This document shows, piece after piece, positions 1-51,916 of a stretch of DNA of 51,916 nt (its first letter is position 1; each line of letters begins with the position of its first letter). The translations under genes and the position numbers were made by a program. The DNA comes from Anaeramoeba ignava BMAN (Eukaryota > Protista > Anaeramoebae): the NCBI GenBank assembly GCA_028826165.1, contig JAPDFW010000046.1, forward strand, positions 1 through 51,916, given 5' to 3'. Below the pieces are notes generated by a model. The model made no database searches. It was given only the letters and a program-made list of their open reading frames with translations, and was not told the origin of the DNA.

Positions 1-2935
1 AAAAAGAATTATAAATAAATTATTATTAATTTATTATTTAGATTTTAATATAAAATTAATTAAAATATTTTATTAATTTTTATTTAATTTTTAATTATTT
101 TAAATTAATTTATTTTTAATATTTTATTTTATTTATTATTTTAAAAGAATTATAAGTAAATTATTATTAATTTATTATTTAAATTTTAATATAAAATTAA
201 TTAAAATATTTTATTAATTTTTATTTAATTTTTAATTATTTTAATTTAATTTATTTTAATATTTTATTTTATTTATTATTTTTAAAAGAATTATAAATAA
301 ATTATTAATAATTTATTATTTAAATTTTAATATAAAATTAATTAAAATATTTTATTAATTTTTATTTAATTTTTAATTATTTTAATTTAATTTAATTTAA
401 TAATTTTATTTAATTTATTATTTTTAAAAAGAATTATAAATAAATTATTATTAATTTATTATTTAAATTTTAATATAAAATTAATTAAAATATTTTATTA
501 ATTTTTTATTTAATTTTTTAATTATTTTAATTTAATTTAATTTAATAATTTATTTTATTTATTAATTTTAAAAAGAATTATAAATAAATTATTATTAATT
601 TATTATTTTAAATTTTAATATAAAATTAATTAAAATATTTTATTAATTTTTATTTAATTTTTAATTATTTTAAATTAATTTATTTTAATAGATAATTTAT
701 TTTATTTATTATTTTAAAAAGAATTATAAATAAATTATTATTAAATTATTATTTAAGATTTTAATATAAAATTAATTAAAATATTTTATTAATTTTTATT
801 TAATTTTTAATTATTTTAAATTAATTTATTTTAATATTTTATTTTATTTATTATTTTTAAAAATTATAAATAAATTATTATTAATTTATTATTTAGATTT
901 TAATATAAAATTAATTAAAATTATTTTATTAATTTTTATTTAATTTTTAATTATTTTTAATTTAAATTTAATTTAATAATTTAATTTAATTTATTATTTT
1001 AAAAAGAATTATAAATAAATTATTATTAATTTATTATTTAAATTTTAATATAAAATTAATTAAATTATTTTATTAATTTTTATTTAATTTTTAATTATTT
1101 TAATTTAAATTAATTTAATATTTTATTTAATTTATTAATTTTAAAAAGAATTATAAATAAATAATTATTAATTTATTATTTAGATTTTAATATAAAATTA
1201 ATTAAATTATTTTATTAATTTTTATTTAATTTTTAATTATTTTAATTTTAAATTAATTTAATATTTTATTTAATTTATTATTTTTAAAAAGAATTATAAA
1301 TAAATTATTATTAAATTATTATTTAGATTTTAATATAAAATTAATTAAAATATTTTATTAATTTTTATTTAATTTTTAATTATTTTAAATTAATTTAATT
1401 TAATATTTTATTTTATTTATTATTTTTAAAAAGAATTATAAATAAATTATTATTAATTTATTATTTAGATTTTAATATAAAATTAATTAAATTATTTTAT
1501 TAATTTTTATTTAATTTTTAATTATTTTAATTTAAATTAATTTAATATTTTATTTAATTTATTATTTTTAAAAAGAATTATAAATAAATAATTATTAATT
1601 TATTATTTAGATTTTAATATAAAATTAATTAAAATATTTTATTAATTTTTATTTAATTTTTAATTATTTTAATTTAAATTAATTTAATATTTTATTTAAT
1701 TTATTATTTTTAAAAAGAATTATAAGTAAATAAATAATTATTAAATTATTATTTAGATTTTAATATAAAATTAATTAAAATATTTTATTAATTTTTATTT
1801 AATTTTTAATTATTTTAATTTAATTTAATTTAATAATTTATTTTATTTATTATTTTAAAAAGAATTATAAGTAAATTATTATTAATTTATTATTTAGATT
1901 TTAATATAAAATTAATTAAAATATTTTATTAATTTTTATTTAATTTTTAATTATTTTTAATTAATTTAATTTAATAATTTATTTTATTTATTAATTTTAA
2001 AAGAATTATAAGTAAATAATTATTAATTTATTATTTAAATTTTAATATAAAATTAATTAAAATATTTTATTAATTTTTATTTAATTTTTAATTATTTTTA
2101 AATTAATTTAATTTAATAATTTATTTAATTTATTAATTTTAAAAAGAATTATAAGTAAATAATTATTAATTTATTATTTAAATTTTAATATAAAAATTAA
2201 TTAAAATATTTTATTAATTTTTATTTAATTTTTAATTATTTTATTTTAATTTAATTTAATTTAATAATTTATTTAATTTATTATTTTAAAAAGAATTATA
2301 AGTAAATAATTATTAATTTATTATTTAAATTTTAATATAAAATTAATTAAAATATTTTATTAATTTTTATTTTAATTTTTAATTATTTTGAATTAAATTA
2401 TTTTAAAATTAATTTATTTTAATTTATTATTTTTAAAAGAATTATAAATAAATTATTATTAATTTATTATTTAAATTTTAATATAAAATTAATTAAAATA
2501 TTTTATTAATTTTTATTTAATTTTTAATTATTTTATATTTAAATTTAATTTTTTAATAATTTTATTTAATTTATTAATTTTAAAAAGAATTATAAATAAA
2601 TTATTATTAATTTATTATTTAGATTTTAATATAAAATTAATTAAAATATTTTATTAATTTTTTATTTAATTTTATAATTATTTTAAATTAATTTAATTTA
2701 ATAATTTATTTAATTTATTATTTTTAAAAAGAATTATAAATAAATTATTATTAATTTATTATTTAAATTTTAATATAAAATTAATTAAAATATTTTATTA
2801 ATTTTTTATTTAATTTTTTAATTATTTTAAATTAATTTAATTTAATAATTTATTTAATTTATTAATTTTAAAAAGAATTATAAGTAAATTATTATTAATT
2901 TATTATTTAGATATTAATATAAAATTAATTAAAAA
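1..2935. repeat. Tandem minisatellite/satellite, ~143-bp unit, ~20-21 copies, almost pure A/T
   Basis: The anchor 'aaaagaattataa(a/g)taaattattattaatttattattta(g/a)attttaatataaaattaattaaaatattttt' recurs about every 142-146 bp (~3, 144, 286, 429, 572 ... 2728, 2872). The array runs off the left edge. Confidence 0.95.
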
Positions 2936-3039
2936 AAAGAAAAATAATTATTAGTAATATTTTAAATAAAATGAATAATTTAAATAAAAAATTTTTTTGT
3001 TTTTTGTTTTTTCATTTTTTTCATTTTTTTCATTTCAAA

Positions 3040-6000
3040 ATGAATAAAAATTTAACATTTAAAATTTATAGTCTTTCTCAATGGTTTCAATCAATTACTC
3101 AAAATATACTTAATTTTTCAATAAATGATACAAAATTATCACAAAATTTATGCGAATTAATAAATAAAATTGAACCAAATTCAATTAAAGAAATTTTTGA
3201 GTAAAAAAAAATTTTTTTCAATTTAAAAAATTTTTCTTTTTTAAATTTATATTTAAATTTATATTTTAGATCCCCTAAAAAAAATTATCAATCATTCATT
3301 AATTCTTGTATTAAATATGGAGTTTCAAAAGAATTTGCATTTAAACCAATTCAAATAATAAATCAAACAGAAAAAGAACCACTTATAAAATTACTTTTTG
3401 AATTAAAAAAACTTTATCAAAAGAAAAAGAATTTAAAATTTCAAGAAAATTTATTCCTTTCTTTAAATGAAAATGAAAATGAAAATTGGAAAAAAGATTT
3501 GGATTCAAATTTAAATTTAAATGAAATTAATGAATTTGTTCCTTTAAAACAAAAACAATATGAAATTTGTTCATCTTTAATTGCAGATTATTTTGTTAAA
3601 GGAAACGTTAAATTTCCAGTGAAAGTGATTTATTCTTCTCCAACAAATTTATCAGAAAATGAAGAACAAGAAATTGATGCCATTTTATATTTTGATAGAC
3701 AAACAATCCAAATATTGATTTTTGATGAACCATTTTTTGCACAAAAATATCTTGTTAATCAACAATTTCAAATACTTTTAAATACTGAAAAAGAAAATGA
3801 ATTTTTATTCCAAATTCAAGATAAAACTCCAATTTTATTAAAATGTGAAAGTTATATTGATCGTTACATTATTTATAAAACATTCATGTTGTTTCAAACT
3901 TATCAAAATCCAGATTCATTTGTTCAAATATTCACAAAATTTGGAGGAGAAATTTTGGAAAAAGAAAAAGAAAGAAAATTATTAATCAAGAAATTATTCA
4001 GCGATGGAGAAGTCCTATTCCAAAATGTCAAGGTTATTGATAAAGAATCAAATATTAAATCAGTTATTCTTCAATTAGAATTCGATCGATTATGTATCCT
4101 TTTTGAAACTGTGAATACTTCTCCTTTTTTCATTCATTTTAACCAAGTTTTCCAAGTTAATCCTGAATCAACAAATGAGAAAAACATCAAAATTGAATTT
4201 GGAAAAACAGAAATTCAAAATATAGTTTATCTGAATTGTGAAAATTCAAGTGCAAGAGATTTAATAATTGGATGTATTAATGAATATTATAATGAATATC
4301 AAAACAAAGTGAAAAGTGGAATTTCATTATCATTTCCAACAAAAACACCAACACCAACACCAACAAATACTCCAAATTTGACAACTCCTCCTCCAAATCA
4401 AGAATCTATTGTTCATCAACCATTTAAATTAGATCATTTTAAATGTGAAATTGAAACACAAAATAGCGAATTCATTCCAGCTATTATTCATCTCAAAAAT
4501 GATACTTTATATATTGAAACAGATTCTGATTCTTATTCTGATTCTTATTCCAATTTTGATTTCTCATTAATTAATCCCCAATATCCTACTATGATCAAAA
4601 TTCCTGATGCTTCTTCTCAAATTACCCTTTCATTAAAATTCAAGAACCAAGACAAACGTGATCAATTCAAAAATATTTACAACCTTTTGAAATCAAAATA
4701 TCAATCATTGGAATCTCGATTTGATTCTCATCCTCATTTTTTCAAAGCTCAATTTTATTCTTTGCAAATGGACAAAATTGCTGTTGGAACAATTCAATTT
4801 TATGGAAAAACAATTAATTTCCAATTTTCAAATTCTTCCATTTCAAGAAACATTTTCAATTCAAATCTCTTTTTAACTTATCATGATCCCATTTGCAGAT
4901 TGATTTTCAACAACAAAAAACATTTCGTTTTTGGATTTGAAACAGCAACAATGCAAAGAATATTTCTTCTTGAATACAAGAAAAGAAAAGAATATCAATT
5001 CCCTCAAGAAAATGAATCCCAAGAATCAAACGAAGAAATGAAAACAAACGAAGAAACAGAAAATCAATTCTTTGTTTCACAAAAATTTGAAGTTAGTATA
5101 GTTAATAATGAAAGAAATTTGATTGAAAAAGCAACAATTGGAATTACAGATAAAAATATTGAGATTGAATCATCAACAAAAAGACCAAATATTAGTTTTA
5201 AAGATGAAAATTTAAAAATTCAAACTATGGATGAATATTTACTAATCAAAATTAAATCAGAATTTAACGGAGATATTATTTTCAAATTTGAAAATCCAAA
5301 TGATTTTAGCAAAGCAACAAATTTAATACAAAAACAAAAACTCAGATACACATTATTATCAAGAGACACATTTGAACTTGAAACACCAAAGCCTCCAAAA
5401 CTTAACAGATCATTATCACCAGTTCAAACTGAAAAACCCAATTTCGCAAAGAAAGAAATCCAAACAGAAACTCCATCGCCTGATTTCATTTCAAATGAAA
5501 ATAATTTAATTGAACAAACTGTTCAAAAACCAATTTATTTTGAACATGAAAAATATACAAGTTTAACAGGATATGATCAATCAAAAGAAAATATCCAACT
5601 TGATTTTTCCATTTTGGATTCGAAGAAAATTTCCAATGAAATTAATCAAATTCAGAAAAATTTCTCACAAGGATCTGCCAAGTTTAATATTATCATAACA
5701 AACGAAAAGAAAAACGAAGAAATTTCAGCACAATTTATCATGATGGAAACAAAATTCAAAGTTATCAAAAATGATACATCAGTTTCGATAATTGAAAGTG
5801 CTTATTCATCACAAAGCAAAGTGAATTTACATCGAGGAAAAGGAAAATTTGATTTTGTATTGGAATTTACAGAAACAAATGAGAAAATCACCTTTAAAGT
5901 TCCTCAACTCAAAGATAATATTATATTATGGAAAACATTTATGATGCTTCAATATTATTCTCCTTCCAAAATTCGAAATAATAGAATTTCTTCATCAATT

Positions 6001-6936
6001 CTTGATGAAATTGAGGAAATTAATGCACTTATTTTCAAGTTTTGGGTCAATAATAATGCCATTTTCAATTTGGATACATTGACAAAAGATGAGAAATACA
6101 TCCCAGTTTTATTAAAAATTGATCGAAATCAATTATCAATAATTTCAACTAATTTTCAACCCACTTATATTTCTTGGAATGATAATGTGATTGATTTTTA
6201 TTTGGATTCTTCAACTCATCAAATTATCAAGATTCAATTTTCAGGAGAAAATCCTGAAAGTGAAATTTATTTTGCAACTAAAAACGAAATTGTTTCTGAA
6301 TTAGTTTATCGATCTTTGTTTATTTTCAAGTTTTTATGTCAGGATCAATTTAAGAAAGAGAAAATATTTATTAACAAACCTTATAATTTCCAAATTGAAA
6401 AAATTGAATCCAATCCAGATTATTTTCTTGATTTTATCAATTCATTACCAAGTTTTAAACAATATGCTAAATTTTTTGATAGAAATGAACCTAAAAAAAC
6501 ACTTTTTGATTCAAATTCTCAAAAATCTTTACAAATTTATAAAAGTAGTTTATCTGAATCTGATGAAATTGATAAAATTAAACAACAAAAGGAATCTCAA
6601 TTAATGGAAAAGATTCAAGAAAAAGCAAAAATTCTTTGGAAAAAATCTCCAATAGTTTTTCAAGTTCAAGTTATTTTTAATAGAAAATTATTTAATGGAA
6701 TTGTTAAATTGAAAAAAAAGAATTTGGAAATTCGTAATTTAATTTTTAAAACAAAAATGATTGAAAAATGGATAAATCTTAAAATTTTTGCTGATGATTT
6801 TGATGAATTTACTTTAATTTTTGGTTTAAAAGAAGGAAAAAATATTTCAGTTAGATTTGAATCAACTTATGATAAGAAATTATGTTTTTCAGCAATTAGT
6901 CAAAAAATTAATCAACTTTTTGGAAGAAAAATTTAA
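3040..6936 (+). CDS. Large protein with N-terminal calponin-homology (CH) domain followed by probable PH-like repeats; 1 intron (3201-3269)
   Basis: ATG at 3040 follows TTTTCATTTT repeats. The intron gtaaaa...ttttag joins exon 1 in frame to the 3499 ORF. The spliced N-terminus 'LSQWFQSIT...LCELINKIEPNSIKEIFESPKKNYQSFINSCIKYGVSKEFAFKP' fits the CH consensus. Later segments such as 'LKCESYIDRYIIYKTF' and 'RFESTYDKKLCFSAI' resemble PH C-terminal helices (weaker). Confidence 0.75.
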
Positions 6937-7026
6937 TTCAATTCAAAAAGAAGAAAAAAAAAATTATTATTTTTTAAAACAGAATAAAACACAAAAAACA
7001 TTTTCAAAAACATTTTTCAAAAATAT

Positions 7027-8325
7027 TTAATTTTGATTTTGATTTTGAATTTAATTTTAATTTTAATTTTAATTTTAATTTTAATTTTAATTTTAATTTT
7101 AATTAAATTTTGAAATAAATTTGTAAATAATTTTGAAATAAATTTTTAAATAAATTTTTAAATAAATTTTGAAATAATTTTTAAATAAATTTGTAAATAA
7201 ATTTTGAAATAAATTTTTAAATAAATTTGTAAATAAATTTGAAATAAATTTTAAATAAATTTGTAAATAAATTTTGAAATAAATTTTAAATAAATTTGTA
7301 AATAAATTTTGAAATAATTTTTAAATAAATTTTTAGAAATAAATTTGAAATAAATTTTTAAATAAATTTTTGAAATAAAATTTGAAATAAATTTTGAAAT
7401 AAATTTTGAAATAAATTTTTAAATAAATTTTGAAATAAATTTTGAAATAAATTTGAAATAAATTTGTAAATAATTTTTAAATAAATTTTGAAATAAATTT
7501 TTAAATAAATTTTGAAATAATTTTTGAATAAATATTTAAAATAAATTTTGAAATAATTTTTGAAATAAATTTGGAAATAAATTTTTAAATAAATTTGTAA
7601 AATAAATTTTGAAATAAATTTGTAAATAATTTTTGAAATAAATTTTTAAATAAATTTTTAAATGAATTTTGAAATAAATTTTTAAATAAATTTTGAAATA
7701 AATTTTGAAATAAATTTTTAAATAAATTTTGAAATAAATTTTGAAATAAATTTTTAAATAAATTTTTAAAATAAATTTAAAATAATTTTTAAATAAATTT
7801 TTTAAAATAATTTTTAAATAAATTTTAAAATAAATTTTTAAATAAATTTTAAATAAATTTTAAATAAAATTTGAAATAAATTTTTGAAATAAATTTTGAA
7901 ATAAATTTGTAAATAAATTTGTAAATAAATTTTTAAATAAATTTTTAAATAAAATTTGAAATAAATATTTAAAATAAATTTTAAATAATTTTAAAAAATA
8001 AATTTTTGAAATAAAATTTAAAATAAATTTTTGAAATAAATTTTTAAATAAATTTTTAAATAAAATTTGAAATAAATTTTGAAATAAATTTTTAAATAAA
8101 TTTTGAAATAAATTTTGAAATAAATTTTTAAATGAATTTGAAATAAATTTGTAAATAAATTTGTAAATAAATTTTGAAATAAATTTTGAAATAAATTTTG
8201 AAATAAATTTTTAAATAAATTTTGAAATAAATTTTTAAATAAATTTTAAATAAATTTTAAATAAATTTTTAAATAAATTTTTAAATAAATTTGTAAATGA
8301 ATTTGAAATAAAATTTGAAATAAAT
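7027..8325. repeat. Degenerate 12-13-bp tandem repeat (aaataaattttg / aaataaattttt / aaataaatttgt) between convergent genes
   Basis: Direct reading; roughly 100 imperfect units. Confidence 0.9.
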
Positions 8326-11300
8326 TTAATTATTGGATTCCTTTTTAACTGAGAAAATATTAGTTTGAAAAGCTTGTTCTAAATTTGTAACATAATCCTT
8401 ATATCTTGAAATCAAAGATGTTGAACTATCTGAAACTTGAAATTCTTGTGTTTTAATTTCTTCAATTTCAATTTCCTCTTTTTCTTTTTTTTCATTTTCA
8501 GATTCAACAGATGAATATTTGCAAAAGGTAAATTGAGGTGTATTTTTCAATAAATTAAATGAATTTAAACTAAAAGTTTCAGCTTCAAGATTTGATAAAA
8601 CTAACTGTTCTTGAAGAATAAAAAATTGTTGATTTTGATTTTGATTTTGATTTTGGTTTTGATTTTGATTTTCATTTGATTTTTTTAATGAATTTTTTTC
8701 ATTTTCTTGTGAATTTATATCTGGAATATAATGTCTAATTTTTTCTGATTGAAAAATTGCAAATTTATCAAGTGAACTAATTTCAAGAATTTTTTTCAAA
8801 GGAAGATGAAAATTTTGCCAAGAAATTCTTCTACAAATATCAAAATCTCTTAAAAGTTCCAAAGACAATTTGAAATCAATTTGGTTTTTATGATTTTGAT
8901 TTTGATTTTGATTTTGATTTTGATTTTGAATTGGATTTTGATTTTGAATTTGAATTGGATTTTGATTTTGATTTTTATCATTTGAAATATTAATTTGTTT
9001 ATCAACTTTTGCTTGATCTTCTTTTTTTTTCTTTTTATCTTTTTGATCTCCTTTTTTCTTTTTTTTATCTTTTTTATTATCTTCTTTTTTATCATCTTTA
9101 TCTTTTTTATCTTGATCTTCTTTATCTTTTTTATCTTCTTCTTTTTTATCTTCTTTATCTTTTTTATCTTCTTTATCTTTTTTATCTTCTTTATCTTTTT
9201 TATCTTCTTTATCTTTTTTATCTTCTTTATCTTTTTTATCTTCATCTTCTTTTTTAAAATATTGAACAAAATATTTTGTAATATTTTGTTTGCTATCATC
9301 CTTTTTAATTTCATTATTTCCATTTTTCATTTCATTTATAATTTCTGGTTTTTTCAAATGAATTTTTTGAGGAATAAATTTATATTCAGAAATAACACCA
9401 TCTTTTGTTGCTCGATAAAAATTATAATCATGATTAAAAATTGTTGCAATCGGGACATAAAAGGATTTTCTTTGATGATCTAATGTTTGTTTAGGTGAGA
9501 AATCTTCTTCTGATTCATTAGACATTTTCCAAGAAGATATTGCTGGGATTTTTGCTAAACTTGAATATTTTTTCGGTTGATTTTTCTATTAAATTTTAAA
9601 TTGAAAAAATAACGGAAAAAAATTTTTTTTTCAAATTCGGGAAAATTTTTTTTTGAATATTGAAATCATTTTGGATTTTGTTTTGTTATTGATTTACTTC
9701 AGAACTTGAACCAGTATTGAAATTTGGTTTGCTTTGAAATTCATAATCAATTTCATTTCCATGAATATTAATTGGGAAAATATGAGTAGTTTCTCTATGA
9801 CTTGTTGCAACAAACCATTTGGAATCAAGACTAAATGATAATTCTTGAATAAATGCTGATGTTCTTCCTCTTGAAAATGTGTAAATGTGTTTGATTTCTG
9901 TTTCTGTTTTTTTGTTTATATCTTCAGAAAATTTCAAGTTATTGTTTTCATCAATAATATATTTCTTTTTTTCTTGGAAATTTTTAGGGTTTATTTTATA
10001 AACATGGAGTTCTTTTCCTGTAGATGAAGTAACTAACTAAAATATTAATTAAAATATTTTTTCATTTTTTAAATTGAAATGTTTTTAAAATTTTTTAAAT
10101 TGAATTGAAATATTAACCATTGTTCCTGTTGGATCAAATTGGAGACAAGTTATTGAATGTTTATGTGCTTGAAAATGTGATATAATTTCTTTAGTTTCAA
10201 GATCTTGAATAATAATTGTTCCTTTTGATGAATCTTTTGAATTTATAAAAGGAATTTTCTTTAAAAAATTATCAGTTTGTTTGTTTGATTGATTTTTTAT
10301 ATCATTTTTTGGAGGTTCATTTGCTGGATAAGCTATTAATTGGGTTCCAAGTGCAAAAATGGGATGATCCAATTTATTTGGATAAATTTTCACAGTAAAT
10401 TTAGTTTGAAAAGTTTTTGAATCAACAATTAAAATTTGATTTATAACTTCAACTGCTATAATTCCAGGTGATGTTGAGAATCCAATAATACTTGTATTAA
10501 ATGAAATATCTTCTTGTTCTTGAGTTTTTAAAGAAAATAGTTTGAGTTTTGTTGAGGCAAAATCATGTTGTGGGCTTTGTTTTAAAAAAACAATTTTTTT
10601 ACATTTAAAATTAAATTTATTTATTATTATTATTAAATTTATTATTTTTACAGAATTAAAACATGTAGATCATCTGTTGGTTCAGTTGGTTGAATAAACT
10701 AAAACAATTTCAAAAAATTTATTATTAAAATTATAAATAAAATTATAAATAAAATTATAAATAAAAATTATAAATAAATAAAATTATAAAATTATAAATA
10801 AAATTATAAATAAAATTATTAATAAAATTATAAATAAAATTATAAATAAAATTATAAATAAAATTATAAATAAAATTATAAATAAAATTATAAATAAAAT
10901 TATAAATAAAATTATAAATAAAATTATAAATAAAATTATAAATTAAATTATAAATTAAAATTATAAATAAAAATTATAAATAAAATTATAAATAAAATTA
11001 TAAATAAAATTATAAATAAAATTATAAATAAAATTATAAATAAAATTATAAATTAAAATTATAAATTAAATTATAAATTAAATTATAAATTAAATTATAA
11101 ATTAAATTATAAATAAAATTATAAATTAAATTATAAATTAAAAATAAATAAATAAAATTATAAATAAAATAATAAATAAAATTAAAATTATAAATAAAAT
11201 TATAAATTAAATTATAAATTAAAATTATAAATAAAATTATAAATAAAATTATAAATAAAATTATAAATAAAATTATAAATAAAATTATAAATAAAAATTA

Positions 11301-12947
11301 TAAATAAAATTATTAAATAAAATTATAAATAAAATTTAAATAAATAAAATTATAAATAAAATTATAAATAAAATTATAAGCAAATAAAATTATAAATAAA
11401 ATATAAATAAAATTATAAATTAAATTATAAATAAAATTATAAATAAAATTATAAATAAAATTATAAATTAAAATTATAAATTAAATTTATAAATAAAAAT
11501 TATAAATAAAAATTATAAATATAAATAAAATTAAAATTATTAATTAAATTATAAAATAAAAATTATAAATAAAATTATAAATAAAATTTATTAAAATTAT
11601 AAATTAAATATAAATAAAATTATAAATAAAATTATAAATAAAAATTATAAATAAAATTTAAATAAAATTATTAATTAAAATTATAAAATAAAATTATAAA
11701 TAAAAATTATAAAATAAATTATTAAATAAAATTATAAATAAAATTATAAATAAAATTATAAATAAAATTATAAATAAAAATTATAAATAAAAATTATAAA
11801 TAAAATTATTAATAAAATTATAAAATAAAAATAAAATTATAAATAAAATTATAAATAAAATTATAAATAAAATTATAAATAAAATTATAAATAAAATTAT
11901 AAAATAAAAAATTATAAATATAAATATAAAAAATATATAAATAAAAATTATTAAATAAAATTGGTTATAAATAAAATTATAAATAAAATTCATAAATAAA
12001 ATTATAAATAAAAATTATAAATAAAATTATAAATAAAAATTATAAATAAAATTATAAACAAAAATTATAAATAAAATTATTAATAAAAATATAAATAAAA
12101 ATATAAATAAAATTATAAATTAAATTATAAATAAAATTATTAATTAAATTATAAATAAATTATAAATTAAATTATAAATAAAATTATAAAATTAAATTAT
12201 TAATAAAATTATAAATAAAAATTATAAATAAAATTATTAATAAAATTATACTAAAATTATAAATAAAATTATTAATAAAATTATAAATAAAATTATAAAT
12301 AAAATTATAAATAAAATTATAAATAAAATTATAAATAAAATTATAAATAAAATTATAAATAAAATTATAAATAAAATTATAAATAAAATTATAAATTAAA
12401 TTATAAATAAAATTATAAATAAAATATAAATAAAAATTAAAATTATAAAATAAAAATAAAATTATTAATAAAATTATAAATAAAATTATTAATAAAATTA
12501 TAAATAAAATTATAAATAAAATTATAAATAAAATTATAAATAAAATTATAAATAAAATTATAAATAAAATTATTTATTAAGTTTGCTATTCCAATTTTTT
12601 ACTTTAATAGATTTTGGTCTAAATTGAAAACGAATTGATATTAATTCTTCAAGAGGTTCATTTGGGTTATTAACATCCCAAATTTGAAAACCTTTCAAAT
12701 AACCAACAATTAAAAAAAGTTTTCTTTTATTAAGAGAATGAATAAAAAAATCTTCAAAAGATAAAAAAACAATCTGTTCTTTATCATCAAATGATTTTTC
12801 TTGTGAATTTGATGTAATTTTGGTTTTAACAGCTTTGGGAATAATTTTTCTACCAATTTGATAAGTATTTGTAAATAAATTTGTAAAAAATGAATTATTT
12901 GGTTTTCTTTCTTCTGATTTATGATTAATTTTTAAATGATTTTCCAT
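8326..12947 (-). CDS. BCAS3/ATG18-like (PROPPIN-related) WD40 protein, multi-exon, with KDKED/NQ low-complexity C-terminus
   Basis: Motifs 'LIVGYLKGFQIWDV', 'PIFALGTQLIAY', 'HFQAHKHSITCLQFDPTG' and 'HIYTFSRGRTSAFIQELSFSLDSKWFVATSHRETTHIFPINIHG' match BCAS3-family motifs. Introns include 12602-10699 and 10651-10575; the later junctions are approximate. Confidence 0.8.
10725..12572. repeat. 11-bp tandem repeat (aaattataaat) filling the first intron of the BCAS3-like gene
   Basis: Direct reading; it lies between donor 12602 and acceptor 10699 on the minus strand. Confidence 0.92.
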
Positions 12948-13246
12948 TTTGTTTTTTGAAATAAAATTATAAAAAATTATAAAAAATAAAAAAGGAAAAA
13001 AATGAAAAATTAAATTTTAAAAAAGGAACTTTTCTTTATTAAAAAAATTAATTAAAAAAATTTTGTTTTTCTCCCTTTTGTTTTTCAATTTTTTTTTCTC
13101 CTTTTTATTTTAATTAAAAATTTTTATTTTTTTTTTCATTTTTCTTTTTCTTTTTCTTTTTTTATTTTTTTATTTTTTAATTTATTTGATAAATCGTTTT
13201 TCTTTTTCATAAATTTTATAAAAATTTTTCAACAAACAAAAAAAAA

Positions 13247-16111
13247 ATGAGTCAAAAACCAAAAACTAAAAAAAACAGAAGAAAAAGTCAAACAACTCAA
13301 ACAGAAGAAAATGAAAATTTAAACGAAAATTTAAACGAAAATTTAAACGAAAATTTAAATCAAAATCAAAATCAAAATCAAAATGAAAATCAAAATCAAA
13401 ATGAAAATCAAAATCAAAATGAAAATCAAAATCAAAATGAAAATCAAAATCAAAATGAAAATGAAAATCAAAATGAAAATGAAAATCAAAACGAAAATTT
13501 AAACGAAAATTTAAACGAAAATTTAAATGAAAATCAAAATGAAAATGAAAATTTAAACGAAAATTTAAATGAAAATCAAAATGAAAATCAAAATCAAAAT
13601 GAAAATGAAAATCAAAATCAAAATCAAAATGAAAATCAAAATAAAAATCAAGAAGGTTAAATTAAAATTATAATTAAAATTAAAATTATAATTAAAATTA
13701 AAATTAAAATTAAAATTAAAATTAAAATTAAAATTATAATTAAAATTAAAAAATTAAAATTAAAATTAAAATTAAAATTTAAAATTAATATTTAAAATTA
13801 AAATTAAAATTAAAATTAAAATTAAAATTAAAATCAAAATTAAAAATTATAAATTTAAAATTAAAATTTAAAATTAAAATTAAAATTAAAATTAAAATTA
13901 AAATTAAAATTAAAATTTAAAATAAAAATTAAAATTAATATTTAAAATTTAAAATTAAAAATTAGATGAAAAAAAAGAAAGAATTAAAAAACAAATGGAA
14001 TATTATTTTGAACCAGAAAATATTATTCAAGATAAATATTTATTATCAATTTGTGATGAAGAACTTTGGGTTAATTTAAAAATAGTTGCAAATTTTAGAA
14101 GAATGAAAGCAATAACAAATGATATTGAATTAATAAAAAAATCATTAAAAACATCAAATAAAATTGAAATTTCAGAAGATGGAACTCAAATTCGTTCAAA
14201 ACTCCCTAAATCTGAAATGAAAACTATTATTATAAGTGGATTCTCAACAATTCCAGAAATTGAGGTTAATAATATAATCTAATTTAAATAATATTAATTT
14301 AAATAATATAAAATTAAATAATATTAATTAAATAATATAAATTAAATAATATAAATTTAAATAATATAAAATTAAATAATATTAATTTAAATAATATAAA
14401 ATTAAATAATATAAATTTAAATAATATAAAATTAAATAATATTAATTTAAATAATATAAAATTAAATTAAATAAATTAAATAATATAATTTAAATAATAG
14501 AAATTTCAAGAATTTTTGAACAGTAATAAAATTAGTTTTAAAAATATTTCTCTTCAAGATAATACTTTTTTTCTTGAAATGAACTCAACAGATGAAGCAG
14601 AAAAATATTTAAATCAAATTAAAGAATTAAAATATCAAGAAGAACAATTATTTGTTGATTTTAGTAATGAAATTGAGAAAGATAGTTTTGAGTAAGAAAA
14701 AAAATAATTAAAAGAAAAAACAATTTTTTTCTTATTCAGGAAAAAATTTTTAAAAACAAAAATAGATATGTTTTAGAACAAAGAATGAAACAAAATCAAG
14801 ATCAAGATCAATTTAATGATCCAAATCAATTAGCAAATCTAAATCAATACACATATCAAAATCAAAATCAGTATCAAAATCCTTATCAAAATCAGTATCA
14901 AAATCCTTATCAAAATCAGTATCAAAATCCTTATCAAAATTCATATCAAAATTCATATCAATATAACGATCAAAATCAATTTATTCCAAATCAATTCCAA
15001 AATCCATATCCAAATCAATTTCAATATCAATTTAATGATCCAAATCAATTTCAATTTAATGATCCTAATCAATATCCAAATCAATTCACGAATCAATATC
15101 CTAATCAATTCCAAAATCCATATCCAAATCAATTTCAAAATCAATTTAATGATCCAAATAATATTCCTTCTTTTAGTCAATTCAATACAAATTATACATC
15201 TTATCAACCACAATATAATCAGAATAATTTCATAGATCAACAACAACAACAACAACAAAAACAATTATTATCAAAAACCATATCGAGGAAAGCATTATGC
15301 ACAAAGAGGATTTAATTACAATCAAAATCAAAATCAAAATCAATATCAAAATCAAAATCAAAATCAAAATCAATATCAAAATCAAAATCAATATCAAAAT
15401 CAAAATCAAAATCAATATCAAAACCAAAATCAATATCAAAATCAAAATCAAAATCAAAATCAATATCAATATTCAAATCAAAATCAATATCATCAAAAAT
15501 ATAATTGGGGATCAAGACAATATCCAAATGATAATTATCAAAACAAAAGAAATTATAGAGAAAATTATTCAAAACCAATCTCTCTAGGAATTTCTAATTT
15601 TCCTCCTTTAAATTCTCAAGATGCAGAATATACTGAAGATTTTTATCAATATTCAGAAGAAAAAATGGTTTCAATTCTTAAAGAAATGCTTTCAAAAACA
15701 AAAATAATTGAACCACCTCAACAACTTCAAAATCTTTTGGATACAAAACAAGAACAAAACAATATAAATCCTCAAATTCATAAATTCTTCTCTTTAGAAA
15801 TGAACCTTCCTTCTTTATTACAAAAAAAAGAAAAAGTTAAAAATCAAAATCAAAATCAAAATCAAAATCAAAATCAAAACACAAACAAAAATAAAAATAC
15901 AAACAAAAATCAAAATCAAAATCAAAATCAAAATCAAAATCAAAATCAAAATCAAAATCAAAATTTAAATCAAAATTTAAATCAAAATCAAAATCAAAAT
16001 CAAAATTTAAATCAAAATCCAATTCAAAATACAAACCAAAATCAAAACCAAAATCAAAATCAAATTGATTCAAAAAAATTAGATAATTCAAAAATGGAAG
16101 AGAAAAAATAA
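13247..16111 (+). CDS. La-related RNA-binding protein (La motif + RRM-like + Q/N/Y-rich region; LARP4-like)
   Basis: La motif 'KKQMEYYFEPENIIQDKYL...WVNLKIVANFRRMKAIT...IEISEDGTQIR'. An RRM-like exon lies at ~14501-14690 and a 'LGISNFPPL' motif near 15585. Introns are at ~13656-13965, ~14266-14500 and ~14692-14765. There is one apparent 1-nt frameshift at ~15255-15277. Confidence 0.8.
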
Positions 16112-16124
16112 CTTTTTTTAAAAA

Positions 16125-16990
16125 TTAAAAATTAAATTACAAAGTAAACTACAAATTAAATTAAAAATTAAATTAAAAATTAAATTACAAATTAAAATTA
16201 AAAATTAAATTAAAAATTAAATTACAAATTAAATTACAAATTAAATCACAAAATAAATTACAAATTAAATTACAAAATAAATTACAAATTAAATTACAAA
16301 TTAAATTAAAAATTAAATTACAAATTAAATTACAAATTAAATTACAAATTAAATTAAAAATTAAATTAAAAATTAAATTACAAAGTAAATTACAAAGTAA
16401 ATTTAAAACGTAAATTAAAAATTAAATTACAAAGTAAATTAAAAATTAAATTAAAAAAGTGAATTACAAATTAAATTAAAAATTAAATTACAAATCAAAT
16501 TACAAAGTTAATTAAAAAGTAAATTACAAATTAAATTACAAATTAAATTTAAAAACGTAAATTAAAAAGTAAATTAAAAATTAAATTACAAATTAAATTA
16601 AAAATTAAATTAAAAATTAAATTAAAAATTAAATTACAAATTAAATTAAAAATTAAATTACAAATTAAATTAAAAATTAAATTAAAAAGTAAATTACAAA
16701 TTAAATTTAAAACGTAAATTACAAATTAAATTAAAAATTAAATTACAAATTAAATTTAAAACGTAAATTACAAATTAAATTAAAAATTGAATTACAAATT
16801 AAATTACAAATTAAATTACAAATTAAATTACAAAGTTAAATTTAAAACGTAAATTAAAAATTAAATTACAAATTAAATTAAAAATTAAATTAAAAAAGTA
16901 AATTACAAATTAAATTAAAAATTAAATTAAAAATTAAATTAAAAATTAAATTAAAAAGTAAATTACAAATTAAATTAAAAATTAAAATAC
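16125..16990. repeat. 11-bp tandem repeat (aaattacaaat/aaattaaaaat) intergenic
   Basis: Direct reading. Confidence 0.88.
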
Positions 16991-17155
16991 GTAACTAGAA
17001 AATATTCACTAATCCAACAATTTTAAAAAAAAAATAAATAAAGAAATATTTCATTTAAATCAACAAAAATTTTTTTTTTTCTTTCGAAATTTTAATTTTC
17101 ATTTTTTTTTTCTTTTTCATTTTATTTTTTTTTGAAAATAATAATTCATAATAAA

Positions 17156-18984
17156 ATGACTTCAAGTAAATTTGATTTAATTTTACCTTCAGCTTTAATT
17201 TCACATTCTCCTTTTATTTTTGTTTTAACAACTCTTTTTTGGATTGTTGCAATTTTATCATTAATAAGTTTAACTCAATCATTACGATTTGAGTATTTTT
17301 AATAAACAGAAAATTTAATAAACAAACAAATTTTTAATAAACAAATATTTTCCTTTCAAAATTTAGTCAAAAAAAAAGTGGAAATATTTATCGTTCAATT
17401 TTACTATTTTGTTCTTTTTTAATGATGTTTATTCATGGCTTACTCAGTTTAATTAAATCAGGAAGAAATATTGATTTTATTGCATTTTTTTTTGTTATTT
17501 ATTTTCCAAATTTTTTGCAATTTCTGATGTAAATTAAAATCAAAATCAAAATCAAAACCAAAATCAAAATCAAAATCAAAATACAAACAAAAATCAAAAT
17601 CAAAATCAAAATCAAAATTAAAATCAAAATTAAAATCAAAAATTAAAATCAAAATCAAAATTAAAATCAAAATAAAAATTAAATCAAAACCAAAATCAAA
17701 ATCAAAATTCAAAATCAAAATCAAAATCAAAATCAAAAATAAAAATAAAAATCAAATACAAACAAAAATCAAAATCAAAATTAAAATACAAACAAAAATC
17801 AAAATCAAAATCAAAATTCAAAATCAAAATCAAAATCAAAATCAAAATCAAAATCAAAATCAAAATTAAAATCAAAATTAAAATCAAAATTAAAATTAAA
17901 ATCAAAATTCAAAATCAAAATCAAAAATCAAAATCAAAATCAAAATCAAAATCAAAATTAAAATTAAAATTAAAATCAAAATTAAAATTAAAATCAAAAT
18001 CAAAATCAAAATCAAAATCAAAATCAAAATTAAAATTAAAATCCAAAACCAAAATTAAAAATCAAAATCAAAATTAAAATTAAAATTCAAAATCAAAATT
18101 AAAATTAAAATCAAAATCAAAATCAAAATCAAAATTAAAATCAAAAATTCAAAATCAAAATTAAAATTAAAATCAAAATTAAAATTAAAATTAAAAATTA
18201 AAATTAAAATTAAAATTAAAATTAAAATTAAAATCAAAATTAAAATTAAAATTAAAATTAAAATTAAAATCAAAATCAAAATCAAAATTAAAATCAAAAT
18301 TTAAAATCAAAATTAAAAAATAGGTTTTCTTTATTTCTTCTTTTTCTTATTCAAAGAGCTTCAGAATTCGAAAACAAAAAAAAAAGATTTCAAATAATTT
18401 TGATATTCTATTTAATATTAGTTTTAATAATTTTTATAATTTGTCTAATATTGAGTTCAATTGGAGAAGAAGAATCAGATAATTTTGAACAACAAGTAGG
18501 AGCATTTGCCAGTTTAATTTTTGGATTACTATTTATACTTATAATTATAGGAGGAATTATCACAGCAAAACAATTAAACAAATTAAAAACATTAACTGAA
18601 AAAAACAAGAAAAGAGTGAGAATTTATCAAATTTTAATGATTGTTTTTGGATCGATTTTTTTTGGAAGAGCAATTTGGAGTTTTGCTGTTGTGATCAAGA
18701 AAAATAGAGTCAATAATCATTTATCAACTTTGGCAAATGAAGATTCTCCAAAATTTTATCTTGCAACTCTTATTTGGTTTTTAATCGTTGAAATTATCCC
18801 TAATTTGGTTATGGTTTGTTCATTTACTTATAATATGCTACAAGAAAATCAACAAAAAAAATCAAGATTTTCTATTCCTTTAATTTCTGAAAATGAAAAA
18901 ATTAATTCAAAATCAAAATCAAGTTCTTCAAAAAAAAAAGAAATTTATGATGGTTTTGATGAACCTGATCTTTTCGTGATTTAA
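17156..18984 (+). CDS. Multi-pass (about 7TM) membrane protein, TOM1/GPR137-like, paralog 1; 2 introns (~17294-17366, ~17529-18323)
   Basis: The spliced ORF reads 'MTSSKFDLILPSALISHSPF...IYRSILLF...YFPNFLQFLMFSLFLLFL...WFLIVEIIP'. The hydrophobic helices and the C-terminal 'EIIP' are typical of THH1/TOM1/TOM3-like proteins. Confidence 0.65.
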
Positions 18985-19207
18985 TTCATCTTTTTTTTTA
19001 AATTGAATTTTAATTTTAAATCGAATTTTAATTTGTTTTAGTTTTTTTGAATCAATTTTCATTTTGATTCTTTCATTATTTTACTTTTTTTTTTCTTTAT
19101 AACTTAAACGAATAAAAAAGTGGAACAAAAAACAAATTTAATTTAATTTAATTTATTTTCCTTTTCATTTTTTCATTTTTTTCCTTTTTTTTAAAAATTT
19201 TTTTGAA

Positions 19208-20953
19208 ATGACTTTAAATAATTTTGATTTAATTTTACCTTCAGCTTTAATTTCAAATTCTCCTTCCAATTACATTTTAATGATTCTTTTTTGGATTGTT
19301 GATATTTTATCATTATTAAGTTTATTTCAATCATTGAGATTTGAGTATTTTTTTTTTAAATTAAAAAATTCAAATTTATAAAATTTAAATCAAAATATTT
19401 TCCTTTCAAAATTTAGTCAAAAAAAAAGTGGAAATATTTATCGTTCAATTTTACTGTTTTCTTCTGTTTTAATGATGTTTTTTCTTGGTTTATTCAGTTT
19501 AATTAAATCAGGAAGAAATATCAATTTTGTTGGATTTTTTTTTATCGTTTATCTCCAAAGTTTTTTGCAATTTGTGATGTAAATTAAAATTAAAATCAAA
19601 ATTAAAATCAAAATTAAAATCAAAATCAAAATATAAATCAAAATTAAAATTAAAATCAAAATCAAAATCAAAATCAAAATCAAAATCAAAATCAAAATCA
19701 AAATTAAAATTAAAATTAAAATTCAAAATTAAAATTAAAATCAAAATCAAAATCAAAATTAAAATCAAAATCAAAATTAAAATCAAAATCAAAATTAAAA
19801 TCAAAATCAAAATTAAAATCAAAATCAAAATCAAAATTAAAATCAAAATCAAAATCAAAATCAAAATCAAAATTAAAATCAAAATCAAAATTAAAATTAA
19901 AAAATTAAAATTAAAATCAAAATTAAAATTAAAATTAAAATCAAAATCAAAATCAAAATCAAAATCAAAATCAAAATCAAAATCAAAATCAAAATTAAAA
20001 TCAAAATTAAAATTAAAATTCAAAATCAAAATTAAAATTAAAAATCAAAATCAAAATCAAAATCAAAATCAAAATCAAAATTAAAATCAAAATTAAAATC
20101 AAAATTAAAATCAAAATCAAAATCAAAATCAAAATCAAAATCAAAATCAAAATCAAAATTAAAATCAAAAATCAAATTCAAACTCAAAATTAAAATTAAA
20201 ATTAAAATTAAAATTAAAATTAAAATCAAAATCAAAATCAAAATTAAAATCAAAATCAAATTCAAAATCAAAATTAAAATCAAAATTAAAAATAGGTTTT
20301 CTTTATTTCTTCTTTTTCTTTTGAAAAAAGTTTTTAATTGGGAAATGAAACAACATATTTTTAAAGGAGTTCAAATTGGATATATAATTTTAATTAGTTT
20401 GATATTGATAGTTATTTTAATAATAAGTTCAATTAGCAAAGCAGATTCAAGTGATTTTGAAAAACATGTTGGTGCTGTTGGCACTGTTCTTTTTATGATT
20501 CTTTCTTTATGTATATTAATAGGAGGAATTTTTACATTTATTAATCTTCATTCACAATGGGGTCAATCTCAAAAAAATATCCAAAATATCAAACTTTATA
20601 AAATCTTATTATTTGTTTTTGGTGCTGTTTTCTTTAGAAGAGCAATTTACAGTTTATTTACTCTTTTGAATAAGAATAAATTCAATGAACATTTGAAAAA
20701 TTTAGCAGAAAAAAATTCGGAACTTTTTTATTTTTTTATGTTGATTTGGTATTTGATTTTTGAAATTATTCCAATTTCGATTATGCTTTCTTTATTTTTC
20801 TATCAAATGAAGAATTTAAAAGAAGAAGAATCGAGTTTTGATGATGGTCTTCAAGGATTGATAATAAATAGTGCTGAGACTGATTTCAAAAAATCCAAAA
20901 AGGATTCAAAGGAAAATGAAAATTATTCGGATAAAAATCAAATTTATATTTAA
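19208..20953 (+). CDS. Multi-pass membrane protein, TOM1/GPR137-like, paralog 2 (tandem duplicate with same intron positions)
   Basis: Exons 1-2 are near-identical to paralog 1 ('FDLILPSALIS', 'QKKSGNIYRSILL'). The last exon has 'WYLIFEIIP'. The second intron is again filled with (aaaatc/aaaatt)n. Confidence 0.65.
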
Positions 20954-21114
20954 TTAATTTTTTCAAATCAAATTTTGTTTCAAATCAATTTTTTTTGTTC
21001 CACTTTTTTTTAATAATTTGGAAAAATCAAAAAAACAAAAAAAAAGAAAAAAAAGAAAAGAAAGGAATAATTTTTTTTTCTTGAATAAAAAAAATCCAAT
21101 TTTTTTTCAAGATT

Positions 21115-22275
<1,161 letters not shown>

Positions 22276-22374
22276 TTTAAAAAAAATGAACAAAAAGAAA
22301 AAGAGAAAAAAAAATGAAAATTTTTTCAAAATTTTTTTTTTCATTTTTTTCATTTTTTTCTTTTTTATTAAAAA
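22276..22374. promoter_or_regulatory. Compact bidirectional promoter (Rab / PRELI) with mirrored TTTTCATTTT motifs
   Basis: 99 bp separate the divergent ATGs. aaaatgaa copies lie next to the minus-strand gene and ttttcatttt copies next to the plus-strand gene. Confidence 0.6.
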
Positions 22375-25300
22375 ATGTCATCAATTAAATTTCAACATAT
22401 TTTTCAATTTCCTTTTGAATCAGTTAAAGAAGCCTGTTTGAATTGAAAAAAAGAAAAACAAAAGAAAACAAAATGAAAAATAAAATAATAATTTAAATCA
22501 ATCAAAAAAAAAATAGATTGGAAAATTTATCCAGAAAAAACAGAAATTTTAACAATTAAACCAATAAAAAAGCAAATAAAAAATTCCGAAATTTTTACAA
22601 GAAGATTATTTATTGTAAAACATGATAAACTTCCAAGAGTTTTAAAATGGTTTGTAACAGAAAAAGAGTCAATTTTAATTGAAGATACTTTTTATGATAA
22701 AAAATCACAAATTTTTACTGCAAGATTAAGAAATCAATCTTTTAAAAGTTTATTTAAAGCAAATAAAGTTTCTTTATTTTATCCTGATCCTCAAAATTTA
22801 AAATCCCAAACTGTTCTTATTGATGATTCTTCTTTATCTTTAGCTTCTGGTTTGGGTTCTATTGGAAATATTTTTACTAAATTTGCTGTTCCTTTTGCTC
22901 ATGATGATAATAAACAAGTTATTTATCAATAATATTTAAAAAATATTTAATTTAAAAATAATTTAATTCAATTTAATTAATTCAAAAAATAATTTAATTT
23001 AAAAATATTTTATTTAATTTAAAAATATTTAATTTAATTTAAAAATATTTAAATTTAAAAAATATTTAATTTAAAAATAATTTAATTCAATTTAATTTAA
23101 TTTAATTTCAAAAATATTTAATTTCAAAAATATTTAATTCAATTTAATTTAATTTAATTTCAAAAATATTTAATTTAAAATTTAATTTATTTTATTTAAT
23201 TTAAAATCTTTTGCAAATTTAAATTTAAAAATACTGTTTTGTTGAAAAATTTCAAAAAGGGAAATTTATTTCCACTGTATTTCCTTTTAATTTTGGGAGG
23301 ACAGGAAATATTTAATTTTCTTTTTTTATTTAATTTAAAAATATTTAAATTCAAAAATATTTAATTTAATTTAAAAATATTTAATTTAAAAATAATTTAA
23401 TTCAATTTAATTTAATTTAATTTAAAAAATATTTAAATTCAAAAATATTTAGTTCAATTTAATTAATTCAAAAAATATTTTATTTAATTTAATTAATTCA
23501 AAAAATAATTTAATTCAAAAATATTTAGTTCCAAGTATGATTTGATTGATCGTCAAAGAGTTAACCCGACATTCGGATAGATGAATCTGATCCATTAATT
23601 TGAGTAAGGAATCTTCCTCTTTTTTCTGTTCGTTTGTTTCAGAAAATTCAAATCTTCTAAGCAAATTCCTGTGAAATTCATCTGTAGGTCTGCGATAAGT
23701 TTCAATACTCCTATCGTATTTATGCCCAGTAATCTTTTTGATACCAGAGTTATACACTTTGTGTTCTGATAGAATGTTTACACTTGTTACTCTTAGAGAA
23801 TGAAGTATAACTCTTTTCTCATTATTAACTTTTAGTATCAGTTTGTTGAGAAATTTCATTAGTGTTGTAACCCATAAGAGAATTTTTATACCAACAAGAA
23901 TTCTGCGAATTGAGATTAATGACAAGAAAAAATTTTGAATTTAAATTTTCCGCTCGAGCCGTTAGATATTTCTTCAGAATATTCCATCTTTTTATCCCGT
24001 ATTTATGAATCCAAATCTTGTCAAAATATCTAAAAAAGTCTACAAAATTGGGAAATGCTTCTCTGATTCTTTCAAAGATAGGAATGACTTCGATCACTTG
24101 AATATACGTTAACTCTTCTAACTTTTCCATTATCATCTCTTTATCTACCTCACTTCTGTTTGTTCCATATTGATTTAATCTCTGCTTTACTGCTTGTTGA
24201 AGCAGAAATTCAAAATCACATGTGAAATATTTGAGTGAAGTTTCCCAAAGAAGAAAACAGTTAAAAAGGGTTGATAGAACATAATAATATAAGAGTTATG
24301 TTGGAATCAAATGACATGAGCGTGAGAATCTGAGAAAAGGGTTGTTTTGCCGATAGAAAAGTTCCATCTAAAAAGATGTATTCGGCATGCCTTAAAGGTT
24401 TAGCGACAAAATCAGAAAACCAAATCATAACTATTTGCCTTTTATTTGTTAATTAAATGGTAATTGAACTTCGCCAAAACATTTTTTGATTGAGAGTTTT
24501 GATCAATTTCGAATTTATGATCCTCTACTTTTTTAAAATCTAAAGACCATAATCCAGTATGAGAGAAAGATTTTTTCACTGTTTCATAATAAAATGCATC
24601 ATATAATGAATTGAATAATTAATCAAATAATTGATTGAAATCTGTACTTGAGGAAATAAAGGTGATTCAATTCGAGAATCCAAACATTTCGGAAAAGGTG
24701 AAGCCATATAAGTGGGTGTAGATTGAGTGGGGATCAAATCCTGAACAATTGTTGAATTTGATTCTTTTTTCTTTGGGTCACTTTTTGTGAATTCTTATGA
24801 ACATAACGTTTAGATATCTTTTGGGATTTGATATTTGCTAAATCAAGGTTTTCGGTTGTTGGATTTCTTTTTTTTTATTTGTATTTAACTGAAAAAATTA
24901 AAATTTTGGATAATCAATCTTTCAATATATTTGTTTTTTTGATCAATTAAAAAAATTCCAAAATGAATAAAAATATTTAATCCAAAAATATTTAATTTAA
25001 TTTAAAAAATATTTAATTTCAAAAATATTTAAATTCAAAAATATTTAATTTAATTTAATTTAATTTAATTTAATTTAATTTAATTTAAAAAATATTTAAT
25101 TCCAAAAATATTTAATTTAATTTCAAAAATATTTAATTCCAAAAATATTTAAATCCAAAATATTTAATTCAAAAAATATTTAATTCCAAAAATATTTAAT
25201 TCAAAAATATTTAATTCAAAAAATATTTAATTTAAAATATTTAATTTAAAAAATATTTAATTTAAAAATATTTAATTCCCAAAAATATTTAAATTCAAAA

Positions 25301-26308
25301 ATATTTAATTCTAAAAATATTTAATTCCAAAAATATTTAATTCCAAATATTTAATTTAAAAATATTTAATTTAAAAAAAATTTAAAAATATTTAATTCTA
25401 AAATATTTAATTTAATTTCAAAAATATTTAAATCAAAAAATTTAATTTCAAAAATATTTAATTCTAAAAATATTTAATTTCAAAAATATTTAATTTAATT
25501 TAATTTAATTTAATTTAATTTAATTTAATTTAATTTAATTTAATTTAATTTAATTTAATTTAATTTAATTTAATAATATTTAATTTAAAAATATTTAATC
25601 CAAAAATATTTAATTTAATTTCAAAAATATTTAATTCTAAAAATATTTAATTTAATTCAATTTAATTTAATTCAATTCAATAATATTTAAATTTAATTTA
25701 ATTTAATTCAATTCAATTTAAATTTAATTCAATAATATTTAATTTAATTTCAAAAATATTTAATTTAAAAATATTTAATTTAATTCCAAAAATATTTAAT
25801 TCCAAAAATATTTAATTCCAAAAATATTTAATTCCAAAAATATTTAAATCCAAAAATATTTAATTTCAAAAAATATTTAAATCTAAAAATATTTAATTTA
25901 AAAAATATTTAATTTAAATCAAAAATATTTAAATCCAAAAATATTTAAATCAAAAATATTTAATTTAATTTAATTTAATTCAATTTAATTCAATTTAAAT
26001 TTAATTCAATTCAATAATATTTAAATTTAATTTAATTTATTTAGAGAGTGGAAACAATGGAAAATTATTTAAAACAAAATCCAAAACTAAAAATAAATAC
26101 AAACCAAAAATCATTTGGTGATTTACCTGAAACAAAAACTAAAAAATCAATAGAAAAAATTAAAACATTAATTGAAAAAATCCAAAAATCAAATCAAGAT
26201 TTATTAAAACAAAATGAATCAAAGAAAACAAATCAAAAATTTATTGATTGGGAAAAATTCAAAGATTTAACTAAAAACATGAAAGTTACAATTTCAATAA
26301 ATCTTTAA
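22375..26308 (+). CDS. PRELI/Ups/MSF1-like lipid-transfer domain protein; exons 22375-22435, 22517-22917, 26045-26308
   Basis: The spliced sequence 'MSSIKFQHIFQFPFESVKEAYWKIYP...IFTRRLF...LPRVLKWFV...IEDTFYD...RNQSF...YPDPQN...DNKQ|RVETMENYL' follows the PRELI pattern (H-F-P-V-A-W-YP; LP; E; N-S; HP-N; ME). The phase-0 intron 22918-26044 joins it in frame. Confidence 0.75.
23521..24960 (-). mobile_element. Decayed element inside PRELI intron: Mutator/MULE transposase remnant fused to a Crypton/DUF3504-like tyrosine recombinase remnant
   Basis: This is a higher-complexity island within AT repeats. MULE motifs on the minus strand: 'LRHAEYIFLDGTFLSAKQPFSQILTL' (~24390-24315), 'FTCDFE', 'QQAVKQ', 'FFRYFDKIWI...RWN'. 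YR motifs follow: 'KKYLTAR...KFFL...WYKNSLMGYNT' and 'HSLRVTS...IKKITGHKYDRSIETYRR'. It carries frameshifts and deletions, and its ends are not resolved. Confidence 0.75.
24961..26040. repeat. Degenerate (aaaaatatttaatt[c/t])n and (taatt)n repeats in PRELI intron (same family at 22930-23520)
   Basis: Direct reading; the same repeat family flanks both sides of the decayed element. Confidence 0.85.
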
Positions 26309-26388
26309 AAAAATGAAGAAAAAAATTAAAATTCAAAAATTTTTTTTTTCATTTTTTTCATTTTTTTTAAAAAATTAAATTTAAAGAA

Positions 26389-27447
26389 ATGGAATATAAA
26401 GTGATTGGTTTAATGTCAGGAACTTCACTTGATGGAGTTGATATTGCATATTGTATTTTTCAACAAAAAGAAAATAAATGGGAATTTAAAATTGAAAAAG
26501 CAGAAACAATAGAATATCAAGAAGAATGGAGAAAAAAATTAAGAAATATTGAAAATTCAACAGCTTTTGATTTTGTAAAAACAAATATTGAATATGGAAT
26601 TTTTTTGGGAAATTTAGTGAAAAATTTTATTGAGAAAAATCAAATCAATCCCAAATTAATTGGTTCACATGGACACACAATTTTTCATCAACCAGATCAA
26701 CAAATCACATGCCAAATCGGGGATGGAGCAATGATTAGCGCCATTTCTCAACTTCCTGTTGTTTGTGATTTTAGGAAATTGGATGTTGCTTTAAATGGAC
26801 AAGGCGCTCCTTTAGTTCCAATTGGTGATCTTCTGTTATTTTCAGATTTCCCTATTTGTTTAAATATCGGTGGAATAGCTAATGTTTCTTTTGATTTAAA
26901 CGGAATTAGAATTGCTTTTGATATTTGCCCAGCCAATATGGTTCTTAATTTTTTGTCAGAAAAAAAAGGTGAACTTTTTGACAGCAACGGAAAAATGGCA
27001 AAAAATGGAAATCTTGATGAAGAATTATTAACAAAATTAAATTCCCTTGATTTTTATAATAAAAATGAACCAAAATCTTTGGGTAAAGAATGGGTTTTTC
27101 AAAAAATTATCCCAATTTTGAATGATTCTCAAATTTCTATTGAGGACAAATTAAGAACTTTTTCTGAACATATTTCGTTTCAAATTGCAAAATCACTCCA
27201 AAAATTGGAAAAGTCTTTGAATTTGTTGATAACTGGAGGTGGTGCTTATAATTCTTTTTTGGTTCAAAAAATCCAAGAAAAAACTCATCATAATGTTGTT
27301 ATTCCTTCAAAAGAAATTATTGATTATAAAGAAGCTCTTATTTTTGCTTTTCTTGCTCTTTTAAGAAAAAATAATCAAATTAATACTTTGAAATCAGTAA
27401 CTGGAGCTAAAAAAGATAGTATTGGAGGTTGTTTATATTTTAATTAA
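26389..27447 (+). CDS. anmK: Anhydro-N-acetylmuramic acid kinase (AnmK family), intronless, bacterial type
   Basis: Hallmark motifs 'IGLMSGTSLDGVD', 'IGSHGHTIFHQP', 'DFRKLDVALNGQGAPLVPIGD', 'LNIGGIAN', 'AFDICPAN', 'PKSLGKE', 'GGGAYNSFL', 'KEALIFA' and 'SVTGA'. Confidence 0.93.
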   Translation: MEYKVIGLMSGTSLDGVDIAYCIFQQKENKWEFKIEKAETIEYQEEWRKKLRNIENSTAFDFVKTNIEYGIFLGNLVKNFIEKNQINPKLIGSHGHTIFHQPDQQITCQIGDGAMISAISQLPVVCDFRKLDVALNGQGAPLVPIGDLLLFSDFPICLNIGGIANVSFDLNGIRIAFDICPANMVLNFLSEKKGELFDSNGKMAKNGNLDEELLTKLNSLDFYNKNEPKSLGKEWVFQKIIPILNDSQISIEDKLRTFSEHISFQIAKSLQKLEKSLNLLITGGGAYNSFLVQKIQEKTHHNVVIPSKEIIDYKEALIFAFLALLRKNNQINTLKSVTGAKKDSIGGCLYFN

Positions 27448-27508
27448 ATTTGATTTTAAATTTAAATATAAAAAATTAATTTTTTATTATTTTGTTCCAC
27501 TTTTTTTT

Positions 27509-28113
27509 TTATTTTTTTTGAAAAACAATTTTTTGGAATTTTTTAGATTTCTTTTCACTATTAATTTCAATTAATTCTCCCTTTTTTTTTTTATTTTTTT
27601 AAAAATAATAAAAAATTAATAAAATTAATAAAAATAAAATAATTTTTTTTCTTTTTTTACATTTGAATTAATCATAGAATCAATTTCAATTAAAACTCTA
27701 TGATAAGAATCAATAATTTTTTCTTTAGAAATTCCTGTTCCTAAAACTTCTTTTAATCTATTCAATAAAATATTCAAAATATCAATTACTTTTTTTTTTT
27801 GTTTTTAAAATTAAAATTAAAATTTTCTTTTTGATTTTGATTTTGATTTTTAAAAAAAGAAACTACAAAATATTTCAGTATAATCTTCTTTTCCTGTTAA
27901 AAATATTAAAACATTTCCAACTTTCATTAAAATAGTAACTTTATCATTAAATTGAAAAACTTCTTCATTTCCTTCTTTTAAATTTTCCCAAAAAGGTTGA
28001 GTTGTTTCATAAAGTAATTTATTCCATTTTAAATTTTCAAGTTCATTTGAATCATAATTTTTTTCATAAATAACAAATCCTTTAAAATTTGTAAATAAAA
28101 TTTGAAATAACAT
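27509..28113 (-). CDS. Longin-domain small adaptor subunit, TSPOON/LOLITA-like (TSET complex sigma-like); 2 introns
   Basis: The spliced sequence is 'MLFQILFTNFKGFVIYEK...LKW...VGNVLIFLTGKEDYTEIFLIDILNILLNRLKEVLG...EKIIDSYHRVLIEIDSMINSNG...'. It parallels the LOLITA/TSPOON pattern as I recall it (VLFAN-G, L-W, LGDV-IF-GKDEYDEL, KDV-G, D-Y-RI-LD-I-G). Confidence 0.72.
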
Positions 28114-28211
28114 TTTATAAAAAATGAAAAAAATGAAAAATGAAAAATGAAAAAAATTTTTTAATTGAATTTGAGAATAAAAAAAACAAAAACAAAAACA
28201 ACAAAAACAAA

Positions 28212-28231
28212 CATTCATTCATTCATTATTT

Positions 28232-28319
<88 letters not shown>

Positions 28320-28836
28320 TCATGTTTTGGATTAAATTGATTATTTCATATTTTGATTATTATTCTTTTGAATTAATTATTTCATATTTTGATTATTTTT
28401 CTTTTGAATTAAATTGATTATTTCATTCTTTCTTGTTTTGAATTAAATTAATTATTTCATATTTTGATTATTATTTTGAATTAAATTAATAATTTCATAT
28501 TTTGATTATTCTTTTGAATTAAATTGATTATTTCATATTTTGATTATTATTCTTTTAAATTAATAAATTCATATTTTGATTATTATTCTTTTGAATTAAA
28601 TTGATTATTTCATTCTTTCTTGTTTTGGATTAAATTAATTATTTCATATTTTGATTATTTTTCTTTTAAATTAATTATTTCATTCTTTCATGTTTTGGAT
28701 TAAATTGATTATTTCATGTTTTGAATTAAATTAATTATTTCTTTCTTTCATGTTTTGGATTAAATTAATAAATTCATTCTTTCATGTTTTGGATTAAATT
28801 AATAAATTCATTCTTTCTTTCTTTCTTGTTTTGGAT
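28212..28836. repeat. (ttca)n/(ttct)n microsatellite followed by degenerate repeats (ttttggattaaattgattatttcat)
   Basis: (ttct)n at ~28230-28320, then imperfect tandem units up to the next stop codon. Confidence 0.85.
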
Positions 28837-30369
28837 TTAATTATCTTTTAAATAAAATACTTGCACTTCTTCAATTTTAAAATGTATTTCACCTGCTAAA
28901 AAATAATTAAAATTTCCATCTAAATCAATATCTAAATCAATACCTAAATCTTTTGGAACTTGATAATTAATTCCAAAATGACACCATCCAGTTTTCATAT
29001 CTTTTTCAACTTGAAAATCTCTTTTAGAAATATTTCCAAAAGAAGGTCCTAAATTAGGATTATAATAAACAGCAAATTGAAATTTATCAATTTGAATAGG
29101 AAATTTCCAAAAAGATGATCCATTAATATTTGCTAATTGAAATAAAAAAGCATTTGGATCTTCAATTGAACTGTAATCTACATAATCATTAATCCATAAT
29201 TTTTTATTAGTTGAAAATCCAACTTTTGTATAACCACCAAAAATAAAACCTTTCTTTGTTTTAATAATCACAATAGTTTCTCCTTTATTATCACATTTTT
29301 GATGGAATTTAAAAGATGAAAATCCATCTCTTTGCGCAGAATAACCTAAAACAAGATTACTTAAGAAAACTTCATTTCCTATCCATTTCTTGAAACATGA
29401 TAAATATTCAGGTGTAATCAATGTGTCTTTATATTTAAGTCTTGATCTTGAACAAAATATTTTCCATTTTTTATCTTGAGCTCTTTTCGTAAGTTCTTCA
29501 TATTGCTTTTGATATTCAATTCTTTCTTTCTTCCCAATATTTCTATCATTGCTTAATTTTTCTCGAATTTTAAAATACAAATCAATATCACTCATCATTT
29601 TCTTGTTGATGATATTTAAACTACTTATTTTTTCAATATCCTTAATATCAAAATCACAAAAACGAATCTTTTTAAATAATTTAACAAATGATTTAAGCTT
29701 TGAATGCGTTTCTTTTTTTTCAAGATTATCTCCATCTCCATACAATTTAATATTATGATTTCCCCATTTGATCAAATTATGGAACAAATCAATTTCACTA
29801 TCAAATATCAGCTCATCATTTTCAAGTATTTTTTGCAAGTGATAATCAGATAATTGATAAAAATATCCTGATTGAACTAATTGATAAAAATTTGAAATTG
29901 CGAATTTAAGACAAAAATCATGAAGATTCAAGATTTTATATTGGAAAGCAATATCCAAAATAGAAGCAACAGTATCAATAGAGACTTTTTCGATAAGATA
30001 TTCTTCACAATATTTAGTCAATTCTGGAAATAAATATTTAGAAGCAAAAATCATGATTGAAATTGTATTTTCTTGATTTAAAGTAATTTTTCCAGTGTAA
30101 ATATAATTCAAAATATCTTCAAAAAAATTTGGTGTGATTCCATAAAAATTTGCTATTCCTGTTTGTGATTCTTTCATTTTTGATTCTAAAAGTCCTTTAA
30201 AATATTCACTTCTAATTGAAAGTATTGATTTGTGACAATTAAATTGAGTTTTTTTATTTTCAATTGTATTTTCATGTATAAAAATAACAAAATCTGATAA
30301 ATATTTTGAGTCTAATAATTGTTTTAAATTTGTAACTAATTTATTTGTATTTGAAAATTCTTTTTCCAT
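28837..30369 (-). CDS. BTB/POZ-BACK-TLDc domain protein
   Basis: BTB: 'SDFVI...FNCHKSILSIRSEYFKGLLESKMKES...ILNYIYTG'. BACK: 'SEIDLFHNLIKW...IRF'. TLDc: 'YSAQRDGFSSFKFHQKCDNKGETIVIIKT...FGGYT...DPNAFLF...GPSFG...IEEVQVF'. Confidence 0.92.
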   Translation of the reverse strand: MEKEFSNTNKLVTNLKQLLDSKYLSDFVIFIHENTIENKKTQFNCHKSILSIRSEYFKGLLESKMKESQTGIANFYGITPNFFEDILNYIYTGKITLNQENTISIMIFASKYLFPELTKYCEEYLIEKVSIDTVASILDIAFQYKILNLHDFCLKFAISNFYQLVQSGYFYQLSDYHLQKILENDELIFDSEIDLFHNLIKWGNHNIKLYGDGDNLEKKETHSKLKSFVKLFKKIRFCDFDIKDIEKISSLNIINKKMMSDIDLYFKIREKLSNDRNIGKKERIEYQKQYEELTKRAQDKKWKIFCSRSRLKYKDTLITPEYLSCFKKWIGNEVFLSNLVLGYSAQRDGFSSFKFHQKCDNKGETIVIIKTKKGFIFGGYTKVGFSTNKKLWINDYVDYSSIEDPNAFLFQLANINGSSFWKFPIQIDKFQFAVYYNPNLGPSFGNISKRDFQVEKDMKTGWCHFGINYQVPKDLGIDLDIDLDGNFNYFLAGEIHFKIEEVQVFYLKDN

Positions 30370-30462
30370 TTTTTTAAAAAGAAAATGAAAATGAAAATGA
30401 AAATGAAAAAAATGAATTGAAAAAATTTTAAAAAAAAAAATAATCTTTTTAATTTTTTCTAT

Positions 30463-31280
30463 TTATTTTTTAACTACTCCAACATCAGTTGCTCTAATAA
30501 CTCTTTCTCTAAGTTTATATCCTGATTTAATAATAATTCCTATTGTTCCTGGTTGTAAATTATCATCTGAAACTTGAAATACTGCGTTATGAATAATTGG
30601 GTCAAATAAATCACCTTTTTTCGTTGGAATTTTAAAAATATTGAATTTTTCAAATACTTTTGTTAGTTCTTTTCTTGTCATTTCAACCCCATCAAATAAC
30701 ACTTTAAATTCTTGTGTTTTTTCAGAAATTTCTTTCACTTTTTCTTCTGGAAAATTTTCTAACGTTCGATCCAAATTATCAGCAACTTCAAAAATTTTAA
30801 TTGCGAAATTTTGAATTGAATATTGTTTTATTAAATTGATTTGGTTTTCTGTTTGTTTTCTGAAATTATCCATATCTGCAATACTTCTTAAATAATTGTT
30901 TTTTGTTTCTTTTAATTCTTTTGATAACTTTTCTTTTTCTTCTTTTAATTTTTCAATATTTTCTTTTAAATCATTTGATTCTTTTTCTTTTGAATCATTT
31001 GATTCATTTTCTTTTGAATTATTTGATTCTTTTTCTTTTGAATCATTTGATTCATTTTCTTTTAAATTATTTGTTATGTTTTGACTAAATAATCTAAATT
31101 TAGGTATTTTTTTCTTTTTTGATTTTTTAATTTTTTTTAATTTCGAAAAAATTTTTTTTAATTTAAATTTTTTTTTCTTACAAAAATAAAATTAAATGTA
31201 TTTTTATTTTGAAATAATGAAGAATTAAATGATTTTGAAAGAGAAAAAGATTGTTTATTTATTAAAGAAATTAATGACAT
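30463..31280 (-). CDS. grpE: GrpE/Mge1 nucleotide-exchange factor with N-terminal organellar presequence; intron 31181-31114
   Basis: GrpE core: 'YLRSIADMDNFRKQ...EVADNLDR...GVEMT...GDLFDPIIHNAV...SGYKLRERVIRATDVGV'. Exon 1 plus the start of exon 2 give 'MSLISLINKQSFSLSKSFNSSLFQNKNTFNFIFKKIPKFRLFS', in frame with the 30873 ORF. Confidence 0.9.
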
Positions 31281-31391
31281 GGAAAAAACTTATTCAGAAA
31301 AAATGAAAAAATGAAAAATTAAAAAAATGAAAAATTAAAAAAATTTTTTCATTTTTTTTCATTTCAAAAAATAAAAATAAATAAAAATAAA
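31281..31391. promoter_or_regulatory. Compact bidirectional promoter (GrpE / ankyrin-BTB copy 1) with mirrored TTTTCATTTT motifs
   Basis: 111 bp separate the divergent ATGs: three aaaaatgaaaaa copies, then two ttttcattt copies. Confidence 0.6.
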
Positions 31392-34300
31392 ATGAATAAA
31401 AATAAAATTTATAAAATTATAAAAGAAAATGAAATTGAAAAAATTAAAGAAATTATAAAAGAAATTAATAATGAAGAAAAAGATAAAAAGAAAATAATAA
31501 AATATTCAATAAAACAAAAAGTTTCCAAAGAAATAATTGAATATTTAATAACAGAATTATTTAATAATAATGATAATAATGATATTAATTTTAAAGATAA
31601 AAAAAGAAGAAATTTATTACAAATTTCAATTATAAATCAATCAAAAATTGAAATAATTAAATTATTAATTAAAAAAGGAATTAATATTAATTCAAAAGAT
31701 AAAAAAGGAAAAACAATTATTCATTATTTAATAAAATATTTAAAAAATGAAAAAGAATTAATTGAAATTATTGAATATTTAATTTCCAAATAAAATTAAT
31801 AATATAAATGAAAAAACAAACAGACACAAAACAATATTACATTATGCATGTGAATATAATTCAATTAAAATTATTGAATATTTACTTTCCAAAGAAAATA
31901 ATAATATAAATGAAAAAACAAATGAAAATAAAACAGTTTTACATTTTGCATGTCAAAATAATTCAATCGAAGTTATCGAATATTTACTTTCCAAAGGAAT
32001 TAATATAAATGATAAAACAAAACAAAATAAAACAGTTTTACATTACGCATCTAAAAGCAATTCAATTGAAGTTATTGAATATTTAATTTCAAAAGGAATT
32101 AATATTAATTCAAAAACAAATAAAAATGAAACAATTTTACATTCTGCATCTAAAAAGAATTCACTTGAAGTTATTAAATATTTAATATCCAAAGGAATTA
32201 ATATTAATTCAAAAACAAATCAAAATCAAACAATATTACATTACGCCTGCTACAATAATTCAATTAAAGTTATTGAATATTTAATATCCAAAGATCTTGA
32301 TATTAATTCAAAAACCAAAAGGAACGAAACAGTTTTACATTACGCATCTAAAAACAATTCACTTGATGTTATTGAATATTTAATTTCCAAAGATCTGGAT
32401 ATTAATGCAAAAACAAGAAGGAACGAAACAATTTTACATTATGCATGCCAAAAGAATTTATTTGAAGTTATTAAATATTTAATTTCCAAAGGTGTTGATA
32501 TTAAATGCAATTACAAATGATAACGAAACAGCTTTACATTTTGCTTTTCGAAACAATCCATCATTTAAAGTTATTAAATATTTAATTTCTAAAGGTGTTG
32601 ATATAAATGCAATTACAAGTGCCAATGAAACAGCTTTACAATTAGCTTGTCAAAACAATCCATCAATTCAAATTATTGAATATTTAATTTCCAAAGGTGT
32701 TGATATTCATGAAAAAACCAAATGGAATGAAACACTTATTCATTTGGTTTGTGAAAATAATACATCAATTGAAGTTATTGAATATTTAATTTCTAAAGGA
32801 ATTGATATTAATGAAAAAAACATATGGAATGAAACAGTTTTACATATAGTTTGTCAATATAATACATCACTTGAAATTATTGAATATTTAGTTGAAAAAA
32901 GTGTAGATATTTATTCAAAAACAAATTATAATGAAACAGCTTTACATTATGCTTTTGAGAATCAAAATAATCCATCACTTGAAGTTATTGAATATTTGAT
33001 TTCTCAAGGAATTGATATTAATGATAAAATTGATCAAAATAAAACAGTTTTACATTTAGCTTGTAGAAATAATTCACCAATTCAAATTATTGAATATTTA
33101 ATTGAAAAAGGCCTTGATATTAATGCAAAAACAAATTATGATGAAACACCTTTACTTTTAGCTTGTGAATCCAATTCACTTGAAGTTATTCAATATTTAA
33201 TTTCCAAAGGTGCTGATATTAATGCAAAAACAGATTATAATGAAACAACTTTACATTTAGCTTCTAAAAATAATTCACTTCAAGTTATTGAATATTTAAT
33301 TTCCCAAGGTGTTGATGTCAATGCAAAAACAGGTTATAATGAAACAGCTTTACATATAGCTTGTAGATATAATTCATCATTTGAAGTTATTGAATATTTG
33401 ATTTCCAAAGAAATTGATATCAATGCAAAAACAAATGGAAATGAAACAGTTTTACATTTTGCTTGTAGAAATAATCCATCAATTCAAATTATTGAATATT
33501 TGATTTCCAAAGAAATTGATATAAATGAAAAGACAAATAGAAATGAAACACTTTTACATTTTGCTTGTCAAAGTAATCCATCGCTTGAAATTATTGAATA
33601 TTTAGTTGAAAAAGGAATTGATATTAATGCAAAAACAAATAGAAATGAAACTGCTTTACATATTGCTTGCAGAAATAAACCATTTGAAATTATTGAATAT
33701 TTAGTTGAAAAAGGAATTGATATTAATGCAAAAACAAATTCAAATCAAACAGCTTTACATATTGCTTGTGAATATAATTCACCACTCGAAGTTATTGAAT
33801 ATTTAATTTCAAAGGAATTGATACTAATGCAAAAACAAATCAAAATAAAAATGCTTTACATTATGCTTGCCATTATAATCCATCAATTCAAACTATTGAA
33901 TATTTAATTTCCAAAGGAATTGATATTTATGCAAAAACAAATGAGAACGAATCAGCTTTACATTATGCTTGTCAATATAACCCTTCGCTTGAAGTTATTG
34001 AATATTTGATTTCCAAAGGTCTTGATATTAATGCAAAAACAAATCAAAACCAAACAGTTTTACATTTAATTTCCAGATTTAATTCAATTCAAACTGTTCA
34101 ATATTTAGTTTCCAAAGGAATTGATATTAATGCAAAAAATAATCAAAATGAAACAGCTTTACATTTAGCTTGCCGATTCAATTTTTTTCAAATTATCCAA
34201 TATTTAATTTCCAAAGGAATTGATATTAATGCAAAAACAAATCAAAATGAAACAGCTTTACATTATACTTGCCAAAACAATCCTTCATTAAAAGTTATTC

Positions 34301-35343
34301 AATATTTAATTTCTAAAGGAATTGATATTAATGCAAAAAATAATCAAAATGAAACTGCTTTACATTTAGCTTGCCAATTCAATTCAATTCAAATTGTTGA
34401 ATATTTAATTTCCAAAGGTGCTGATATTAATTCAAAAACAAATCAAAATGAAACAATTCTTTCAATATCAATTAAAAAACAAAATGAAAATATAATCAAA
34501 TTTTTATTAATGAATGATATGAATATTGATAATTTAAAAAAAAAACAAATCACAAAACAATTTATTCAATTATTTTCACAAATTTATTCAATTAATGAAG
34601 ATATGAATAATTTATTAAAATCAAATAATCAATTTTCAGATTTAATAATTCAATCAAATGATTTATTTAAATTTAAAGTTCATAAATTAATATTATTAAC
34701 AAGATTTGATAATAATGAATTAATTTTACAAAAATTTATTAATAATTGTTATCAAAAACCAAAAAAAGAAATTGAAATTATTTTAAATTTTATTTATACT
34801 GGATTTTATAATTTTGATAAATTTATTGATAAATTTAATTCAAAACAAATTGAAAAACAAAATGAAAATAAAAATGAAAATGAAAATGAAAATGAAAATG
34901 AAAAAGAAATTATCCAAAATTTTATTAAAGAAATTGGAATTGATTCAAATTGGATTGAAAATAAAAAAGGAAGAAAAGGAATAATAAATGATTTATCAAA
35001 ATTATATAAAGAAAATAAAACCAAAGATTTTAAAATTATTGTTGAAGAAAAAGAAATTAAAATTCATAAATTAATATTAATAATTCGAAGTGAATTATTT
35101 AAAGGAATGTTTGAATTAAATATTCAAGATTCATCAAATCAAGTTCATGATTATTCAAGAAAATCATTTGAAACAATTAATCAATTTATTTATTTTCTTT
35201 ATCATGATAAATTTAATAATATTGAAAAAGAAAAAGAAAAAGAAAAAGAAATTATTTTAGAAGAATTTTATGATTTGAAAGATTATTTTCAATTAAATCA
35301 AAATTCAATTATTGATTTAATTTTAAAAGATTTAAAAAATTAA
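31392..35343 (+). CDS. Ankyrin-repeat + tandem BTB protein, array copy 1 (three apparent frameshifts ~31790, ~32500, ~33815)
   Basis: It has the same N-terminus and C-terminal BTB ('FKVHKLILLTRF', 'KIHKLILIIRSELFKGMF') as copy 2 and is collinear with it except for small indels. It is either a pseudogene or carries assembly errors. Confidence 0.8.
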
Positions 35344-35415
35344 TTTTAAATTTTTTTCCATTTTTTCATTTTTTTTCATTTTTTATTTCAAAAAATAAAA
35401 ATAAAAAAAAATAAA

Positions 35416-38400
35416 ATGAATAAAAATAAAATTTATAAAATTATAAAAGAAAATGAAATTGAAAAAATTAAAGAAATAATAAAAGAAATTAATGAAGAAA
35501 AAAATAAAAAGAAAATAATAAAATATTCAATAAAACAAAAAGTTTCCAAAGAAATAATTGAATATTTAATAACAGAATTATTTAATAATAATAATAATAA
35601 TGATATTAATTTTAAAGATAAAAAAAGAAGAAATTTATTACAAATTTCAATTATAAATCAATCAAAAATTGAAATAATTAAATTATTAATAACAAAAGGA
35701 ATTAATATTAATTCAAAAGATAAAAAAGGAAAAACAATTATTCATTATTTAATAAAATATTTAAAAAATGAAAAAGAATTAATTGAAATTATTGAATATT
35801 TAATTTCCAATAAAATTAATATAAATGAAAAAACAAATTCAAATAAAACAATTTTACATTATGCATGTGAATATAATTCAATTCAAGTTATCGAATATTT
35901 AATATCCAAAGGAATTAATATTAATTTAAAAACAAATTCAAATGAAACAATATTACATTTTGCATGTCAAAATAATTCAATTGAAGTTATTGAATATTTA
36001 ATTTCAAAAGGAATTAATATTAATTCAAAAACAAATAAAAATGAAACAATTTTACATTATGCTTGTAAAAAGAATTCAATTCAAGTTATTCAATATTTAA
36101 TTTCTAAAGGAATTAATATTAATTCAAAAACAAATCAATACAAAACAATATTACATTATGCATCTAAAAAGAATTCACTTGAAGTTATTAAATATTTAAT
36201 TTCTAAAGGACTTAATATTAATTCAAAAACCAAATGGAATGAAACAATATTACATTATGCATGTAAAAATAATTCATTTGAAGTTATTGAATATTTAATT
36301 TCCAAAGGAATTAATATTAATTTAAAAACAAGATGGAATGAAACAATTTTACATTCTGCATGTAAAAATAATTCATTTGATGTTATTAAATATTTAATTT
36401 CCAAAGGTCTGGATATTAATGCAATTACAAATGATAACGAAACAATTTTACATTATGCTTGCCAAAAGAATTCAGTTGATGTTATTAAATATTTGGTTTC
36501 TAAAGGTGTTGATATAAATGCAATTACAAGTGATAACGAAACAGCTTTACATTATGCTTGTAGAAACAATTTATCATTCAAAGTTATTGAATATTTAGTT
36601 TCCAAAGGTGTTGATATAAATGAAAAAAACAAATGGAATCAAACACTTATTCATTTGGTTTGTGAAAATAATCCATCAATTCAAGTTATTGAATATTTAA
36701 TTTCCAAAGGAGTTGATATTAATGAAAAAACCAAATGGAATGAAACAGTTTTACATTATGCTTTTAGATATAATCCATCAATTGAAATTATTGAATATTT
36801 GATTTCCAAAGGAATTAACATTAATTCAAAAACAAATCAAAATGAAACAATGTTACATTATTTTTTTGAAAATCAAAATAATCCATCACTTGAAGTTATT
36901 GAATATTTAGTTTCTCAAGGAATTGATATTAATTCAAAAACAGATCAAAATGAAACAGTTTTACATTTAGCTTGTAGAAATAATTTATCAATTGAAATTA
37001 TTCAATATTTGATTTCCAAAGGAATTGATATTAATTCAAAAACAAATTATGATGAAACACCTTTACTTTTAGCTTGTGAATTCAATTCATTTGAAGTTAT
37101 TCAATATTTAATTTCCAAAGGTGCTGATATTAATGCAAAAACAGATTACAATGAAACAGTTTTACATTTAGCTTGTAGAAATAATCTATCAATTGAAATT
37201 ATTCAATATTTAATTTCCAAAGGTGCTGATATCAATTCAAAAACAAATGGAAATGAAACAGTTTTACATTTAGCTTGTAGAAATAATCTATCAATTCAAA
37301 TTATTGAATATTTGATTTCCAAAGGAATTGATATCAATGAAAAAACAAATCGAAACGAAACTGTTTTACATTATATTTGTCGACATAATCCATCACTTGA
37401 AGTTATTGAATATTTAATTTCCAAAGGAATTGATATTAATGAAAAAACAAATAGAAATCAAACTGCTTTGCATTATGCTTGCCAAGCTAATCCATCATTT
37501 GAAATTATTCAATATTTGATTTCCAAAGGAATTGATATTAATGCAAAAACAAATCAAAACCAAACAGCTTTACATTTTGCTTGCAGAAACAAACCATTTG
37601 AAATTATTCAATATTTAGTTGAAAAAGGTGTTAATATTAATGAAAAAGCAAATCAAAAACAAACACTCTTACATATTGTTTGTCAATATAATTCACCCTT
37701 TGAAGTTATTGAATATTTAATTGAAAAAGGAATTGATATTAATGCAAAAACAAATCGAAATGAAACAGTTTTACATTTTGCTTGTCGAAATAATTCTCTT
37801 GAAATTGTTGAATATTTAATTTCCAAAGGAATTGATATTTATTCAAAAACAAATGAGAACGAAACAGCTTTACATTATGCTTGCCAAAATAACTCACCAA
37901 TTGAAATTATTCAATATTTAATTGAAAAAGAAATTGATATTAATGCAAAAACAAGACGAAGTCAAACTGCTTTGCATTTTGCAACCAGATTCAATTCAAT
38001 TCAAACTGTTCAATATTTAGTTTCCAAAGGAATTGATATTAATGCAAAAAATAATCAAAATGAAACTGCTTTACATTTAGCTTGCCGATTCAATTTTTTT
38101 CAAATTATCCAATATTTGATTTCCAAAGGAATTGATATAAATGCAAAAACAAATCAAAATGAAACAGCTTTACATTTAGCTTGCCAAAATAATTTATCAT
38201 TAAAAGTTATTCAATATTTAATTTCTAAAGGAATTGATATTAATGCAAAAAATAATCAAAATGAAACTGTTTTACATTTTGCTTGCCAATTCAATTCAAT
38301 TCAAATTGTTGAATATTTAATTTCCAAAGGTGCTGATATTAATTCAAAAACAAATCAAAATGAAACAATTCTTTCAATATCAATTAAAAAACAAAATGAA

Positions 38401-39243
38401 AATATAATCAAATTTTTATTAATGAATGATATGAATATTTATGATTTAAAACAAAAACAAATCACAAAACAATTTATTCAATTATTTTCACAAATTTATT
38501 CAATTAATGAAGATATGAATAATTTATTAAAATCAAATAATCAATTTTCAGATTTAATAATTCAATCAAATGATTTATTTAAATTTAAAGTTCATAAATT
38601 AATATTATTAACAAGATTTGATAATAATGAATTAACTTTACAAAAATTTATTAATAATTGTTATCAAAAGCCAAAAAAAGAAATTGAAATTATTTTAAAT
38701 TTTATTTATACTGGATTTTATAATTTTGATAAATTTATTGATAAATTTAATTCAAAACAAATTGAAAATGAAAATGAAAAAGAAAAACAAAATGAAAATG
38801 AAAATGAAAAAGAAATTATCCAAAATTTTATTAAAGAAATTGGAATTGAAACAAATTGGATTGAAAATAAAAAAGGAAGAAAAGGAATAATAAATGATTT
38901 ATCAAAATTATATAAAGAAAATGAAACCAAAGATTTTAAAATAATTATTGAAGAAAAAGAAATTAAAATTCATAAATTAATATTAATAATTCGAAGTGAA
39001 TTATTTAAAGGAATGTTTGAATTAAATATTCAAGATTCATCAAATCAAGTTCATGATTATTCAAGAAAATCATTTGAAACAATTAATCAATTTATTTATT
39101 TCCTTTATCATGATAAATTTAATAATATTGAAAAAGAAAAAGAAAAAGAAATTATTTTAGAAGAATTTTATGATTTAAAAGATTATTTTCAATTAAATCA
39201 AAATTCAATTATTGATTTAATTTTAAAAGATTTAAAAAATTAA
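35416..39243 (+). CDS. Ankyrin-repeat (roughly 28 repeats) + tandem BTB protein, array copy 2 (intact, 1275 aa)
   Basis: Repeats of 'GIDINAKTNxNETALHxACxNN-SxEVIEYLISK' followed by two BTB-like domains. Confidence 0.93.
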   Translation: MNKNKIYKIIKENEIEKIKEIIKEINEEKNKKKIIKYSIKQKVSKEIIEYLITELFNNNNNNDINFKDKKRRNLLQISIINQSKIEIIKLLITKGININSKDKKGKTIIHYLIKYLKNEKELIEIIEYLISNKININEKTNSNKTILHYACEYNSIQVIEYLISKGININLKTNSNETILHFACQNNSIEVIEYLISKGININSKTNKNETILHYACKKNSIQVIQYLISKGININSKTNQYKTILHYASKKNSLEVIKYLISKGLNINSKTKWNETILHYACKNNSFEVIEYLISKGININLKTRWNETILHSACKNNSFDVIKYLISKGLDINAITNDNETILHYACQKNSVDVIKYLVSKGVDINAITSDNETALHYACRNNLSFKVIEYLVSKGVDINEKNKWNQTLIHLVCENNPSIQVIEYLISKGVDINEKTKWNETVLHYAFRYNPSIEIIEYLISKGININSKTNQNETMLHYFFENQNNPSLEVIEYLVSQGIDINSKTDQNETVLHLACRNNLSIEIIQYLISKGIDINSKTNYDETPLLLACEFNSFEVIQYLISKGADINAKTDYNETVLHLACRNNLSIEIIQYLISKGADINSKTNGNETVLHLACRNNLSIQIIEYLISKGIDINEKTNRNETVLHYICRHNPSLEVIEYLISKGIDINEKTNRNQTALHYACQANPSFEIIQYLISKGIDINAKTNQNQTALHFACRNKPFEIIQYLVEKGVNINEKANQKQTLLHIVCQYNSPFEVIEYLIEKGIDINAKTNRNETVLHFACRNNSLEIVEYLISKGIDIYSKTNENETALHYACQNNSPIEIIQYLIEKEIDINAKTRRSQTALHFATRFNSIQTVQYLVSKGIDINAKNNQNETALHLACRFNFFQIIQYLISKGIDINAKTNQNETALHLACQNNLSLKVIQYLISKGIDINAKNNQNETVLHFACQFNSIQIVEYLISKGADINSKTNQNETILSISIKKQNENIIKFLLMNDMNIYDLKQKQITKQFIQLFSQIYSINEDMNNLLKSNNQFSDLIIQSNDLFKFKVHKLILLTRFDNNELTLQKFINNCYQKPKKEIEIILNFIYTGFYNFDKFIDKFNSKQIENENEKEKQNENENEKEIIQNFIKEIGIETNWIENKKGRKGIINDLSKLYKENETKDFKIIIEEKEIKIHKLILIIRSELFKGMFELNIQDSSNQVHDYSRKSFETINQFIYFLYHDKFNNIEKEKEKEIILEEFYDLKDYFQLNQNSIIDLILKDLKN

Positions 39244-39508
39244 TTTTAAATTTTCCATTTTTCATTTTTTTCATTTTTTTTCATTTCAAAAAATAAAAAT
39301 AAATAAATAAAATGAATAAAAATAAAATTTATAAAATTATAAAAGAAAATGAAATTGAAAAAATTAAAGAAATTATAAAAGAAATTATTAATGAAGAAAA
39401 AAATAAAAAGAAAATAATAAAATATGAGAGATTCGAGGCACAAAAAAATAAATAAAAAAAAAAGCCTTTGAAAGCCTTTCATGCCCCAAAAATTATTCTA
39501 TTCTCAAT

Positions 39509-39645
39509 TAAATTTTTTTTTTCCTATAATTTTAATAAAAGATCTTATTTAAATTTTTTTTTTCCTATAATTTTAATAAAAGATCTTATTAAATTTTTTT
39601 TTCCTGTAATTTTAATAAAAGATCTTATTTAATTTTTTTTTTCCT
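39509..39645. repeat. Left subterminal repeat of transposon: ~40-bp unit x3 + partial
   Basis: Unit aaatttttttttcct(a/g)taattttaataaaagatcttatt. Confidence 0.85.
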
Positions 39646-39713
39646 GAATTTGGATTTAAAAGAAAAATTTTTGTTTGTTTTGATCCATTTTTCCTTTTCT
39701 TTTTTTTTTTGAA

Positions 39714-40241
39714 ATGTCACTTTTTTTTGTTACTTTTTCAAACAAATTTGCGCTTTTTCAAGTTGAAAAAATAATCAATTTCAAAAATTTCCGGAAAGAA
39801 ATTTCGTTCATCTTTTCTTTGAGGAATGAAATAAAATCATTCTACTATTTCTTTCTCCAAAAGAAAATTGAAATCAAAAATAATTCGAGTTTGGAAATCT
39901 TTGTTGGTTTGGTCAAGAAGAAACATGAGGATTTAGAAGTTTATGGAAATATTGGGGTTTTACACATAAATTATGAATCAAAGATTAAAAAAAACCTAAA
40001 AAAGGAAGTAAATGGAACAGTAAAGCAATTTATCCACAAGAATTCATTTCTTACTTTGAATGAGACCAATTTTTCTGTATATTGCTCAATATGCGATAAA
40101 GAACTCCAAGGAATCTCTAAATGGAAAATTCAAAGACATTGTAGGTCACAACATCATCGCCTTCTTATTCCTTTGAATTTACAGCAACAGAAGAATGAAG
40201 GAAGATGCAACTTTGATTCAAAAGAATCAGCCTTACTTTAG
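39714..40241 (+). CDS. Zinc-finger ORF of the transposon (probable N-terminus of transposase, out of frame by 1 nt)
   Basis: 'YCSICDKELQGISKWKIQRHCRSQHH' is a C2H2-type finger. The ORF overlaps the 40195 ORF in another frame. Confidence 0.6.
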   Translation: MSLFFVTFSNKFALFQVEKIINFKNFRKEISFIFSLRNEIKSFYYFFLQKKIEIKNNSSLEIFVGLVKKKHEDLEVYGNIGVLHINYESKIKKNLKKEVNGTVKQFIHKNSFLTLNETNFSVYCSICDKELQGISKWKIQRHCRSQHHRLLIPLNLQQQKNEGRCNFDSKESALL

Positions 40242-42597
40242 AATCCTAGAACATTTACAAACGTTCTCAAACACAGATTTTTATTCCAGGAAAGAAATTC
40301 CAACTTATAGAACAGGCCTCTCTAAAAAAAGGATTTTCAAGCAAATATCTGATTCATTACCCAATGTAGATTATAGAAAATTTTGCTTTTATTCGAGTCA
40401 TTATTTCTGTTTGAAACACAATACACCAATTTTCTTCCAATGTGAAAAGTGTGCAAATCCTAATCCTCAAAAAGTGGCGAATCACAGAAATAAAGTTCAA
40501 ATGATGAGAAATTTCTTTAAAGATGAAGTACAAGATCCCACAAAACTAGTTATTATTTTAGATTTCGGAGAGAACATACAAGAATATCGAGATGGGTGGA
40601 ATACTCAAGAATTTTACATCAAAAATTCATGGGTTATCTTCAATATATGTTTAATTCAAGGAACTGAATTTGAATATTACGATTATATCTCAGAAGAGAA
40701 AAGCAAAGTAATGTTATAGAATTTAGAATTTAGAATTTACAAGAAAAACTTAAAAAAATCTTAATTTTGTTTTAGGATTCGGTATTTGTGATGGAATCTT
40801 TAGGAAAATTTGCACAAATTTTAGATCAAAAACAACGAAAAAAAAAACTAAGTTCTTATGAAAGCATTTCAATTTTTAGTGACGGAGGATCTAGTCTCAA
40901 AAATAATTTGGTGATTCCAACAATAATTCAACTCTTCTCTTCTAATTTTAAGAAAATTACCATTGGATATTTTCTCACAAATCATGGTAAAAATTACAGT
41001 GATGCCCATTTCGGCAATATTTCAAGAAATAGATCAAGCTTTGGGAATATAAGAACAATTGAAGAGTTGGATAATTATCTGAAAACTCTGAAGAACACTT
41101 TTTCAACAATTATGTCAGTTGACCGTTCGATTAAATATTCCTACACACAAGGAATTCCATATCTGAAAAAAACTCATTTATTTTTTTATGATAAAGGTCA
41201 TTTTGAAGCCTGGTTTAATCCCCAAAGAAGAGGACGTAAAAGAAGAATTCCAATAATCAAGAAGATTCAAATTTATGATAAAGATTTAGCCAATCATAAT
41301 TTTCAGATTCAAGATGTGAATGAAAAAAATCACTCAAAATTAATACAGCCAATATCTCAAAATCTTCCAATTTCAAGAAAGGAGAACGAAAAGGATGTTG
41401 ATAATCAACAAAAAGAAGAAAACCAAAAGCGACCATTTCTGAGCCAAAAAATTACAAAAAGCAAGAAAAGAAAAAATCAAATGATAGAAATTGATAACGA
41501 AAATCAACAAATTGAAAAGAAAAACAAATCTAACAAGATTCCTGAATTGGAAATTCAGAATTTACTTCCCTTAAACCAAAATTTGAATAGAGAAAACCAG
41601 GTAAAACTAAAAAAAAGAAAATATTTTCTTTTGTGTGCTTCTCTTTCTGATTTTCTTTGAATATTGTGTTTTATAGGTAATTCAAACAATCCCCAACTCT
41701 GGAAATTCATGTTATATCGCATCAATTGTCCAGATTTTGATCAGGACATCAGCTCGAAACCTTCTTCCTTTAGGAGATATCTCAGAAAAATTATGGGATA
41801 TTTTTAATTCAAAGCAAAGATATATAGAAGTCCAAGATTTGAGAAAGGAAGTAGGTAAGCATTTTGTCAATTTTGATAATTTGAACCAACAAGATCTACA
41901 CGAATTTTTTATTAATTTATTTGAATTATTGGACAAGGAAACAATTTTAGATATTCCAGATAAAGATGATCTTTTGTATCACGCCTTTGATTTATGGAAT
42001 AAAACTATTTTGAATGATTTTTGTATTCGCTTAATTCAAAAAGTGAAATGCTTGGAATGTAAACATTTTTCCTTTAGTTTTCCTCAAGAAATAGGTATAC
42101 TGCTAAGTTTAGAAAGTGAAAAAGATTGTAACTTAATAGAATTGCTCAATTCATTTTTCTCAAAAAATTACTTTGATGAAAACAATCTCCTATTTTGTGA
42201 ACATTGTCAAAAAAAAGTTCAAAGTTCTTTCCAATTCTTTTTAATTCATATTCCCAAATTTTTCATGATATTTGTCAAAAGAAGCTTCTATGATCCAATT
42301 TTGAAGGAAGAAAGAAAAAATATGGCAAGAATACAAGTTCCAAGAAAGATTCAACTTAATAATTTTTTATTCTCTCCTTCTAGTTCTATGTCAAACTCAT
42401 TGTCATTTTGGGGATCAATTCATCACCAAGGAGAAGAACAAGAAGCAAAAGGAGGTCATTTCTGGGCTGAAGTGAAAGATGAAAGAAATGCTGGAGATTT
42501 TCAAGTTTTTGATGATTCGACAACTTTGACTATTCCTAATCCTTGCCGGAAATCGAATTCATATGTCTTGATGACATATCAAAGAGATGATAAGTAA
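40195..42597 (+). CDS. Spliced Sola2-type DDD transposase fused to ubiquitin-specific protease (peptidase C19); exons 40195-40707, 40776-41600, 41677-42597 (752 aa from this ATG)
   Basis: Triad motifs: 'VIILDFGENI' (D 40561), 'IFSDGGSSLKN' (D 40881), 'FLTNHGKNYSDAHFG' (D 41001). USP motifs: 'PNSGNSCYIASIVQIL' (C 41710), 'QQDLHEFFINLFELL', 'CLEC...CEHC', 'HHQG...GGHFWA' (H 42457), 'FDDS'. Both introns are GT-AG and phase 0. Confidence 0.85.
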
Positions 42598-42631
42598 ATA
42601 TTCCATTCAAATTCAACTAATCTCTTTTTTC

Positions 42632-42800
42632 TTTGATTGATTTTTCTTGATTGATTTTTCTTGATTGATTTTTCTTGATTGATTTTTTTTGATTGATTTT
42701 TTTTGATTGATTTTTCTTGATTGATTTTTCTTGATTGATTTTTTTTGATTGATTTTTCTTGATTGATTTTTCTTGATTGATTTTTTTTGATTGATTTTTC
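42632..42800. repeat. Right subterminal repeat of transposon: 14-bp unit (ttgattgattttt[c/t]) x~12
   Basis: Direct reading. Confidence 0.88.
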
Positions 42801-45800
42801 AAAAAATAAAAATTTCCCCATTAGCCTTTTGCGGCCTCAAATTTTCAGGTTTCACAAAAGAATTTTTAATTTATTTTTCAATAAAAAGGGGAATTTTTTT
42901 TTAAATATTTTGAGATGTTTTTGCCTCTCCCTTTCTCTCATATTCAATAAAACAAAAAGTTTCCAAAGAAATAATTGAATATTTAATAACAAAATTATTT
43001 AATAATAATAATAATGATAATGATATTAATTTTAAAGATAAAAAAAGAAGAAATTTATTACAAATTTCAATTATAAATCAATCAAAAATTGAAATAATTA
43101 AATTATTAATTAAAAAAGGAATTGATATTAATTCAAAAACAGAAGAAAATGAAACAGCTTTACATTTTGCTTGCCAATATCATTCATTTGAAGTTATTAA
43201 ATATTTAGTTGAAAAAGGAATTGATGTTAATATCAAAAGAATTGATCAAAAAATAGCATTACATTTGGCATGTCAATATAACTCATTTGAAGTTATTAAA
43301 TTTCTTATTGAAAATGGATCTGATATTAATTCACAAGCAGATGCAAAATTATCTCCTTTATATTTTGTTTTGAAATACCAAAAATCAATTGAGATGATCA
43401 AATTTCTTGTTTCAAAAGGAGCTGATCCTACTTTAACAACTTTATTTAATGAAACGCCTTTACATCTTGTTTGCCAATATCAAAAACCAAATGAAATCAT
43501 TGAATATTTCATTTCAAAAGGAATTGATATTAATTCAAAAAATATAAATCATGAAACAGTTTTACATCTTGTTTGCCAATACAAACAACCACTTGAAATT
43601 ATTGAATATTTGATTTCCAAAGGAATTGATATTAATTCAAAAACAAATGGAAATGAAACAGCTTTACATTATGCTTGCAAATTTCAAAATACACTAAAAG
43701 TTATTCAATATTTAATTTCCAAAGGTGTTGATATTAATGCAAAAACAAAATGGAATGAAACAGCTTTACATTATGCTTTTAGCCATAAAAATTCAAATGA
43801 AATTATTAAATTTCTTATTGAAAAAGGAATTGATATTAATGTGAAATCAGATTTTAATGAAACAGTTTTACATATAGCTTGTAAAAATCCTAATTCAATT
43901 GAAATGGTTAAAATTCTTGTTGAAAAAGGAATTGATATACATGCAACAACAAATCAAAATCAAATAGCTTTACATATCGCTTCTTTCTTTAATTCGTTGG
44001 AAATTGTTAAACTTCTTGTTGAAAAAGGAAGCGATATTAATTCAACAATTTCATATCGAGAAGAAACAGCTTTACATTTAGCATGCCAAAACAATCCATC
44101 AATTGAAATTGCTAAATATTTAATCTCAAAAGGAATTGATATTAATGCAAAAACAATTGAAGGTAAAACAGCACTACATTATGCATGCCAAAATAATTCC
44201 TCTCTTGAAGTTATACAATATTTAGTTGAAAAAGGAATTGATATTAATGCAAAAACCAATTACAATAAAGAAACAGCTTTACATTTTGCTTGTCAAACTA
44301 ATTTACCACTTAAACTTATTGAATATTTAGTTTCTAAAGGTGTTGATATTAATTCTCAAACAATAAATAATGAAACACCTTTGCATCATGCTTGTGGTAA
44401 CATAAATGAAAACTCACTTGAAATCATCAAATTTCTTGCTTCAAAAGGAGCTGATATCGCTGCTCAAACAAGATATAATCAAGCTACACCTTTGCATTTT
44501 GCTTGTCAACATCAAAATCAAAACCAAAATGAAAATTTATTTGAAGTTATCCAATTTCTTGTTTCAAAAGAAATGGAATTAAAAACTCACATAAACAAAA
44601 CCTCAAATCAAACTTCAGATCACGATCATCTCATTTATTTCAGGAAAGTGCCATCTGGTTATTTAACATTCAATCGAAAAACGCCTCTTCATCTTTTTTG
44701 TGAAAACGGAAATCTTAATTCGAATTCAATCCAAATTATCAAATTTCTTCTTGAATCAGGAATTGATATAAATGCAAAAACTTCATATGGAGAAGAAACA
44801 GCTTTGCATTGTTTGTGCAAAAATAAAAATCAAGAAAATTCGAACGAATTGATCAAATGTCTTATAGAAAAAGGAATTGATATTAATGCAAAAACAAATG
44901 AAAATCAAACTGCTTTACATTTAGCTTGTCAAAATCAAAATAAAAACTCAATTGAATTGATCAAATGTCTTATAGAAAAAGGAATTGATATAAATGCAAA
45001 AACAAAAAGAAATCAAACTGCTTTACATTTTGTTTGCCAAAATAAAAATCCAAATTCGTTTGAAGTTATAAAATTACTTGTTTCCAAAGGAATTGATATT
45101 AATGCTAAAGTTTACAACAACCAATCAGCTTTGCATATTATTTATCAATATCAACCTCCAAAATCATTTGATATTACGAAATTTCTTATTGAATCAGGAA
45201 TTGATATTAATGTAAAAACAAGTCACAATGAAACAGCTTTACATTTTACTTTGAAATATCAAAGCAATTTATTTGAATTTGTTGAATATTTGATTTCCAA
45301 AGGAATTGATATAAATGCAAAAACAAATCAAAATGAAACTGCTTTACATTACGCTTCTGAAAGGAATTCATCAATTCAAATTGTTAAATATTTAATTTCC
45401 AAAGGTGCTGATATTAATTCAAAAACAAATCAAAATGAAACTGCTCTTTCAATATCAATTAAAAAACAAAATGAAAATATAATCAAATTTTTATTAATGA
45501 ATAATGCGAATATTGATGATTTAAAAAAAGAATATATCACACAAGAATTTATTGATTTAATTCCACAAATTTATTCAATTAATGAAGATATGAATAATTT
45601 ATTAAAATCAAATAATCAATTTTCAGATTTAATAATTCAATCAAATGATTTATTCAAATTTAAAGTTCATAAATTAATATTATTAACAAGATTTGATAAT
45701 AATGAATTAATTTTACAAAAATTTATTAATAATTGTTATCAAAAACCAAAAAAAGAAATTGAAATTATTTTAAATTTTATTTATACTGGATTTTATAATT

Positions 45801-46399
45801 TTGATAAATTTATTGAAAAATTTAATTCAAAACAAATTGAAAATGAAAATGAAAATGAAAAACAAAATGAAAATGGAAATGAAAATGAAAATGAAAAAGA
45901 AATTATCCAAAAGTTTATTAAAGAAATTGGAATTGAAACAGATTGGATTGAAACTAAAAAAGGAAGAAAAGGAATAATAAATGATTTATCAAAATTATAT
46001 AAAGAAAATGAAACCAAAGATTTTAAAATAATTATTGAAGAAAAAGAAATTAAAATTCATAAATTAATATTAATAATTAGAAGTGAATTATTTAAAGGAA
46101 TGTTTGAATTAAATATTCAAGATTCAACAAATCAAGTTCATGATTATTCAAGAAAATCATTTGAAACAATTAATCAATTCATTTATTTTCTTTATCATGA
46201 TAAATTTAATAATATTGAAAAAGAAAAAGAAAAAGAAAAAGAAATTATTTTAGAAGAATTTTATGATTTGAAAGATTATTTTCAATTAAATCAAAATTCA
46301 ATTATTGATTTAATTTTAAAAGATTTAAAAAATTAATTTTAAATTTTCCATTTTTTTCATTTTTTTTCATTTCAAAAAATAAAAATAAAAAAAAATAAA

Positions 46400-49300
46400 A
46401 TGAATAAAAATAAAATTTATAAAATTATAAAAGAAAATGAAATTGAAAAAATTAAAGAAATTATAAAAGAAATTATTAATGAAGAAAAAAATAAAAAGAA
46501 AATAATAAAATATTCAATAAAACAAAAAGTTTCCAAAGAAATAATTGAATATTTAATAACAAAATTATTTAATAATAATAATAATAATGATAATGATATT
46601 AATTTTAAAGATAAAAAAAGAAGAAATTTATTACAAATTTCAATTATAAATCAATCAAAAATTGAAATAATTAAATTATTAATTAAAAAGGAATTAATAT
46701 TAATTCAAAAGATAAAAAGGAAAAACAATTATTCATTATTTAATAAAATATTTAAAAAATGAAAAAGAATTAATTGAAATTATTGAATATTTAATTTCCA
46801 ATAAAATTAATATAAATGAAAAAACAAATTCAAATAAAACAATATTACATTATGCATGTGAATATAATTCAATTAAAATTATTGAATATTTAATTTCCAA
46901 AGGAATTAATATTAATTTAAAAACAAATTCAAATGAAACAATATTACATTTTGCATGTCAAAATAATTCAATTGAAGTTATCGAATATTTAATTTCCAAA
47001 GGAATTAATATAAATGATAAAACAAATAAAAATGAAACAGTTTTACATTATGCATGTAAAAAGAATTCAATTCAAGTTATTGAATATTTAATTTCTAAAG
47101 GAATTAATATTAATTATAAAACAAATCAATACAAAACAATATTACATTATGCATGCAAAAATAATTCTCTTGAAGTTATTAAATATTTAATTTCTAAAGG
47201 AATTGATATTAATTCAAAAACCAAATGGAATGAAACAATATTACATTATGCATGTAAAAAGAATTCACTCGAAGTTATTAAATATTTAATATCCAAAGAA
47301 ATTGATATTAATGCAAAAACAAATAGACACAAAACAATTTTACATTATGCATGTCAAAACAATTCACTTGAAGTTATTAAATATTTAATTTCCAAAGGAA
47401 TGGATATTAATTCAAAAACAATATGGAATGAAACAGCTTTACATTATGCTTGCCAAAATAATTCACTCAAAGTTATTGAATATTTAATTTCCAAAGGTGC
47501 TGATATAAATGCAATTACAGGTGATAACGCAACAGTTTTACATTATGCATGTGAAAGTAATTCAGTTGATGTTATTAAATATTTAGTTTCCAAAGGAATT
47601 GATATAAATGCAATTACAAGTGATAATGAAACAACTTTACATTTTGCTTGTAGAAACAATCCATCATTTAAAGTTATTGAATATTTGATTTCCAAAGGTG
47701 TTGATATTAATGAAAAAAACAAATGGAATCGAACACTTATTCATTTGGTTTGTGAAAATAATCCATCAATTCAAGTTATTGAATATTTAATTTCTAAAGG
47801 TGTTGATATTCATGAAAAAACCAAATGGAATGAAGCAGTTTTACATTCAGCTTGTAGATATAATCCATCAATTGAAGTTATTGAATATTTAGTTGAAAAA
47901 GGAATTAATATTAATGCAAAAACAAATCAAAATGAAACAGTTTTACATTCAGCTTGTCAATATAATCCATCATTTGAAGTTATTGAATATTTAGTTGAAA
48001 AAGGAATTGATATTAATGCAAAAACAAATTATGATGAAAAACCCTTACTATCAGCTTGTAGAAATAATTCATCAACTGAAATTATTGAATATTTAATTTC
48101 CAAAGGTGCTGATATTAATGCAAAAACAGATTATAATGAAACAATATTACATTTAGCTTGTAGAAATAATTCATCATTTGAAATTATTCAATATTTGATT
48201 TCCAAAGAAATTGATATTAATGCAAAAACAAATTATGATGAAACAATTTTACATTATGCTTGTGAAAATGATTCACTTCAAGTTATTGAATATTTAATTT
48301 CCAAAGGTGCTGATATTAATGCAAAAACGAATCAAAATGAAACAGTTTTACATTATGCTTGTAGAAGTAAACCTTTAGTTGAAGTTATTAAATATTTAAT
48401 TTCCAAAGGAATTGATATCAATGCAAAAACAAATCAAAATGAAACTGTTTTACATTTAGCTTGTAGAAATAATCCATCACTTGAAGTTATCGAATATTTG
48501 ATTTCCAAAGGAATTGATATAAATGCAAAAACAAATGGAAATGAAACAGCTTTACATTATGCTTGCCAAAATAATACATCACTTGAAGTTATTAAATATT
48601 TGATTTCCAAAGGAATTGATATTAATGAAAAAACAAATCGAAATCAAACAGCTTTACATATTGCTTGTCAATATAATTCACCCTTTGAAGTTATTGAATA
48701 TTTAGTTGAAAAAGGTGTTAATATTAATGCAAAAACAAATCAAAATCAAACTGTTTTACATTTTGCTTGTCGAAATAATTCATCACTTGAAATTATTGAA
48801 TATTTGATTTCAAAAGGAATTGATATTAATGCAAAAACAAGACGAAATCAAACTGCTTTACATATTGCTTGTGAATATAATTCACCATTCGAAGTTATTC
48901 AATATTTAATTTCCAAAGGAATTGATATTAATGCAAAAACAAATTTCAATGAAACAGCTTTACATTTTGTTTGTGAAAATAATCCATCAATTCAAATTAT
49001 TGAATATTTAATTTCCAAAGGAATCGATATTAATGCAAAAGCAGATGAAAATGAAACAGCTTTACATTATGCTTGTCGAAATAATCTATCATTTGAAATT
49101 ATTGAATATTTAATTTCCAAAGGAATTGATATTAATGCAAAAACAGATGAAAATCAAACTGCTTTACATTTAATTTCCAGATTTAATTCAATTCAAACTG
49201 TTCAATATTTAGTTTCCAAAGGAATTGATATTAATGCAAAAAATAATCAAAATGAAACAGCTTTACATTTAGCTTGCCAATTCAATTTTTTTCAAATTAT

Positions 49301-50482
49301 CCAATATTTAATTTCCAAAGGAATTGATATAAATGCAAAAACAAATCAAAATGAAACAGCTTTACATTATACTTGCCAAAATAATTTATCATTAAAAGTT
49401 GTTGAATATTTAATTTCCAAAGGAATTGATATTAATGCAAAAAATAATCAAAATGAAACAGCTTTGCATTTAGCTTGCCAATTCAATTCAATTCAAATTG
49501 TTGAATATTTAATTTTCAAAGGTGCTGATATTAATTCAAAAACAAATCAAAATGAAACAATTCTTTCAATATCAATTAAAAAACAAAATGAAAATATAAT
49601 CAAATTTTTATTAATGAATGATATGAATATTTATAATTTGAAACAAAAACAAATCACAAAACAATTTATTAAATTATTTTCACAAATTTATTCAATTAAT
49701 GAAGATATGAATAATTTATTAAAATCAAATAATCAATTTTCAGATTTAATAATTCAATCAAATGATTTATTTAAATTTAAAGTTCATAAATTAATATTAT
49801 TAACAAGATTTGATAATAATGAATTAATTTTACAAAAATTTATTAATAATTGTTATCAAAAACCAAAAAAAGAAATTGAAATTATTTTAAATTTTATTTA
49901 TACTGGATTTTATAATTTTGATAAATTTATTGATAAATTTAATTCAAAACAAAATGAAAATGAAAATGAAAAAGAAAATGAAAATGAAAAAGAAAATGAA
50001 AATGAAAATGAAAATGAAAATGAAAATGAAAATGAAAAAGAAATTATCCAAAATTTTATTAAAGAAATTGGAATTGATTCAAAATTGGATTGAAACTAAA
50101 AAAGGAAGAAAAGGAATAATAAAAGATTTATCAAAATTATATAAAGAAAAATGAAACCAAAGATTTTTAAAATTATTGTTGAAAAAGAAATTAAAATTCA
50201 TAAATTAATATTAATAATTAAAGAAGTGAATTATTTAAAGGAATGTTTGAATTAAATATTCAAGATTCAACAAATCAAGTTCATGATTATTCAAAGAAAA
50301 TCATTTTGAAACAATTAATCAATTTATTTATTTTTCTTTATCATGATAAATTTAATAATATTGAAAAAGAAAAAGAAAAAAGAAAAGAAATTATTTTAGA
50401 AGAATTTTATGATTTGAAAGATTATTTTCAATTAAATCAAAATTCAATTATTGATTTAATTTTAAAAAGATTTAAAAATTAA
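46400..50482 (+). CDS. Ankyrin-BTB array copy 4 (frameshifts at homopolymers ~46685-46720 and after ~50080)
   Basis: It has the same termini as the other copies, with an 897-aa open core. The indels sit in A/T runs, which suggests sequencing error. Confidence 0.8.
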
Positions 50483-50536
50483 TTTTAAATTTTTCCATTT
50501 TTCATTTTTCATTTCAAAAATAAAAATAAAAATAAA

Positions 50537-51916
50537 ATGAATAAAAATAAAATTTATAAAATTATAAAAGAAAATGAAATTGAAAAATTAAAGAAATAAT
50601 TAAAAGAAATTATTAAAGAAAAAAATAAGAAAATAATAAAATATTCAATAAAACAAAAAGTTTCCAAAGAAATAATTGAATATTTAATAACAAAATTATT
50701 TAATAATAATGATGATATTAATTTTAAAAGATAAAAAGAAGAAATTTATTACAAATTTCAATTATAAATCAATCAAAAATTGAAATAATTAAATTATTAA
50801 TTTCAAAAAGGAATTGATATTAATTCAAAAGATAAAAAGGAAAAACAATTATTCATTATTTGACAAAATATTTAAAAATGAAAAATTAATTAATTGAAAT
50901 TATTGAATATTTAATTTCAATAAAATTAATATAAATGAAAAACAAATTCAAATAAAACAATATTACATTATGCATGTGAAATATAATTCAATTAAAATTA
51001 TTGAATATTTAATATCCAAAGGAATTAATATTAATTTAAAAACAAATTCAAATGAAACAATATTACATTTTGCATGTCAAAAATAATTCAAATTGAAGTT
51101 ATCGAATATTTAATTTCCAAAATATAAATATAAAATAAACAACAAAATCAAACAATTTTTACATTATGCATCCAAAAGAATTCTCTTGAAGTTATTCAAT
51201 ATTTAATATCTAAAGGAATTAATATTAATTATAAAACAAATAGACATAAAACATTATTACATTATGCATGCAAAAATAATTCTCTTGAAGTTATTAAATA
51301 TTTAATTTCTAAAGGAATTAATATTAATGCAAAAACCAAAAGGAATGAAACAATATTACATTATGCATGTAAAAATAATTCACTCGAAGTTATTGAATAT
51401 TTAATATCTAAAGGAATTGATATTAATGCAAAAACAATATGGAATGAAACAATTTTACATTCATATACGAAAATTCACTCAAATTGGCCAAATCTTTGTT
51501 CAATTTTTCCAAAGGTCTGGATATTGATTTCCATTGCAAAATGTGCCAAAGCAATGTACATTGTATGCTTAAAAGATTCCAGGACACGATGTTATTAAAT
51601 ATTTAATTTCTAAAATTGATGATATTATAATGCAATCACAGGTGATAACCAAAACGCTTGCAATTAGTTTTAATCAGGCAATCCCATCGTTTCAGTTATT
51701 GAATGTGTTTGGTTTTCCAGAAAGTGTTGATAATGAAAAACCAAGTGATCTAAACACTTATTCATTTGTTTGTGATAGTCACATGTAATTCAAGTTGTGT
51801 AGATAATTTATTTCTAGGTGTTGTGTTCATAAACAAATAGAATAAACATTTTGCATTATGTTTGTGAATACCATGATGTCATCAATTGAAGTGGCACAGA
51901 TATTTGATAAAAGGTG
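50537..51916 (+). CDS. Ankyrin-BTB array copy 5, partial and error-rich, truncated by window end
   Basis: The start 'MNKNKIYKIIKENEIEK' and ankyrin repeats are recognisable. Indels rise steadily and identity collapses after ~51460. Confidence 0.65.

Follow-up and report, generated by a model that had tools for sequence, protein, structure and literature searches.

In Anaeramoeba ignava, a free-living anaerobic amoeba, genome analysis indicated that a USP (peptidase C19) domain is attached to a Sola2-type transposase in at least four diverged transposon families. One copy lies in the window, the 51,916-nt contig JAPDFW010000046.1 of strain BMAN, and its features are listed in Table 1. We propose, with a probability of roughly 0.6, that this is a recently mobile cut-and-paste Sola2 element of the autonomous type, and that the tethered USP acts mainly in cis, protecting the transposase.

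The element spans 3,514 bp (39426-42939) and ends in GAGAGA and TCTCTC. When it is taken out, the two flanks join into a single ankyrin-BTB N-terminus. Paralogs at 31392, 35416, 46400 and 50537 in the window have N-termini that match the 5' piece of this host gene, and the empty site is seen in four uninterrupted ankyrin-BTB paralogs (31500, 35521, 46508 and 50639). Since the joined flanks and the four empty sites agree, the boundaries are exact and not a matter of chance, and the insertion, ATAT duplication and GAG...CTC ends first proposed in a sequence-only reading were confirmed. The TIRs of the window element are short and imperfect, with 6 identical terminal bases and a GAGGC(A)AAAA motif offset by 2 nt. 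Two sister copies (L001 and L002), 97-98% identical to the window copy, are located on other contigs with different flanks. All five complete elements, which range from 3.4 to 4.6 kb, have GAG..CTC ends, TIRs of 6-8 exact bases that are imperfect beyond, and an ATAT target duplication, although ATAT is invariant and palindromic, so that a 4-bp parse is indistinguishable from a 0- or 2-bp one from these copies alone. The sequence-only reading had looked for further copies that keep the USP exon next to different 4-bp duplications; the USP was kept, and the duplications did not differ. Element boundaries, the ATAT target and repeated independent insertions were demonstrated for the Sola2-USP elements.

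Sola2 termini, as described by Bao in 2009, reportedly read 5'-GRG ... CYC-3' with short TIRs. Sola2 target-site duplications are A+T-rich and 4 bp long, with ATAT among those listed, and the ends of the Sola2 element DFa-2 are GAG..CTC (PMC3627910). The transposase agreed motif by motif with Sola2_PPa-1 and Sola2_DFa-2, as compared by eye and without an alignment score. The Asp residues in DF, SD and HGKxxxD are nearly invariant across our alignments and make up a D-D-D triad. A structural model of a sister transposase (pLDDT 81) matched IstA, Mos1 and integrases, with a best E of 4e-5; the transposase has an RNase-H/DDE fold and carries Sola2 motifs. A PDB sequence search with the transposase profile gave weak zinc-finger matches only, and Pfam gave a weak match to DUF7869 only. 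The ATAT duplication, the GAG..CTC ends, the triad and the dispersed copies all support the Sola2-like assignment made earlier, the motifs being judged by eye.

The two introns predicted from the sequence alone, both GT-AG and in phase 0, are 78-84% A+T, and every exon is free of stops. The position of intron 1 is common to families L003, L004 and L006, and that in L005 is nearby. Intron 2 has the same position in L003, is missing in L004, and in L005 sits 12 codons farther from the Cys on the upstream side. The start of the gene had to be revised. The 752-aa protein proposed earlier began at 40195, whereas exon 1 in truth begins with ORF 39714-40241, which that protein left out. The added part contains the zinc finger and a possible ubiquitin-like domain. 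The window copy has one additional T at about 40237 that puts it out of frame; the sister copies lack this T and read through in frame, for which reason a third intron between the ORFs at 39714 and 40195 was considered and dropped. As assembled, the window copy is frameshifted, through either a genuine mutation or an error in homopolymer assembly. The protein length of about 912 aa is arithmetic from the exon lengths, the exons having been searched one by one or through the database proteins P0001-P0003, and the gene models P0001, P0002 and P0004 all come from one annotation pipeline.

Table 1. Features of the Sola2-USP element and its insertion site in the window
Feature	Position	Strand	Remarks
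Host gene 5' piece, ankyrin-BTB, 37 codons	39312..39421	+	frame picks up again at 42944
Left target-site duplication, ATAT	39422..39425	.	empty site in 4 paralogs
Left terminus, imperfect TIR (GAGAGA..GAGGCAC..)	39426..39447	+	identical in both sister copies; L003 and L004 have related ends
Tandem repeat, 39-41-bp unit, about 3.5 copies	39507..39651	.	5' non-coding region
Exon 1, true start 39714	39714..40707	+	P0002 N-terminus 36% identical (E 2e-31)
Possible ubiquitin-like N-terminal domain	aa 1 to about 90		exon 1
C2H2/BED-like zinc finger	40083-40157		exon 1
CxxC..H motif	40441		exon 1
First catalytic Asp, in DFGEN	40561		exon 1
Intron 1 (predicted), GT-AG, phase 0, 68 nt	40708..40775	+	junction same in NCBI model P0001
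Exon 2, transposase catalytic core	40776..41600	+	
SDGG Asp	40881		exon 2
HGK	40983		exon 2
Third catalytic Asp	41001		exon 2
Charged Asn/Gln-rich linker with basic NLS-like stretches	41301-41600		end of exon 2
Intron 2 (predicted), GT-AG, phase 0, 76 nt	41601..41676	+	
Exon 3, USP/peptidase C19 domain	41677..42597	+	Pfam UCH E 4.9e-22; stop 42595-42597
USP Cys	41710-41712		exon 3
QQD motif	41887		exon 3
Zn CxxC pair	42049 and 42196		exon 3
USP His	42457-42459		exon 3
USP Asp	42511-42513		exon 3
Tandem repeat, 14-bp unit, 12.4 copies	42626..42800	.	3' non-coding region; copy number differs among sister copies
Right terminus, imperfect TIR (..GCCTCTCCCTTTCTCTC)	42918..42939	-	
Right target-site duplication, ATAT	42940..42943	.	

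Exon 3 matched Pfam UCH with 79.2 bits against a curated cut-off of 23.9, and the sister families scored 88.6 and 129.1 bits, in agreement with the proposed C19 membership. The Cys, His and Asp residues, the QQD motif and the CxxC..CxxC finger that had been read from the sequence were each located in exon 3. All three complete families retain the catalytic Cys and His, and the third residue is Asp in the window family and L004 or Ser in L003. The best PDB matches were USP8, USP15 and USP2, with E of 3.5e-13 for exon 3 and 4e-25 for the L004 USP. The element shares the Cys and His boxes and the Zn finger with these human enzymes, while its USP, ~300 aa long, is minimal and lacks the host regulatory domains. 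A dN/dS comparison of USP exons, suggested beforehand, gave 0.34 against L003, on par with the transposase core (0.32); both values are rough, since synonymous sites are close to saturation. For the USP, pN was 0.38 and pS was 0.66 (Fisher p 1e-10), indicating long-term purifying selection across families.

The fusion itself is best seen in L004, where the transposase core and the USP share one unbroken 567-aa ORF (7159-8862) in a family 40% identical to that of the window; the fusion is therefore independent of the splice model. In the window, the open frame of exon 3 begins at the acceptor TAG. The catalytic Cys is residue 12, and the first Met comes only at residue 197. Hence the Cys box is translatable only via splicing, as had been claimed. 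Exon 3 of the window family, L003 and L005 has no Met ahead of the catalytic Cys, and the conserved frame begins exactly at the acceptor; a separate USP gene was dropped for this reason. The transposase-USP fusion proposed in the sequence-only reading is thus real, and it is conserved across families. A single-sequence AlphaFold model of the L004 fusion ORF had a pLDDT of 35, too low for use.

The USP-bearing families are only 35-42% identical to one another. The USP was found in L003 and L004, and what is left of it in L005 is a decayed Cys box that follows an intron. The sequence-only reading would have taken family copies without the USP as a sign of a one-off capture; the copies keep it. 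L004, a 4.6-kb copy, is the sole intact-looking one among the five complete elements. Close Sola2 relatives from metagenomes (L007-L012) had no USP within the DNA examined, so Sola2 transposition in general does not depend on the USP. The tree neither supports nor contradicts a single origin for the families that bear the USP. A search for homologous proteins with exon 3, residues 140-520 of P0003 and alignment A3, limited by word and length constraints, returned only A. ignava proteins. In viral contigs no transposase relative was found. Two viral-contig USPs with 24-25% identity were observed, without a transposase nearby.

In the mechanism we favor, the element would encode a single multidomain protein consisting of a possible ubiquitin-like domain, a zinc finger, an RNase-H DDD transposase, a charged linker and the USP. 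Both introns of the window family would be spliced, so that the USP would never be made apart from the transposase. The transposase would bind the short TIRs, excise the element and insert it at ATAT. The tethered USP, if active, would strip the transposase, or proteins of the transposition complex, of ubiquitin, probably in the form of degradative K48-type chains, and this removal would lengthen the life of the transposase in the face of the host ubiquitin-proteasome system. The families may descend from an ancestor that captured, and then kept, a USP2/8/15-like catalytic domain of host or viral origin. The two roles suggested in the sequence-only reading, protection from proteasomal turnover and an effect on chromatin or on repair factors, are plausible and have also been put forward for other transposon deubiquitinases.

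The latter is the strongest competitor, with appreciably lower probability than protection of the transposase. The USP would then have host substrates, at either the donor or the target site; ubiquitinated histones, silencing proteins, and PCNA or other repair factors are candidates. Its action would open chromatin or steer double-strand-break repair. The fusion would bring a deubiquitinase to DNA ends, and such a role has been proposed for the ULP/OTU domains of Ginger (PMC2836005); the transposon-linked AACRNL clears repressive chromatin at its own locus (PMC12957317). Ubp8, the H2B deubiquitinase of yeast, was also among the PDB matches, but it was less close than USP8, USP15 and USP2, which cleave chains and are not histone-specific, and no substrate-targeting domain is evident in the element protein.

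A more speculative view, of low probability, takes the protein as a three-part, ubiquitin-handling transposase (N-terminal Ubl, Sola2 core and active USP) that would combine self-regulation or processing with a counter to ubiquitin-based transposon defence, in a host whose BTB-type ligase adaptors are greatly expanded. If true, it would be the first case of such post-translational anti-transposon defence and counter-defence. The N-terminus gave three weak beta-grasp matches, namely PB1 (E 0.16), the Crinkler N-terminal Ubl (E 6e-4) and ubiquitin as the top PDB match (E 0.86), all below curated cut-offs, suggesting a possible ubiquitin-like domain. A Crinkler (CRN) effector was considered and dropped, because only P0003 matched the Crinkler Ubl header (21 bits against a cut-off of 24.6), the window protein and P0002 did not match, and the gene lies within a TIR/TSD element. 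The same beta-grasp matches bear on self-processing or regulation taken alone, which we regard as improbable. Here the USP would cleave the ubiquitin-like leader or isoforms would be switched, and a retained intron 2, which hits a stop after 19 codons, would yield a transposase without the USP. However, the sequence that follows the N-terminal domain shows no di-Gly cleavage motif, and intron 2 is missing in L004, so that isoform switching is not general.

It is more improbable still that the USP is a passenger, captured once and carried along, inactive or neutral and useless to the element. The Sola2 relatives without a USP and the strong divergence of the domain (22-40% identity between families) would fit a passenger, but this is largely refuted by the 300-codon frame and catalytic residues, kept across families despite the near-saturated synonymous sites, and by a dN/dS matching that of the transposase core. 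Finally, the window link rests on a predicted intron, yet an annotation artefact, with the USP as a separate gene inside the element or an adjoining host gene, can practically be dismissed, because the USP sits inside TSD-bounded termini in five elements, exon 3 has no start codon ahead of its Cys, and the shared ORF refutes it for L004.

Among the closest described systems are the amoebozoan Sola2 elements DFa-2 of Dictyostelium fasciculatum and PPa-1 of Polysphondylium pallidum (PMC3627910). Like the window element, they have an A+T-rich 4-bp TSD, short imperfect TIRs and an extra captured gene, and the motif order CxxC, H, DF(K/G)EN, YYD, (S/C)D(G/N), HGKSxCDxHF is common to them and the A. 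ignava element as judged by eye. However, their cargo is a separate Fanzor1 nuclease in an element of 10-15 kb, whereas the A. ignava USP is fused at the transposase C-terminus in elements of 3.4-4.6 kb with an apparently strict ATAT target. The Trichomonas vaginalis protein XP_001314237.1 consists of transposase_11 (pfam01609) and Peptidase C19 (PMC2836005). Compared by description only, it is likewise a fusion of a DDE transposase and a C19/USP ubiquitin hydrolase in a metamonad, but its transposase is of pfam01609 and not Sola, and an independent capture is therefore most likely. Ginger1, Mutator/MULE, Helitron and related elements also carry a C-terminal cysteine isopeptidase on the transposase, often across introns, but their proteases are Ulp1 (C48) or OTU and their transposases belong to other superfamilies (PMC2836005). 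A UCH domain, of the USP family, has been stably captured in Helentrons (HLE2) (PMC11417382), and Helitron VTD deubiquitinases were shown to be active on K48, K63 and K11 chains and proposed to shield transposition proteins from the proteasome (PMC9741609). Helentrons differ in being rolling-circle RepHel elements, without a DDE transposase or a TIR/TSD structure of the A. ignava kind. The novelty suspected in the sequence-only reading therefore holds in part: no Sola-USP fusion was found in the literature searched, while DNA transposons with USP/C19 domains have been described before (PMC2836005, PMC11417382).

Isopeptidases (Ulp1, OTU, VTD and C19) have been captured repeatedly by unrelated DNA transposons, and the A. 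ignava Sola2-USP elements add an independent capture in another superfamily. With the intact-looking L004, close USP-less relatives as natural controls and a mutable catalytic Cys in a small single-gene element, they offer a compact system to ask whether ubiquitin is a means by which hosts hold transposases in check. The annotation 'ubiquitin carboxyl-terminal hydrolase' has been given to several A. ignava genes that are in fact transposons, and counts of host USPs are inflated as a result.

The left flank of the insertion encodes codons 1-37 of an ankyrin-BTB gene that continues in the right flank, and the empty junction with one ATAT was found in four ankyrin-BTB paralogs within the window. 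The 3,514-bp insertion, proposed by the sequence-only reading with an ATAT duplication and GAG..CTC ends, was thereby borne out and its boundaries established. The termini are GAGAGA and TCTCTC with an additional offset GAGGC-AAAA motif, and the TIR is therefore short and imperfect. Different 4-bp TSDs had been expected in other copies; instead, ATAT was duplicated by all 5/5 complete elements, which points to a strict ATAT target and leaves the TSD length formally ambiguous. Repeats based on TTGATTGA were seen 3' of the stop codon in three families (window 42626-42800, L003 about 8900-8940 and L004 8878-9070, where the orientation is reversed), and may act as a 3' signal or simply be a repeat common in the genome.

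Coordinates of the window element, its parts and related A. ignava elements
Feature	Positions	Description
Window element (insertion)	39426-42939	ATAT flanking both sides
Exon 1	39714-40707	
Intron 1	40708-40775	
Exon 2	40776-41600	Core and linker
Intron 2	41601-41676	
Exon 3	41677-42597	USP
L001	5719-9199	Full-length copy, 98% identical to window element
L002	4321-7717	Full-length copy, 97% identical to window element
L003	5311-9100	Second family; GAGTGAT ends, ATAT TSD, both introns at the window element's positions
L004	4599-9227	Third family; GAGAGA ends, ATAT TSD, intron 1 only
L005		Decayed fourth family; transposase, then phase-0 intron and USP Cys box, then frameshifts
L006		Fifth family, heavily decayed; no USP left

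The element is mobile, and its sister copies L001 and L002 have the same ends and ATAT duplications in unrelated flanks. When the exon-2 core was used as a query against 1.84 billion representatives, the search returned P0001 (834 aa, 98%), P0002 (852 aa, 43%), P0003 (973 aa, 40%), P0004 and P0005, all five from A. ignava and the first four with UCH. The proposed linkage of transposase and USP was confirmed by one L004 ORF (7159-8862), which runs unbroken from the transposase SDG and HGK motifs through a complete USP, so that the fusion is demonstrated without any assumption about splicing. The USP was also kept in L001, L002 and L003, and its Cys box in L005. No USP was found in the available DNA of six metagenomic relatives, and in one of them (L007) a stop ends the transposase. 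In a catalytic-core tree, the four USP-bearing families clustered with four environmental sequences (support 89/93); a single origin of these families is neither shown nor excluded by this tree. The L003 element is embedded in a near-pure A+T tandem repeat (4880-5310 and 9101-9860), with tRNA-like sequence alongside at about 9880-9950. Directly after the decayed L005 copy lie exo/endonuclease-domain ORFs (7826-11694 and 13028-), which are probably non-LTR retrotransposons.

Both predicted introns of the window element held up as phase-0, A+T-rich GT-AG features between stop-free exons, and we take them to be spliced in the window family. Searches were run per exon or with natural database proteins. 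Since exon 3 opens at the acceptor TAG and its first Met is residue 197, the catalytic Cys at residue 12 would be translated only through the splice. The 752-aa length proposed earlier needs correction, because an overlooked 5' ORF (39714-40241), which contains a C2H2/BED-like zinc finger, is 36% identical to the sister transposase N-terminus (E 2e-31). A single T near 40237 is absent from L001 and L002, whose frame runs straight into the earlier exon 1; this gives a coding region of about 912 codons (331+275+306) and means that the window copy is frameshifted as assembled. Since the assembly is Nanopore-based and Pilon-polished (PMC11550330) and most other copies also contain scattered 1-bp indels, the extra T could equally well be an assembly error or a mutation.

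Exon 3 matched Pfam UCH (E 4.9e-22) and USP8/USP15 structures, with Cys, His, Asp, QQD and both CxxC pairs at the expected places, in agreement with the sequence-only reading. Between the window element and L003, the USP exon gave pN 0.38, pS 0.66 and dN/dS 0.34, the transposase core gave 0.32, and comparisons with L004 gave 0.43-0.51, all rough values with synonymous sites close to saturation. The shortage of amino-acid change in the USP exon was strong (Fisher p 1e-10), and the USP is thus held under constraint about as tight as that on the transposase. A neutral passenger is largely ruled out by this constraint. Between L002 and the window element, 23 of the 38 element substitutions, many of them non-synonymous, fell within 285 bp of the USP exon (41750-42034; binomial p 4e-16), a pattern pointing either to recombination or gene conversion involving a diverged subfamily or to rapid evolution of a USP surface. 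Stand-alone USP domains with 24-25% identity to the L004 USP were seen in two IMG/VR viral contigs (L013 1457-2239 and L014 3001-3786), and no transposase was found near them.

Modelled with AlphaFold (pLDDT 81), the P0003 transposase region best matched IstA, Mos1 and retroviral integrases, confirming a DDE-type RNase-H fold, and three Asp residues were nearly invariant in the alignments (DF, SD and HGKxxxD contexts). Sola2-classed amoebozoan elements duplicate 4-bp A+T-rich targets, ATAT among them, and carry short, imperfect TIRs, with GAG..CTC ends in DFa-2 (PMC3627910). In a comparison by eye, the motifs of their transposases recur in identical order in those of Anaeramoeba. The Sola2 assignment is well supported by these sequence features.

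The transposase-USP element is real. DNA transposons are already known to carry isopeptidases, with Ulp1 and OTU types on Ginger1, Mutator and Helitrons and a T. vaginalis protein combining transposase_11 with Peptidase C19 (PMC2836005). UCH is enriched in two Helentron subgroups (PMC11417382). No published case of a Sola transposase carrying a USP, and no mention of these Anaeramoeba elements, was found in a literature search with most subscription papers and Repbase Reports outside its reach.

We infer DUB activity of the USP and likewise its substrate. The tethered USP would act in cis, stripping degradative ubiquitin off the transposase or its complex, a role to which we assign a probability of about 0.6. 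In its favor, Helitron-borne VTD DUBs, for which this role was also proposed, cleave K48, K63 and K11 chains (PMC9741609), and the nearest USPs of solved structure cleave ubiquitin chains generally. That the USP instead works on chromatin or repair factors at DNA ends, as suggested for Ginger proteases (PMC2836005), seems rather unlikely. Self-processing with a ubiquitin-like leader is more doubtful still. The first 90-120 residues (window 39714-39998; P0002 1-95; P0003 1-118) gave three weak beta-grasp matches, all below cut-off: PB1 (E 0.16), Crinkler N-terminal ubiquitin-like (E 6e-4) and ubiquitin, the top PDB match (E 0.86). A possible ubiquitin-like N-terminal domain thus stays a lead rather than a result.

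Anaeramoeba ignava is an anaerobic, free-living metamonad. Contig JAPDFW010000046.1 (GCA_028826165.1; 51,916 bp), the entire window, has a G+C content of 18%, versus 27% for the element. Ankyrin-BTB genes form a tandem array in its right half, where at least five near-identical genes (31392-51916) were seen; the element disrupts one, and the others are apparently broken into several ORFs. The NCBI annotation merges the transposon with downstream ankyrin genes in a chimeric 3,018-aa model from 39714 (L015 14299-), and in other element copies the gene is labeled as a host 'ubiquitin carboxyl-terminal hydrolase'. A 1,145-aa ORF (3499-6936) without a match in Pfam adjoins about 3 kb of almost G+C-free DNA at the contig start. 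A single ORF at 26389-27447 encodes anhydro-N-acetylmuramic acid kinase (AnmK; Pfam E 2e-67), a peptidoglycan-recycling gene of bacterial type, and is likely a lateral transfer.
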